From Balamuthia mandrillaris (lineage: Eukaryota): a DNA stretch of 64,000 nucleotides. Below are positions 1 through 64,000 of this stretch, piece by piece. A program made the position numbers and the translations under genes. Where the stretch lies: the NCBI GenBank assembly GCA_031835245.2, contig JAVKOQ020000047.1, positions 1 to 64,000 of the forward strand, written 5' to 3'. The notes beneath the pieces were generated by a model. The model was not told the DNA's origin. It searched no databases and was given only the letters and a program-made list of their open reading frames with translations. Within the stretch, counting starts at the first letter, position 1. Every line of letters begins with the position of its first letter.

Positions 1-489
1 AGGGATGTCTTTCAAAAGGTTAGTTGAAAAGTCCAACGACAACAACTTGTTCATGGAACAGAGCTCCAAAGGAAAGGTCGCTATTTCGTTGCAGCTAATG
101 TCTAACTTTCGCAGCTCGCTGAGAGTCCATGTCTTGGCGGGCACTTCAGTGAGGGCCAAGTTGCTGAGGGAGAGGTTGCGTTTGATTTTGCCTTGCTTGG
201 TGAGGAAGGAGAGTCTTCGGTCACCCTTGCCTGGCTTGTCTTTTTGAGCTTTGTTGGGCTTGGGCTTGTCTCGTCCTGGTATGGCCTCCACCTTCTCACC
301 GACGGTGCTGATAGCCTTCATCCAGTCGTTGCGTTCCTCCACCGAGTCCGCCTCTATGACGAAGACCTTGCCTTTGCTCACCATCTGAAAGCATTTGGGT
401 CGGTTGCACAGGTCGCAGAGGTAGCAACCCAAGTCGATGACTCCTTGTGGCGTCGTTGTTGGCTGGTTTTGTAGTGTTAGTCTTTCTTG

Positions 490-526
<37 letters not shown>

Positions 527-892
527 AAGAGAGGAGAACAAGAAGAAAGATCAAAAAACCTTGACTTTGGAGGATTTGTAGTAGAGAAGCTCTTCCGTGT
601 CTTTGCGAAGGATGAACCAACGGCGCTTCCAGTTCTTGCGCACATGACCTTTCTTGGTGAGCCAGCCCTCTTTGACAACGACAGGCTCGCCAGCCGTGGC
701 GGCGCGCGATACCGACACGGAGGAGGAAGTGGTGGTCCTTCTGGTGTTCATGGAAGGCGCCCTTTCCCTGTGGGCCTTGCCGTCAAACTTGTCTTTGCAT
801 GCATGCTCTTCCCTCTCCTGATCCTCTTCCTTCTCCTCCTCCTCCTCCTCCTCCTCCTCCTCTGAATGAGCCACGGCCTTATTGTCCTCCAT
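1..892 (-). CDS. PH-domain plus leucine-rich-repeat protein, 5' part (runs off the window)
   Basis: Exon 892-560 encodes KEGWLTKKGHVRKNWKRRWFIL (PH). After a GT-AG intron, exon 462-1 encodes QGVIDL...EADSVEERNDWMKAI (PH end), then LRRs such as LSELRKLDISCNEIATFP and LLSLDFSTNLLKDIP. Confidence 0.85.
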
Positions 893-1272
893 GGTACTTA
901 GCGGCGCTGCAAAACATAAAAAAAACAAAAAAAAACAAAGAATAGTAAGGCCCCTTGCCTGGCTGCCTGGCTGGCTTGGCGGGTTGGCTTTCAATGCTGC
1001 TACTACTCTTGGTCGTGTGTGGTGGTGGCGGTGGCGGTGGCGGCGACAAGCAGGGTGCACTTTACCCTCCCCTTCGCTCAGCTGCTGTGTGTGGGGAATT
1101 CCTTTGCCGCTGCTTGGGGGGAATGAAACCTACGAGGCTACCAAACTATTTAAGGAAATTGCTGGCACGTGCGTTCTCCTGTGCTGCTGATGTGCTCCTC
1201 TTGTGCTGTGTTGTTTTTACTTTTTGTCAATCATCGATCCACCCAGGCAAGAGGCTGCAGCAGCAGGCTGTA

Positions 1273-1962
1273 ATGATGGAGGAGGAGGCGGAGGAGGCCG
1301 CAGCGCCTCTAGAGGGGAAGGAGCAATCCAAAGAGCTTTTGCCGCATGGGCAATGGTCCCTCCCACTCAGCGATGGAACATGCATGCCTGCCGTTGGTCT
1401 AGGGTACACAAACTTTTGCATTGATGGTTGGTTGGTTGTGCGCCCAGCGAGTGGGGCAGTCGAGCTAACGATATGGGGAGGGACGTCCCCACCTGCAGAA
1501 CATGGAAGCTCCCAAAGGGGCACGAGCGGTTGCGTTCTGTGATTAGCGCCGCGGTTGGAGCTGGGTATCGCTCTTTTGACTGCGCGGAGCTCTACAACAA
1601 CCAAAAGGCTCTCGGCCACGCCTTTCAGGAATTGCTCTCCTCAGGTGTTATTCACAGCAGAGAGCAGCTCTTTCTAACATCCAAGCTCTGGAACACGAAC
1701 CACCGGCCAGCTCTGGTCTTGGAGGCTTGCTCTAGAACGCTCAAGGTCTGCTTTGTTGTTTTTCCTTTGCGGCCACTCTATGAACGAAACATGTCGTTCT
1801 TTCAAATAGGAGCTACAGGTGGAATGGCTGGACCTCTACTTGTTGCACTGGCCGGTGGCGTTTTTGCCGGAGGCTCGCCCTCCCTATCGAAGGGGCCCCT
1901 TTGTTCGTGCTGAGCTGCTTGACAATGAGACAAGTCTGCAAGATACATGGCGTGCCATGGAG

Positions 1963-1999
<37 letters not shown>

Positions 2000-2626
2000 A
2001 ATTGAGCTAATTTAACAGACAACATGGTCACAACCACCGCGAAATAGGAGTTGGTAGCAAAGGGAATGGTGAAAGGAATAGGCGTATCAAACTTTACCCA
2101 AAACAACCTGAAGCAGTTGCTCTCGTTTGCCCGCATCCCTCCGCTGGTCGACCAAATAGAAATGCACCCATATCTCCTTCAGCCGCAATTACTCGACTAT
2201 TGCGCCGCCAACAATATAAAGGTGGTTGCCTATTCTCCGCTGGCACAAGGGACAAAACGTGGTGGTAGTGGCGGCCTGCTCCAAGAACCAACGGTATGTG
2301 AGCGTTCCCATTTCTCTTTTGTCCCTCTCTAGTCGACTACGAGGGCTTGACAATCACTAACGTCTGTTATGATGAAACTTATCATGGAACTCCAGGTAGG
2401 AGAAGTGGCTGAACGCCACAATAAGAGTGGAGCCCAGGTGGTATTACGGTGGGCTATCCAACATGGCGTTGCTGTTATTCCCAAGAGTGAGAGGGAGGAG
2501 CACCTCCGACAAAACATTGCTCTATTTGACTTTGAGTTGAACCAAAATGACATGAGCCTACTGGACAGCCTCCACTGCGGCAAACGCACTATCAAGGCAT
2601 GGCTGCCCCACCATCGCTGGGATTAA
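1273..2626 (+). CDS. Aldo-keto reductase (multi-exon)
   Basis: Motifs MPAVGLG/TWK, GYRSFDCAELY, REQLFLTSKLW, LDLYLLHWP, IGVSNF, QIEMHPY and VIPKS. The D/Y/K/H catalytic tetrad is present. Confidence 0.93.
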
Positions 2627-2884
2627 TCCTTCGTACGTACACCATCACCCATGGAGTACCGTAGCAAGCAGCATCACCGTCTCTAGCTAGATGTCCAACA
2701 AGAATGTACGGTTGGCATAAGAGCAACAGGGGGTTCCGTTCAGCGACTTCAGGCAACCCTTTTGTTGTCTGTAGGACAGGTATTTCCATGGCTGGCCATC
2801 GTATGTCAGTGGCCGCCGCTGTATCTGCATTGTTGTGTTACAAAGTAACTTAATGAAGGCAGAGCATTGCGTTCATGTTGTGTG

Positions 2885-2926
<42 letters not shown>

Positions 2927-3039
2927 CCTCTCGTCTTGAACGGGATAATACGCAGAGGAGAAAGTAATAAGCCGAAGTAATACACCGATTGGCGCTGCCA
3001 TTACGGCCTTCCCCCAAAAAGAAAGAAAGAAAGAAAGAA

Positions 3040-5562
<2,523 letters not shown>

Positions 5563-5678
5563 CTTGCCAAGCTTCAACCAAACTAACATGCCATCAACAG
5601 CACTTTCTGTGGTTTCTCCTGATTTCAATAAAAAGGCAATGTAATGTACAATGTTTCTTTAACTACTTCGAAAGGCTG

Positions 5679-6966
5679 CTAATACATGGTGATCGTGCGA
5701 AGGTTGCGATAACCCTGCAATAGGGCCTGCAGCACGCTGCAATCGGAGAGATCGCCTGCGGAGAGCCGCTTTCGCGACTGTGTTATTGCAGATAACATCA
5801 CTGCTCTCATGTGGTGCCGGTCTGCATCACTTAGACAAGCATTTGCACTGGTTGCCCGTACAAGCTCCTTTGCAAGCTCTATTTCTGCTACCCGCAGCTC
5901 TCTATCCTGCTGACCTTCTATAGAGGCCACTTGCTGTTCCAGTTTCAGTCGAGTTGGAGAAAAGCAGCCACAGAGAGAGAGTGGGTGGGTGGGTGTGTGG
6001 GTGGGTGGGTGGGTGGGTGAGTGAGTGAGTGCAGAATAAGGATGGATGTACAGCTACCTTGGTTAATAGTAACAGGATGCGCCCTACCAGAACGAGCTTC
6101 TCATCAGAAATAGGGGTATTGGGATCAGAAGGCTTTCGCCTCCTTTTGGTGGTGATGCCTTGGACGGTAGGGGTGGTAGTAGCGGAAAGGGCGGTACTTG
6201 GAGATGGATGTGCCTGCGAGTCTTGAGATTGGAGTTTGAGCGTAAGGACATCCATGAGCTGAGTGATTTCCTGCTGCACAGCGATGCTTTCCACGTCAGA
6301 AGTTTGGCCTGCGATGACCGATTGGAATGAGTTGTTGCACACCAATAGAGAGTATTCGTCATTGTCAGCCAACGCATGGAGGTGTGCTGTAGCCTCCTTT
6401 TGTGGGAACAGATTCACTAAGGTAAGCAAAAACCATAAGAGAGGCGAAGCGGAGGAGGAAGGAAAGCCTATAGGACACCTTTCTGAGAGTCCAAAGGATG
6501 GCAGCAATGATGCCAGTTTCAGTAACGCCATTACTACGTGGGGTAGTCGTACGGCAATCGCCACTGGTGGCTTGTTGGGCGAAGGCAGGTTCAAATTTCT
6601 TCCGCCAGGCCAAGAGGTGGTGCTCTATGACATTGCGAGCAGCCACCGCCTGTTTTTTCAGGTTGGGTTCGGGCGATTGTTCTTCCGGTTGTACAGGCTG
6701 ATACACAGACGAGTTTCTGATGGTCTACGTACCAAGAAGAATTAGCTGAGCATGGACGCTTGAATCATGAAAAGAGAAAAGAAAGCCATACCTCTGAAAG
6801 TTGCAAGATTGCATTCAGAGCACCTGCTCTAGTATGTTCGGTTGGAGAGAAGGAGCTCTCCTCAGAGGGCATACCCACACTGAAGAGTAGCCTTATTAGA
6901 TGCTGTTTTCGTTGTAAGATATTATTCATTATGGGTTAACGATAAAGTGTAAGAGAAGGGAGGAAG

Positions 6967-7011
<45 letters not shown>

Positions 7012-7912
7012 TGAGCAGAGAACGTACAAGCACGGCATCGATGGCTAATAAAAGGCAGTGGTGTCGAGAGTCTATGGCGAAGGGAAGAGGTTTTGCTGCC
7101 AATGTCGGTAATTTAGCGAATGGTTGTGAAGCGTTTGTATTGGAGGTGGCAGAGGGGGTAGTGGCAGTGGTAGTGGAAGGAGGAGCAGCTAGGGGATCGC
7201 CCTCCATGCTAGAGGTATTGCTGCTCCAGCTTCTTAGCAGTGATTGAACGTGGTCGCTACGTAGAAACTTGGGCAGCACATCTGACGTATTACGCATGCA
7301 TCATGGAGGGATAGCAGCAGTTTCAGTTAGCCATGCAGTTCAGCAGTGAACAGAGCAGCAGGAAAGCAGAGCAAAGGACTAACCTGCTTTGAGAAGTTCG
7401 GCGATAAAGTCCTTGGCGGCGGAGAACATGGTAGGGGTTGGCTTGGCAAGGCGGGCCTCTATCTCGGCTGTGACGGGAGAGTCCAGGTTGACCTGCTGCT
7501 CCGCGTTCAATGCCACGTACCTGGAGTTGAGGGGTTGAAGTTCATTCCCATTGTCAGCCTATGCTATGGGCAAAGAGGAACAGAGGAAGAAGAAGAAGAC
7601 AAGGCAAGGTACGCACTTGTGAAAGATGTGCGCAGCCTTGGCGGCCATTTGCTCAGCAGGAAGCTTCTCAAAGTGAAGCACCTCCAGCATGAAGTGCACA
7701 TTTTCCACGCAGGCCTTTTGCTGGCAGAACTGGGTAAAGGGTTGCAGCAAGGCGGGGCTCATCAGAATATCGTACACGCCAGGCGGCAACCCAGAGGAGG
7801 AGGAGGAGGATCCTATCGCAGGGAGACCACCACCACCACCACCCCCCTCGGCACCTCCAGCAGCAGCAGCAGCAGCAGCAGGAGGAGCAGCTTCCTTCCT
7901 CTCCTCCTCCAT
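5679..7912 (-). CDS. RGS-domain protein with a long uncharacterised C-terminal region (multi-exon)
   Basis: FTQFCQQKACVENVHFMLEV...AAHIFHK/YVALNAEQQVNL...MFSAAKDFIAELL/DVLPKFLRS fits an RGS domain. The downstream exons are approximate. Confidence 0.75.
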
Positions 7913-8245
7913 CTCTATTTATTTGTTGTTGTGGAGCTCTTCTCTTTTGTTGAGAACCACCGACATCATGGTCATTAGCTGTACAGGTGGTGCAGGGGGG
8001 CAGCAGCAGGGCAGCACGCCCCCTCCCCCGCGGTAGTACACTTCGGTGCCCCAGGCAGAGCAGCAGGAAAGGAGCACAAGGCAAGAAGAAGAAGAAGAAG
8101 AAGAAGAACAAGAACAAGAACAAGAACAAGAAGAAGAAGAGGAGGAGGCAAGAAGCAGCATAAGAAGGAGCTTTTTGCTGCACCCACCCACTTGCAGCAG
8201 CAGCAGAGCAGAAGCCAGCGGTTGCAGCAGCGGGCACAGGCTTAG

Positions 8246-9900
<1,655 letters not shown>

Positions 9901-10038
9901 GTGATGGTGATGTGGCACATGGCAGGCTATAATAATAAAAGTATTGGAGATGATAGGAACTACTTTGCTTGGTGGCGAAAAATGGTGCCACAAATGTTTG
10001 GTTTATTGTGGCGGGCATGACAGGTTTGTTTGTGTTAA

Positions 10039-10760
10039 AAATACCTTCCAGGTGCCATCAACCCCGTGTTCGACCCAGTGGCGGACGCTTCGGTCTGGAA
10101 CTGGATGACAAGGGGCGCTTGAAGCGAACCTGTACACTGCACAAGGACAAACGTCAGCATCATGGCCTTGGATGCAGGGTTCGCACCTTCCTGTGTGGAT
10201 ACAGTCCTACCGAGAGAACAATACGTGAGGAAGTTTGCGCGCAATGACTTTGGCCGCATCTAGCGTCTCGGAAAGCATGCCGATGCCTTGCAGTCCAAGA
10301 TCGACCGTTCCCCTCGGAGTCGCCGCAAGAGAAAACTTCGCACTCTGCTGAAACTGCGGAGGAGGATCACCAACCGGGCCGATGATTTTCATCGCAAGAC
10401 GGCCTTGTTCATTTGCCGCCGCTACGACCACGTCATCTTCCCTTCCTTTGGCGTAAAGGGCATGACGGCCACACGAGATAGACGGAGGAGGAAGCGGTTA
10501 GGATGCTCTACTCCTGGGGTCATTACCGGTTCCGCCAGTGGTTGCTTCAAAAAGCGAGGGAGTGAGCGACCAAGGTCTACGTGCGCTCTGAGGCCTGGAC
10601 CAGCAAGACCTGCACCAGGTGCCTCCGTGTGACGCACGAGCAGCCGAAACACAACCAGCGAGAGCGGATCTTCGAGTGCGGACATAGGGACTGTGGGATA
10701 CATCTGGATCGAGATATAAATGGAGCGCGCAACATTCTTCTACGGAACCTTGTTGCGTAG
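10039..10760 (+). pseudogene. Fanzor/TnpB RuvC-zinc-finger nuclease pseudogene (5'-truncated)
   Basis: Frameshifts near 10178, 10245 and 10500. In-frame stops at 10261 (TAG) and 10563 (TGA). Terminal TAG at 10758-10760. Confidence 0.88.
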
Positions 10761-10901
10761 CGTTGCCCGATGGAGCCATATGGGGACGCGCCGATGGGAA
10801 AGTGGATGGGCGCTTCTGTAGCCCTCTAGCCCACCCCATCCTCGCATTCTCACAAGAACTTTTATTTGTGGGTTTACTCACTTGTGTGACTTTTAATCCA
10901 T
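10761..10901 (+). ncRNA. Candidate omega-RNA scaffold remnant
   Basis: Lies 3' of the Fanzor ORF. Nested stems GATGGG/CCCATC, GTGG/CCAC and GGGC/GCCC (10793-10840), plus a CTCACAA/TTGTGGG hairpin (10849-10872). Confidence 0.45.
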
Positions 10902-10995
10902 CAGGTTTGTTTGTGTGCATATGCACATAATATTTGGGTTTTGATCACCCCGCCCGCCCTGCTCGAGGAGAAAAGTGGTTGGTTGTTGTGTGGTG

Positions 10996-13900
10996 CTAGT
11001 CTTTTTTGTTTGTCTTTTTCCTTTGCTTGGCAAGGCGAGCCTGTTCCAGCTTGTTGGCTTGCCGAGGTACACCCCCACTGCCACTGCGGGTCGGTTCCTC
11101 AAATATCCAGTCGTCATCGTCTCCCCAGCCATTACCACCACCGTTGCCATCCTCCTCATCCTCATCCCCATCCCATCCCCAACCGTCGCCGCTACGGCTC
11201 CCTCCTCGCGCGGTACCGCCACTGCGGCTGGCACTGTTGTTGGCGCTGGAGGCAGAGCTAGAGGCAGTGGTGGAGGAAGTAGAAGGAAGAGAAGGAGAGG
11301 ACAGAGTATTGTCTCCCCATGAGTCAACACCATCGGTACTATCCCAGGCATCGCCATCGCCCCACCCTCCATCTTCTTCTTCTGCGGTTGGCAGGGCAAG
11401 AATGGAGGACTTGGCAGAGGAAGGCGCAGCTAGCTTCAACGTCAACGTTGTGTGTGATCTGCTTGCTAGCCGATCATCCTTCTCTTCGTCCTCCTTGCTG
11501 GACACTTTGCTCCAACTGTCCTCTTCATCTGTGTCATCATCGCTCCAGCCTCCCTCACCGTCTGCCGCCAATGAGGAGACTGCTGCATTGGGAGTTTGCG
11601 TTGGGATAGTGGGACTTATTGATCCTGCAGGTAGTGAATTATTGCTAATTGGTGGTGCGGTAGTCTTGGTGGTTGGTTTAACCGGCTCCTCTCCATAGAT
11701 CTGCTCCAATAACCAAAAGAGTTTAGGTCAGTTTTTAATGTGGAGGTATCACAAAACTCGTTTTCTTTTACCTTTTTGGACAAAGAGTCAAAAGCCCACG
11801 AAAATATTTTCTCGTGCGAGGACGTTGCTGGCTCATCTTCCGGCAGTGGAGCATCCCCTGCCTACAGGATGTGCGGAATGGGTGAATATGAGGCAAAAGA
11901 ACAAATAAGAGAGAAAAAATTCGCTACCATCTGGGAGGCCTTTTCAAGCTTATTGATGAATGTGTGAATTGCCTGTAAGGCGGTCTCTCTCACCCTCTTT
12001 TCAGGATCAACAGTTAGCACAGAGATAGAAGGTACTATCCGCTTGGCTGTATCATCCACATCGTAATAATCAACGGTAGCTGATGTTATATTAAGTCAAG
12101 AGGTAAGGTAATTGTTAGTGGAGGAAGGTAGGAGCGTTTCAAGCTGGGAGGTAATGATACCGGCAAATGCCATCAGAGCAGAGACGCGGGCAGGTGGGAA
12201 GGGATCTCTGAGAGCTCTGGAGAAGGCCACCACCAATACTTTTTTCCTCGTCTGAAAGCGTTCAATGAGAAAGAAGGTAGAACAGAAGAATAGAACAAGG
12301 CGTACGGAGTCGGAGAGGAAGCGGGAAATGCGGCCAAGACAGATGGTGGTGTTCGTGCGAATGAGTGGCTCTCTATCCATTTGTAACTTTGCAAAGTATT
12401 GCATAGCTTGTGTGTTCAGTGTTGAGGCGTTGAGCTTTCTCGTTGGTTTTGTCAATATATTCCCATTTTTTAACTAAACAAAAAAGAGAGTGATACCTTT
12501 GGAGCTAGATAAACTACAGAGCGAATGGTGAGCTCCCGCAGCTTGGGAGCCGGGTCAGAGAAACCTAACGCCACACAAGGGAAAATATTATCATTCACAA
12601 TTTGCGGAGACAGATGCTCAGCAAAGCTTTCCATGTTCTCTAACAAATTCGCTTTTAACTCCTTATCATTACCGGTGAACCATTTCACGATGCTGGAGAA
12701 TGAGAGTGAGTAGTTTGTTGGCAATCGAAACAAAAGAGATGAAAAAACATATAAAGACCTAGGGATGACCTGAGCCGCATATTCATCAGCTGATAAATGC
12801 TTTCCAATTTTTAAAAGGGATACAAGAGCACGTGCATTCGCTAAATTAACAGGACAGCCTGAGCACAAAGACCAAAAACGAGAAAAAGAAAGAAGTCTTC
12901 AAGATAGGTTACTAACCATAGCCATAGTTGATGGCCTGAAGTAAACTGGGCAATATCTTTTTGGTACATAAGTTTTGTGGGAAGGAGTCCAATAATGCTG
13001 GTAGCTCCTTGAAGAAGGCATCTTTTTGCGTGGGTTCTTTGAGAGCGATATTTTCGAGGAAGCGACAGGTGCGAACGATATTGTTATCGAAGTATTTGCA
13101 AACCAATACAGCATCCATTTCAATCCTTTTCTTTCCGTCTGAGCTGAACATTTTTTGGTAGCAAGGCACTAGTGCCTACAACAGTTATGGTGGATTGTTC
13201 CACGTTAGAATACACAAATGCGCTTGATAAAGGCGAGAGATCAAGGGCTTACTTTAGGGATGTTATTCGTATTCTGTAGCTCTTCACTGCGCTGCAATGA
13301 TCCATTAAAGAGCTCGTAAAGAAGGCAACCCACTAGCCAGCTGTCAACTGCGTGGACAGGGCCTTGTTGCAGCACAGGCCAGGCCTTCTTTCGGACCTCC
13401 GGTGGTTTATATTTGTTGTCTAGTATCTCTTCGCAATAATCCTTACAGTGTAGCTTGGTTAGCACCCTAAGAAAACCCGGAGGGAAACAAACACAACAGC
13501 ACAAAAGAGATGAAAGGGATGTTAGGTCAAAGGGACGAGGAAAAACCTTAAATGGAGTAAGAGACTGCAGGTCGGACACCAAGAGGAAACTGCCCAGTTT
13601 CCAATCGCCAGAAGCCGTCACAAAAATGGAGTTTAAGCCAACAGTGCCGTGCAGTAATTTACAGTCGGTGTTGAGAAACCGCAGAGCTTCCTACGTGAAG
13701 AAGGCGGATAAGGCGTGTGGTTAAGAAGCGAGAGAACGAACAGGGGGCGGGAGGGAGGGAGGGAGGAGGAGGAGGGAGGGAGGGAGGGAGGGAGGGAGGA
13801 GGGAGGGGGAGGGAGGGGAGGAGGGAGGGAGGGAGGGAGGGAGGGAGGGAGGGAGGGAGGGAGGGAGGGAGGGAGGGAGGGAGGAGGAGGGAGGGAGGGG

Positions 13901-14474
13901 AGGGAGGGAAAAGAGCAAAATGCCAGTCGAGTGAACCACATGGGTGAATGGTGAGAGCAGAAAGAGTACCAAAACTTGAGCAAGACCCCATGAAAGGCCG
14001 ACCTCCTTCTGAGGAGCATCTTTTTCAAGGTCAACAACAAGAGGCACAACGCACTCTGTAACAATGTAGTACTTTGTGGGGAGTTCCAGCCCGTCGAGAT
14101 AGGGCAGCAGGTTGGGGTGCCGCAACGTCTTCATCCTGCGGAACATGTTGGCAGCAGCAGTGGCATGAGGCGATACCAAGTCTGGTTTTACTTTATCAAA
14201 AATGAAGATGGAAACACGAGAGCCATCCTCCTAACACGGTCACAGAGGAAACAGCCAACAACAAGCGTCAGTTTGAGCAGCTGTTCCGAATGGGAAGGAA
14301 ACAAGGCAGTGTAGCGGAAGGGCGGTTGAATTGAGGGGGAGGGAGGAGGACGACGAGGAGGAGAAGAAGGAAGGAGAGTACTACCTTGCGTACACCCTGG
14401 TGGAGGCTCCATTGGTGGTTGGTGGAGGTGGCTTCCCCTACCTCGTATGGGAATTGTGACTGTTGTATTCCCAT
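10996..14474 (-). CDS. SCYL1: SCY1-like pseudokinase with HEAT repeats (multi-exon)
   Basis: Motifs FPYEVGE, RMKTLRHPNLL, SGDWKLG, GFSDPAPKLRELTIRS, IRTNTTICLG, FSRALRDPFPPAR and DPEKRVR, and an acidic tail with GWGD repeats. Confidence 0.9.
13741..13910. repeat. (GAGG)n tract in a SCYL1 intron
   Basis: Tandem GGGA/GAGG units. Confidence 0.9.
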
Positions 14475-14907
14475 TGCTGCTGCTGCTGGCCTGGCTTTAT
14501 TTTTGGAGGGCTTTGGGGGGGATACTGAGCCAAGCTGAGGGAGCAACTGTTACTGCAGGAGAGCGACTATCGAGAAGGAGAAGGCGGCCCTTGTTTTTTT
14601 GGTGAGCAGCACCAGCAGCAAAGGTGTCCAACTTGTGCGCAGAGCAGGCCCTATGATTGAGGGGTCCCCTCCCGGCACGACCCTTCGAGTAACAAAGCCA
14701 AAAGGTTTCGGAGCCCTTTCCAGGGTGATCCTTATTTTCACCCCACCCCACCCAGGCAGCACCACCCATTTTTACGAAACGGCGGCACGCGCTATGTGCA
14801 AAAACGGTGTGCGGCGCAGCAGCTGCCCACTGCTTTTTGGTACTTTGCGAGGAAGAGGACCCTTGCCCCGCCCTTTCTGGAAGCCGTCCTTTTCTGCTTA
14901 TTCAACA

Positions 14908-16589
14908 GGTCCGACCAACAAGTGTTTTTGTTTCCACCACCAACCACCTTCAATGAGTTTTGTAGTGGTATACTTTGACTGAATTTCTTTGTTCCCTTCT
15001 GTTAAGATCTGTACGCAACCATCAAAGAAGCCACAGAAGACGAAGCGGAACCCGGCTTGATTCGTTTGGACGACAACCATGCTTGGCCCATCAGCATCAA
15101 AACAGGCATGCAACTAATTGTTCGCGAGTGTTATCCTCGAATGTTCGAACTTTCACAGCAACTGGCCAAAGTGACGAGAGGCGGCGGCGGCGTAGTGTTC
15201 AGCGGTAATCCTGGAATCGGTAAGGGCCTAGACTACTTGTTTGCTCCTTTCTCCAACTTCTCCCCCCTCCCCTCCCCTCCCCTCGCAGGAAAGACCTGGT
15301 TCCTGAATTACACTTTGTGGAGGTTGCTTCAGCAGAACAAAACCGTCTTAGTTGAGTCGATCGCACAACACAAAGTTTGGCTGTTCAAGGAGGGTCGGGT
15401 CCAAGCGGCTTCTCGTGAGGACAAGAAACAGGTCGTTGAGATCTTTCAAACAGTGGAACATGATACAGACGCGTGTTATCTATTTGATCCATGTGGCGAC
15501 ATCCCCAGAGAGCCATTGGAAATAAGACCTTTCACGGTCGTCACGGCTTCTCCCAACCCACAACACTATAAGCAATTCTACAAACGTACAAGTGACAAAT
15601 ACTGCGTTCCCTGCTGGTCTTGGGAGGAGTTGAAAAAGCACGTGTCTCATGCAGCCCAAACAGTGGCCCCAGGTAAACAGTGTTTTTGTTTGTGCTCTTT
15701 TGCCTTGGCAGTGTGCTGGCGTGGATTACTGGGGACAGGTCTTACCATGGATGAGGCGTATGACCACTTCAAAATTTTTGGTGGCATTCCTAGTGACGTC
15801 TATCAAACGAGAGCACAAGCCAAGAGAACGAAAGCCGAACTGGATGCCGTGATTCACCAGCTGGATATGCGTGCCCTCTCTCTGGTCATAAATGACCTGG
15901 AGACAGTTAGATACTATCAAGGCCAGCTTTCACACCAAGTGCTGCGGCAAGAGGCGGACCCCGAAACTTTCAAGTCGAAGGGCATTCGTTATGCATCGGA
16001 CTACGTAAGGGACGCAGTTTATGAACGGAAATTGAAGAACAATCAGTCAGAACTAGGCAGAGCAATCCATGAGTTGCGAGGGGCTTTGGTGGGAGATATT
16101 TTCGAGCGCTATGCAACCTCACGCCTTGCATCGGGAGAGTGCTTCCGAATTTACCCTTTGCATCCTGATGGAAAGGCGGCTTGGCTGAGGATACCTGCAA
16201 GGAGCTGTTGACAAAGCTAGGAGTGGGCAAAGACAAGCCCTTGAAGTTGTATTGGGTTTTGCAAGATGGTGAGGGCCAGGAGTATCCCAAACAACAATTC
16301 AACAACCAACCAAAGGACAACCAAAACTCTCAGCAGAAGGTAACACTCGTTGACTTGCGGCAATGACAGACTGTTGTGCTAACTGATCGTGGTTTACGCC
16401 TTTTCATAGGGTGGTGATGAGGACAACGATTTCATTGAAGTGCGGCTTTGTCAGTTTGCTTTGGAGCTTCCCACATTACCCTATGAAGGCATGGATAAGT
16501 CTCAGCTTCAAGAATTGTGCGTGAAAAAGGGACTCGCCATGAATGGAACCAAAAGCAAACTCATATCTTGTTTGGAGGGAGGGGAGTAA
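14908..16589 (+). pseudogene. Crinkler/RHS-like P-loop NTPase plus partial REase and C-terminal SAP domain, probably disrupted
   Basis: GNPGIGK(intron)TWFL, YLFD, VTASPN, PCWSWEEL, FGGIP and GDIFE. A frame break near 16190-16210 is followed by PLKLYWVL. The last exon encodes YEGMDKSQLQELCVKKGLAMNGTKSKLISCL (SAP). The start is uncertain. Confidence 0.7.
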
Positions 16590-16616
16590 GCAGCCCAGGC
16601 AAAAACAACGACAAAA

Positions 16617-16807
16617 AGAGGGGAGGGAAAGGAGCTAGCAGCCAAGGCAAGAAGCACGATGATGTTAACTTGATTTTAAACAAGTTAATTGTTGGTAGAT
16701 GCTGCATGATGAACTTGGCTGCTAGCTCCTTTCCCTCCCCTCTGATGGTAACTTGATTTTAAACAAGTTATTTGTTGGTAGACGCTGCCTGATGAACATC
16801 ATCGTGC
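16617..16807. repeat. Nested inverted and direct repeat cluster
   Basis: Perfect 30-bp inverted repeat at 16617-16646/16714-16743. Direct repeat of ~48 bp at 16666-16713/16749-16796. Inverted 13-mer at 16654-16666/16795-16807. Confidence 0.9.
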
Positions 16808-17007
16808 TACACCCCCCTTCGGCAGACATAGTGCTCTGCACTACTTTCATTGACACAGCAATGTTTGGTGGGGGAATTTATGGGAGGTAACTTTTGAGAG
16901 CACAAAAGCTGCACCTCAATTAAACACTTCTCAGTTTGTGCACAAAATTTTGCTGATCCGGTTTGATTGAGGGGTCTTCCCCCGCCCTCCCAGCACCAAA
17001 CCCATCG

Positions 17008-17049
<42 letters not shown>

Positions 17050-17088
17050 AAACACAAGACAAAAGAAAGAAAGCCCAACTAGGGTACC

Positions 17089-17119
<31 letters not shown>

Positions 17120-17127
17120 AGAAGGGA

Positions 17128-19841
17128 ATGTCCACACGCACAAGACGTCCCTCTTATTCAGATTCGGAGGAAGAGGGAGAGATAGCCTCCCTTTCCGATG
17201 ACCCTTCCTCGGAAGAGGAGGGAGCGGAGGAAGAGGAGAGCGAGCAAGTGGAAGAGGCTGGGGGCAAAGCCAGCAGTGCGCCCGTTCCACTGAAGAAGAG
17301 GAAAGCGCTACAAGCGTAAGTGCCTGCTCTTGTTGCTGCCGTTGTTGACGTTGTTTTTGTGCGTTGTTTATTTATTTGCACTTTCTTGGTTTGTTCAAAC
17401 ACCCTCTTTTTTTCTTTTTTCAATGCTGCCCACAGGAAGGCCTCTTCCCCCGCAGAAGTTGACTCTTCCGAGTCAGAATTCGATGACGGCTATGACGAGG
17501 ACCTCTACATAGATGAAGCCGATCGACGCGCGTACGTTGATTCTAAAGTAGTGCTCTCTGTCCACTTTGTAGCACCTCACTTCTATCTTGCAGTTTGGAG
17601 AAAATGCCTGAGTTGGAACGAGAGCAGATTTTGAACGAGAGATATGAAAAACGCAAAGCGGCTCTAGAACGGTTCCAAATGAGGAAGAAGCTCAAAGAAA
17701 AGCAAATGAAGCGCAGTAGTAGCGAGGCTTCTCGTATATTCCCCTCCCTTATGATTTCTTCTCGATTCTGACGTCTAACGCGAGTGACTGTAGGAAGCAG
17801 CCGCTCGCGAGCACTTGCCACTGCCAAAGAAAGCAAACAAGCAGCCTTATCGAAACTGTCTGCCAAGCGGAAGGCTGCTGCCTCCTCCAAAACAAAAGTA
17901 ATAACCCTCCCATTACATCATTGTCCGGTTATCTGGTCCTAACTTTATGATGCAAAGGTCCAAAGCAAGCTGGATATTTCTTCAGAGTCAGCCGAAGAGG
18001 AAGAAGAAGAAGAAGAAGAGTATGTTGATACAACTGAACGTCGTTCCGCTTCACATTCAGCGAGGCAAAACGTTGGTTTCCTTGTCGTTGCACTTGGGAT
18101 ATCTTCTCTCTCTCTCTCTCTCTCTCTCTGTTAAGCAATCAAGCAACACGTCTCCGCTAACACGTCTCATCTTCGCTAGCGATACAAAGAAGCTGAGGAG
18201 GAAGATGAGGAAGAAAATGAGGCTGCCAGAGAAAAAGTCCGGAGAAGAGATGTACAAGAGCAGGAACCACCCACCCTCGATCAGTTTAACAAACTACGAC
18301 TCAGTCGCAATCAATTGGAGAAGTGGATTGAGCTTCCCATTTTTGCTGAGAACGCTCCCGGTTTCTTTGTGAGGGTTGGTCTCGGTCTTGACAACAATCA
18401 GAGACGCACATACCGTGTGGCCGAGATTATTTGTACGTCTTTTTGAGCAGGTTTGGGCCGTATTGGTACCGAACTAACTTATTATTGATTATAGCTGTAC
18501 AGGAAGGAGAAAAAAGGTACCAAGTAGGAAAACTGGACACTTTAAAGGTGTTGGAAATAGCTCATGCTAGCCATGGACGTACCACGTTCAAAGTGAGCTA
18601 TGTATCCAATTCTGAATTCACGCCGGTTTGTTTGATTTGTTTTGTTTTGGTGCAGTTGTTTTGTTACATGCCTTACGTCCTCGTTTTCGTCAATTCTGAT
18701 GTCAGAGCGAGTATACGAAATGGGTTGCTGAGATGAAAAAAGAGGGCCTTCCTTTCCCGTCACGCAAAGATATCGAGAAGAAGCAAGACGCCCTGAGGAA
18801 GCTACAAAACTATGTATACACGGAAGTACGTTGGTCTTGCTCACTGTTTCATTCAGTATGAGAAAACGTTAACGAGGATTGTTAAAAAAGGCGGACGTTG
18901 ATCGAATCGTAAAAGGCAACCTCCGACGAAAGGGAAAACATCCACGTCTAGCAGCATACAAAGCACAACTTATGTCGCAACTCAAAGCGGCTGAGGAGGC
19001 TGGCAATCTTGAAGAATATCCTTTTAATGACCTTGATTACCCTGACATCTCTATACAAACCTTTGAGTTTTTCCATAATTATTCTCCTCTTACAGTAGAG
19101 CAGATTAGTAAATCGCTAGCCAAGGTTAAACAGTCAGAGGAATCCCGCAAAACTGAAGATAAAGGCATCAACATTGCGGATTTGAACAAAAGGAACAAAC
19201 TACGAAATGTTGAACTCACTAAACACAACCAAAAGGTTTCTTTCTTTCTTACTGTTTCTATGTTTCTCTTCTCCTTCAAGTACTAATCGGAACAACGGTG
19301 TACAACGCACAGCAAGCTAAAAACGGAGGTCCACAGGATTTGGATCCGTTTTCACGCCGCCCAACACAACCAACAACGCTTGTCATTACCAAGTACCATG
19401 AAGGAGATAAGGAGGTAAGCGCTCATTTTCCTGCGTTTTTGCGCTGTATATATATATTCTACTCACTAGAATAATTTCTGGCTAAAGAGCAAAGGTAAAG
19501 AGAAGGAAGGTAGTGCTCCAGCGGGGCCACAGCCCACCCAAAATACTGTGGGTGCCATTGCAAAGACAAAGAAAAAAGATGAAACAGAACAGCCAGCAAA
19601 AGAGGACAAAGAAGACGGCTCCTTACTTAAGGCACATGATGATTTTGAGCTTGATTTAGACCTCTCCGCAAACACTCCATCCAAGGACGGACACAAGCAA
19701 AAGAAGCGAAAGTTTAAATCATCATCAGCAGGCCAACCATCACAAGCAGCCTCTTCCACCGCGCCATCCTCTCGCACAGCCCCTAAACCCGGCAAGTGCC
19801 TCTCTGTCAATGATTACAAAAGACGGAGAGGCCTCATTTAA
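17128..19841 (+). CDS. RTF1: PAF1-complex subunit RTF1 (Plus3 domain; multi-exon)
   Basis: Motifs FDDGYDEDL, LEKMPELEREQIL, RLSRNQLEKW, GFFVRVGLG, YRVAEI, VSNSEFT and DPFSRRPT, and the C-terminus LSVNDYKRRRGLI. Confidence 0.93.
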
Positions 19842-19991
19842 GAGAAGGGACAACATCCTCTCGCGCAGCTCATTGAGAATTCAGCGCAACGCACGTTTTT
19901 TTTTTTCCAACAAAAAAATGGTGACGTGCTGAGGCTTGTTGTTGTTATTGCGAGTGTTGAATAAGCACTACTCTTAATAAACTTTGCACAA

Positions 19992-21294
19992 TTAGAAAAA
20001 GCCAGCGAAGCCACGCCTGCGGCTTTGGCGCTCATAGGCAGTGTTATAGCGGTCAACCAGCTCGTTGATAATGTTGGATCCCTTGGTAATGCTTGCCAAG
20101 TAGGTCACCAACAGAGCGTCGTTGTAATCCTAACCAGGCATGAAGCAGCGATGTTAGCAAACAACAAAATAGCAAAAGAAGAGCGGGGAGAAGAAAATTA
20201 CCTTCACAAACTCTTCCTTGAATTGTTCCGTATCTATAGCGGGAAGAAGATTACACAAAGCAACCGTCTCACGAAGCAGGCCATGCTCCTTTGGGATTTT
20301 ACCTGACGAGAATAGCAGACACCAACCAAAAGTTAGTGTTTGTAAGTGTTTTAAAGGCAATAAAGAAAGATAGATACCTTGGGCTGTGGCCACAAGAAAG
20401 TTACGCAAAAGTTGAATCCTCATGTGCAACATTTTGATGGCGTTGTGCATTCCCATCAAGTGAGAAGCGACTGCAAAACACAAGGGTTAATAATAAGAGT
20501 AGGGAGGCTAGCAAAATAACATAGAGAGTAAAATTAGTACGTTGGGAGCCTTCAGAGTGGCCAGAGGTGACGTGAGCCACATGATCAACCGAAATACGTT
20601 CCGCCTCAACGGTTTCTATCTTATAAGGTACAGTGGAAAAGAGCATTGTGGGCTCGTCGTTGATGATTCGGAGCTCGGACTCGAAGATAGTAATGGGGAG
20701 CTCCCTGCTCACGGTGGAGGCCACGGGATCCAACAACAAGTAGAGAGGGCTCTCGTTAATGCCCATAAACTACCAAAATCATGTTAGCTGAGCAGCCCTC
20801 TTCACCACTTGGTTTTTAAGTTTCACAAGAAATAAAGAACAACGCACCTGATTGTGAATCTCAATGTCTGAAGGTTTGCACTCTTTGCCGGTGGAGTACC
20901 AGCCCAAAAGGTCTTGCCCCTTGAACACGGTCTCGACTGGAGTACAATAGATGGAGAGTATGTATGTTAGTCCACTAGCACTGCAGGATCAAAGCGGCGG
21001 CGTACATTGTTCCTGCTTTCTTTTGAGATAGTCCAAATCAATGACAACAGCACCCTCCACCTCATTGTAGACCAGTTCGAAGGAGTTGAAAATTTCAACG
21101 TTACGACCAGATTGAACGCCCATCAAGGCACCAATGACTCTGGGGTCGGCCTGTTCGGTGGTGACCTTGGCCCGCGTGTAGTGGTCAGAAATGTTGATGA
21201 TGACCAATGGGTGCAACAAGATGTCAAGGGCGCTCCCGGTTTCCTTCTCTATGACGGTGCCGCTTTTGGGGGCTGCTTTCTCTATGTCCATCAT
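19992..21294 (-). CDS. COPS6: COP9 signalosome subunit 6 (MPN-; multi-exon)
   Basis: Motifs LHPLVIINISDHYTR, VEIFNSFEL, LGWYSTG, INESPLYLLL, ETVEAERISVDHVA and YNDALLVTYLASITKG. Confidence 0.95.
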
Positions 21295-21503
21295 TGGATT
21301 GTCAGCTCTTCTCCTTGTGCTTCTCCTTGTGCTTCTCCTTCTTCTTCGTTCTTCGCTAGCTTTTGGTGGTGGAAGCAAAAAAAAAAAAAAAACGGGAAGA
21401 GAGGCCTTCACGCACTACCGCCCCCCATTTGCTTCAGCTAACCTGCTTCCTGGCTCACTCACGACGTCACGAACCTTCCGAATTGCATCACTTCACCAGC
21501 AGC

Positions 21504-22334
21504 ATGAGGGAAGGGCAAGGAATACAGGAAGAACAAGAAGAAGAAGAAGATCAAGAAGAACATGAACAAGAACATGAACAAGAAGAAGAGAGGATTGTTG
21601 CGGGCTGCAAACAGGCCTCCTTACAAAGGTTGGCCAAACTGAGCCTGCGAGTGGCAAGCTTGCACCCAGTGGTTGTCTTACAGGGAGGTGGAGCGGGCAA
21701 CACCACCCCACCATCAGGGGGCAGAAGCACCACAGCCACAGCCACTCCCATTTCGCAGCTTCCTTTGCATCTTAGAAGGAAGCTCTTGGCGGGCTGCATA
21801 AAGTTGCGTACGCTGCAAGATTATACGCTACCACTCTTTATGGACAGCAACATGGAAGAGTTGGTGCTGAGTGGTGCCACCCAGGTGACGGAAGAGGGGC
21901 TGCTCTCCTCCCTGGCTGACGCCAATTGCCATCGGCTACAGTGTTTGGACCTGAGTGGCTGTTACAATGTTTCTGCTTCTGGTTTGATTCGCCTCTTCGA
22001 TATGTTACCTCCCACTCTTTGCAGCCTCCGCTTGGGCCGCTGCTTTCGCCTCACTGAAGGGGCACTCCAGAGGCTCACCTTCTCTCCCTGTCACGTCAGC
22101 CTGCGCGTTCTCGACCTTACTCGCTGTTCTGTTTTGACGGATGAAAGCTTGATCTCCATCACCAACTCTCTTCATCCCACGCTGGAAGAACTCAGCCTTT
22201 TCGCGTGTCGCAAGCTCACCAATTGTGCTCTTCTGGAAGGTCTTGTCAAATGCAAACGTCTATGTTTCTTGTCCCTGTCTCGCTGCCCTCTTCTTCACGA
22301 CCCGGTGAGTAAAGTCTTCCAGAACAAGAATGTC

Positions 22335-22368
<34 letters not shown>

Positions 22369-23958
22369 GGTCACTCTTCCCCTTTCCTCTTTTTCTCCTC
22401 TGGAGTTGACTTTCGCGAATTGTATAATAACATTGGGTCTCTCGACCAATTGACCCAGACCGGCGAACTGTTGAAGACCTTACTGGAAAGCTGCCCTCGG
22501 TTGGAGGACCTTTTTCTGGCCCATTGCAAACGACTTGTTCCTCCAACGGGTGATTTCCTGTCCATTGGGTACAACCTTCTTGTTTGTTGGTACATTATTG
22601 GGGTAATCCGTGAAGAGCCAATAACGGGGCACTTGAAAAAACCGAACGAAAAATCAGGCTAGAATGTGTGCCTCAACTACGATCGTTGGATTTGTCAGGG
22701 CTCGCCGTGAACCATGCCTCCTTGCTTTCCCTCTTTCGCCATTTATCGGCCCTAGAAACACTCTATCTCAGCAATGTACGCCAGACCAGCGATGATGTTA
22801 TAGCTACGCTGGCGTCGAATTGTGGGGCGTCCTTGCGCTGCCTTTACTTGTCCTCCTGCATTCAACTGACAGGTAGTAGGCTTCCTGTGCTCCTCAAACC
22901 TATTTGCTGACCGTATATTAGATGTGGCAATGTTGAGCTTGGCACTGCATTGCCAAGGAGGGAAATTACGAGTCCTGAACATTGCGCGTTGTGCTCTTAT
23001 AAGCGACCTCTCTATTTCCTCTTTTCTTCAAAGTTGTGGCAGCCACCTTCACACCATCTACTTTTCCGGTTGTCCATTGATCACGCACAGAATGCTGCTT
23101 CTCTTATGCCGCTACTCCAAAAAAATGAAGTCGGTGGATTTGTCCAATTGCCAAAAGGCAACAAAAGGCACTAAGACGCTGTGGCGAATTGCTCAGATGC
23201 GGTCATTGAAAATGCTGGTGTGTATTGTGCTCTATTTCAATCTCAGTGTTATTATTATGATCTTACCTTCCCTTACCTTTCTTTCTGCCAATTTCTGGAT
23301 TATGACACAGGACCTATCTTTTGCTAACTTATCCCATGTGGGCATCTTTTACTTGTCTTCGCTTTATAACTTGCATTTTCTCTGCTTATCCAATACCAAT
23401 GTTGCAAACGAGCACTTGGAGATGCTTGTTGCTGGCCAGCCAAGCCAATCTATGGCTTGGAGTCTCGAGTGGCTTGTGCTAAGTAATTGTCCAGGAATTA
23501 CAGATGCCGCCTTGGTGATCCATGTGCTTGACAAATTGCCAATGTTGCAAAAGCTATACTTATCCTCTTGCCCACTGGAGCTACGAAGCCCCTACCAACC
23601 CAGAAGGCAGCAATCCCCATGGCCAAACTTACAATGGCTTTGTTTTTCTGGGTGTTCTACGCTTACGGACGATATTGCTTCTCTGTTTCTTCCAAGAGCA
23701 CCTCATCTGACTTCATTGGCGCTATCAAAATGCTACAGCTTATCAGCAACCACCTTTGAGCTCATAGCAAGACACTGTTGTTTATTGCAACACTTGGATT
23801 TGTCACATTGTTGTATAGCTGACAAACAACTCAAAGGGATCATCAGCAGCTGTGCTGACTATTTGACAACTCTAGTCATCTCTCATTGCGAAGGCGTTTC
23901 CAAGCAAACGAGGGACGACGTTTACTCTGCTTGCCCTTTGTTACAACAGGAAGGCTAA
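21504..23958 (+). CDS. Cysteine-containing LRR (FBXL/AMN1-like) protein (multi-exon)
   Basis: Many LxxLxLSxC repeats, e.g. LQCLDLSGC, LRVLDLTRC, LRCLYLSSC and LQHLDLSHC. Confidence 0.85.
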
Positions 23959-24207
23959 CCTCTTCTAGCACTCACTAACCTCTGGGGCTGGCGCCTTTGT
24001 TTTTGTGTGGAGCGGGCCTTCGTCGTTTCAAAGCAACACACAGACCTTTTGCCTTCAGAAGCACAAACATTTTAACGAGAAGAATAAGAATGCTCTTACC
24101 ACTACTCTTCTTAAGCCAAGCAAGCCACAACAACCATAAGCTGTTTCTTTAAATAAATATTCATTTTGGGTAAAAAAGAAAAACAAAAGGAAGGAAAGGA
24201 AATCAAC

Positions 24208-24395
24208 GAGAAGAAGAAGAAGAAGAAGAAGAAGAAGAAGAAGAAGAAGAAAAAAAAGAAAAGAAAAAAAAAAGAACAAGAAAAAAAAAAAAAAGAACAG
24301 AAAAAAGAAAAGAAAAGAACAAGAAAAGAACAAGAACAAGAACAAGAACAAGAACAAGAACAAGAACAAGAACAAGAACAAGAACAAGAACAAGA
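24208..24395. repeat. (GAA)n/(A)n/(AACAAG)n microsatellite
   Basis: Visible tandem units. Confidence 0.9.
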
Positions 24396-26390
24396 ATGCT
24401 CTTAGTACGCCAAGCCAAAACTGGAGTAACAAGAAGAGGGATTTGTGGGAGGGGTTGGCCTCCACTAAGTGTGCGAGCACCATTGGCTTTTTACAGAAAG
24501 AGGACACGGAGTGATGGAAGGGCTATCACCCCCCTACAGACAGGCCTCCTTGTCTGGGCGCGTATCTTCCCTGCCCGTGTGCACACTCGCTCGCCTGCCT
24601 GTACGCAGACAAACTCTTCCCTCAAGACCTCATTGCTTGCCGCTTGCGGGTCCCTAGAAACGAAGCAACTCTGCGCGCTGTTAGACAAAGAGAAGCAAGA
24701 AAAAGGCCATGTGGTCGTTGATGACTGGTGCTTCAGTCGAATGACTATGGCTTGCGTTAAGAAAATGGATCTAGAGCTGGGCAAGAGACTACTGGCGTTG
24801 TGGAAAGAGGAGGTCACACATAATAGGCTCCACCTCCGCAACAAGTCGCCCAGCGTGTGTGGTACGCAGCTGATCAAGGTGTTTACCCATCACGCGGACT
24901 TGGACGCTGCCTTTCAGGTCTTCGCGATGGTGCGCTCTTCTTTGCCAACCACGCCTGATTCGATGATATTTGGAACCATGCTGGGGGCCTGTCTCTTGTG
25001 TAGAAAGCCAGAGGCCGGTCTTTCCCTTTGGCAGGAGATGAAGCAAAGCAAATTGCCTCTGACCAGCCACAACTTTGGCTATCTGACGAGGTTATGCAAT
25101 GCCACCAGCCATGCCCAAACCATCGCCGAAGTGGTGGAGTTATTACCATCGCTGCCATGTTCAGTCGACTTCGATGCCTGCGCACAGCTCGTAACGGCTT
25201 GCCACAAAGCCTCACGCAACTCTTCCTCTTCCACCACTCCCGCCTTTCCATCGTCTCACACCAACAATTTGCTACCCCAAGCGATGGCAGTGCTACACTT
25301 CATGGAGAAGAAAGCGATCCAAATGCAGTCTGGGCAAATCTATTGCAGTCTTCTCGCGGCTTGTACGGACCAGATGGCGTTAGGTATAGGCCGACAAGTG
25401 CATCACCACATCCGCCAGAATTTGCACCATTTGCCTACCAAAGACCAAATGAACGTGCAGACCGCTGTAATCAACATGTATGGCAAGTGCGGAATGATAG
25501 CAAGTGCGGAATGATAAGGGAAGCCATCGCAGAATTTGACGCTCTCTATCACTCCATGGGTGCCGCCCTTGATGTTCAGGCGTGGACCGCTGCCATCAAC
25601 GCCTACGGTGTCAATGGCTTCGGGAAGGAGGCTCTTGCCTTGTTCTCAGAGATGTTGGCAAGCCCTTCACACCCAAAACCTAACCGTCAAACCTTTGCTG
25701 TGGTCCTTAATGCCTGTAGCCACGCTGGTTTGAGCGAGGAAGCTACAAAGCTTGTCAAAGCTATGCCGATTGAATATGGTATCACTCCTGACGTCCAACA
25801 CTACAACAGTATGGTGGATGTACTTGGGCGGGCGGGCAAGCTGAGCGGGCACAGAACCTTATCAATACTATGGCACGACCAGACGTCGTCACTTGGTGCA
25901 TGCCTTTGGCATAAAGACATTCAGAGAGCCACCGAAGCTGCCCAAAGATGCAGCCGTTTACGTCCTTCTGGCAAATTGCTATGCAACTTCTGGTCAACAC
26001 AACCTTTCAAGGAACATACGAGCACGCATGCAAGCAAACAAGGTGCATAAAATACCTGGACAGTCAAGTACGGGCAGCTGCACTCCTTTCTGGCAAATGA
26101 TCGAAGTCATCCTCGCACTGTCGAAATTTACCAAGAATTGCAGTGTTGATGAAAAGATGAAGGAGGAGCATTTGAATTCACATAGCGAGAAGTTGGCAAT
26201 AGCACTTGGGATCATATCAACGCCTCCTGGTACTCCTTTGCTTATTTCGCAAAACCTTCGAGTGTGCAAGAACTGTCATGCCGCTACAGCCCTTATTAGT
26301 CAGTTATGAGGTCGTGAGATTGTTGTTAGGGATGCAAATCGTTTTCATCACTTTCATCAAGGCAAGTGCTCATGTCAAAATTATTGGTAA
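24396..26390 (+). pseudogene. PPR-E-DYW-type (ends NYW) RNA-editing-factor pseudogene
   Basis: PPR motifs (TAVINMYGKCG, AWTAAINAYG, TFAVVLNACSHAG, HYNSMVDVLGRAG), a KIPGQS PG-box, HSEKLA, NLRVCKNCH and IVVRDANRFHHFHQGKCSCQNYW*. It carries frameshifts and an in-frame TGA at 26307. Confidence 0.92.
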
Positions 26391-26818
26391 TGAATGGACT
26401 AGTTAACAAAAAAAAAAAAAAAGACCTTTATTCCTTCGTTGAGCAAAGGCAGTAGTCCCGCAGGAGTAGACAAAACCAAGATCAAAACAACACACCATTC
26501 AGAAAGAGTTTTGCCCTCAAGCCGACGTGTCACTTTTTCATGTGAGCGCTCATGAATCGAGTGCTCCTGTTACAGCACTGTTTGGTCCGTGGAACTTTGG
26601 TTCATTCCGGTTGAATCGCCTCGAAGTACTTCGGGTTCTATCAAGCGGATGTTGGCCAGACAACAAGATAGATATTGCAGCATCGCCATGACAACAAGTA
26701 AATGCAGCAAGAAAGGGCTGCAGAAATCTCCTCTCTGGCCCTCTATCTCCTTGTACGAGAGGAGGAGGGAAAAACACGCAACAACCATCACCACCACGAT
26801 AACAACCTCGTGCACTAC

Positions 26819-27420
26819 ATGCTCTCCCTTCGATCGGCAGCCCTTGCTGTCTTCCTCTGCTGCGCGGCTGTCCTCCTCGCAGGCCCTGCTGCTGGTGTCC
26901 TCTCTTCCTCTTCGGTGAGACTCTCTCTCCCTCTCACTCCTTTTACTCACTCACTGTGACCAGAAGGAAGGTCAGCAGTGGCACTTGCTCGTAGCGCTGA
27001 AGCAACGCAACCTGGACAAGCTGGAGCATTTGTTCTGGGAGGTCTCCGATCCCGACTCCCCCAGCTATGCCCGGTTTCTGACCAGGGACCAATTGCGAGA
27101 GATGACCGCTCCCTCCCCTGCCAACGTGCTCAGCGTCCAGAGTTGGCTGTCCTCCGCGTTAGGTTCGTTTTTCATGTCCTGCTCTGCTTCTGCTCTATGT
27201 TCTGTGCCTCACCACTTCTGGCTGTGCTGCATAGGAGCCACTCACACTGTCCTCAAGGACAGCGGTGACTTTATGGAAGTAACCGTGCCCTCTCTGCATC
27301 GTCTCAGTGGGGGTGCCACTGTTCGTCAACGGTTCTATGCTACGTATGGTGCTTCCTGCCCCCTCTTTCTGTCTTTTTCTCTACTCTGCTCTCACTCTCA
27401 CTTCTCACTCTCATTCTCAT

Positions 27421-27460
<40 letters not shown>

Positions 27461-29355
27461 TCTCTTCCTGTTTCTCCTTCACTTCTCTTCAGTGCGCCAA
27501 AGAGCATTACTGACCTGATAGACGACATAGTGGTCATCCGTTCTCCGGAGACTTTGTTCAAGAGACAAGTCCAATGCTCTGAATCCCAATTCACGCGACA
27601 GACCCATTTCCGCTCCAAACCGACCGTCCAATTGGCTGACCCGAACACTCAGAAGCTGGCTTATGGCATGCCAGCCAATGTGCGAGGCACCAACAAGGTA
27701 TTCCCTTCTCCTTTTTCTTTTCCTCTTCTCCTTCGCGTTCTCTTTCACCTTGTCTTGTAAGCTGACTGTAAGTTCATTATGCAGACCAACTCTCAGATGG
27801 TTTGGGGTACATAGTTGTTTCTCTGTGCTCACTGTTAGAACGTCCATGAATCTGATATCCTCTCTCTCTAGGCCCATGCACCTACGGATATCTCCCAAGT
27901 GACATGAAGTTGTTCTATAGCACCTACAACGTTCCTGCAAGTACTGCAGACATTGTTACCGAAGGCTACCAGGGTTCGTTTCCTGCTTCTTTCAATTGAA
28001 CTCTCTCCACTTACCAACATGTATTCCTAGGATTACCAGGAGGTGATAACTTTGGAGAAGCTACGTTGGACGTGAGCTACATTACAGCTCTAGCCCCTGG
28101 TGTTAAGACTATTGTCTCAAACACCAATAATACTCCTTCCACCGAAGAAGGTGTGTATAATCCTTGCTAGTTTACCTTGCACCCAATGCTGGTATTAACG
28201 CTTAACACCCAAGGGCAAGGCTTCGGTGCGGCGATGGTCTACTTCCTCTCAGACCTCGCTTCTCGTGAATCTGTTCCCTATGTTCTCTCCTTGAGTTTGG
28301 GAAGCCTCTCTTGGGATTCAGTGGACCTCATGTGCTCCAAAGTTCAAGAGACCGGACAATTCTCCTACAAGGAGTGCATGGAGTACCTCCAGCAACAAAG
28401 GCAGGTGGCCATGTACACTGGCGAAAATCAGATGCTGAGAATGAATGTAGAATTCCAGAAGCTTGGATTGAGAGGTAAGCCCTCCCCCCAACTCACCACG
28501 GATGCTTTCACTGTCAGTTGTGTGTAATGGCATGTTATTTCAGGAGTGACCGTGTTTGCTGCTGCTGGAGATGGCGGAAGCCACTTCTCCTTCCAACCAT
28601 TCCAAGGAGGAGATATCGCTGAAATCCTCAACGACATCAGCTGCAAGTACAACTTTCCCACCTATCCCTCAGCCTCACCGTACGTGGGTATGTAACCGTC
28701 ACATTACAATCTCCTTCCCTCGAGTCTCACCCAAGGGTGTAACTATCCCCAGTGAGCGTTGGAGGCACCATGTTAAAAGATGACATCAAGCGCCCTGTTC
28801 ATTGGCCTGCTGGCGGTAGTGGCTTCAGCTGGCGCTTCCCTCGGCCAAAGTATCAAGACGAGGCCGTGACCATCTACCTTAAGACCATGCAATCTTCTCT
28901 TCCCCCATCCTACTCCTTCAACTCCTCAGCTAGAGCCTATCCAGACGTCTCTGCGGTGGGAGAAAATGTACCCATGTTTGTACAGGGGAGGAAGGTTTCA
29001 ACAGGAGGCACCTCCGCCTCCACTCCAGAGATTGCTGGCATCTTCTCCATCATCAATGACTATCGCCTCAACAACAATCTCCCCCCTCTGGGATTTGTCA
29101 ATCCTCGTCTCTACAAGACTGCAAAGCAAGTGCCTGGTGTGTTGTTTTATGATGTTAATGAAGGTGCAGTGTCTATCCCAGTTCATCTTTGGACTGACTG
29201 CTCTGACTAGTTCTTCCACAGGTAACTCCAACTGTTCTGCTGATGGATCTTGCTGTGACACAGGATTCCCCTCTGCCAGTGGATGGGACCCTCTTTCTGG
29301 TCTGGGCTCTCCCTTGTTCCCTGGCCTTCTGGCTTACCTCTCTGCGGCTCCATAA
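26819..29355 (+). CDS. Sedolisin/tripeptidyl-peptidase-I-like S53 protease with signal peptide and prodomain (multi-exon)
   Basis: Motifs ALKQRNLDKLE..VSDPDSPSYARFLT, GEATLDVSY, AAGDGG, RAYPDVSA, GGTSASTP, PLGFVNP and GWDPLSGLGSP. Confidence 0.93.
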
Positions 29356-29664
29356 GCTGAGGCACTATCACAGCTTCTTACCTGGAAAATCCATTGACAT
29401 TCTCTATCTCTCCAGCCTATCTCATTTTCTACCTCTACTCACCACCTAGCCCAACACTTTAATTGATAAAGAAGCAAGAACTTGCCTTTTAATTACAGTT
29501 AAAAGCGATAATAGAAGCTTGCCATCTTAGTATATATACTTAAAATGAGTAAACCGTAATATTGTTATCTTTTTTTATGTTTGTTTGTGCATAACTCGCT
29601 TGGTTATGTAAGTTTTTATTAGTATAGAAAAATTGTTAAGTTTGTTTGACATTACCACATGTTT

Positions 29665-29781
29665 TGTAGTAGTAGTAGTAATAAAAAGTTTATTTGCTCT
29701 GAGAGCAACACCAATCTATACATAAAAAGTAAGCCTTGTACATACATAGTGTACTCTTACTTTTCTTACTCCCTCATCCTC
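29665..29781 (-). mobile_element. Non-LTR retrotransposon 3'-end fragment with (TAC)n tail
   Basis: Reverse complement of 33852-33945; similar sequence also at ~62860-62965. Confidence 0.65.
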
Positions 29782-30883
29782 TACACATGTTTTGTATTAA
29801 TGTATAGTTAGGAAAGAAAGAAGACTTAAGAATTAGTGTTCAGGAGAGGGATAAGACACGCTATTTAACATCATTTATCTTCATTGGTTTGCTCCTTTTG
29901 CTGGAGGAAGAGCTGCTCCTTGTGTTGCTAAGAGTCAGATGAAGTACAGAAAACTTGCCTCTTTCATCCAACTATTTGCTCCAGAAAAACCATATTCAGC
30001 AATGACAAAGCAGTGTTTCAGCATCAACTAATGGAGGCCAAGGCTATAAAATGATGTTATAGTAACCAAAAGTTGTAAAAATAAAGAAGTTCTTAATTTT
30101 GATTACCTTTGTGCATCAACACAACAACACTTGCCTTTTACAAAATAATAAAATAAGAATAAAGAAAACACAAACAATAAAATAAAATAAATTTTCCTTG
30201 ATACTTCAACTTTTGCACATTGCCTGGCAAAAGTTTCTATGTAATCCTGTGTGAATTTCATTTGTAAAGGTATATTTGTCCTCCTTTATTTTCAAAGATT
30301 TGTGTTTTTAAGGCTTTTGAGATACCATAGCTTGGACCAAAAACATAAGAAAACATTTGTTCTCCTAAATGCGTTTAGCTCCCATCTTTCTCTTTGTTTT
30401 TGTCTTAAACACAGAACAAACAAAAGGAGAATCTCTTTTTGGAAAATTGAAAGGGTAAAAAATTTGTTATAAAATAATATACTAAAATCAAAAATAATTT
30501 TTTTTATTTATTTAACAAAAAAATAATGTTTTTTTCACTTTTTTCAAAAAAGAGTTAACCATCCATCACTGTGTTGATACATCTTTATACAAAAGATATA
30601 ACTTCTCATTTAGGAATAAAAGTGTAATTTTTTCCAATCAAAAAATACCAAAAAATTACACTTTGTGACATGTCAACAAATACATACAACTACATCAGTT
30701 GATAAAATAAGATTGCAGTACTTCTACTTCCAAAACAGAGAATTGGGACAAAACATGATGGCCCAACATTCACCTACAGTCACAGTGGTTATAAAGTGCA
30801 ACATAGATCTGAGAAAGAAGGAATTATGAAAAAGAGAGGCCAGAGACAAGAAAAGTAAGAAAGGAGCGAAGCAAAGCAGAGCA

Positions 30884-31145
30884 AAACAGAGCAAAGCAAA
30901 GTAGAAAGAAAAGAAATGGAGGGAAAAACAACAAAACAAAAAAAGATAAGAAGAAAAGAATGAGAAAAGGAAAAACTAATCTTTTTATCTAACATGTAAA
31001 AGGAACCCTAAAAGCACTCTTTAATAATCACACATGTTTGATAAAAAGATTAGTTTTTCCTTTTCTCATTCTTTTCTTCTTTTCTTTTTTTGTTTCGTTG
31101 TTTTTCCCTTCATTTCTTTTCTTTCTACTTTGCTTTGCTCTGTTT
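30884..31145. repeat. Long imperfect inverted repeat (~114-bp arms, 34-nt spacer)
   Basis: 30884-30997 is the near reverse complement of 31032-31145. Confidence 0.9.
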
Positions 31146-31369
31146 CTTTTCATAATTGACCCAGAGCTTTGTTTTCATCTTCTTTTCATTGTAGGACCCA
31201 CTGCGTGAGATGGAAACAAGAGCATAACTGCCAATGCACTTGTTTTTTAGTTATCACCAATCAATATTCTTAGTGATGGTTGAACAATTTCTTTCTCTTT
31301 TTCTTTAACTTCTTTCTTTAGTTTTTCAGTTTTTTTTCCTTTTCTTTCACTTTTTTTAGAATGGCAATG

Positions 31370-31842
31370 GGCTGTGCCATATGACACAGATCAACTCTTT
31401 GATTAAGGAAAGAAAGTAATTATTGCTTTGTGTAATACAGATCAATTCTGTGATCAACTGTAATTACCAACTAATTTAGTTACTTTCACTTTTTAAAAAG
31501 GACAATTACTGCATCATATGGTGCAGATCAATTCTTTGATCAACTATGATTACAAACTAAAGAGGGTGATGGCTGTGCCATGTGACCCAGATCAGTTCTT
31601 TGATTAACTATCATAAACAAATTTAGTTTTTCTATTATTCTTATATATTATTCACTTTATAAAAAGGTTAATTTTTGCACTATACAGCGTAGATCATTCT
31701 TTGATCATTAACTGTCCTTTTATAATATATAAGATCGATCACTTTCCTTTTATAATTCACAAGATCGATCACCTTCCTTTTATAGTTTGACTCTGATCTG
31801 CACAGATCAATTTTAGATCAAATACTTTCCTTTTATAGTTTG
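31370..31842. repeat. Array of degenerate AGATCAA-n4-TTGATCAA motifs
   Basis: Copies at ~31387, 31438, 31524, 31588 and 31690, with variants at 31731, 31761 and 31802. Confidence 0.75.
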
Positions 31843-31929
31843 GTTGATAATTGTATTGTATGGTGTAGCTTATTATGGTGCAACTCAGTTTGTTTTCATT
31901 TTTTTCAAAAAAATTAATTTTTGTTTATT

Positions 31930-34900
31930 AAGGAACATTGGACAAAGCTGGAAAGGAAAGATTCTTCTATTGGGAGCTTGCATCAAGAGGAAGCAGGTCC
32001 AGAAGGACCGTCTTGGTCTGATAGCAACAGGCTTAAGAAGGAGAGCTTTAATCTTGCATAGAGGAAAAGATTGAGGGTGGGCAAAGCAGCTGGAGTGGAT
32101 AATATCAATGGGAAAATGATGAAGTATGGAGGTAAACATGTGCAAGACACAACTTGGACACTGATCAAGGCCATTGAGAACCAAGGCGTGTTCTCCAAGG
32201 AGTGATAACAAGAGGTGGTTATCCCCTTGCATAAACTATAGAGGAATTACTCTCCTATGCAACACAGCCAAGGTGTTTGAGGGAGCTATCTTGGTGCAAT
32301 TAAACATACAAGCAAGAGAGCAAGGGTGGATAAGTGATTACCAGGGCGGATTTAGAAAAGGAAGAGGAGTCATGGATCAAGTGTGGTGGTTGAAGAAATA
32401 CCTGATGAAGAGAAGCAAAGAACGTAATTATATTGCTCTGTTAGATATCAGCAAGGCATACAACATGCTTGACCATAACATACTGGCAAGGACATTGTGC
32501 AAAAGAGGAGCAGAAGAGGCAGCAGATAGCATTATTGCAGAGTGGTACTGTGGTATGACAAGTGTCATTCACATGAATGGGCAACTCTCTAAGGAATTTC
32601 TGGTAAAAAGAGGAGTTAAGCAAGGAGGAGTTTTATCTCCCTTCTTGTTCAATGTATATGTATATTGGCTTGGTTGTAAGAAAGCTATAGGTGACAGAGG
32701 AAAAGGAAAGAGGAAATAAAGCAAGGAATGTTTGCTTGTTGTTTGCAGATAATTTGGCAGTGGTGACCAGTGATCCTTTTGATCTTCAGAGAAGACTGAA
32801 TGTGATAGTGGAAGCATTGAATGCTCTGGGACTCCAGTTCAATGCCAAGAAATCAGTGGTACAAGGAAAGAAGGCTTGCAGAAAAGAGTGGAGACTAAAG
32901 GGGAAAGCTGTGAAACGTGTGAAGGAGGCCAAGTACCTGGGACTGTGGTTTGAAGAAAGTGGTGAGTGGACAACCCATGCTAAGGAGAGGATGCTCCTCC
33001 TCAGCCAGTACAAAGCCAGAGAGTTCCAATGAGCTGTCCAAAGCCACTGTTCCTATATTCTCCTCCTTTTTCTTCCTCCCTATTTCTTTGCTCTTTAGGC
33101 TTCCACAGCGGTTTGCCTTCATTCTTGGCTTGTTAGATTCAAGCTTTGCCTACCCACCAGCAGGTGAAAGCATACAGCCTGGCTCTTTTCACAATAATGT
33201 CTTCAGCAGCCTGGGCCGTCTCCAGAGTAACTCCTTGATGCTGCATGCCATTCTTCTCTCCTACTTTCCACACTTCGACTTACTTGAGCCCCAACTCAAA
33301 GATCCTCTTACAAACTTTTTCCTTCTTAAGGTCCTTATTGTTCACCACAATTGATCTACCCTCCACAGCTCCTACCTTGGAGTAGGGACTGACAAAGCCA
33401 TACTTTGGTTTTACTGTAGACCAATAGTTTGGGTCAGTTACTGTATCATTGGTCCATGTCCTCCTGTATATATATTGAAGTTATCCTGCCAACTTATCTC
33501 TTGATCTTTTGCCATTTCTTCCTTTCAGTATTCCAAGCTTAGTGCACTAGCTATAGTTACCATTGGAGGGAAATTCCTTTCTGCAGTAATCTGGTCACAC
33601 CATGGAGCAAATTCGACGACCTTTGTGTATAACTGTTGATAATGGGCACCCAGAGCAAGACCACCTTTGGTACCTTTTGCACTTCCTTTTTCCTCACCAT
33701 AAGATTATTAATCTCCTGGACATCAAGAAGAGAATCTTGGACCTGGTCAAGGAAAGTGATTATTGGAGGAGATTGGAATGCCAGGGTTGGAAAGGCTGGA
33801 ATGATAGAGGTGAATCTACTTACAACAGGACATAACAATTGGGAAGGCATTGAGGATGAGGGAGTAAGAGAAGTAAGAGTACACTACATATGTACAATGC
33901 TAACTTTTTATGTATAGGTTAGTGTTGCTCTCAGAGCAAATAACTTATACTGCTTACAACAGGAGAGGTGCTGATGGAGTCTTTCAAAAGGCTGGCCCTC
34001 TTAGTGCCTCAGCTTGAAGAGGAAATACCAGTGTTTACATGGAGAGCTGGAAAACAAAAGAGCATTGTGGACTATGTGGTAGCATGGAATGGCAAGGTAG
34101 CTGGCAATGAGTGACAAGCATGGACTGATCATCAACCTCTGGTAGTGGAGTTGAAGGATTCAGCAGATCATTGCAATGGAGTTTGGATGGAACATTGAAA
34201 GTGGAAGTCCTACTTGGAGGAAGATTGCAAGAGGAGGTTGAGGGAGTACAAACATGGATGGGTGCAAGTGTTTCTTCAAAGGAGAGGAATGGAAGGCCAT
34301 ACATTGATGAGTGGATCTGGCCATGAAGGAATGTCTTAGACTGGGGACCCTAAACAGTAATTGTTCATGAAAGCCTGGTGCTGGAAAAGTATAGGCACCT
34401 GAATACTGTCACAGTCAAGTTTCCTCCTTCTCAAAGGGCTAACCAAAAGGAGGAGGATGACAGAGGTGCAGAGGATCAGCGTAACTCAGTAGTGGATTCA
34501 CCCCACCAAGAGGAAGGGACCAGTGTTGTGCCCAAAAGGAAGATTGATTCAGACTCAGTCAGTGTGAACAACATTAAGGCAGACCAACAGTCAAGTAGCA
34601 CTGCTGTTCGATTGTATTAGCAGTGTTTCTCATGAGTGTGATAAGCTTTCTGAGGTAGGCGTACTTTCACTTACAATGATTGTATGATTCAGGGGCCTGA
34701 TTGAATTCCATAGTACCTCCTGGAGGGAGATACACTATATTAATTATAAAGATGCAACTCTGTCCCACTAGTTCCACCCAAGTTGAGTTGGGTGTTTGCT
34801 GCTTTTTCTTTTTTCTGATGTTTCCCTGAAAGCCCTCTCAAACGAAGAACCCTGCATCACCCCTTCCATAGCCACTCTTCCCTGGAGTAGCCCCTCTACC

Positions 34901-36470
34901 CATCCATTGATACCCCTCCAAGTGTTGGGCCTCCTATGTTTGCACACTCCAACAATGTCAAATTGCTTAGAATCACCAAGGTCAAGCAAGCCCTTTACAG
35001 CCTTAGGCAGCAGGGAGCCATTGCTCAAGGACTGGGTACACATACTGCCCAGATTGCTGCAGAGGCCATTGTCAAGTCTACTTTGTCATATGGACTTTGC
35101 ATGACAAAGCTTTCCAAATCATGGTGGAAGAAGATTGAAGCTGTGTGGAATGAGACAGTAAGAAGTGTATTGCAAGTTCATCAAAGGACTGTGACAGGGT
35201 TTGTAGAGCAGAATTGGGCTAGTTGACCATCAATGACTTGTTGCCTCACTTGGACCATTTTCGTTCTGCTTTCTGTGAAAGGCAAGCAGTAATTCGCCAT
35301 GCTGAGAGGCAAGATGGCCACTTTGAGCTTCTGAAAGAGATAAGCCAAGCAAGGGAAGAGGAAAGTGAGAAGAGAGAAGGTGAGGAAAGTGAAAGGATCA
35401 GTGATATTGAAAAGAAAGCCAAGAGGATGAGGACCTTAACTCGAGTAGCCAAGGCAGAGTATGCTGTAAAAGGAGAAAGAGGAACAAGAGCATGGCTTTG
35501 GCGTAACTTTTTGACAAATGGAAGATGTTTGATTGGACAACAACAGAGCTTAGTGATTATCAACCCAAGGAAGGAACAATTGATGAATGCTATTCGCTGT
35601 AGTGGACTGCCCATTGGTAAAAAGTGGGAAGCCATTCAACAGTCTGAAGAGGACAGTAAGCGCCCTGCATGCAATGCTGAGGAAGAAACAGCAGAACACT
35701 TCCTATGAAAATGTCCAAATCTTTGGGAAAATCATTTTAGAAGCTGGAATGTGGACAATGGGGATGAAGAACAAGTCAGAAAGCTAATTATAGAAGACTG
35801 TACTTGTAGCAGCTTCATAATAAGAACTGAATTGATCTCCTCATGTGGCTTGTCCTTCAGGTCCAACAATTGTGCTAAAAGAAAGAGTATTGTCCTTTTA
35901 AATGTAAAGGGAAACGTATACTGGAGCTACTCCAAAGCTTTATGCACCTAATCATAACAATTGTGAGAATTGTGAAAGGGTGAGGGAGTTGGATGGCTGT
36001 TAAACTGCCAGAGAGCGTAAAAGCTGTTTTCTTCACTTGAAAAGCTTTTCAAGTTGTTTCCCTTTTGTAGTACCAATTACCTGGGACGTGGTCCAATAGT
36101 CTTTCAGCCAGTTTTGGCATGATGTGAGCACTAGCTATTTGCTAGATATAGTGTAAGTGTTCGATCTCTTGAGCTCTGTTGCATTTCTTTGCACTTGACA
36201 GGAGCTTTGTTGTACAGTCTTCTATAATTAGCTTTCTAATTGTTTCTTCATCTTCATTGTCTACATTCCAGATTCTAAAACGATCTTCCCAAAGATTTGG
36301 ACATTTTCATAGGAAGTGTTCTGCTGTTTCTTCCTCAGCATTGCATGCAGGGCGCTTACTGTCCTCTTCAGACTGCTGAATGGCTCCCCACTTTTTACCA
36401 ATGAGCAGACAACCACAGCAAATAGCATTCATCAATTGTTCTTTTTTTGGGTTGGTAATCACTAAGCTCC
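31930..36470 (+). mobile_element. Cluster of degraded LINE fragments (reverse transcriptase, AP endonuclease, C-terminal zinc finger) in mixed orientation
   Basis: RT motifs NYRGITLL, YQGGFRKGR, LDISKAYN, GVKQGGVLSPFLFN, LFADN and KYLG. Endonuclease motifs IIGGDWNARVG, SIVDY and TDH. Zinc finger PACNAEEETAEHFL at 35660-35710 (+) and 36307-36360 (-). Confidence 0.9.
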
Positions 36471-36479
36471 TGAAATCCC

Positions 36480-37400
36480 TTAAAGGTGACCTCAACCACT
36501 GGTCTACCTTCCTCCTCATCACACAATTCACCTTAAATCAGTGAATATCCCATCACTCAGACTCCAAACCCTTCAAGCTCTTCTTTGGCAAACCTCTTTC
36601 TTACCCAGACAACTACTTTAATAGTATATCCAAAATTAAAACTCCACCTGAGATCACCTCTCTCACCAAGGTCATGCTGCAAATCTTCTACCCTTCTATC
36701 TACAAAAAGGTTACTAAGTACTCCGCCAACATAGAAAAGTACTTCAACATAACAAACAAAATCATTTACTTTTCTTCTGGGGACAAGGTGCTACTGAAAA
36801 ACTCCTCAGCAAACTCTAAAACTGACCCAAATTTCTTGGTCCCTTTATCATCCTCCACTGCACTGATAACGGAGCCTACATCCTTCAGGACATCACTGGC
36901 AACATACTCCTTGACAAGGTTCCTCCAAGTGCTCTCACGCCTGTGGATCGTGACACCCGTTTTGAAGATAAGCACTATGAAGTGAAAAAGATCCTCAACC
37001 ATGATGGCCCACCTTCCAACTGCTACTACCTTGTGAAGTGGAGAGGATACCCTGACTCGAACAACTCTTGGGTTGCAGCCAAGGACTTCAGCTCTCAGTG
37101 ACCCATCTCCACCTACTGGGAGAAGAAGTACCAAGAAACGTCACAAACAGTGTTAGTTCTCTTTGGGAAGGCAGTGATGTTGGAAAACCAACAATTTATG
37201 TCATTATGACTTCCTGTTGACACTTTCCCTGGATACTCCAACTTCTCTCACCCCTTTTTATTTTCCCTTTTTCCTCATGATACACTCAAAGCACACACTT
37301 TGGTCCACACCTCTTTTCTTGTGAATAAACCTGGAGTCGCTTATGTGCTGTCACTTATGCTGTCCCTTTCTTGATCTGCAGGGTTTATCCCTCATCAACA
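36480..37400 (+). mobile_element. Chromoviral Ty3/gypsy remnant: integrase C-terminus, chromodomain, PPT and 3' LTR
   Basis: GDKVLL..FLGPF (GPY/F module) and HYEVKKILNH..YYLVKWRGYPDSNNSW. A purine tract precedes the LTR TGTTG(37178)...CAACA(37400), which contains AATAAA. Confidence 0.88.
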
Positions 37401-38899
37401 AGTAGATTGCTGAACTTGGCCTTGAAAAGAGAAGTTTCCAAATAACGGATTTCATAGTCCACTCCTGAGGATTGATGTCCATTCAGATCAGGAAAGGAAG
37501 GGAATGAGTCGAGTAAGGAGGAAGAGTTGAAGCAGAAGGAGCAAAGAGCTAAGGAAGTGAGTGAAGAAGAGAGGAGAGAATAGGCACAAAACTTTCAAGT
37601 TCTTCATTGAGGTAAAGAAGGAGTGAAATGTCTCACTATATATAACCTTTGCTGAGACAAAGTAAAACAAAAAGTAAGTCAGCAATGAATGAAAACTCAG
37701 AAATGAAACTAAAGGAGTTGTTGCATACATACCAATATGTTGTTTGTGTCATAACATTGTTGACTTGTCTCATCTATGCCCTAACTCATCACATCAACTA
37801 GCTGTTTCTCACTATTAGTATTCAGTAGAGAGATAGAGGGAGTGAGAGCAAGAGAGAGAAAAGGGGATCGCAACACAGCAGGTTTACATACAGTCACGTC
37901 AAAAAGGTATAACAAGAGGTATCTTTCTTACAGTACAATGATGAAGGGCTTTCTTTCTCATTCTCTGGCCTGGATATTTGACTTTGATTTCTTCTTGTCC
38001 TTCTTGTCTTTTTTATCATCCTTCTGCTCCTTTGAGCTTCTCATCTTCATTTGTTTCTTTTGTGTGAATAGGATGGCCTTCTTCATCAACAGGTTCAGAG
38101 CTTGCTTTTCTACATTGTTTTCAGTGGGTGCCTCTTGTGTGTTGCTAGCAAGTATAGATATTCTCTCTCTGCATCTTTAGAAAATGGCATAGCAAAGGAT
38201 TTGACGCAATCTCAGTCTGATCAATAGGATGACATCAACCAGTCAATCAACGGAATCTCTAAGTATTGTGTTACCACAGGAGAAGGGAAAAGAGGGAAAA
38301 AGTAGAGAATAACAGAATTAGAGAGAGAAACAGTACACATAAAGCAGGTCTTTCTAATAAGAGCAAACCAAGAACCACCCCAATCTTATCTCTCCTTTGT
38401 GAGCGTTATGTGAGAAAGAGGGATTGACATGACTCAAGGCTGGGTTGTGACAAGAAAATGAAGAGCAAAAATAAGCCTCTATCACTGACAGTGAGCCATG
38501 GAAGCATACTTCTTCTAACCACTGGTTTCTTTCTTGCTCCATTTGCTTGCCTTGGCAGTGTTGACTATTCATACACAGGTGATAGCCTTCCATTTCCTCA
38601 AATGACCCTATTTGTGGGTGCAATGAAAACAGAGTCATTCTACAGTTTAATTGCATCTCCTTTGTCTCTTTTCATCACTCCTGTTCCAGATCTAAAAGCA
38701 AAGTCTCCTTGTTACCTAAGGCTGTAAAAGACTTGACCTTAGCAATTTTGCAGGTTTTTCCAAATAGGTTGTTTTTGACACTTTTTCATCCATTTCCAAA
38801 AATTGCCCATAAAATTAAGTGGGGCAAAATTGAGGAGTTGCTCTGGAGGTGGCTTAGGTTGCTGAAGATATTATTGCAGAAAGAACTAGGCTGTATGCT

Positions 38900-39660
38900 T
38901 TTGCCCACTGGTAGGTGGGCAAGAATGAAGGCAAACTGCTATGAAGTCCTAAAGAGCAAAGAAATAAGGAGAAGAATATTGGAACAGTGGCTTTGGACAG
39001 CTCTTTGGAACTCTCTGGCATGGTGCTGGCCAAGGAGAAGCATTATCATGATGCTGCCAACTAGTCTGACATTGTGAATGAAGAAGGGGAAGACACTCAA
39101 TAACTTCAATAGCATTTGTCAACTCTAAGGGTTGGGGGCAAGAGGAATTGGTCAGCTGTTGGGCGGATAGTAAGCAATTTGATATTGTTGGAGTGTGCCA
39201 CAGACTATCTAGACAAGAGGAAGGTGAGAAGAGAGAAGGGAAGGGATGTGAAGGAATGAGTGACGTTGAAAAGAAAGCCAAGAGGATGAGGGCATTAGCT
39301 TGAGTAGCCAAGGCGAAGTATGCAGCTGAAGGAGAAAAAGAAACAAGAGCATGGCTTTGACATAACTTCTTGACAAATGGAAGCTGTTTAGTTGGACAAC
39401 AATGGAAGAAAAAGGAGAACACTTCCTGTTAAGTCTAAAGCTTTGGAAAGATCATTTTAGAATCTGGAGTGTGAATAATAGAGATGAAGAAACAAGTTAG
39501 AAAGCTAATCATAGAAGATTTTACAACAAAGCTTCAGTCAAGTGGAAAGAAATGCAATAGAGCTCAAGAGATGGTCAGAATTTTATAGATAAAACAATGC
39601 AAGCAAAGTTGTAAACGGGTCTGAAAGATTATGGGCAACAAGAGCAAATTGGAGGCATGG
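38900..39660 (+). mobile_element. Further degraded LINE fragments
   Basis: Similar to 33030-33130 (reverse) and to 35370-35800. Confidence 0.75.
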
Positions 39661-39898
39661 AGGTTTTTCTGCTCTTTGGAAGTAATGTAAGTTGTTGATT
39701 TTTAAAAATCAACAACTTTTAGAAATTACTAAAAAATTAAAATAAGATATCCTGATATTTAATTGTGTTGGCAACTGCCAATATAACCAACATGTTACTT
39801 TTTTCTTGGTTTTTCCTTGGCTTATATCAGCACCTAACCTATTGCTTTCTTATGAAACTTAGGAACTTTCCTTTCTCCCTTTTGATACATGACTTCTT

Positions 39899-40560
39899 TT
39901 GATTTTGAGACGCGAGATAGAGAGCGTGCGCCAGAGAGCTGAGAAGGGGGAACAAAGAGCTGAGGAGGAGCGCAAAAGAGCCGAGGAGGAGCACAAGAGA
40001 GCTGAGGAGGAGCGCGAGAGAGCCGACAAACTCACCCACAAAATCAACGAGGACTCCACTCTCCCCGAACGCCTTCCGCCTCTTGGCGAAAGGTCGGGTT
40101 CTTCATCAAAAGCCTCCACAAAAAAGCCATCAGCGACCTTGATTAGATCCAAATGTCCCTTTGGTAGCATTCCAGAGCTTCAAGACAGGCTAACACAACC
40201 CAAAGCTAAACCCTCCCTTATACACCAGTTGAATGCGAACCTGGGTCCACGAGGATAGTGTCAAATACTTTGTCTCCACTATCCTTCATGATGTCGCGCT
40301 GGAAGTTCGAGATTTCCACCTGGCCCCAGAAAAGGGCATTTTGGGCATAAGACCAGGTAACTGTTTGCTCTTGTTCTTCCACTTTCGCATAATAAGCTCA
40401 CATTGACTTCTTTGCATGTGAAGATCCTCAGCAGGCCTGTGGGGATTGTGGAGCTCAAGACACCTGCTCCTCCCAACCGAAATAAAAGCATATTGGACTC
40501 CAATAACCTCGCAGGGCAGGTCTATGATTACCTCAAGTGCTTACAATCATTTCACGGTCT
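39899..40560 (+). pseudogene. Fragment of a coiled-coil plus PD-(D/E)xK REase-like gene, truncated by an inverted duplication
   Basis: RAEEERKRAEEE repeats and PVGIVELKTP...GQVYDYL. The reading frame is lost at the inverted repeat. Confidence 0.5.
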
Positions 40561-40644
40561 CTTGGTAGGTGGACACAATTGCAAATGGGTGTGCAAGACC
40601 GTGAAATGATTGTAAGCACTTGAGGTAATCATAGACCTGCCCTG
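40512..40644. repeat. Perfect 49-bp inverted repeat with a 35-nt spacer
   Basis: 40512-40560 is the exact reverse complement of 40596-40644. Confidence 0.97.
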
Positions 40645-40714
40645 GATATGTTGGCTTTACACCGATGCTGTGAAACGGGCCGCAAGAGAAACTAGCTTGG
40701 ACTTCTTTACTTAC

Positions 40715-41371
40715 AACAATAGGAACATTCAGTGACAACTCCCAGAAAGCCCGCCCTGTAAGACATGACATAAGCCGTTACTAGTGGAAGAAAGAAAAAC
40801 CAAGCAAAAAAGCGTGGTCTAACCCTTCAAGTAGGTTGTGTGATGGCCCAACTTAGAGGCAGGACAGCTCACAGTGATGCCTTCTTCCAGATTCTCAAAT
40901 AGGAGTTTGTCTTTCTCTTGCCCTTTGTAAGTGAAGGTTCCTTTTTCCAATAAAACATCTTTCAAAGGGTAACCGACATTGGTGAGGAGAATGAGGGAGA
41001 AAGAGAAAGAGAGGGAGGGAGAGGAAGAGAGAGGGAAGTTAGACCAACAAAAGAAGAAGACAAAGAACAGAAATAAGGACCTTCAACATTTTCAGCAGAG
41101 CAAAACGTTCAATCTTACGCACACCCGTTTCCAAGTCCTTGATGGTGGCACTGACGTGGGCAGCGCCGTGGGCGGTATTCCTGGACTGTCCGATCTCTAC
41201 AATCTCCCAAATGCTGCCCCGGAAGCGGAAGGCTTGCCCTCTTCTAAGATCCACAGCCTTGACGTACGACCGACTCCAGCAACCGGTTTGCCACGCTTTG
41301 TTCACCGAAGTCCGCTGAAGACACACCAGAGGAGCCCTCCAAGGCAGGAGGCTCCCTTGTCTTGCTAACAT
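40715..41371 (-). CDS. Elongation factor P-like protein with putative mitochondrial presequence; 3' end missing or rearranged
   Basis: KAVDLRRGQAFRFRGSIWEIVE...AHVSATIKDLETG..ERF (KOW-like domain I). The next exon encodes DVLLEKGTFTY..LLFENLE..KLGHHTTYLK (domain II-like). Confidence 0.65.
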
Positions 41372-41790
41372 GGCAGGCGCTACGCGCGTGAAGACGACGT
41401 CCGTGTTGTTGTGCCTTACTTAAAAAAAAAAATAAATTTGTTGCTCCACAAAATGTGCAGCATTCCTGCACGTTATTATTAAAGAAGGTCTCCTCCCCCG
41501 AAGGCGCTGCAGAGCTAAAGGACAAACGCGAGCGAGCCAAAGAGGCCCAAAGAGCTGCAAAGAGTGAAGGAGAAACAGAAACGTGCAACATCGAGTACTA
41601 CATCAGTGAGACTGCAGCTTGGTCTTCCACACGGGTCCGTCGGGGAAAGAGTACTCCTCGATGGATGCTGCGTGCATTTGAGTGCTGTAGCCGGGGTCCT
41701 GTGGTGGCATGTAACACCCGTTTCTAGGCCGTGCTTTGTTTGTCAGTTCCTGAGGGGGAAAAATAACACAAAAGAGCAAGAAACACGTAC

Positions 41791-43340
41791 TTAACTACAC
41801 AGGGATGCACAAAGTGTTCGTGAAGATGATCTACAAACTCAGCCCAACGCTCTTCTGTGGATCCACAGCAGTACACATAGTCAAAGAAAATGATATGTTG
41901 AACATACTCGCACAGGCCTACTCCACTAGCATGTGGCATCACCTATTGAAAGAGCCAAACATGACAGAGGAAACTTAGCATATTAGAATAACCTATAGGG
42001 AAGAAAAAACAGGGAGAATGTCATCAAAAGCGAGCAGAAGATGAAAACCAATACGGTCACACCAAACTTCGTGGCCATAAGAAGAACTGCGATGATCTCA
42101 TTTAAGCTTCCTAAGTGACAGGAATCCAGCTGACAAATGCCCAAAGCCTCTGCCTGGAAGAACTGCTTGAACATGATCCTGTTCTGGCAGTGTTTGAATA
42201 TAGTCTTGTAGAGGATCCAACCTGGAGGGTTTGTTGTTCTTTGTTTGCCAGGCACTTTTTTCAGAGAAGTTGAAAGTAAAAGCTTTTTTCCAACATTTTT
42301 CTCTGAATTCCAAGTCATTACTGCTACCTCTCCTGTGTTCTTGTTGGCCATTCCTGCCCAGGTGTCCATTTGGTCTAACTTAGCACCCAAGTGAGCAGAT
42401 GCAAACTTGTACCAAGCAGCTTTTACACTACAGTGAAATGGGACTCCTTGTTCATTTAGTAAAGCTTGAGCTGAATTATCCAAGTAGAAGCAATCACAGC
42501 AAACAATTAGGTATCTAGTTGTTGGTTGCATCAAGTCAATGAGCCATGTCCACACCTTTTCCTTTGTTTCTACTGACTTGCCTTCAGAACTGGTGCCCAT
42601 GAAAAGATAAAGTCCAAAAATAAAAGACCTGCTACTTTCCTGTAAACTAACACATGCTTGTGTTATCCAATGACCAATAGGATCATTTTTCTTAGCAAGG
42701 ACCTTTTTGATGCACTTAGAAGCACCACGCCACTTTCTTTGCTTCTCATCCATTGTAACAAATTCACCAAAGCCAATATGCTTATGTAGGTTCTTTGACA
42801 ACTTGGTTCTTGCCACTTCAATAGTGATGAAGAAGTTATTTCAAATCCAAGTCCATTTATGAAGACCCAAACACCCTTCAAACTTTGAAGACAAGTGAGG
42901 AAACACAGCATTAATGACGTTGTGTTTTGTCCCAGGCTCAACAGCAAACCTCTCTGCTCTTAAGTAGATGTTGAGAGCAAAGGCCATGTAAATGTCTTTT
43001 AACTCAAGTGATTTGTTGTTGTAGACCATCTTTTCTTTGCCAAGCTCTTTTCGACAAGCAACAAGGACTTTTGGGGGAAGTAATTGCAAGAAGATATCAG
43101 CAATTGTAGCACGTCGTAACAGTTAATGGACAGCCAACTACTTACCATGGAGCAAGAATCTCTGCTGCTTACAAGGCTGCAATTCAGAGATCTTATTTTT
43201 TTACACCTGTCGTTAACTTGCCTGCTGTGCATCTACTCTCTGATTCCTTTGCTCAAGAGTGCGTGTTCTCTTTGGAACAACTGCAACAGCCAGCAGTTGT
43301 TTCTTACTCAAATCTTCACGACCCTACTTCCTCTTTAGTT
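41791..43340 (-). mobile_element. Degenerate piggyBac-like DDD transposase
   Basis: VTMDEKQRKWRG..KKNDPIGH (DE..G..KP.G motif), IVCCDCFY (D-N-F-like) and YKTIF. It has frameshifts, and no TIRs could be confirmed. Confidence 0.65.
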
Positions 43341-44851
43341 TTACTTGATTGTTTTTAATTTAAAGCAAGCGTGTCTTTAATCTTTATAAACTTGGTAATA
43401 TTGGGTGCATGCTCTTCTTGGTAATGGACCGTATAAACGACTGTAGAAACGTCAAATTTGCCTCCGACCGTATATCTGGCCGTTTATTTGAGCATTTTAC
43501 CTAATATGGAGAAAGAAGGCGGATATCCGCCCGTATTTCCGGAAATTTGACCAGTAGAGTGATTTGTCAAAGTCCTCATCGAGGACTACCAAGTATCTAG
43601 CTTTCAAAGCATCCAGATTGTGGGAGAATTCTGTGAGGAGATTGTGCCATTTATCATAGCAATCATTGTTGGTTCAGCATTGGGTAGGCAAGTGTTTGGC
43701 AATCTCCAACCAGAACCATTGATCACACAAGCACCAAGTAACAAGTCTACGGATTTCTGGTGCCTGCCAAGCAATTCGTTGCTGATGGCCATTCTTCTGA
43801 TATTTGAGTCGACTGGATAACAATTGTTGTTGCTGAAGCACTCTGCAAACTCGTTGTCATCATGGTGTTTGTTCTTTCTTTGAGTTAGGGCGCTTGTCAT
43901 TGTCATTGTCAGCATCATCATCAAGAGAAGTAAGTGGTGAGAAGGATGGCTGCTCTTGATGAGGGGTAAGAAATGCTTTGTGAATGGGTGATCCGTTGAC
44001 CAACTTGGGAAGTATAGGAGCTACAAACTCATCCACCAGCTCATTCAAGCCACTGAAAAAGCTTTGTAGAATGCCAGAGATGTGTTGATGACACTGCTGG
44101 CAATGAATATTGGGCCAACAAAGAGGAGATTTGTTTTTGGCCTCATACATGGCTGCAGCTTCAGCAAGCACTTCCTTATCAAACTCATTTGAATGATTTT
44201 CTACCCAAGTGGTACAACATTCAAGCCACAAGGAGTGATAAAATCATTTTTGTTGATCTTTAGTTGGTAAATCTGTTCATTTCATGAACCACCAAATAAA
44301 GAAGCAGTGTAAAAGAAGAAGAAAGAAAAAGAAAGCAAGAGAGAAAGAAAGAAAGAGGGAAAAGATACAAAAAAACAACATGAGAATGAATGTCAAAAGA
44401 AAAACAAAGGAACCAAGACCAATCATCATAACAATTATTGTTTAAACTATGAATGTTGCTGCTGCCACAATAAACCTGTGCGTTCTAGCTGAGTGCTAGG
44501 TCTAAGGGTGCATTTTTGAATGCAAGCAAGCAAACAAACAAACAAACAATGACTAACTGGATAGATAAATAGATTAATAGATAATGGTGATGGTGGTGGA
44601 TACTATCTATCTATGCAAACAAAACAAACAAACAAACACAAACAAACATACTGTTGGTGAACAGCATGAATAAAACTCTGATAGTTGGTATCTGCAGACC
44701 AGTTGGATTATTGCAAAGCATCTGGGGATAGATTGTGAAATGCTTCTTTGGTAACTAGCTCTGGAGCAACAACTGTATGCATGCATGCAAGGGAGTGAGG
44801 ATAAAAAGAACCAAAAAGAGAGCAAGTCAGTACATCAAGTGGTAGTGGTGG

Positions 44852-45110
44852 TGTCACAACCCGGCCTTGGGTCGTGCCAATCCCTCTCTCTCACACAACG
44901 CTCACAAAGGAGAGATAAGATTGGGGTGGTTCTTGGTTTGCTCTTATTAGAAAGACCTGCTTCGTGTGTACTGTTTCTCTCTCTAATTCTGTTATTCTCC
45001 CCTTTTTCCCCTCTTTTCCCTTCTCCCGTGGTAACGCAATACTTAGAGATTCCGTTGATTGGCTGGTTGACGTCATCCTATTGATCAGACCGAGATCGCG
45101 CCGCGTGACA
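44852..45110. mobile_element. Solo LTR (259 bp)
   Basis: Termini TGTCAC...GTGACA, flanked on both sides by GTGG within a (GTG)n tract. Confidence 0.75.
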
Positions 45111-45253
45111 GTGGTGGTGGTGGTGGTGGTAGTTTATTGAAGCCAGTCAGCCAGCCAGCCCATATTGTTAAAGAAAAAACAAAAATCAGATGAGCAGGAA
45201 CAAACCGCAATGTCAAGGAGGATGATAATCAGCAGTGGTACTCGTTGCAACAG

Positions 45254-45541
45254 AGGAAGAAGAAGATGACGAAGAAGAAGAAGAAGAAGAAGAAGAAGAA
45301 GAAGAAGAAGAAGAAGAAGAAGAAGAAGAAGAAGAAGAAGAAGAAGAAGAAGAAGAAGAAGAAGAAGAAGAAGAAGAAGAAGAAGAAGAAGAAGAAGAAG
45401 AAGAAGAAGAAGAAGAAGGAAGAAGAAGAAGAAGAAGAAGAAGAAGAAGAAGAAGAAGAAGAAGAAGAAGAAGAAGAAGAAGAAGAAGAAGAAGAAGAAG
45501 AAGAAGAAGAAGAAGAAGAAGAAGAAGAAGAAGAAGAAGAA
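45254..45541. repeat. (GAA)n tract of ~290 nt
   Basis: Near-perfect GAA repeat with one phase shift at ~45418. Confidence 0.97.
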
Positions 45542-45544
45542 TGA

Positions 45545-46060
45545 GGATGAGTAGTGGTAACATTGCTGACCAAGCGATTGGCCACAATAGCACGTTTTAA
45601 TGTATCCTTGACATAGACTTGCTGGGATCTACCACGAGGTACCCAACCCGCGATAAGGGCAGTAGATCCAGTACATTGTTCTGACTATGACCTTCCTGCA
45701 GTCCCTCTAAGATCAAGGCAGTGCAAAGGAAGCCAGCACGCAAGGAGTGAAAGGAAAACAATCCTTCAGGATAACCAGCCCGAACAGCCCGATCTTGCAA
45801 CTTGGCATTTCCTCTTGTCTCTTGTTGGAAACAAAAAATAAAACGTTGGCTACGGGGCCGAAGACGTCTTTATTTAAGTTTCACCAGTGGCAAGCCACGA
45901 ACAAACACTGAGCATGTGTGAACAAAATAAAATAAAAAATGATGACTGAAAAATAGCTTCGGTGCGGAGCAGCAGAAATATGTTTGGAGTTTTTGTCCAA
46001 ATTTCTAGCCGACACAACAGTAGCAACGGCCCGTCCAACATGTTGTTTAGCCAGATCAAT
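45545..46060 (-). mobile_element. Tyrosine recombinase C-terminal fragment (Crypton-like), frameshifted
   Basis: RAGYPEGLFSFHSLRAGF (HxLR), then TALIAGWVPRGRSQQVY (W and catalytic Y positions) in another frame. Confidence 0.72.
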
Positions 46061-46104
46061 CTGCATGAGGGGTCAAATAACTGAGGGGTCGCCGGATTGT
46101 TGGC

Positions 46105-47523
46105 ATGGGGTTCAGCGAAAAAAAATTATGTCGACAGCAGGGAAGAAGAAAGAAAGGTAACTGCAACGCTGCCATGGAGGCAACCAAAAGTAGTACGAGC
46201 AAGCGAGTTAGAGCAGAAGAAGACCCTGAACTTTCCCTTGCCATTGAGGCCCTTACCAATGAATCCAACTTTCAGCGTCGCCAAGAGTTGATGAACAAAT
46301 TGCAAAGCAACCTGGCAAGGCTCTCCACCGCCCAAATAACGACGCTATGCACCCTTATCAATGAGGATAGGTATGGCCTCTTCAACAGGACTTGGGGAAC
46401 TCTCTCCTTTGCCTTGAAGGTGCTAGCAAGCCGGGAGAGCAGTCCTGGGATGCAATTCATGGGCTTTCCTGTTCGACGCATCAGACAGGAAGATTGGGGC
46501 AAAGTGGTGGGCAAAGGTGCTACCGGGGCGGTTCGTGAGGCGACCCTTGATGACGAACGCAAGGCAGTCAAGTTTCTCGACGTTTTCATTGACTCGGTGT
46601 CGGAAGACGAAGAAGGGAGCGAAGCCATGGACAGCAGCACTAGGCGCAAGGAAAAGGAATATCTTCAGGAAGTTCTGCTCCTTTCTCAAGTCAACAAAGC
46701 ACAAGAGACCATAAAGCCGTTTTGTGTTTCGGTGGACTGTCTGGTGCTTGGTGATAACGGGAGCATCGGGCTTGTTATGCCTCTCTACAACTATGATCTT
46801 CACAAGTATCTTTGTAATCATGGACAAACACTCGACGATGTTCAACGTTTACGAATCTTTCGGCGATGTGTGGAATGTGTCGCGGCTGTGCACAACTTTG
46901 GGGCAAAAGGCCATCTTCACAACGACATCAAGGCGGAAAACTTTTTGTTGGGTCCTTGTAACGCAGAGATGGAGGATGTCATTGACAGTCTCGTTATCAC
47001 GGACTTTGGATTTAGCGAGCAACGCGTGATGGCAACAATGTTTAACACAGACTCAGAAGTGGCATCACTCGGTGGCGTTGCAGGACGAGCAAAGGGGACA
47101 GCGGCCTATGCATCACCTGAAGTGGCCGCAGCATTTCGTGATGGCGATCCTGTTCTCTTCACTAAGCAGAGTGATATCTTTTCCTTGGGCGTCGTATTGG
47201 GCTACCTCCTCACCAACGTAAAACCCTTTGCTGAACTGAGCACCCCGTACCAAATCCTTACCGCTATCAAAAAAAATCGACCAAGGTTCACACTCCCAGA
47301 TGCAGTTCCTCCCTTGTTGCAGGCAATGTTGGTATGGTGTATGAAGCCACGACGAGAGGACCGGCCTTCCTCATGTGATTGTCTTATCTCGTTGATGGAT
47401 ACGTATGCCCTGAACAGCCCTCCCTCCGCGATACAATGCTCTATTGAGAGTATGCAGGGGCGAATTTGCTACAAAGTGGTACAAGGTTTAGGAAAGTATA
47501 CACGGAAGGACGAGGAATTATAA
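46105..47523 (+). CDS. Intronless protein kinase (TKL-like)
   Basis: Motifs GKGATG, AVK, HNDIKAEN, DFG, GTAAYASPE, SDIFSLG and RPS in a single 472-aa ORF. Confidence 0.9.
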   Translation: MGFSEKKLCRQQGRRKKGNCNAAMEATKSSTSKRVRAEEDPELSLAIEALTNESNFQRRQELMNKLQSNLARLSTAQITTLCTLINEDRYGLFNRTWGTLSFALKVLASRESSPGMQFMGFPVRRIRQEDWGKVVGKGATGAVREATLDDERKAVKFLDVFIDSVSEDEEGSEAMDSSTRRKEKEYLQEVLLLSQVNKAQETIKPFCVSVDCLVLGDNGSIGLVMPLYNYDLHKYLCNHGQTLDDVQRLRIFRRCVECVAAVHNFGAKGHLHNDIKAENFLLGPCNAEMEDVIDSLVITDFGFSEQRVMATMFNTDSEVASLGGVAGRAKGTAAYASPEVAAAFRDGDPVLFTKQSDIFSLGVVLGYLLTNVKPFAELSTPYQILTAIKKNRPRFTLPDAVPPLLQAMLVWCMKPRREDRPSSCDCLISLMDTYALNSPPSAIQCSIESMQGRICYKVVQGLGKYTRKDEEL

Positions 47524-48150
47524 TTGAACAATAAAACCGCAGTTTAGTACTCTTGCAGTATGCGTGGTACCACCAGACAAAGTTAGGTATAGGCACTCAC
47601 ACAAACTTAGAACCGTTCAAGTTTGGAGCCAACGCAGCAACCGGATATTCCTCTTGAGTTCCGAGACATATGGAACACGTTGCAAGTAATGGGCAAGGGC
47701 AACGTGGAAGCACTACCGCAGGCCACCGTACACCCCCGGCCCACTCGGTCTGTACCCAAAGCGGCCAGCTCGGTCAGGATCGATACAGCTCAGTGTTGCT
47801 TCTTGGGGATCCTTAGCGTGTAAAGGATATTCACCTCGTCCATGAAAACCAGGGTAAAGGCCGAAGACGTGCGACAAAAACTCGAGTCCTTTCGACAAAA
47901 CAAACGCGCTTTCAGCAATGCTTGGATGGGTGATGTGCTCCCCTTCTCCTTCTTTTTCTTCTTCTTCTTCTTCTTCTTCAGTCACTTCCCCTTCTTGTGG
48001 TTCGTCCTCGACGACGGGGTGTGCCCTGGGCTTGCCCACGAAATAACACACCTTGTTGCCGGGGAGCACTGGGTTGGCCCATCATCCGGTGATTCTTATG
48101 CCGGTCTTGTCATCCGTAAGGTCGACCGGCGGACCAAATAACACCGCAAT

Positions 48151-48330
48151 GTTCTTCTTCTTCTTCTTCTTCTTCTTGTTCTTCTTCTTCTTCTTCTTCT
48201 TCTTCTTGTTCTTCTTCTTGTTCTTCTTCTTCTTGTTCTTCTTCTTCTTCTTCTTCTTCTTCTTCTTCTTCTTCTTCTTCTTCTTCTTCTTCTTCTTCTT
48301 CTTCTTCTTCTTCTTCTTCTTCTTCTTCTT
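48151..48330. repeat. (CTT)n tract
   Basis: Tandem CTT with GTT interruptions. Confidence 0.95.
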
Positions 48331-49431
48331 CGAAGAATTCCCATTGAGCGCGTTCTCAGACCCTGCCAAAAACTCAGAGTTTACTGATTAATACGTCAGA
48401 ATTTTTGAGGGAGGTTTTTGCCCTTTCCCCCCAGAGGTGGTGAGGATTACCAAAGCCCTATCACCAATAGTGGATAATAAATAGAGGCGTTGTTGAAAAA
48501 AAATCCAAATCACAATCGTTTATTTATTGTTCTGGTGCGTCACAGTAGCAGTAGCAGCAGCAACAGCAACAGCAGCATTGGCATCAGATGTATGCCTTTT
48601 GGTGTTCCTGTCCGGCGGCAAACACGCTGCCCTATCCTTTTTTTGCATTAGATGAACACGGGCCATTCTATACAGCTGGGCATTCAACATGTTCACCAGA
48701 AAAACCTCCACGACATCACGAGACACAGCAGGTCCGCGTGGCTTGTGCCTCAGCTCCTCCTGCCTTAACCCTAACCCTTTTTTCTGAAAGAAAAGAATTA
48801 CACCAATAGAACAGAGATTGGTGGTTGCCAGGTGTCAAGGCACCTAAAGTTTATTCGCAGCAGCATGAGCATCCATTCCACCCCCAACCACACCCACCAC
48901 TTCGCCCTCACAGACGTGAGAGAAGCAAGGGTGTTTTGGCAGGAAACATGCTCATTGGCCCACAAGATGGAATTCAAATAGTTTGTAGTTTTCACGCATG
49001 TCGACCTGGGGTCAGGAGGAACGGCACCAAAGCGATCTTACCGCAGAGGCAGACCGTACAGGACGGAAATTGCTTGGCCTTGTTGGGAAGCCTCCAGTGA
49101 ACATTTTGAAGCCTTCCTTCTCGCTTCCTTGCAACACTGATGACACTATGCGATTGAAAATTAAAGAATTTTGTGAAGGATCATGGCTAATCCCTCTGCA
49201 TTCATGCCTTTTACCTTTGGTACGAGTTTGTTCTCCTTTTCTTCCTCTGCTTACGTTGGTATTTTCCATCTTACATATTTTAAGTCAATGCTCTCCAATC
49301 TTCAGCACCATTCAAGGCTACAAGTACAAGGTGAAAATCATTCAAATCTGTTATTTGAACAAAAACACTTTACTATTATTGTTATACACCTCTTATCCTT
49401 CGCTAGTGTCCCTTCCATGCTTCTTCTAGTG

Positions 49432-50617
49432 TCAGTTCATTTCGTTGAGAGATATTTCTTGAGTATCATCAAATTGGGAGAATCTGTTCTTGGATTGACC
49501 AGGATTTGGCTCATTGGGGTTGGCCTTGCCACGTGTGATTTCAAACACCTTGCTAATGGCACTTAAGTGGCTTAAGAAAATCAGCTGACATGTTGCAGCA
49601 GCAATAGAGGCTCCAAGGATGGGACCAAGCCAGTAGACCCAGTGGTCATCCCAGCAAGGACCACCAGCAATTATAGCAGGCCCGAAAGAACGTGCAGGGT
49701 TCATGCTGGCACCGGTCATAGCAATACCCACTGCATGCAGGCACATGATAGTCATGCCAATTGCGAAGGGTGCAAGCTTACCAGGACCGTATTCGCTGCC
49801 TGGATGGAGAGTACACTAATTAAAAAGAGGTAATATAGGATCAAGAACAAGATACAAAAAAGAAGCAAGGGACGTGAGAACAACATGAAGCAGGAACAAG
49901 GGCAATGCCATGAAGAACAACAAGAAGTAACTACACCCACCCACCTGACAAGGGAGCCATTTTGCCGGCAAAAGGAGACACAGCAGTGGCAAAGACGATG
50001 AAGACGAAGATGAAAGTCAAAACAACCTCAGTCCAAAGTCCTTGGCCAGCGGTAAGATCTGGATGAATAGTGTGGCAACCCAGGTTGAAGGTAAGTTGAT
50101 GAGGATGCAGCGATTTCAGCACAGCTGAACCTACAATGGCACCTACACAAGCAAAAGTAAGCAACAACAAACTCGGATTGTGTCTCCACAATGAAAGTAC
50201 AGTACCTGCCAGCTGAGAAACGACGTAGCAGATGGCACGCAGTATTGAAAGCTTGTTAGTAATCAAAAGGGCCCATGTGATAGCAGGATTAATGTGACCT
50301 GAAAGTGCGCAATCGTGAGTTTGAAGTTTGTTCATATTGAAGTTAGTCTACATACCCCCAGAAACCTCACCGATGGCATACACAAGAATCATGATGGCAA
50401 AGCCGTGGGCAATAGAGATCAGTGTGAGTGCAGGCACTCCAATTACACCACCGCTCATTGTCTGAGCAGAAACCACGGAACCAGTGCCCAAAAAAACAAA
50501 GATGGCAGTGGCCAAAAACTCGGAAATTGAACCTCTCCACAACGATTGCCAAACATCTTCGTCCCGGATGGTAAACTTAGGCCTATAGGCCTCCCAGTAT
50601 TCCGCAAGCCAACCCAT
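49432..50617 (-). CDS. Aquaporin (MIP family; multi-exon)
   Basis: Motifs SEFLATAIFVFLG, SGGHINPAIT, GASMNPARSFGPA and HWVYWLGP. Confidence 0.96.
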
Positions 50618-51179
50618 TGCGATGCGAGGGCTATGGAATAATCAACAACCAACGACCAACAAGAAAACAGCTCCAAGTACGAGGTCAGAGACGCACAGAG
50701 CGTACGTTGCGTGCGAAGTAGTGAAGTGACCAGCCGTTGCAAGATGCTTTGCAGCAGGAGTTGATGAAGGAGGTCCTTTTGTTGTTGTCCGGGTTCTGTG
50801 TTGGAAGCTGCTTGTTCGTTCTTTCTTTTTGTCATTCTGGTGCAGCAACCTTACTGAAGGGGTTTTAGGCCCCACCTTAATTTCAGGACCTCCTCACCAC
50901 CGGTAGGAAGGCATAGCTTCCGTGCCGACACGAATGAGTATGTTTCTTCAAGAAGAGATGCAATCCCGCCCGAAACATCTTGCTCGGCTTTTTACTCTGC
51001 AAGCACTTACCACCTCCTCCTCTTCTGTGAGGAGCGATAAGTTTGCTTTGGTGCCTCTGAGCAAGTCGTTAGATGAGCTGTGATTTTCAACAAACGCCTA
51101 AGTTACGCTAACTGTTTCAATTTGTTGTTTGCTTTAAACGAGTAGTACATCACCAAAAGTCTGCTTTACAATGACTTGC

Positions 51180-53112
51180 TTAGTTTGCTTGTAAAAAATT
51201 TTTCAAGACAAAGGCGTTAAAGGCGCTGTTTTCAGTTTGAGCGTCCTCTTTGTCCTTGTCCTCGCTTGCAGAGGACTTGCCGCCCAATAGAGTTGCAACG
51301 GTGGTGGGCTTGGCCTTTGTCTTGGTTCGCTCAAGACCTGCAAGGTTGAAAAAAAAAAGTTGGTAAGTATCAGAACGAGGGAAGGGCACTGCTGGCAACA
51401 AACTACCTGGTGGGTAAGCATTTGGAACGAGGGTCACAGTACTGCCACTGCTAGAAAATGAGGCAATCGGGTAGAGGGGCTTGGACTTGTTTCGATTGTT
51501 AAGTGTGTAAGTGTGCACGCTGGTTTGGTTCTTGTAAAATATGAGCTGTTCTTTGGCAGAGTCCCACATAACCCCGACAGAGTCTCCAGAATTGTAGGTA
51601 TTGTTGGTGTAGGCCATTGATGAGCCGCTGTTATAAATCTGTCCTGGTGAGTAGTAAGTCCATCCATTTGTATACTGCCCCGCATAGCCGGTTCTCGCAC
51701 AGTCGTCTTCAACCACTCCCAACATCATATTGGTACCGGTACCAACTTTCCATTCCACATAGTTTCTAAAGCCACGAGAAAAACTGGTCAGCAGCAATAA
51801 ACAAAATGGAATGAACAACAGAGCTCCAAAAGTACCGTTCTGGGGTTAATGGGTGACTGCAACGAACATTGACCCAGGAGGAAGTATTGCTTGTGGCAGT
51901 AAGTGACTGGTTGGAGAGGGTGATGCCAGTCCCACACTTGGCAGGATCAAAGCGTAGCCCAGCGCGCAACTCAGTACGCGGGCCTTTAATAGCGTCAGGA
52001 AAGAGCTTGTGGCGATAGGCTTCATGAATGAGCTGCTTCATAACGGGGAGTTCCTTGATAGCTTCCTCAGCCTCCACTTTTTCAGCAAGGAACTGAGTGG
52101 TCATAATGGGAAAGCGTATGCAGGGAAGCAGCTCGCTCAAAACTTGGTCTCGTTGTTTCTTGTCCTTAAACTTGGACTTGGCGTAGTTCAACACTGCTTC
52201 AAAGATGTCTTCTTCAGAGCTGGAAAGAGGTTGAGTCAATATGTTGTTTCAAATCAGAAAAGTAAAAAAAGAAAAAGACAAGACAAGAAAAAGAAAAAAG
52301 AGAGGGGAGTACGTACATCATCTTCAAGTCATCACTTGAGAGCATGGCGGCCCAGAGAGAAGGAGGAAGATCCTGTGCACGACCATCCATTAACAGCTCA
52401 TCAAAGTGCTCCGCGAGATGAAGACCACAGGCGTGCTCCAAGCTGTGGACACGGTAGCGTTCCACCAGTTCCAACAGGTACATAAGTGTTTCATCGTCAA
52501 CCAACGGTCCCAAAAGTTCACCGCAGACCTCCTGCAGGGAGAACGCTTTGAATCAGTTTATACTGGAATGCAATGGAACATGAAAGCAAAGAAAAAAGGA
52601 ACCTTGAGAGCCTCAATACCGAGGCGGTTGCTCAAATCAAGAAGAGGGAGCACATTCTTGCCGTCCACAAAATCAGTTTCGCCGGTGTACATATATCGCA
52701 TGACCAAAGGGAAAAGATCACGTTCTCTCTCCTCCACCTCCACTTCCAGAGGCAGTTTATCTGAGTTGCTGCCCCCCTTTTGTTTTTCCAGTTGCTGCGT
52801 TATCTTTTGACGGAAAACGGTACTCCATACGCAGAGCACCAACTTGTGGGCATACATCTTAAGGGGAGAAATACTGCTGTCCTTTACTCCAACAGTTATT
52901 TCCACGTCGCCATCCTCTTCCACCCTCTCCCACAGGTTACGAAAGCCCTTGCGTACTATTTCGCCGTAAAGGGTCGGGTCAAAGGTGTCCTTGGTCAATT
53001 CGCGCGGGACGTGGAGGGAGGCCAGCACGTCTCCCGAACTGCTGCGCAAGTCGCGGCTGGACCGCAAGAGCTCTTCCCTCTTGGTCTCTTTCTTTTTTTT
53101 GTCGGTGGACAT
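51180..53112 (-). CDS. BTB-BACK-SPRY protein (multi-exon)
   Basis: AHKLVLCVWSTVF and YMYTG (BTB); SEEDIFEAVL..IRFPIM (BACK); YVEWKV..LGV..GDSVGV..LYP (SPRY). Confidence 0.88.
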
Positions 53113-53391
53113 GCCTTCCCTTTCTTCTTGCTTGTTGTGGTGGTTGTTATGGTCTCCCCCTTGGAAAAAAAAAAAAGAGGAGTAACAGAGAAGAAGCAGC
53201 AGCAAATTCTTCTCTTCCCTGCACAGGGAGGCTGCTGCTTGCGCTGTTGTTTGTGTGGCTGGCCACACCCATTTCAGTGCACCAAAATTTGGGTTGAACC
53301 CCCAGTCGGAAGGAAACCCAGGTCGTCCTGGTGAGGTCTTTCCCGCCAAAATAGCCACAAAAACGTATCCCCAAAAGAGAGAGATAGAGAG

Positions 53392-55260
53392 ATGGAGGAG
53401 GCGGCGGAGGGGAAGGAGGTTGCTGCTGCTGAGAGTCCGAGTGGTGCCGCCCTGCGCACTCTTCGCCTCAAGAAAATTATCAAAGAGAATCATGGAGTTG
53501 CCATACAGCAGATAGCTTTTAACCTAGCAGACCCTGCCAACACCAACCTGGTGGCTACTGTTGCTGCCACACAGGTATTGTCTGTCTTTTGTTTTCGCCT
53601 TATCCGCTGTTGGGATGTTGTTGTTGTTTTCTTCTTTCTTCCTCACATAGAAGAGTACAGGCAAATATTTATGATAATCAACATTGTGGAGATAACCTGG
53701 ACCTCATGTCTCATTTTCTTAACCCGGCCGACGAACACCGCCAAGAAACAACCGTACGCTTCCCCTTACTATGAACCTACTAGCGACCATTACCGCCATC
53801 CCCAACGCCCAAACTGGAAGTACTAATGAAGGCACCGCTTGTGCAGTTAAATACGTGTTGTTGGATGGCTGCTGCCAGCGAGAGTGAGAGAGACACGTTC
53901 CTTGTGATAGGCGGCTCAGATGGTCTTATCCAACTCCTTAGCGTGGCTAGAAGCTGCGTGTTGTCTCATCTGGAGGGTAAGGAAACAAGAAAAACCTCCC
54001 TCACAAGTCCCATCCATGCTCGTTCTAACCAATACTACCACTGCTAGGCCACACTGATGCTGTTGTCAATGTGGAAGCTCACCCGACACGGAAGGGCTTG
54101 CTTTTGTCTGTTGGTAAAGACTGCCGGGTGTTCCTGTGGGATTGTTACCCTCCCACTCTTCCCTCGCGGAAGCCTCTCTGCTGTTTTGCTACAAGTGCCT
54201 TATGCACGGTCTGGTTACCAGCGGCTTTCTATCTTTCTTTTTTTTTCCCCTTGTAATCTGCACTAACGTGATAGGGTTTTTGTTTGCAGTGTGTGAGTAG
54301 TGATGGGCGATGGTTTTTAACGGGCGAAGCAAACGGCGCCCTTCAGCGATGGGATATTCCAAGTGAATACCTCACTGGGGCATCAACAGCCAGCCCCCAC
54401 GACCAGGATACAACGGCTCAACTGCCAACATTGACCGAACACCAAGCCATAGCCGCCACCCATGGAGCTGATATTGGTAAAGAATGAGAAGTTCTCCAGT
54501 TGCTCACCAAGCAACACCGTTCATCTAACAAACATATATACAGACTGCATACGCCGGGTGGGGAGCTATGGCTTTGCCTCCAAGTCCGTTGATGGCAGAA
54601 TTATTCTTTGGCGGCACGATCAAACATCACCGCCTACTCTTATCGAGCAGGTTACCCCTTTATCATATTTCCTGTGAATCGCGGTGCACTTCAGTTACTG
54701 ACTCTCTCTCTGCCTCATATGTGCGATACCAATCAAACAAGGCAAGCATACGGATAGCAGGCTGTAATCGACAAGTCACCAGTCGCTTTGATGTGTGCCA
54801 GGAGGGCCGGTTTCTCTGTGCTGGCAATGCGCAAGGCGCTGTTTTTCTCTACGACTTGCGTCCAACTCCATACCCTGCTGCTGGTGAAGGTAGAAGCAAT
54901 GGCAGTGATAAAGGAGACATATCACAACCTCAGTTGCTGACTCGTCTGGAATACCGACGGAGAGGTAATGTGTCCTCGGGGAAAGCTGCTGTGCGATGTT
55001 GTGTCTTTTCGGCTGATTGCCGCCATATGCTGGTTGCTGGCTGTGAGCCGTACCTATGGCGGTGGAGCGCGCCTCCTGAAACAACGCACCCACCGCCACC
55101 AGGCGATAGTAAAAGCGGAACACCTACCAATGAGAATATAGAGCAAGAGGAAGAAGAGGAGCAGCAAGAGGAAGAGGAGGAAGAACAAGAACAAGAGGAT
55201 GAAGAGGACGAAGAAGAGAAGAACAAAAAACCCAGGAAAAAAGCCAAACTATCTTCATAA
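53392..55260 (+). CDS. EED/ESC/FIE-like WD40 protein (multi-exon)
   Basis: Motif order matches EED: ENHG..FN, ATV, TCCW, GHTDAV..HP..LLSVGKD, H..IDCIR..SKS, RF..AGNAQG..DL and RCCVFS..LWRW. Confidence 0.72.
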
Positions 55261-55358
55261 CACTAGCCTGCTAGTTTGCAATTTAAAGAGCTGAAAGCCC
55301 TTATAAGAGAGAGAGAGAGAGAGACTGAGAGAAAATAGAAGAGAAATAGGGCACGGGT

Positions 55359-55687
55359 TCACTGAGCGGCATTCGTTTCCGGTGGCAGTCGCTTCTTCAG
55401 CTCTTCCAATTCTGGATTATTGGCCCATTAGTATAGCCCCAAACAATACCAATATTAAAAAAAAGTTACCATGAACAAGCTTTTCATTTTGTGTCTTGAG
55501 TTCGAGGGCTCTTTCACGGTATCTTAAAGTCCTGTTTCCACCTTTGAAGCTGCCGTAGAAGAGGGCAGAAACCCCGATGCCCACGTACAAAGCCTATGCA
55601 AAAAGTTTTAAAAAAAAGGTTAAAACTGTAGGCAAAGGCACGTACACTTTCAAGACCACGAAAACTGCATGCTCCTGGCGTTGCCAT
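55359..55687 (-). CDS. Small multi-exon protein with one hydrophobic segment and a coiled coil (start may lie upstream)
   Basis: Removing two GT-AG introns gives MATPGACSFRGLES/ALYVGIGVSALFYGSFKGGNRTLRYRERALELKTQNEKLVH/ELEELKKRLPPETNAAQ*. Confidence 0.6.
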
Positions 55688-56128
55688 CTGCGTAATTTCC
55701 GCCGTGCGGGCAACATAAAAACACGCTCCAGCGTGAGTGTTGTGCTAGAAGGTGAAAGGCGAAGGCGAACAACAAACCTCTTTGAAGAAAACAGATGAAA
55801 GGTTGGTGGGTGCTGCTGACTTGCTGTTGCTGGTTAATCTGCTTGCCGCTGTGGCGGGTACTGCTCCTACTCCTCCTCCTGGAACTCTTGTTGTGGTCTA
55901 TTTTTTTTTTTTTTGCACACGACACGAGCATGCCATCTTACCCCTCAAGCACACCTGGTATTCCCCGCATGCTGCACAACTGGTGCAGGGCTTGTTCCGT
56001 TTTTTTTCCCCAGTGCTCCCTCCCACGCAGCAGCAAGCAGCAGCACTCCCGCCCTCCTCCCCCCTCCCGCCGCCGGCGCTTCACCTCCCCTCTTCACGCA
56101 TTATCGTAGTAGCAGCAGCAGCTTCAGG

Positions 56129-57088
56129 ATGAGCGCTCAACCTTCCACACTTTATCCCGCTGTGGAGAAGTTTCTCCGAGTGAATGGCTTCAAAAAGAGC
56201 GCCAAAGCTTTCCGCAAAGAAAGCGACGTGGTACGAAGCCAGGCTTTTTTCTCTCGTTATGCTAGAAGAAGAAGAAGAAGACCGGAGTGACAACTGGAAA
56301 CTTTGCTTGCGGCTAACTTTTGTTGCTTTTGGTTGGGTTGCGCTGCAGGGTAGTTCTACGGAGGACGCCGAAGACTTGGTCCAGATCTACAACGTCTATT
56401 TGAACTCCAAAGCGGCTACCACCAATGGAGCCTCTGCGGAAGAGAAGGAGCAAAAGAAAGAACGCAAAAAGAAAATGAAGAAGAAGAAGAAGGAAAAGGC
56501 CTCCAATGGAAAGGACGCAGCCGAAAAGGAACCAAAGTCAAAGAAACGAAAGCGGGAAGGTGATGACGACGTCAGCAAAGCGGAGAAAGAACCAGAACAG
56601 CAACAACAAAACGGAGAAGAGGCTCCTCAAAATGGCTCCCAAAATGGCCAGCAAAACGGCAAAAAGAAGTCAATAACCCCCAACAGACCTTTTCAACGGG
56701 TTCGCGTTGAGGAAGTAGAAATCAAAGACCCTCGCCTCCTTGATAACTCTTTTGACGCCAATGTATGTACGCTTACAAGCGTTACTCTCTCCTTTATCTT
56801 GTCTGTGTTGGTTTTTTTTTTCCTGTTCGTATTATTAACAATTGTGCAAAACCAGATGTCTGCTGACGAGTGGGGCAAGAAGGCTGCTGATGTTCTCGGA
56901 GCGGTGCGTGGCAAAGGTTTTCGGCACGAAAAGACCAAAAAGAAGAGAGGCTCTTATCGCGGTACTTACTTGCTTTCTCTGCTCAAGTGCTTGCTCCTTT
57001 GAAAAATTCTAACCTTTTTCATGTTGTGTAATAATAAGGTGGTAGTATCAATCCTAACAAGGTCAACAGTATCAAGTTCGAAGACTGA
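56129..57088 (+). CDS. SRP40/Nopp140-like nucleolar protein (LisH plus SRP40_C)
   Basis: Motifs LYPAVEKFLRVNGFKKSAKAF, PFQRV, DNSF and WGKKA..RGKGFRHEKTKKKRGSYRG/GSI..SIKFED*. Confidence 0.9.
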
Positions 57089-57288
57089 TCAGTTGGTTGC
57101 AGGATGAAGTTACCCCAGAGAAGAATGCACATTGTCACGTTCTCGTACTCAACTCTCATAAACATTTGTTGTGGGACGTTTTGGTGATGCCCATTGTCTG
57201 TTGAGATCATAATATGATCGATGACGTCATACTAGATGAAAAACAAAGAAACAAAACGGAGAGAGAGACTCTCCAACCAAACACAGAA

Positions 57289-60200
57289 ATGGAGGAGCAA
57301 CAAGAGGCACAACAACAACTGCGGGCCACCGTCCATGTGGAGATGGTCAATGTAGGTTGCAACCGCGTTGCTCATGCGGCATGTTGGGGATACAATGGTT
57401 TGGTAGCGTACGGTGCCAGCAACATGGTGGCCCTTTACGCCCCAGAGGTACGTAATTGGTTCAACCTCTAGAGCGGTCCCCTTTCCCCTCCTTCTCCTTC
57501 TCCGTTGTCTAGCCTTGCCACAACTGCGATACCAACCTTGTCTTATCTGTTGTAGAGCTACAAAATAATCGCAACTCTGCGAGGTCACCACAGCCGTGTT
57601 AATGTGGTGCAATGGATCCCTGTCGCTGGTTCTGCTTCTTCTTGTGCGTGCGTTTGCTGGGTTTTTTCCCCCTTTGCCTTCCCAAAGCTGATTGTCGTTA
57701 TGGAGTACAGCAAAGGCAACACAGGCGGTAGGCTGCTATCAGCCGGAGAGGGAACTCGTTTCGGGAGCTTCTGATAATGCCATCCATGTGTGGAGGGCCG
57801 TTGATACCACCCTCCAAACAGTACACTTCCCTGCTAACATCTTCTCTGCTGGCGTGCTCTGTGAGCAATATCTGATTAGTTATTTGTCACAAACTGTTGC
57901 CGTTGTAACGCACAGTGGGAACTGAAAGCAACGCTGAAGGGCCACAAGGAGGCAGTAAACGCCTTGGCGGTGCTAACTTGGCCAACTACTGGGGAAACGT
58001 GGCTGGCCAGTACCTCCTCCGACCATTCCCTCAAAATATGGAAGAGGCCCGCAGGTTAGTTAACCCACTCAGCCTTATCCTCTACTGTTGTTTTAGTATT
58101 GCAGTGAAGCACATGCCTTGCTTTGGTCCTCCTCTGAACCTCTCATCTCTCCTTTGTGTGTGTGTGTCTCGCAAATCTCGCAAGGAGAAGAGCAGTGGGT
58201 GGAAGCCCAAAGTATTGCCTTCCCTGCCAAAATGATGGAATGTGTAGCCATGACCACGGTACCAGGTATGCCCAACGTTGCACTACTTGCCGTGGGAGGA
58301 GTGGATAGCCTTATTCACCTGTACGTAAGCAAAGGGAAAGAGGTACAATCTTCTAGCCCGTTGTTTCTATATTCGTTTTCTTGTTCACCTCCGCTCCACC
58401 TACGACAGTTTGTTAAAGTCTTATCTCTGGATGGACATGAGGATTGGCTGCGTTCTGTCGCTTTTGCCTGCAGTGATGAGGGGGACATCCTCCTTGCAAG
58501 TTCCTCGCAAGACAACTACATTCGTTTGTGGAAAATACACCGTTCAAACATTGTTCCAACTACCGCTGGAGCCAATAGTGGCGGCTTGGACGCAGGCCAA
58601 CAACGAGGAACAGCCTTCAGGCTTAGTCAACACGACGTTTTTGCTGTTGTCCTCGAGTCAGTTCTTTTTGGGCATGAAGACTGGGTATATTCTGTCTGTT
58701 GGCATCCACCGGTAATTCGGGAAGGTGTCCTCTCCCTCCCGCTCTCCCTCCTGTACCACTTTCCTTGACAACTTATCCACGGTGTATCCCTCTATTGCAT
58801 TGTGGTGAAAAGGAATGGCGCATCAACCTCTGGCCTTGCTATCCGCCTCTATGGACAGGACGATGATGATTTGGAGGCCAGACTCCGCTAGCGGCTTGTG
58901 GCTAAACGAGGTCAGGGTTGGAGAGTTAGGCGGTAACACTCTTGGTTTCTATGGAGGGCTTTGGAGTCCACGAGGATCTCTTATTCTTGCCCATGGCTAC
59001 AATGGTGCCTTTCATTTGTGGAAAGGTAAGCATTGCAACTTCAATCAATTTTCATGCTGCGACAAATGTAAGCAAATGTAATAACCCATTGACTAGCTCA
59101 CCAACAGAGCGAAGAGGAAAGGTGGGAACCTGAAGTTACAGTGTCAGGCCACTTTCTAGAAGTAGAGGACCTTATGTGGGATCCTTCCAATCAGTATTTA
59201 GTAAGCGTTGGCAAAGATCAAACAACTCGTCTGTTTGCTCCTTGGAACCGCAGCGGGGATGACGGTGTATCTAGGTTGCCAACTTGGCATGAAATTGCAC
59301 GCCCTCAAGTGCACGGCTATGACATGAGCTGTCTGTCTTTTTTGCATGGGACCAAGCATCGTTTTGCGTCAGGTGCTGATGAAAAGGTAGATAGATACAA
59401 CCAAATCAAGTCTATTGATAGACGTTAATCTCATTTCCATTCATGACAGGTCATTCGCGTTTTCGATGCGCCCCAAACATTCGTATTAAGTCTGCAAGCC
59501 ATAACTGGCATATCTAACTCAAGTGACCTGGAAGATCAACGCCCACTTGGCGCTAATGTTCCCCCTCTTGGCTTGTCCAATAAGCCTACTTTTGGCGGAC
59601 AAGGTGAGTGCTTATGTATTTTGTGCCTCACCTCCTAACTCTTTTCTGATGTTTCTTTCTTACATAATGGTGCTGGTTGCAGAGCAATCTGAAGGCCAGC
59701 AGCAAATTGATGAAACATTGTTATCGGAGGCACCAGCAGAACCCGCCCTTCTTACTGCCCCGCCTTTTGAAGAGCACCTACTGCAAAGTACTCTTTGGCC
59801 AGAAATACAAAAACTGTATGTGTTTTTAGCCTTTCCCTTGGTGGTGTTATGCAACATGAAATGTTGATGTTTTCCTATCATTTATGACAATAGTTATGGG
59901 CATGGCAACGATCTCATTTGTCTCGCCAGTTCCTATAGTGGTGCTCATCTTGTATCTGCTTGCAAGGTTCATTATTACTCTGCTTTTCATTGCCACACTC
60001 GATTTAGCCGCTAACAATTTCCTTCCACAAAAATGGAAAATTCTATATGCAGGGCAGTAGCGCTGAGCAATGCAGCATTATCGTATGGGATACAAAGACC
60101 TGGCGCGCAAAGCACAAGCTAGCAGCTCATAAATTAACTGTGACGCAACTACAATTTTCTCACAATGATCAGTATTTACTATCCGTTTCCCGAGACCGAA

Positions 60201-60884
60201 ACCTTGCCCTTTTTTCCTATGATGAAAAGAATGCAGGTTTGTGTCACCTAATTTCTTGTCATCCTCTTTTCTACCTTTGTTTGACATAAGCTTTGCTCTC
60301 TTTCCTTTCAATAGACACAACTCCCTTCAGGCTCTTGAAGAAAGTAAAAGCCCACGAACGTATCATATGGGGAAGCGCTTGGTCGCACGATGATAAATAC
60401 GTTGCCACAGCTTCTAGGGACAAAAAGCTGAAAATTTGGAAGTTAGACGCTGAACAACAGGATCTATCGTTGCATGCTACCATTGCATTCAACACTGCTG
60501 TCACATCTGTAGAGTGGGCTCCCTCTTTCGGCCATCCTACAAACGACTACCTGCTTGCCGTGGGATTGGAGACTGGTATCATAGCATTGTGTTCTGGTTC
60601 TTTGTCCGCTTCTGGGGACACTCAGTGGCAGCTTTTGCTTTCCTTCCCTCCTTCGTATGTCCTTCTCCCCTCCTTTTTTTCCCTTTTCTGTTGGAGCAAT
60701 CAGTATTTCCGCTCTACTAATGCTGCTGCAAACCAATTCTAGAATCTGTCACACAGCAACTGTGCGACGTTTGCGGTGGAGAGGTGAAACTACGGAATCG
60801 TCTACCGCACGTGTAAGTTGGCAGTTGGCCTCATGTGGCAGTGATCATGCTGTTAGACTCTTTAGCATTCGTGTGAACGTGTGA
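57289..60884 (+). CDS. ELP2: Elongator complex subunit 2 (WD40; multi-exon)
   Basis: Motifs [78 protein letters not shown] and AHERIIW. Confidence 0.96.
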
Positions 60885-61478
60885 GAGGCGTTGTCCCCTG
60901 GGCCTGCGTCCTGACGAATAAATATCGTGTTTTCGTGCGGGCAACAAACACACAACGGGGAGGTGGCAATTTCTGTCGACTGCTTCGCTTTCGGCTACGG
61001 ATGGCCTCATCTCTTTTCTGGAGAAGAGATGAGGGGTCATCACCACCCTTCATTGCCATGAAAAATATTGAAACAAAAAAGAATTGCTGCCCAAAAAATT
61101 TTTGTATTATTTATTTATTTGTAAAGGGCCACGGAAGAAGAAGCAGAAGAAGAAGGAGGGGGTTATAGCAGAAGAGTGCTCAATTGTAACAAGCGACCGG
61201 AACGAAAATTGCCTGACCAACTCCTCCAAGTTGCTTAGAACTTGTTGTACTTTTTGAATTTATTATTATTTATTATTGCAAAGGAGAGGGGAAAGGGGAG
61301 GCGGAAGCAGGCAGCGAGCAGCACAGCTCCAAGGATAACGTGGGATATACTGGCGAGCTTGTACTAGTATCGCCGTGGCTCCACTCTTCTGTCGAGGAAC
61401 GGCCGTTTCTATTTTAAATTTTTATTTTGTTAGGTAGGACCAAGTGTTCCAGAACCCGCCCCCGCCCCCGCCGCAACA

Positions 61479-62564
61479 ATGAGTTTGAACATGAGCAAGA
61501 AGGAGGCCAAAAAACGGGCCAAGGAAGAGAAACGCAAACTTAAAGAAGAAAAAAAGGAGGCCAAGCGCCGAGAGAGGCAGCAGAAGAGAGGGGGACGACC
61601 ATTAATCGGGCAAGAGATCTCGGGACCCACAAACTTTTCTCACGACACACACGTAGGCTGGGATGCCGAACAAGGCTTCGAGGTACGCGATGGCGCATTG
61701 TCTTTCTTTCCGTGGATGTTACTATTGGGGCAGCCTTTCTAACTTTGCGTTGTGCTCCTTCCTTGCTGATGCTGCTCTGCTCTACTTGCTCTCTGTTGCT
61801 CCCTCCTCCAACTTGGATGGCGACAGGTTCGAAACATACCACCCGAATGGAAGAAGCTCTTCAAAGACGCTGGTGTGCGGAAGAGTGAGCTACAAGACCC
61901 AGAAACTCGAAACCTGCTTATCAATACGGTGCGCCAGTCCATAATGTTGTCACGCTCGCCGCTGGCGGATGACGCACCTCCTCCACCACCAACAGGGTCG
62001 GCTCCTCCGCCCCCCAGTGGAGGCCCACCACCACCAATGCCTCCTCCAGCTGCGCGGGCGCCTCCTCCAGCTGCGCCTCCCGCTGCTTCTCGCCCTCCTG
62101 TGGAAGTTGGTCAACGGGTCATTGCTCAATGGAACGAAGACTTGCAGTGGTACAACGCTGTGGTGGACTCTATTAAAGAGGAAGGAGGGACATTTATCTA
62201 TGCAGTTACCTTTACCGACTATGGCAACTCCGATACGGTCACCATTGAACAAATGACCGGTCCGAACGGAGAAGACTTGAAAGCCCTTGCTGCTCAAAAA
62301 CCGCCTGCTGCTGCTCCTGCTCCTACTGGCGCAGGAGGGCTTGCTGCTGCTTTGGCTGCCAAAGCTGGCAACTTGCGTTCTGCTTCTACTCCTCTAGAGC
62401 TGTCTAACATGACTCAGGAGGAAGAGGGCAATATAGTGGACAGTATACAGAAGGCTCTTAGTGCGCGAAGGCAGGGCATGTGCTTTTCTGTTTATGGCCA
62501 TGACGCTGTGCCAGATGGTGAAGATGACTGGAGTGATGAGGACGATTCATGGATGGACTTTTAG
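61479..62564 (+). CDS. WASP-like nucleation-promoting factor: basic-CRIB/GBD-polyPro-Tudor-WH2-C-A, with no WH1
   Basis: ISGPTNFSHDTHVGWD..GFE/VRNIPPEWKKLFKDAGV (GBD), polyproline, Tudor AQWNEDLQWYNAVV..VTFTDYGN, LAAKAGNLRS, IVDSIQKALSARR and acidic DDWSDEDDSW. Confidence 0.88.
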
Positions 62565-62859
62565 TGACCTGTTACTTTCTTTTATTCTTGTTTTCTTCTT
62601 GCTTGCTTTTGTCTTTGTTTTTTTTTGTGTTTGTAAACGAATTTGCCAAGTGACTTTTGAACAAACATGAAACATAGTTAAGCAGGATCCAATGTTGAGG
62701 TATAAAAGGCAGGGTATGCCAGTGTGGGACTCACGGAGGAAAGAGGGAGGAAAAAACTGGATGGCTAAGTTAGGGTACTCATTCCGTCTCGCCGGGCTCA
62801 CCAAAAAAGGCAATAACAGAGGAGAAACCGGTGGTGGGGAAGTGCAGAGATCTGGGCTC

Positions 62860-63420
62860 AGTAGTAGTACCTATACTTCTAAGAAGGTTATTTGCTCTGA
62901 TTGTACCTACTTAGTGTACTCTTACTTCTGTTACACCCTTATCCTCAATGCTTTCCCAATTGTTAACTAGAACAAGTGAAAGGTGTTGAATGAGCTTTTA
63001 GACTGGCTTGGTACAATAACTATCTATACTTAGTCAATCTTTCCAAAGAATTGGACATTCTAATAGGAAGTGTTCTCTTATTTCTTCCTCTGTATTGCAT
63101 GCTAGGCACTTGCTGTTTTCTTTAGATTAAGTTTCCACTTTTTTCAATAAGCAGTCCTGTAACAACAAATAGCATTCATCAAACATTTAAGTTGGTAATC
63201 ACTAAGCTATATTGTTGTTTAACTATTAGCTGAGACCAATAACATGTGGGTAAAATCACCAACACTTATCTTAAGACTCCTCATGCACAAAATGCCATAT
63301 TCTTAAGTCTTCTTTCTTTCCCCTTTCTCTTGGTGTTGTATGTCTTTTATTATCTTGAATACACTTCTTGTCTTGTCACTAACTCTTTTATTCTTAAGGA
63401 TGGATTCAATCAACAAACAT
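62860..63420 (-). mobile_element. Degraded LINE 3' fragment
   Basis: Shares sequence with 36421-36468 and with the 3'-end element at 29665-29781 and 33831-33952. Confidence 0.65.
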
Positions 63421-64000
63421 TAGAATGCAACAAAGTAAGAATAGGCTTGTAATAAAAGAAAAGTGTCATGACGTGTGTGTAGTATCATTGTTCTTATTGC
63501 TTGTTTATGTTCTAAGAGAAAAAGAAAAAAAAAAGCAAAGATAAAAAACAACTCAGACAAAATGAATGAAAAAAACCATCGCAAGATTTCCTGGTGAAAA
63601 TCTTGAGATGACTCGGGCTGCAGTTCTTGCATTCGTATTTTTTTTCCAAAGCAACGTCCAGATGGCAAGTTTTGAGTGTTGTGGAGTGCCCTGCCTGGTT
63701 GGTTCCTTTTTGTTTTTGTTTGTTTGTTTGTTTGTTTTTTTTTTTTTTTGGCTGCAAACTATCCAATTGCTCCGCAGGGAATTTTCCCACAATCTAATGA
63801 GAAGGGTTAGAGTTGCCAAACCCCTCATCGATACATTCGCTGTGACGCCGTCGATGATTTCATCAACGGCGTCGTGAAAACCAGCTTGGCGGCGGGCAGA
63901 GGCACGACTGGATTCCAGATGAAGTTCCGTGGTCGGAAGGACAAGAGCCAGTCTCTCAGCATCCAAGCCAGGGAGTGGAATCACAACAGCTGCATCTGCC

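What the first reader, a model, noticed from the sequence alone, without database searches (positions are those of the whole stretch)
10021..10916. Fanzor fragment bracketed by a perfect 15-bp direct repeat
Seen: CAGGTTTGTTTGTGT lies at 10021-10035 and 10902-10916, enclosing an 866-bp insert with a 5'-truncated ORF and its 3' non-coding part. Established: IS607-type transposition does not generate long TSDs, whereas LINE target-primed insertion gives long TSDs and 5' truncation. Inference: either a Fanzor/omega-RNA transcript was retroposed by LINE machinery (LINE remnants are in this window), or the insert was copied into a staggered break at its own target. In the second case the right flank would be the guide and the left repeat a partial self-target. 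No poly(A) tail is seen.
Basis: partly seen in the sequence, partly recalled or inferred. Interest (0 to 1): 0.75.

Follow-up and report, generated by a model that had tools for sequence, protein, structure and literature searches.

The report
Scar of aborted Fanzor self-homing
In an amoeba genome (likely Balamuthia mandrillaris) the broken rear part of a transposon that encodes an RNA-guided nuclease sits between two copies of the same 15 bases and is missing from this site in other samples; it is likely the scar left when the nuclease cut the vacant site and the cell copied the element back only part-way, and the family's two ends look like those of an intron that would be spliced out of host genes.

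Summary
Observation confirmed, anatomy revised. The 15-mer is exact at both places. An empty site with one copy plus one extra GTTT unit exists in two other samples. The family's right end finishes in CAG at 10904. So the repeat is the insertion motif CAG plus a 12-nt duplication of the flank that would be this copy's own guide target. The insert is the decayed 3' part of an IS607-type Fanzor2 whose intact relatives are annotated in Balamuthia mandrillaris.

Best reading (0.5): Fanzor, acting in trans, cut an empty allele just past CAG, and one-sided copying from a filled allele stopped early. Main rival (0.2): LINE reverse transcription of an RNA ending in CAG; a LINE-type retrocopy with a 13-bp duplication is in this window. 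The same architecture was described, unexplained, for Chlamydomonas Fanzor1 Helitrons.

Side finding: the family reads AG|GTAAGT...CAG|, and one full copy splits a Rictor exon in frame, so it may be a spliceosomal-intron transposon. I found no such IS607/Fanzor element in the papers searched. Limits: one locus, no genome held, and 0 of 4 truncated copies of a viral relative show a duplication.

The parts
10021..10023 (+). CAG: host insertion motif (core AG), putative TAM
   Evidence: Same 3 nt as the family's right end. The family's left end follows CAG in one X12 contig end and follows a Gln codon in gene model P0005. TAM role inferred.
10024..10035 (+). 12-nt duplicated host sequence = first 12 nt of the putative protospacer
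   Evidence: Identical to 10905-10916; single in empty alleles; not the family's left end, which starts GTAAGT.
10036..10056 (+). 21-nt junction stretch: filler or decayed element
   Evidence: Not aligned to family proteins. Weak likeness to left flank 9978-9990: 2.5-5.5% of 2931 random places score as well, test chosen after seeing it.
10057..10760 (+). Broken 3' part of an IS607-type Fanzor2 ORF (RuvC-I region to zinc finger and RD)
   Evidence: 85% aa identity to P0001/P0004; about 4 frameshifts, 2 stops, a gap of about 23 codons; Pfam PF01385, PF07282.
10761..10904 (+). Right end / putative omega-RNA scaffold, ending ...ATCCATCAG; also acceptor-like, with a CTCAC branch-like motif 24 nt from the end
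   Evidence: End defined by 31 diverging contigs; near-identical to many other copies (depth); fold not better than shuffles (z -1.29); motif position.
10905..10924 (+). Right flank = putative guide of this copy
   Evidence: Joins the left flank in empty alleles. Guide role follows from Fanzor2 architecture (PMC10711439, PMC10432273 passages); not shown here.
8246..9900 (+). Upstream host gene with NUDIX_2 domain (CFIm25/NUDT21-like; name recalled), stop 9898-9900, AATAAA at 9934
   Evidence: Pfam PF13869.
10996..14230 (-). Convergent host gene (HEAT repeat; SCYL1-like by recall, not tested); the insert is likely antisense in its 3' UTR
   Evidence: HEAT E 4e-5. A contig of the likely RNA run X11 spans 10876-11000 with 0 differences.
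29656..29796 (-). Comparison case: short LINE-type retrocopy with a (TAC)n tail and a 13-bp duplication whose first 3 nt match the tail
   Evidence: 92% like 33852-33943, near RT remnants.

Best explanation
The insert is the broken 3' part of an IS607-type Fanzor2 element, ending at CAG and preceded by CAG plus a 12-nt copy of its own right flank; it is likely the scar of an aborted homing event, in which Fanzor would have cut an empty allele just past CAG and repair would have copied the element back from its right end only part-way. Steps: (1) the family inserts after (C)AG with no long duplication (right end shown; left end shown by 2 contig ends and 1 gene model). (2) A complete, already decaying copy sat at 10023|10024, so its omega-RNA guide was the right flank (inferred). 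(3) An empty homologue or excised sister presents CAG + protospacer (empty alleles shown; one sample inferred heterozygous). (4) Fanzor from intact copies cuts about 9-21 nt past the TAM (range from published Fanzor2s; inferred here). (5) The right broken end is fully homologous to the filled allele and copies about 850 nt leftward. The left end keeps CAG + 12 nt, which the template lacks, so it cannot pair and is end-joined with a short filler (inferred).
For: Right end = CAG at 10904 and target = CAG at 10021-23. Family left end is GTAAGT..., absent here. Empty alleles in X5 and X12. X2 contigs begin at 9896 and 10905, exactly the bubble expected if the empty allele (first difference 9926, last 10904) is in the same sample (inference from 31-mer contig ends). 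That surviving empty allele mismatches the guide from position 11 and has TTT, not CAG, before the full match, so it would escape cutting. No second copy of the ORF part at 96%+ in either DNA run laid (X2 flat depth 67 apart from one short conserved piece; X12 almost none), as expected if the template was the same locus. Intact relatives with DPG, E and RD motifs exist. Published Fanzor2 TAMs CCG/TAG/GGG; cuts at +9-14/+17-18 (MmeFz2), +19 (NlovFz2), +15-21 (ApmFz2). Precedent: Chlamydomonas Fanzor1 Helitrons have 7-19-bp duplications right after the target motif mainly in 5'-truncated copies, none in copies with complete 5' ends, and 1 of 200 in a Fanzor-less Helitron (PMC3627910 section 8). 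5'-truncated, right-end-intact copies also occur in giant-virus contigs, so truncation alone does not point to LINEs.
Against: One locus only; no other Balamuthia copy could be read on both sides. No full-length allele at this site was seen in the 7 runs laid (X1, X11, X14, X16 do not cover the left junction). 0 of 4 internal 5'-truncated copies of a related viral family show a flank duplication. 12 nt is at the short end of published cut sites. TAM, omega-RNA and nuclease activity are untested, and the fold is not significant. The window holds a LINE-type retrocopy with a 13-bp duplication and 3-nt end match, the geometry seen here. The extra GTTT may be plain microsatellite variation. Contigs drop rare variants, so absence of a donor is not proven.
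Confidence: 0.5

Rival explanations
1. LINE target-primed reverse transcription of an element RNA that ends exactly at CAG (such as the spliced-out, debranched intron), primed by a 3-nt CAG match at a LINE nick; this gives 5' truncation and a 15-bp duplication.
For: RT remnants in the window. A local LINE-type retrocopy has a 13-bp duplication whose first 3 nt match its tail. Intron-like ends would give an RNA ending at CAG. Strong excess of 3' ends in all 4 runs.
Against: No poly(A) and no (TAC)n tail, which both LINE-type ends seen in the window carry. No 96%+ donor elsewhere in 2 DNA runs. The template would have to be a dead copy 8-15% away from other copies, while flanking alleles differ by only 0-5%. 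A copy without a left end cannot be excised to give the empty alleles. The Chlamydomonas precedent is not explained this way.
Confidence: 0.2
2. A Fanzor-independent event after a normal insertion: a chance break in an empty allele repaired one-sidedly from the filled allele, or loss of the 5' part with filler copied from the right flank.
For: Gives the same structure and needs no active nuclease. Empty and filled alleles likely coexist. The junction may carry filler.
Against: A chance break has no reason to fall 12 nt from the motif, inside the published cut window. Filler copied from about 870 nt away and starting exactly at the element end is unlikely (inference).
Confidence: 0.15
3. Fanzor cuts its target and the cut target strand primes reverse transcription on the still-bound guide, running into the scaffold and mRNA (RNA-templated homing with a host or LINE RT).
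For: Strand geometry fits (inference); gives the same scar; RT genes are present.
Against: No known precedent (recalled; none seen). The stretch copied has no intron that I could identify, so it cannot tell RNA from DNA templates.
Confidence: 0.08
4. The left repeat is the element's own left end, or the whole thing is an assembly artefact or chance.
For: Repeats of 15+ nt occur by chance 3 times in the window; the motif is microsatellite-like.
Against: Left end reads GTAAGT. Other copies' flanks do not start with GTTT (31 of the 38 contigs in the rows shown diverge at once). Both junctions are in X2 contigs, and the right one in X1 and X11. Empty site exists.
Confidence: 0.03

Closest known systems
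Chlamydomonas CRe-1/2/3 Fanzor1 Helitron2 elements (Bao & Jurka 2013, PMC3627910)
   Same: 5'-truncated, 3'-intact Fanzor copies with a 7-19-bp duplication placed right after the normal target motif; complete copies lack it; extra bases at some 5' junctions.
   Different: Fanzor1 on a rolling-circle Helitron, explained there by one-ended replication, and by Craig 2023 (PMC10288648) tentatively by HUH + Fanzor cutting. Here it is Fanzor2 on a serine-recombinase IS607, with a segregating empty allele.
IS607-type Fanzor2 / IS607EU (ApmFz2, Acanthamoeba IS607-like)
   Same: Resolvase-type TnpA + TnpB-like ORF, DPG and shifted E motifs, dinucleotide core, right end ATC(A/G)G as in the related loci compared.
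   Different: Published eukaryotic IS607 copies show no TSDs (PMC3673617, PMC3627910 passages); this copy has a 12-nt duplication and no left end.
[quoted passage not shown]
   Same: Nuclease cuts the vacated site (TAM + guide match), and repair copies the element back.
   Different: Shown in bacteria as complete restoration (PMC10690162, PMC13565253 passages); here a eukaryote and an incomplete product, inferred from sequence only.
IStrons (IS607 + group I intron) and Introners
   Same: Element ends coincide with splice sites, so removal from RNA would restore the host message.
   Different: Here the splice sites are spliceosomal (AG|GTAAGT ... CAG|), not a ribozyme. The 2025 introner survey text has no IS607, serine recombinase or Fanzor mention. 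Splicing is not shown here.
LINE-made retrocopies (TPRT)
   Same: 5' truncation, 13-15-bp duplication, 3-nt end match.
   Different: No poly(A) or LINE tail; the end coincides with a DNA-transposon terminus and its target motif.

Membership tests
IS607-type Fanzor2 | TnpB-like RuvC + zinc finger with DPG, shifted E and RD motifs | tested here: met
   Relatives P0001/P0002/P0004 carry ALDPG, SEAWTSKTC and RD; P0005 hits ApmFz2 9b0l at E 3.9e-25. The window copy keeps E and RD but is frameshifted.
IS607-type Fanzor2 | Serine-recombinase TnpA upstream in the element | tested here: met
   PF00239 in P0002, P0004, P0005; absent from the window copy.
IS607-type Fanzor2 | Fixed right end, insertion at a shared dinucleotide, variable flanks | tested here: met
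   31 contigs diverge at 10904, flank agreement 0.4-0.65; left end after (C)AG.
IS607-type Fanzor2 | Structured omega-RNA expressed across the right end | tested here: inconclusive
   Fold z -1.29; only 9 raw RNA reads laid.
IS607-type Fanzor2 | RNA-guided cleavage, TAM and cut site | not testable with these tools
   Bench assay needed.
Homing/restoration scar | Empty allele with TAM joined to the guide match | tested here: inconclusive
   Seen allele has +GTTT; exact allele inferred in X12 from depth only.
Homing/restoration scar | Fuller donor allele at the same site | tested here: inconclusive
   Not seen in the rows shown; 4 of 7 runs laid do not cover the left junction.
Homing/restoration scar | Recurrence in other copies | tested here: inconclusive
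   Balamuthia copies could not be paired end to end; 0 of 4 in a viral relative.
LINE retrocopy (TPRT) | Long duplication and 5' truncation | tested here: met
LINE retrocopy (TPRT) | Poly(A) or LINE-type tail at the 3' end | tested here: not met
   Element end abuts the flank; local LINE-type ends carry (TAC)n.
Introner (intron-generating transposon) | GT...AG ends matching the element ends | tested here: met
   AG|GTAAGTGA in one X12 contig end and G|GTAAGTGA in another; both translate like P0005 residues 192 onward; right end CAG.
Introner (intron-generating transposon) | Exonic insertion whose removal restores the host frame | tested here: met
   1 gene model: P0005 residues 40-190 and 894-1060 align to human Rictor 642-791 and 792-971. 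No second example.
Introner (intron-generating transposon) | Spliced reads that skip the element | not tested
   No locus with an exonic copy was held as DNA; both read-laying runs went to this site.

The most novel reading that the evidence does not exclude
Balamuthia IS607-Fanzor2 elements are spliceosomal IStrons: a serine-recombinase transposon, an RNA-guided nuclease and a spliceosomal intron in one. They home between alleles in living cells; this locus is an aborted homing product with a surviving, cut-resistant empty allele; and the same process explains the unexplained 7-19-bp duplications of Chlamydomonas Fanzor Helitrons.
Probability: 0.33. Interest if true: 0.87.

Novelty: new variant of a known kind. 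Interest (0 to 1): 0.72.

Why it matters
What Fanzors do in their own eukaryotic hosts is still open: cutting of the vacated site is shown for bacterial TnpB and only proposed for Fanzor in the papers read (PMC10432273, PMC13565253 passages). A scar of the form motif + short protospacer + truncated element + guide is a readable record of such cuts. Its length distribution across a genome would give the in vivo cut site without a bench, and it offers an explanation for a 2013 puzzle in Chlamydomonas, where it can be tested. If the intron-like ends are real, this is a eukaryotic counterpart of bacterial IStrons and a new source of spliceosomal introns.

Tried and rejected
No whole genome is held, so the survey of all copies could not be run.

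Searches for more loci of the family found none: exact right-end pattern in metagenome contigs, 0; family proteins in metagenome and viral contigs, 0 confirmed. Earlier scan notes: nothing.

RNA: no RNA holder listed. Raw RNA run X16 gave 9 partial reads from about 3% of the run, none on this locus's flanks. This is no evidence on expression.

The exact 515-nt piece at depth 4 in X5 was first read as contamination. X5's contig starts at the exon edge 9764, so X5 is probably RNA and the piece may be weak transcription of a filled allele. Unproven.

'CAG 9-22 nt before a 5' junction' was dropped as evidence. It appears before 2 of 4 viral truncated copies that have no duplication, and 2 of the 5 readable Balamuthia junctions turned out to carry the left end.

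The 3' depth excess was not used as proof of truncation: subfamily divergence and short left-end/right-end derivatives also produce it.

'CAG end evolved for splicing' was rejected: related viral-collection loci end in ATCAG or ATCGG too.

Empty sites for two viral copies: none found. Records behind L006 and L002 were not held. More host-fusion gene models: none. No structure or complex job was run; it would not bear on the question.

Full report
1. Observation. The 15-mer is exact at 10021-10035 and 10902-10916 and has no third copy in the window. It lies between two convergent intron-rich genes: a NUDIX_2 gene ending at 9900 and a minus-strand HEAT-repeat gene ending at 10996 (the names NUDT21 and SCYL1 are recalled). 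The enclosed DNA hits Pfam Cas12f1-like_TNB and OrfB_IS605. Its closest proteins are NCBI 'Transposase [Balamuthia mandrillaris]' at 84-85%; 4 near-identical ones carry a resolvase-type TnpA before the TnpB domains. The window copy starts near residue 402 of 661 and has about 4 frameshifts, 2 stops and a gap of about 23 codons. No genome is held, so other copies were seen only through contigs laid on this stretch: 7 of 19 listed runs.

2. Right end and empty site. In the 23 loose-end rows shown (83 hidden), 31 contigs of other copies leave the window at 10904, 6 at 10905 and 1 at 10908, with mixed flanks. The element therefore ends ...ATCCATCAG, and the host duplication is the 12 nt after CAG. 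Runs X5 (depth 82) and X12 (53.9) join 10027 to 10905: an empty allele with one more GTTT unit and several flank differences. Depth arithmetic shows a second X12 contig running exactly to 10035, most simply an exact single-copy allele; its tail was not displayed. In X2, contigs cross both junctions with 0 differences, but they begin at 9896 and 10905. These are exactly the points expected if the empty allele, whose listed differences start at 9926 and end at 10904, is in the same sample. I infer heterozygosity. X1 and X11 hold the filled right junction.

3. Left end. Two X12 contig ends show short derivatives whose 5' part starts AG|GTAAGTGA or G|GTAAGTGA and continues T-rich. Read by hand, they match the stretch VSEISFFCFISR that gene model P0005 places between a host Gln (residue 191) and the TnpA start: 5 of 7 residues in one, a run of 4 (FCFIS less the first codon's missing base) in the other. 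So the family inserts after (C)AG and its left end is not the repeated sequence. The window copy has no left end: CAG is followed by the 12-nt duplicate, then 21 unaligned bases with only weak likeness to the left flank.

4. Mechanism. The target motif CAG sits exactly where a normal insertion would have put the left end, and the duplicate is the start of what this copy's guide would match. Fanzor2 TAMs are 3 nt ending in G, and cuts fall 9-21 nt downstream. After such a cut in an empty allele, the right end is homologous to a filled allele and can copy the element from its right end. The left end carries TAM + a short protospacer tail that the template lacks. Aborted one-sided copying plus end-joining gives this structure (inference). 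It also fits an old, dead insert (pieces 8-15% from other copies) between young alleles (0-5%), because a decayed but complete copy can be excised in trans. It fits the lack of a 96%+ sibling of the ORF part in both DNA runs laid. And it fits the fact that the empty allele inferred to share a sample with it would not be a good target, though that may be microsatellite noise.

5. Against. It is one locus. The window holds a LINE-type retrocopy at 29656-29796 with a 13-bp duplication whose first 3 nt match its (TAC)n tail, so local LINEs make the same geometry, and a spliced-out intron would supply an RNA ending at CAG. A related family in giant-virus contigs also ends in CAG. Of its 9 pattern matches, 4 distinct internal copies have a 5' boundary inside the contig and 0 of 4 show a duplication; 4 matches at contig edges and 1 duplicate were left out. 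That speaks against generality, though it also shows truncation outside a LINE-bearing nuclear context. Assembly faults are possible there, but one junction recurs in two assemblies.

6. Intron-like ends. The full element reads AG|GTAAGT ... TTTTAATCCATCAG|, with a CTCAC motif 24 nt from the end, and the four host introns checked next door start GT or GC and end AG. In P0005 the element splits Rictor: residues 40-190 and 894-1060 align to human 642-791 and 792-971, contiguous. Removal from GT to AG would restore the frame (inferred from a protein model; DNA not seen). A second family fragment is in the same model's first 43 residues. 4 of 5 readable short-copy junctions have AG|GT, G|GT or AG|GC within 30 nt. 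The ATC(A/G)G end is shared with non-spliced relatives, so the acceptor is probably inherited, not evolved for splicing. Splicing is untested; I put it at about 0.6.

7. Literature. Seen: PMC3627910 outline, passages and sections 8, 12, 15. Passages only of PMC10711439, PMC13565253, PMC10530073, PMC10432273, PMC10288648, 10.1101/2023.06.13.544871, PMC10690162, PMC3673617, PMC11832414, PMC9860276 and PMC12130899 (12 of 14 supplements searched, no Balamuthia, IS607 or Fanzor; the 2 unsearched files may bear on this). Nine searches, read as listings, showed no paper on Balamuthia Fanzors, on IS607/Fanzor introners, or reading these duplications as aborted homing. The library lacks most subscription papers and Repbase. 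The Chlamydomonas architecture is known since 2013 and unexplained there.

8. Verdict. A real, polymorphic insertion with a real 12-nt duplication after the family's own target motif. Aborted Fanzor-triggered homing 0.5; LINE copying of a CAG-ended RNA 0.2; nuclease-independent repair 0.15; guide-primed reverse transcription 0.08; artefact or chance 0.03. New variant of a known kind; interest 0.72, carried by a testable in vivo signature of Fanzor activity and by the intron-like ends.

Noticed in passing
protein P0005 (KAL6067239.1); family ends seen: The IS607-Fanzor2 family has spliceosomal-intron-like ends, and one full copy splits a Rictor exon in frame; a second fragment sits in the same gene model.
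   Followed up: partly
window 29656-29796 (-); related 33852-33943, 62860-62965: Short non-autonomous LINE-type element with a (TAC)n tail and 13-bp duplication; RT remnants at 32165-33029.
   Followed up: partly
window 44852-45100 and 38205-38452: Two 93% alike ~250-bp copies; one has TG...CA ends inside a GTG repeat, likely solo LTRs. A chromodomain-bearing remnant lies at 36826-37098.
   Followed up: no
window 30884-31145, 40512-40644: Long inverted repeats (about 260 and 130 bp, 89% and 82%), possible MITEs or hairpins.
   Followed up: no
window 41983-42840 (-): Decayed piggyBac-like DDE_Tnp_1_7 hit (E 0.003) joined to an enolase-like C-terminal hit.
   Followed up: no
L042-L049 (IMG/VR giant-virus contigs): A young (about 99% identical) IS607-Fanzor2 family ending in TAAATCAG, with at least 7 distinct right flanks and several 5'-truncated copies lacking a shared left end or a duplication.
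   Followed up: partly
L038:2955-3121 and 3849-4015: Two identical 167-bp 3'-end fragments of another TnpB/Fanzor-like element about 900 bp apart in one viral contig, both ending ATCGG(T).
   Followed up: no
window 9069-9140: The NUDIX_2 gene appears to use a GC-AG intron; its last intron is about 540 bp of CT repeats.
   Followed up: no
window 10752 (loose ends in runs X1, X2, X12): A recurring short derivative begins (C)AG|GCGGTGTC, apparently at more than one locus: a possible omega-RNA-only 'ghost' subfamily.
   Followed up: no

What the first reader, a model, noticed from the sequence alone, without database searches (positions are those of the whole stretch)
10039..10760. Eukaryotic Fanzor2/TnpB-type RNA-guided nuclease remnant with the rearranged RuvC site
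Seen: across three frames the sequence reads MALDAG/VRTFLCGYSP (RuvC-I D at 10171), a basic bridge helix, HVIFPSFGVKGM, WGHYRFRQWL, SEAWTSKTCTRC (E at 10590), CGHRDCG and DRDINGARNILL*. Established: Fanzors have P/G at the canonical TnpB RuvC-II Glu and use a Glu shifted to just before the zinc finger, which is the pattern here. Inference: this is a decayed copy of a Fanzor2 family, so intact programmable copies may exist elsewhere in this genome. The ORF track shows only pieces of it.
Basis: partly seen in the sequence, partly recalled or inferred. Interest (0 to 1): 0.85.

Follow-up and report, generated by a model that had tools for sequence, protein, structure and literature searches.

The report
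Dead copy of amoeba Fanzor2 transposon
This is the broken back half of a jumping gene for an RNA-guided DNA cutter (Fanzor2) in the amoeba Balamuthia; near-identical, apparently intact copies are annotated in the same species, and the ends of this copy likely record a cut-and-copy-back repair that stopped halfway.

Summary
Confirmed. Window 10056-10760 is the 3' half of a Fanzor2 gene with six frame-breaking or end-altering indels and two stops; sequencing contigs match it letter for letter, so the breaks are real. The host is Balamuthia mandrillaris. The copy is 73-82% identical to Balamuthia gene models that join an IS607 serine recombinase to a Fanzor2 with D/E/D intact (five loci, 428-433 of 433 residues alike), and other copies are transcribed. 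The element's right end is fixed at 10904 (...CCATCAG), the flank after it is free, and the site is empty in other alleles. New detail: the copy has no left end; instead the left flank ends CAG plus the same 12 bases that follow the right end. That is the scar expected if Fanzor cut an empty allele and copy-back from a filled allele aborted (about 50%). In one gene model a whole element sits at a CAG|GT junction of RICTOR with no host residue lost, so whole elements may be removed as ordinary GT-AG introns (about 30%). IS607-Fanzor2 elements are known from Acanthamoeba; no paper searched reports them in Balamuthia. New member of a known kind.

The parts
10021..10023 (+). CAG at the end of the left flank; same three bases as the element's right end; predicted target motif (TAM) and recombination core
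   Evidence: 3 bases match left of both junctions; role inferred
10024..10035 (+). Left copy of a 12-nt host sequence that also follows the right end; read as the kept stub of the cut target
   Evidence: the empty allele holds this sequence once (joint 10027 to 10905)
10036..10055 (+). About 20 nt not assigned: filler or strongly decayed Fanzor sequence; no conserved left end seen
   Evidence: no contig of another family copy is laid here (depth explained by the two alleles); a left end under about 30 nt could be missed
10056..10157 (+). Fanzor2 pseudogene, end of the wedge region; starts near residue 400 of the 672-aa model P0001; about 22 codons missing after it
   Evidence: tblastn; loose ends at 10095, 10160 and 10177
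10156..10260 (+). RuvC-I (Asp at 10171; DPG motif changed to DAG and broken by a frameshift), second frameshift near 10220, stop at 10261
10264..10495 (+). Bridge helix and REC2; Pro at 10441 in place of the canonical RuvC-II Glu; frameshifting loss near 10482-10495
10500..10760 (+). Shifted catalytic Glu (10590), zinc finger CxxC...Cx4C (10611-10692), RuvC-III Asp (10713); stop at 10563, one-base loss near 10750, terminal stop 10758-10760
10761..10904 (+). Conserved non-coding tail, predicted guide-RNA scaffold, and right end ...CCATCAG; also looks like a host 3' splice site (branch-like ACTCAC, then CAG)
   Evidence: contigs stop matching after 10904; fold not better than shuffles, z -1.12; no Rfam hit; host acceptors
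10905..10924 (+). Right flank, the guide a whole element at this site would have made; its first 12 nt are the duplicated ones
   Evidence: guide role from established TnpB/Fanzor anatomy (PMC10711439 section 25)
10137..10210 (-). Cryptic 74-nt GT-AG intron on the opposite strand, skipped in one contig otherwise identical to the window; suggests a host transcript reads antisense through the remnant
   Evidence: (run X4, one contig, depth 5; run type is a guess)

Best explanation
This is a dead, left-truncated copy of a Balamuthia IS607-type transposon carrying Fanzor2, likely left when Fanzor from an intact copy cut an empty allele of this site and repair copied the element back from its right end but stopped after about 870 bases. 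Shown: the identity of the gene, the real lesions, the fixed right end with a free flank, the empty allele, the CAG-plus-12-nt repeat, intact gene models with a serine recombinase, and transcription of other copies. Established for IS607/TnpB: the recombinase excises and inserts the element at a short shared core with no target duplication; the nuclease takes its guide from the right flank and cuts the vacated site some 15-21 bases past the target motif, which drives copy-back from a filled chromatid or homologue. Inferred: the target motif here ends in (C)AG; the right broken end was fully homologous to the filled allele and primed synthesis into the right end, while the left broken end kept CAG plus 12 target bases and was joined without copying the left end. 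The product cannot be excised or make a nuclease, so such right-end stubs would pile up, which fits their excess in the genome.
For: Identity. Right end: contigs break after 10904 or 10905 in X1 (16 and 3), X2 (12 and 4), X13 (13 and 2); agreement among the flanks after 10904 is 0.40-0.42, as for unrelated sequences (0.39-0.41). Empty allele: joint 10027 to 10905 in X4, X13 and X1, and one RNA read of X18; in X1 filled (depth 60-67) and empty (31) add up to the shared flank (96). Repeat: starts exactly at the right end and is preceded on both sides by CAG; an exact 15-mer copy in a like 200-nt zone occurs at 26 of 62,980 window positions, 1 of 7,283 of like complexity. IS607 makes no target duplication (PMC3627910, PMC6188088 listing), so the recombinase does not explain it. 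Twelve kept bases lie inside the mimivirus Fanzor2 cut zone, nicks at 15-21 (PMC10530073 section 9). Summed contig depth climbs about 15-fold from the coding part to the last 40 nt in X1, and short copies begin with unrelated left flanks.
Against: One junction only; no other copy's two ends could be read. The repeat is partly a GTTT microsatellite and the empty allele seems to carry one more unit. The target motif and cut sites of this enzyme are untested. Summed contig depth is not a copy number. The host has non-LTR-type reverse transcriptase remains (32174-32716), and the empty allele could have arisen later by deletion between the two repeats. The copy is 13-17% off other copies while the two flank alleles differ by about 3%; part of that gap is subfamily divergence (24 of the 36 listed coding differences are third positions; 126 more rows not shown), part stays unexplained.
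Confidence: 0.5

Rival explanations
1. A host non-LTR reverse transcriptase copied an element RNA into a staggered nick, giving a 5'-truncated copy with a 12-15-nt target duplication.
For: 5' truncation, a 3'-biased excess of copies and a 12-15-nt duplication are textbook for target-primed reverse transcription (recalled). The window holds an RVT_1 remnant. Family RNA exists.
Against: No poly(A) at the right junction. A guide RNA runs on past the right end, so retrocopies should share donor flanks, yet flanks are unrelated from the first base. The CAG match and the exact stop at the right end would both be coincidence unless the RNA is cut there.
Confidence: 0.2
2. A whole element inserted by its recombinase at CAG, later lost its left half by an ordinary deletion, and the 12-nt repeat came from templated filler or microsatellite slippage, with no part for Fanzor.
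For: The copy has other deletions (about 22 codons near 10157, loss near 10490). The repeat is low in complexity. CAG on both sides is what the recombinase alone would leave.
Against: It must put an exact copy of the far right flank at the exact left insertion point; chance 1-4 in 10,000 per site. It does not explain the excess of right-end stubs.
Confidence: 0.22
3. The copy is an internally deleted non-autonomous element whose true left end happens to begin with the repeated bases and which inserted at a look-alike site.
For: Non-autonomous derivatives are common; the skipped part reads GT...AG, as a left end starting with GT would.
Against: No other family contig covers 10028-10055. The peptide read through the left end in P0122 does not match this stretch.
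Confidence: 0.08

Closest known systems
IS607-type Fanzor2 elements of Acanthamoeba and mimivirus (ACa-1/-2, ISvMimi, ApmFNuc, PDB 9b0l; 'IS607EU'; PMC3627910, PMC3673617, PMC10530073, PMC13565253)
   Same: MerR-HTH plus serine recombinase ahead of HTH/RuvC/zinc-finger nuclease; rearranged RuvC-II; no inverted ends found; conserved tail behind the ORF; an Acanthamoeba model also joins both genes in one protein (XP_004344636.1).
   Different: Separate lineage: nearest relatives outside Balamuthia are one metagenomic protein at 65-71% and then about 45% or less. Right end ...TCAG with a free next base, not a G-rich end; second zinc knuckle is Cx4C, so the published pro-Fanzor search pattern fails on 6 of 6 proteins. 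This copy has a flanking duplication, which IS607 does not make.
Cyanobacterial pro-Fanzor IS607 elements (TnpB2)
   Same: Same catalytic rearrangement and gene order; 80 loci kept of 354 found, best segments 28-42% identical; two families end in TCAG-like right ends.
   Different: They form their own supported branch with phage copies (96) that leaves out the Balamuthia group; the backbone is unresolved, so the donor cannot be named.
Restorative homing by TnpB in IS605 and IS607; IStrons (10.1101/2023.11.20.567912, PMC13565253)
   Same: Proposed way of working: cut the vacated site, copy the element back. IStrons also hide the insertion by splicing.
   Different: The review passages read list homing as shown for bacterial TnpB/IscB and only cleavage for Fanzors. 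IStrons use a group I ribozyme; any splicing here would be by the host spliceosome.
MCi-2 Fanzor1 family of Mucor (PMC3627910 section 12)
   Same: Conserved 3' ends, fuzzy 5' ends, 11-12-bp flanking duplications left unexplained there.
   Different: Fanzor1 with a partial Crypton recombinase; several kb; copies called complete.

Membership tests
Fanzor2 / pro-Fanzor nuclease | DPG at RuvC-I | tested here: met
   DPG in 33 of 33 aligned relatives, Balamuthia models included; decayed to DAG with a frameshift in this copy
Fanzor2 / pro-Fanzor nuclease | Pro or Gly at the canonical RuvC-II Glu, with a Glu six residues before the zinc finger | tested here: met
   P in 32 of 33 and E in 33 of 33; P at 10441 and E at 10590 in the window
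Fanzor2 / pro-Fanzor nuclease | C4 zinc finger followed by RD (RuvC-III) | tested here: met
   PF07282 above cut-off; spacing is CxxC-18-Cx4C, a variant
Fanzor2 (not Fanzor1, not canonical TnpB) | Groups and folds with Fanzor2/pro-Fanzor | tested here: met
   Fold search of the P0121 model: 9b0l first (E 3.7e-18), Fanzor1 structures at rank 29 and below. Tree of 79 of 181 rows: apart from 5 canonical TnpBs (98), no Fanzor1 row included, 30 of 76 inner branches open
Fanzor2 | Resides in a eukaryotic or giant-virus genome | tested here: met
   Intron-split NUDIX_2 gene upstream; kinase 100% identical to B. mandrillaris; contigs run from flank into remnant
Fanzor2 | Structured guide RNA at the right end with a pseudoknot | tested here: inconclusive
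   Tail conserved to 10904, but fold z -1.12, no Rfam hit, no alignment of copies available
Fanzor2 | RNA-guided DNA cleavage | not testable with these tools
   This copy cannot encode the enzyme; intact models keep D, E, D
IS607 family element | Serine recombinase TnpA with N-terminal MerR-type HTH upstream of the nuclease | tested here: met
   In the family: 4 of 4 proteins of the P0001 cluster and P0124; best solved matches are IS607-type recombinases. Absent from this copy and from P0002
IS607 family element | No terminal inverted repeats, no target duplication, short shared core at both junctions | tested here: inconclusive
   No inverted ends and a shared CAG fit; the 12-nt duplication does not, and is read as secondary; full-length junctions could not be read
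Spliceosomal-intron transposon (introner-like, IStron analogue) | Element begins GT, ends AG and is spliced exactly from host mRNA | tested here: inconclusive
   Right end is CAG (shown). Left end known only from the P0122 peptide: Gln then Val, 28 codons to the recombinase start, no RICTOR residue lost. No DNA or spliced read seen

The most novel reading that the evidence does not exclude
The whole Balamuthia element is a GT-AG spliceosomal intron: it inserts after (C)AG, starts with GT and ends with a branch point and CAG, so the host splices it out of genes such as RICTOR without loss, a eukaryotic counterpart of bacterial IStrons; and its many right-end stubs with short duplications are a genome-wide record of Fanzor cutting empty alleles in a living eukaryote.
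Probability: 0.3. Interest if true: 0.8.

Novelty: new member of a known kind. Interest (0 to 1): 0.45.

Why it matters
The remnant is dead, but it points to a young, transcribed IS607-Fanzor2 family in a cellular eukaryote, with a nuclease part of about 430 residues and a predicted (C)AG target motif: a ready candidate for a compact programmable nuclease. What Fanzors do in their own hosts is still inferred from bacteria; if the junction pattern repeats across copies, one genome scan would give direct evidence of homing in a eukaryote and a read-out of the cut position. If whole elements are spliced out, it would show an RNA-guided transposon creating new introns.

Tried and rejected
No whole genome is held for the window, so other copies could not be read as DNA. 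No second copy in the window by tblastn, blastn or right-end pattern. Metagenome scans found nothing: right-end pattern 0 matches; close-family patterns 0 of 595 stretches confirmed. A search with the left-end peptide found only the P0001 cluster among 157 candidates; P0124, a third subfamily, is joined to a host gene by a predicted intron and does not show the left end. Assembly error: rejected. Bacterial contaminant: rejected. A natural recombinase-Fanzor fusion protein: not accepted, because the models join the two parts at different points and IS607 ORFs normally overlap out of frame (PMC3673617 section 9); left open. Guide-RNA structure: no support from folding or Rfam. No RNA holder was listed among indexed runs; raw RNA runs X17 and X18 gave 73 and 103 reads, mostly under 90% alike and in both directions, none over 10044-10166, and X19 gave 1 read; these seem to come from a strain with the empty allele, so they say nothing on this copy. 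Earlier findings by sequence, by place and by the first word set were empty. No complex prediction was run.

Full report
Observation. The last piece matches Pfam PF07282 at E 9.8e-17 and the middle piece PF01385 below cut-off; the middle piece's best solved match is mimivirus L79, the last piece alone ranks Cas12f chains just above it. Against intact relatives the copy shows a loss of about 22 codons near 10157, a one-base loss in the DPG motif, four extra bases near 10220, a stop at 10261, a loss near 10482-10495, a stop at 10563 and a one-base loss near 10750. Two contigs of run X1 match 9896-10206 and 10184-10745 with no difference, so these are real.

Host and family. A kinase ORF of the window is 100% identical over 93% of its length to a Balamuthia mandrillaris protein. 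The best 2 of 329 hits of the last piece are Balamuthia 'Transposase' models at 84%. The P0001 cluster has four sequences from five loci; each carries a MerR-type HTH, a resolvase domain, HTH_OrfB, OrfB and the TNB domain, and their nuclease parts agree at 428-433 of 433 residues with the catalytic Asp, Glu and Asp and the recombinase YCRVSS motif intact. P0002 (338 of 387 alike) and P0124 (63% to P0122) are further subfamilies. These are gene models; I could not read their DNA. RNA reads of X17 and X18 carry the unbroken letters at three of the window's breaks (loose ends at 10177, 10219, 10500), so other copies are transcribed at a low level.

Placement. The Pro-for-Glu swap and the shifted Glu are as defined for Fanzors (PMC10530073 and PMC10711439, passages). 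The model of P0121 (mean pLDDT 66, nuclease part mostly over 80, recombinase part poor) finds mimivirus Fanzor2 first, then TnpBs, with Fanzor1 far lower. In a tree of the RuvC half (79 rows kept of 181 after thinning at 62% identity; no Fanzor1 row) the remnant, both Balamuthia proteins and one metagenomic protein form a group with support 100, outside the branch of cyanobacterial and phage pro-Fanzors (96) and apart from five canonical TnpBs (98); the backbone is open. So it is a Fanzor2 of its own lineage, donor unknown.

Ends. Laying 8 of the 20 listed runs fixes the right end: many contigs stop matching after 10904, fewer after 10905, and what follows is unrelated from the first base. The G after CAG is therefore not fixed, and the shared core most likely lies within CAG. 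A joint from 10027 to 10905 in X4, X13 and X1 is an empty allele with its own variants; X1 holds both alleles at about 2 to 1. No family contig covers 10028-10055, and homology starts near residue 400 of 672, so the left end, the recombinase and the front of the nuclease are missing. The left flank reads CAG plus 12 bases identical to those after the right end.

How it likely arose. IS607 recombinases leave no duplication (PMC3627910, passages). TnpB of IS605 and IS607 cuts the vacated site and drives copy-back (10.1101/2023.11.20.567912 and PMC13565253, passages); mimivirus Fanzor2 nicks 15-21 bases past its motif (PMC10530073, section 9). After such a cut the right fragment is fully homologous to a filled allele and can prime copying into the right end, while the left fragment carries a stub of target that blocks entry into the left end. 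Aborted copying and end joining then give exactly this anatomy: motif, short stub, truncated element, right end, whole flank. This step is inference from one junction; I put it at 0.5. It predicts an excess of right-end stubs, and contig depth and the unrelated left flanks of short copies point that way, though summed depth is no copy number. Retrocopying by a host reverse transcriptase (a remnant lies at 32174-32716) and plain deletion remain open. Against my reading: no full-length donor allele is seen, the repeat is partly microsatellite, and the copy is more diverged from its family than the two flank alleles are from each other; 24 of 36 listed coding differences fall on third positions, so much of that distance predates its death.

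The intron lead. In model P0122 a whole element interrupts RICTOR: residues 40-190 match human 642-791 and 894-1060 match 792-971, so nothing of the host is lost. After Gln191 comes Val (a GT codon) and 28 codons, 84 bases, to the recombinase start. In bacterial and phage relatives the left end lies 52-100 bases before that start (15 of 19 pairs printed, about six families; the other 4 printed the nuclease ORF first). So the left end may begin at that very GT, and the right end resembles host acceptors. The rival is an insertion inside a native intron. TCAG-like ends also occur in cyanobacterial relatives, so the acceptor would be inherited, not evolved for splicing. One locus, no DNA, no spliced read: 0.3.

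Literature. Balamuthia with Fanzor: 0 papers. 'Balamuthia' is absent from the supplement of PMC10711439 and from the two held files of PMC10530073, which also lack Acanthamoeba castellanii and so may not be the species table. The 2023 annotation paper PMC10471605 has no word beginning 'transpos' in its main text (term search only). Searches for Fanzor with spliceosomal intron, introner, gap repair or truncated copies listed no paper whose title or abstract start makes these claims (listings only). Subscription papers, Repbase and the Saito 2023 tables were not searched. IS607-Fanzor2 elements, some intact, are known from Acanthamoeba (PMC3673617, passages and section 9; PMC3627910, passages and section 12). 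PMC10711439: passages and sections 24-26. The names NUDT21/CFIm25 for the upstream NUDIX_2 gene and the traits of target-primed reverse transcription are recalled.

Verdict. A real, dead Fanzor2 copy that marks an unreported, probably active IS607-Fanzor2 family in Balamuthia: a new member of a known kind, interest 0.45, with two cheap tests that could raise it.

Noticed in passing
window 29500-45500: Island of decayed mobile elements: reverse-transcriptase remnant at 32165-33032 (RVT_1, E 6.8e-19), a chromodomain-like LTR-type tail near 36826-37101 and a piggyBac-like ORF at 41983-42840 minus (both by eye, recalled), a 258-nt inverted repeat 35546-35803/36212-36469, a 168-nt inverted pair 38285/44852 and a 201-nt direct repeat 35343/39202.
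   Followed up: no
window 9760-11500, run X1: Filled and empty alleles at about 2 to 1 with a unit depth near 31, which hints at a triploid or aneuploid genome.
   Followed up: no
P0122 (KAL6067239.1): The RICTOR model also begins with a peptide read from the guide-RNA region of another copy, so this gene seems to hold two pieces of the element, both in sense orientation.
   Followed up: partly
P0001, P0121, P0122, P0123, P0124: No Met lies between the recombinase and the nuclease's HTH in any model; how Fanzor is translated (splicing, frameshift, hidden start) is open. An Acanthamoeba model is joined too.
   Followed up: partly
window 10816-10819 and 10868-10881: P0002's read-through has Glu where the window has Val, which would put CUGA next to a hairpin loop, complementary to the terminal UCAG (possible pseudoknot); an X18 loose end turns a G-U pair of a short hairpin near 10870 into A-U.
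   Followed up: partly
window 9069-9139: The upstream NUDIX_2 gene appears to have a GC-AG intron, and its last intron is a 548-nt CT-repeat tract.
   Followed up: no
L113, L119, L123-L125, L147; L137-L139, L143, L144, L146: Multi-copy young pro-Fanzor IS607 families in Anabaenopsis elenkinii and Heteroscytonema crispum with sharp ends.
   Followed up: partly

What the first reader, a model, noticed from the sequence alone, without database searches (positions are those of the whole stretch)
61479..62564. WASP-like Arp2/3 activator lacking WH1 but carrying an SMN-type Tudor domain
Seen: a basic N-terminus, full CRIB/GBD and polyproline, then VEVGQRVIAQWNEDLQWYNAVV...YAVTFTDYGN (~62100-62255) in the same exon as WH2-like, central-helix and acidic Trp segments. 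The W/Y/F/Y/N cage positions of SMN/SPF30-type Tudor domains appear intact. Only ~600 bp separate the gene from the ELP2 stop, and no WH1 exons are evident. I do not know this architecture from described WASP-family proteins. Inference: it may couple Rac/Cdc42 signalling and methyl-arginine reading to actin nucleation.
Basis: partly seen in the sequence, partly recalled or inferred. Interest (0 to 1): 0.78.

Follow-up and report, generated by a model that had tools for sequence, protein, structure and literature searches.

The report
Tudor-bearing WASP-like protein of amoebae
An expressed amoeba gene encodes a WASP-type actin regulator that lacks the usual WH1 targeting domain and carries a Tudor domain, a layout shared by many related amoebae, which likely lets methyl marks on partner proteins steer where branched actin forms.

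Summary
Real. The gene has two exons (61479-61682, 61827-62564), 313 aa, identical to a Balamuthia mandrillaris NCBI protein annotated only for its CRIB. RNA confirms the single intron, reads through the Tudor, and shows no upstream AUG or WH1 exon. The Tudor passes Pfam SMN_Tudor, folds as Tudor (pLDDT 95-97) and is closest to SPF30; all four cage positions are aromatic in 17 of 17 family members. The layout basic-CRIB/GBD-polyproline-Tudor-WH2-like-C-acidic recurs in 16 distinct full-length clusters (named: Balamuthia, Luapeleamoeba, Stygamoeba; all Discosea) that form one clade and share a private S-[VAIL]-Y motif after the C helix. Lack of WH1 is not new: it is the WAWH class (Kollmar 2012), and one supplement row lists an uncharacterised Acanthamoeba CRIB/Tudor protein, not filed as WASP. 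New is an old, conserved Tudor-WAWH subfamily. Best model: GBD-C autoinhibition released by Rac, with the Tudor as a methyl-arginine-dependent targeting module; the WH2 is degenerate, so activation may be weak. Ligand and Arp2/3 activity are untested.

The parts
61167..61478 (+). 5' untranslated region, unspliced, no AUG; in-frame TAG at 61431-61433
   Evidence: X1 contigs tile from 61167 without a joint; X7/X8 reads cover it; no ATG and in-frame stop
61479..61682 (+). coding exon 1 (aa 1-68): basic helix and CRIB
61491..61589 (+). Lys/Arg/Glu-rich helix, aa 5-37 (19 K+R, 7 D+E before the CRIB)
   Evidence: helix 5-37 in model; counts
61617..61658 (+). CRIB core (I-S-x-P-x-x-F-x-H-x-x-H-V-G), aa 47-60
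   Evidence: PF00786; WASP/N-WASP GBD best PDB hits E 4e-11
61683..61826 (+). 144-nt GT..AG intron, phase 0, inside the GBD; same position in L004-L007
   Evidence: joint in X7, X8, X9, X1, X2, X3
61827..62564 (+). coding exon 2 (aa 69-313 + stop)
   Evidence: one contig each in X1 and X2 runs from exon 1 across the Tudor to beyond the stop
61827..61940 (+). WASP autoinhibitory (WAID) half of the GBD, aa 69-106
61971..62099 (+). polyproline region, aa 117-159
   Evidence: sequence
62100..62258 (+). SMN/SPF30-type Tudor domain, aa 160-212, cage W170 Y177 F197 Y200 N202
62334..62384 (+). degenerate WH2-like helix plus L-R, aa 238-254
   Evidence: fails strict pattern; L251 invariant in 17 of 17; helix 240-248, low pLDDT
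62415..62477 (+). central (C) helix, aa 265-285, hydrophobes at 271/275/279 then RR
   Evidence: pLDDT 86-90; aligned with the autoinhibited WASP core 1t84
62466..62495 (+). family-specific R-R-x-G-hydrophobic-S-[VAIL]-Y motif, aa 282-291
   Evidence: 17 of 17 members, 0 of 40 other WASPs
62514..62561 (+). acidic tail with two Trp (W303, W310) ending W-M-D-F
   Evidence: both Trp columns 17 of 17; WxxF at the C terminus 13 of 17 vs 0 of 40
53335..55260 (+). WD40 gene linked to the orthologue in another amoeba (microsynteny; bounds approximate)

Best explanation
This is an expressed WH1-less WASP-family protein (WAWH) carrying an SMN/SPF30-type Tudor domain between its polyproline region and its WH2-like/C/acidic tail, and it likely works as a Rac-switched Arp2/3 regulator whose Tudor would bind a methylated arginine on a partner protein to set where it acts. 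Shown: gene structure, expression, domain order, Tudor identity, cage conservation, one clade across Discosea. Predicted by model: the C helix packs on the GBD as in autoinhibited WASP. Inferred from WASP biochemistry (recalled): Rac-GTP on the CRIB and acidic lipid on the basic helix free the tail; the C helix and acidic Trp engage Arp2/3; polyproline recruits SH3 proteins and profilin-actin. Inferred here: the Tudor takes over the targeting role that WH1 has in WASP, and because the WH2 is degenerate the output is weak or conditional nucleation.
For: Splicing and read-through. Tudor: Pfam above cut-off, SMN_Tudor matched in 17 of 17 members at E<=1, family profile's best Tudor in PDB is SPF30 (E 2.2e-10), then TDRD1, TDRD3, SMN, all methyl-arginine readers; model pLDDT 95-97; top structural matches TDRD3 Z 9.9/rmsd 1.8/57 res, SMN Z 9.4/rmsd 1.8/57 res. 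Cage: aromatic at all four positions in 17 of 17 (W15/Y2, Y17, F16/Y1, Y17), N in 14 and E in 3 while Tudor identity to P0001 is only 32-60% in the six orthologues measured. Autoinhibition: 1t84 aligns over model residues 55..294, Z 7.8, rmsd 5.7, 91 of 107 residues. C-domain and acidic Trp fit the published description (PMC3298513 section 11). One origin: 16 of 16 GBD-bearing members form a clade, UFBoot 99, on columns that exclude the Tudor and SVY motif. 9 of 10 coding differences in reads of another strain are synonymous. SMN and SPF30 Tudors bind methyl-arginine through this cage (PMC3281842 abstract and passages).
Against: No ligand or activity was measured. The WH2 fails the published pattern in 17 of 17 members, though it also fails in 35 of 40 related WASPs, so the pattern is a blunt test here; two deep-branching members (P0039, P0050) keep a near-canonical WH2. 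Three of 17 have E for the cage Asn. Structural Z-scores do not separate methyl-arginine from methyl-lysine readers (MRG15 chromo Z 9.5). The 1t84 match is modest (Z under 8, rmsd 5.7). P0008 is a near-copy of P0024 lacking 101 residues including the Tudor, joined at a 2-residue Ala-Pro overlap: a single Logan record, either an assembly skip or a real Tudor-less form. Read depth is low (70, 56 and 5 reads; X9 does not cover the Tudor), so a minor skipping isoform could be missed. The invariant SVY motif is unexplained by this model.
Confidence: 0.52

Rival explanations
1. The protein is an attenuator or endocytic adaptor rather than an activator: it binds active Rac and occupies Arp2/3 through C and A without delivering actin, and its terminal acidic WxxF would dock on the AP-2 alpha-ear at clathrin pits.
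For: Degenerate WH2. Dictyostelium WASP-B and WASP-C localise to clathrin puncta, RacC activation rises without WASP-B, and the cited paper's title calls its role attenuating (PMC8305917 passages). WxxF at the C terminus in 13 of 17 vs 0 of 40; NECAP 1 binds the alpha-ear sandwich through a C-terminal WxxF (PMC3794858 passages).
Against: The 13 share ancestry, so this is one event; 4 of 17 lost the terminal F. Many WASPs carry W plus F/Y in the acidic region, and a WH1-bearing Acanthamoeba WASP has a similar WH2 helix and also ends in MDF (supplement of PMC3298513). L251 of the WH2 stays invariant. This rival does not explain the Tudor.
Confidence: 0.2
2. The Tudor reads a methylated residue on amoeba actin itself and so serves as a second, methylation-gated actin-binding site in front of the weak WH2.
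For: The Tudor sits directly before the WH2-like helix in every member, and the WH2 is weakest in the clade that holds the centramoebid members. Dimethyl-lysine in amoeba actin is attested by two paper titles seen only in reference lists (PMID 5212577; PMID 5021605); the site Lys326 is recalled, not confirmed for Acanthamoeba. Actin R256 and K326 monomethylation are reported in yeast nuclear actin (PMC8860185 passages). E for N in 3 of 17 cages could suit methyl-lysine (inference).
Against: Closest sequences are methyl-arginine readers, and TDRD3-type cages select against methyl-lysine. No direct evidence; related WASPs without a Tudor have equally odd WH2s.
Confidence: 0.12
3. The Tudor acts in cis as a second latch, binding the protein's own arginines (the RR-x-G at the end of the C helix or an RG before the CRIB) or the SVY motif, so that methylation or Tyr291 phosphorylation tunes autoinhibition.
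For: Tudor and SVY motif co-occur: 30 of 32 GBD+Tudor records have it (the two without are short records), 1 of 62 GBD records without Tudor has it; S289 and Y291 are invariant.
Against: Co-occurrence reflects one clade. RR is conserved in ordinary WASPs too. RG/RGG near the CRIB is not universal (4 of 17 have no RG at all). The SVY stretch has low confidence and no strand in either monomer model.
Confidence: 0.11
4. The Tudor is a passenger (recent insertion, mis-annotation or relic without function).
For: P0008 lacks it; a degenerate copy fused to C2 exists (P0157).
Against: Transcribed in the mature RNA, kept in 16 clusters from three named genera in two orders, cage conserved, an intron sits inside the Tudor in another lineage.
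Confidence: 0.05

Closest known systems
WAWH type I (WASP without WH1; Kollmar 2012, PMC3298513; Dictyostelium WASP-B/WASP-C)
   Same: Basic region, CRIB, WAID, polyproline, VCA-type tail, no WH1, amoebozoan.
   Different: A Tudor domain between polyproline and WH2, an SVY motif between C and A, a terminal WxxF. The word 'tudor' occurs 0 times in the paper's text and supplement, and five family motifs were not found in its alignments (gaps or line breaks could hide a motif).
WASP / N-WASP
   Same: GBD is the best PDB match (E 4e-11); model resembles the autoinhibited core 1t84; C helix and acidic Trp.
   Different: No WH1; degenerate WH2; Tudor insertion.
SPF30 (SMNDC1), SMN, TDRD3 single Tudor domains
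   Same: Fold, and W/Y/F/Y/N at aligned positions.
   Different: Those are RNA-processing or transcription proteins; here the domain lies in a cytoskeletal regulator and its ligand is unknown.
[quoted passage not shown]
   Same: CRIB plus Tudor in a centramoebid; probably an orthologue (inference).
   Different: Filed under 'Others', uncharacterised, not recognised as WASP-like. Its sequence could not be fetched, so orthology is untested.

Membership tests
WAWH type I | No WH1 domain | tested here: met
   WH1 profile finds nothing in the window or in 17 members; 5' UTR unspliced with in-frame stop
WAWH type I | Basic region before the GBD | tested here: met
   19 K+R in 42 aa
WAWH type I | CRIB plus WAID (GBD) | tested here: met
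   PF00786 62.8 bits; WASP GBD hits
WAWH type I | Polyproline region | tested here: met
   aa 117-159
WAWH type I | WH2 matching the family pattern | tested here: inconclusive
   Strict pattern 0 of 17, but also only 5 of 40 related WASPs; helix plus invariant Leu present; P0039 and P0050 near-canonical
WAWH type I | C domain (three spaced hydrophobes, basic doublet) and acidic Trp | tested here: met
   I271/I275/L279, R282 R283, W303 and W310
WASP proper | N-terminal WH1 | tested here: not met
WASP-family nucleation-promoting factors | GBD-C helix autoinhibition | tested here: inconclusive
   Predicted only: 1t84 match Z 7.8, rmsd 5.7, 91 residues over 55..294
WASP-family nucleation-promoting factors | Activates Arp2/3 complex | not testable with these tools
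   needs an actin assembly assay
SMN/SPF30-type Tudor | Tudor barrel | tested here: met
   PF06003 above cut-off
SMN/SPF30-type Tudor | Four-aromatic cage plus Asn | tested here: met
   Asn113 of SPF30 named; the role of the four aromatics as the cage is recalled
SMN/SPF30-type Tudor | Binds dimethyl-arginine | not testable with these tools
   needs binding assays
AP-2 alpha-ear WxxF ligands (NECAP type) | Acidic WxxF at the C terminus | tested here: met
   motif present in 13 of 17; description
AP-2 alpha-ear WxxF ligands (NECAP type) | Binds the alpha-ear sandwich subdomain | not tested
   no AP-2 sequence of this organism was on hand (no genome held)

The most novel reading that the evidence does not exclude
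The first Arp2/3 regulator that reads a methyl mark directly: discosean amoebae swapped WH1 for a Tudor cage that recognises methylated actin (long reported to carry methyl-lysine in these amoebae), making actin methylation a licence for branch nucleation.
Probability: 0.12. Interest if true: 0.87.

Novelty: new variant of a known kind. Interest (0 to 1): 0.56.

Why it matters
WASP-family activators are known to be targeted by WH1, SH3 partners, lipids and GTPases. A conserved methyl-residue-reading cage inside one would link protein methylation directly to Arp2/3 control, a link I did not find in print (searches; closed-access papers are not covered). It adds a fourth WAWH layout, gives a small, foldable domain whose ligand can be fished out, and offers a possible reader for the methylated actin of these amoebae. 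The scope is one amoebozoan class, which limits the general impact.

Tried and rejected
No genome was held for this window, so paralogues, Racs, methyltransferases and AP-2 of the organism were not surveyed. Complex prediction of Tudor (157-216) with the tail (266-313) returned 'no answer', score 0.00, alignment not used: no evidence either way. First fold with 12 sequences was poor outside the Tudor (mean pLDDT 54); 57 sequences gave 75. Region search on aa 158-313 found only 2 proteins among 1852 candidates, a sensitivity limit. ESM Atlas: best feature hit 0.75 (WASL-like), structure hits under the naming bar; only large clusters are searched, so this says nothing on novelty. The run index listed no holder on record as RNA. 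No earlier scan findings by sequence or words. A short GC-AG intron removing the SVY stretch was considered and rejected: no such joint, and contigs read through. An upstream coding exon was rejected. The linked WD40 gene could not be named. Four papers were not held, among them the primary WASP-B study and Veltman and Insall 2010, which could mention this layout. The search was swamped by insect wasps (15 of 195 listed) and is uninformative. All homologue searches were length- or rank-limited (87-581 aa; best 150 of 2784), so longer Tudor-WASP fusions are not excluded.

Full report
Observation. The gene starts at the ATG at 61479, has one GT..AG intron (61683-61826) and ends at 62564, giving 313 aa. 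The same 313-aa protein is in NCBI as a Balamuthia mandrillaris 'p21Rho-binding domain containing protein', an annotation that names only the CRIB. Domain order: basic helix (aa 5-37), CRIB and WAID (45-106), polyproline (117-159), Tudor (160-212), WH2-like (238-254), C helix (265-285), a short motif (282-291), acidic tail with two Trp. The upstream gene is ELP2, 594 nt away.

Expression. Raw RNA reads of the same species (about 3-5% of three runs; 70, 56 and 5 reads laid) show one joint only, the predicted intron, in 4, 8 and 2 reads; X7 and X8 cover the Tudor bins, X9 does not. One spliced contig each in X1 (898 nt) and X2 (879 nt) runs from exon 1 through the Tudor past the stop; these two runs are RNA by guess only, but they are spliced. 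A DNA contig of X5 spans 61010-63000 unspliced. Transcript cover begins near 61167; from there to the ATG there is no AUG, and an in-frame TAG lies at 61431. A WH1 profile that recovers 24 held-out stored proteins finds nothing in six frames of the window. So WH1 is absent and the Tudor is in the mature message. Depth is too low to exclude a minor skipped isoform. Of 10 coding differences in the reads, 9 are synonymous.

The Tudor. It scores above Pfam's SMN_Tudor cut-off; its best solved relative is SPF30 (E 4.4e-7) with W170, Y177, F197, Y200 and N202 on identical residues. With a 57-sequence alignment the domain is modelled at pLDDT 95-97; Foldseek's top rows are Tudor domains and VIA-align gives TDRD3 Z 9.9, rmsd 1.8 and SMN Z 9.4, rmsd 1.8 over 57 residues. 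Methyl-lysine readers score as well by shape, so fold does not fix the ligand; by sequence the family profile prefers SPF30, TDRD1, TDRD3 and SMN, which bind methyl-arginine (PMC3281842, abstract and passages).

The family. Searches gave 239 stored proteins at the time, of which 94 carry the GBD and 32 carry GBD plus Tudor, in 17 clusters at 90% identity, one of them a fragment read through an intron. In none does the GBD start later than residue 89, leaving no room for WH1. Named members are B. mandrillaris, Luapeleamoeba hula (P0030) and Stygamoeba regulata (P0050), all Discosea, in two orders; the rest are environmental. In the 17-row alignment A5 (16 GBD-bearing proteins plus fragment P0091; P0186 and a near-duplicate locus were left out) all four cage positions are aromatic in 17 of 17 and the Asn is kept in 14. 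A tree on GBD, WH2, C and A columns, without Tudor or SVY columns, 56 of 57 rows (P0091 dropped), puts 16 of 16 members in one clade with UFBoot 99, beside WH1-bearing WASPs (91); the root is arbitrary and the outgroup was gathered with the family's own profile. This fits one origin from a WASP paralogue by WH1 loss and Tudor gain (inference). Genomic loci L004-L007 share intron 1 and have a further intron inside the Tudor, and L004/L007 share a linked WD40 gene with the window. One record, P0008, is P0024 minus 101 residues including the Tudor, joined at an Ala-Pro overlap; I could not tell assembly skip from real deletion.

Mechanism. The model aligns with the autoinhibited WASP core 1t84 across residues 55..294 (Z 7.8, rmsd 5.7, 91 residues), so the C helix is predicted to fold back on the GBD. 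From established WASP biochemistry (recalled), Rac-GTP and acidic lipid would release it, and C plus acidic Trp would engage Arp2/3. The WH2 is the weak link: it fails the published pattern (PMC3298513 section 11) in 17 of 17, though also in 35 of 40 related WASPs, and keeps an invariant Leu. I therefore read it as a weak or conditional activator whose Tudor supplies targeting by binding a methyl-arginine protein (0.52). Rivals: attenuator or clathrin/AP-2 adaptor (0.20; Dictyostelium WASP-B/C sit at clathrin puncta, PMC8305917 passages; WxxF motif, PMC3794858 passages); reader of methylated actin (0.12; methyl-lysine in amoeba actin seen as reference titles only); cis latch (0.11); passenger (0.05).

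What is known. WH1-less WASPs of amoebae were named WAWH in 2012, with three types, none with Tudor (PMC3298513 abstract and passages; supplement searched for 'tudor' and five family motifs with 0 hits). [quoted passage not shown] A search for tudor, WASP family, nucleation promoting factor and amoebozoa (3 of 4 terms) listed 9 papers, only one holding 'tudor', an Fe65 review (listing only). PMC11673790 has no 'tudor' in its text. Subscription papers and four unavailable papers were not seen.

Verdict. It is a new variant of a known kind: a conserved Tudor-bearing WAWH subfamily of Discosea, noted before only as a two-domain label. Interest 0.56, since the architecture is solid and testable but ligand and activity are inferred.

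Noticed in passing
window 53335-55260 (+) and L004:1882-3362, L007:3118-4141 (-): A WD40 gene 6-8 kb upstream of this gene matches, collinearly, the gene directly downstream of the orthologue in another amoeba; it is the only other hit of those loci in the window. The gene is unnamed.
   Followed up: partly
P0113 (and P0232, P0233): A related protein with two family-type Tudors and a WH2/C/acidic-like tail but no CRIB in the record: a possible further offshoot or a 5'-incomplete gene call.
   Followed up: no
P0157: A degenerate copy of the basic-CRIB-Tudor part fused to a C2 domain, without the VCA tail.
   Followed up: no
P0029, P0028: Proteins with 8 or more tandem SPF30-like Tudor repeats (one with a helicase C domain) are among the closest Tudors outside the family.
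   Followed up: no
window 62750-63000: Multicopy repeat downstream of the gene: high contig depth and many variants, with partial copies at 33833-33898 and 29736-29781.
   Followed up: partly
P0012: A WASP-like protein with a partial GBD followed by an SH3 domain and a VCA-type tail: another domain inserted into a WH1-less scaffold.
   Followed up: no
window 60654-60743: ELP2 last intron seen as loose ends at 60743 in RNA reads, consistent with the gene ending at 60884.
   Followed up: no
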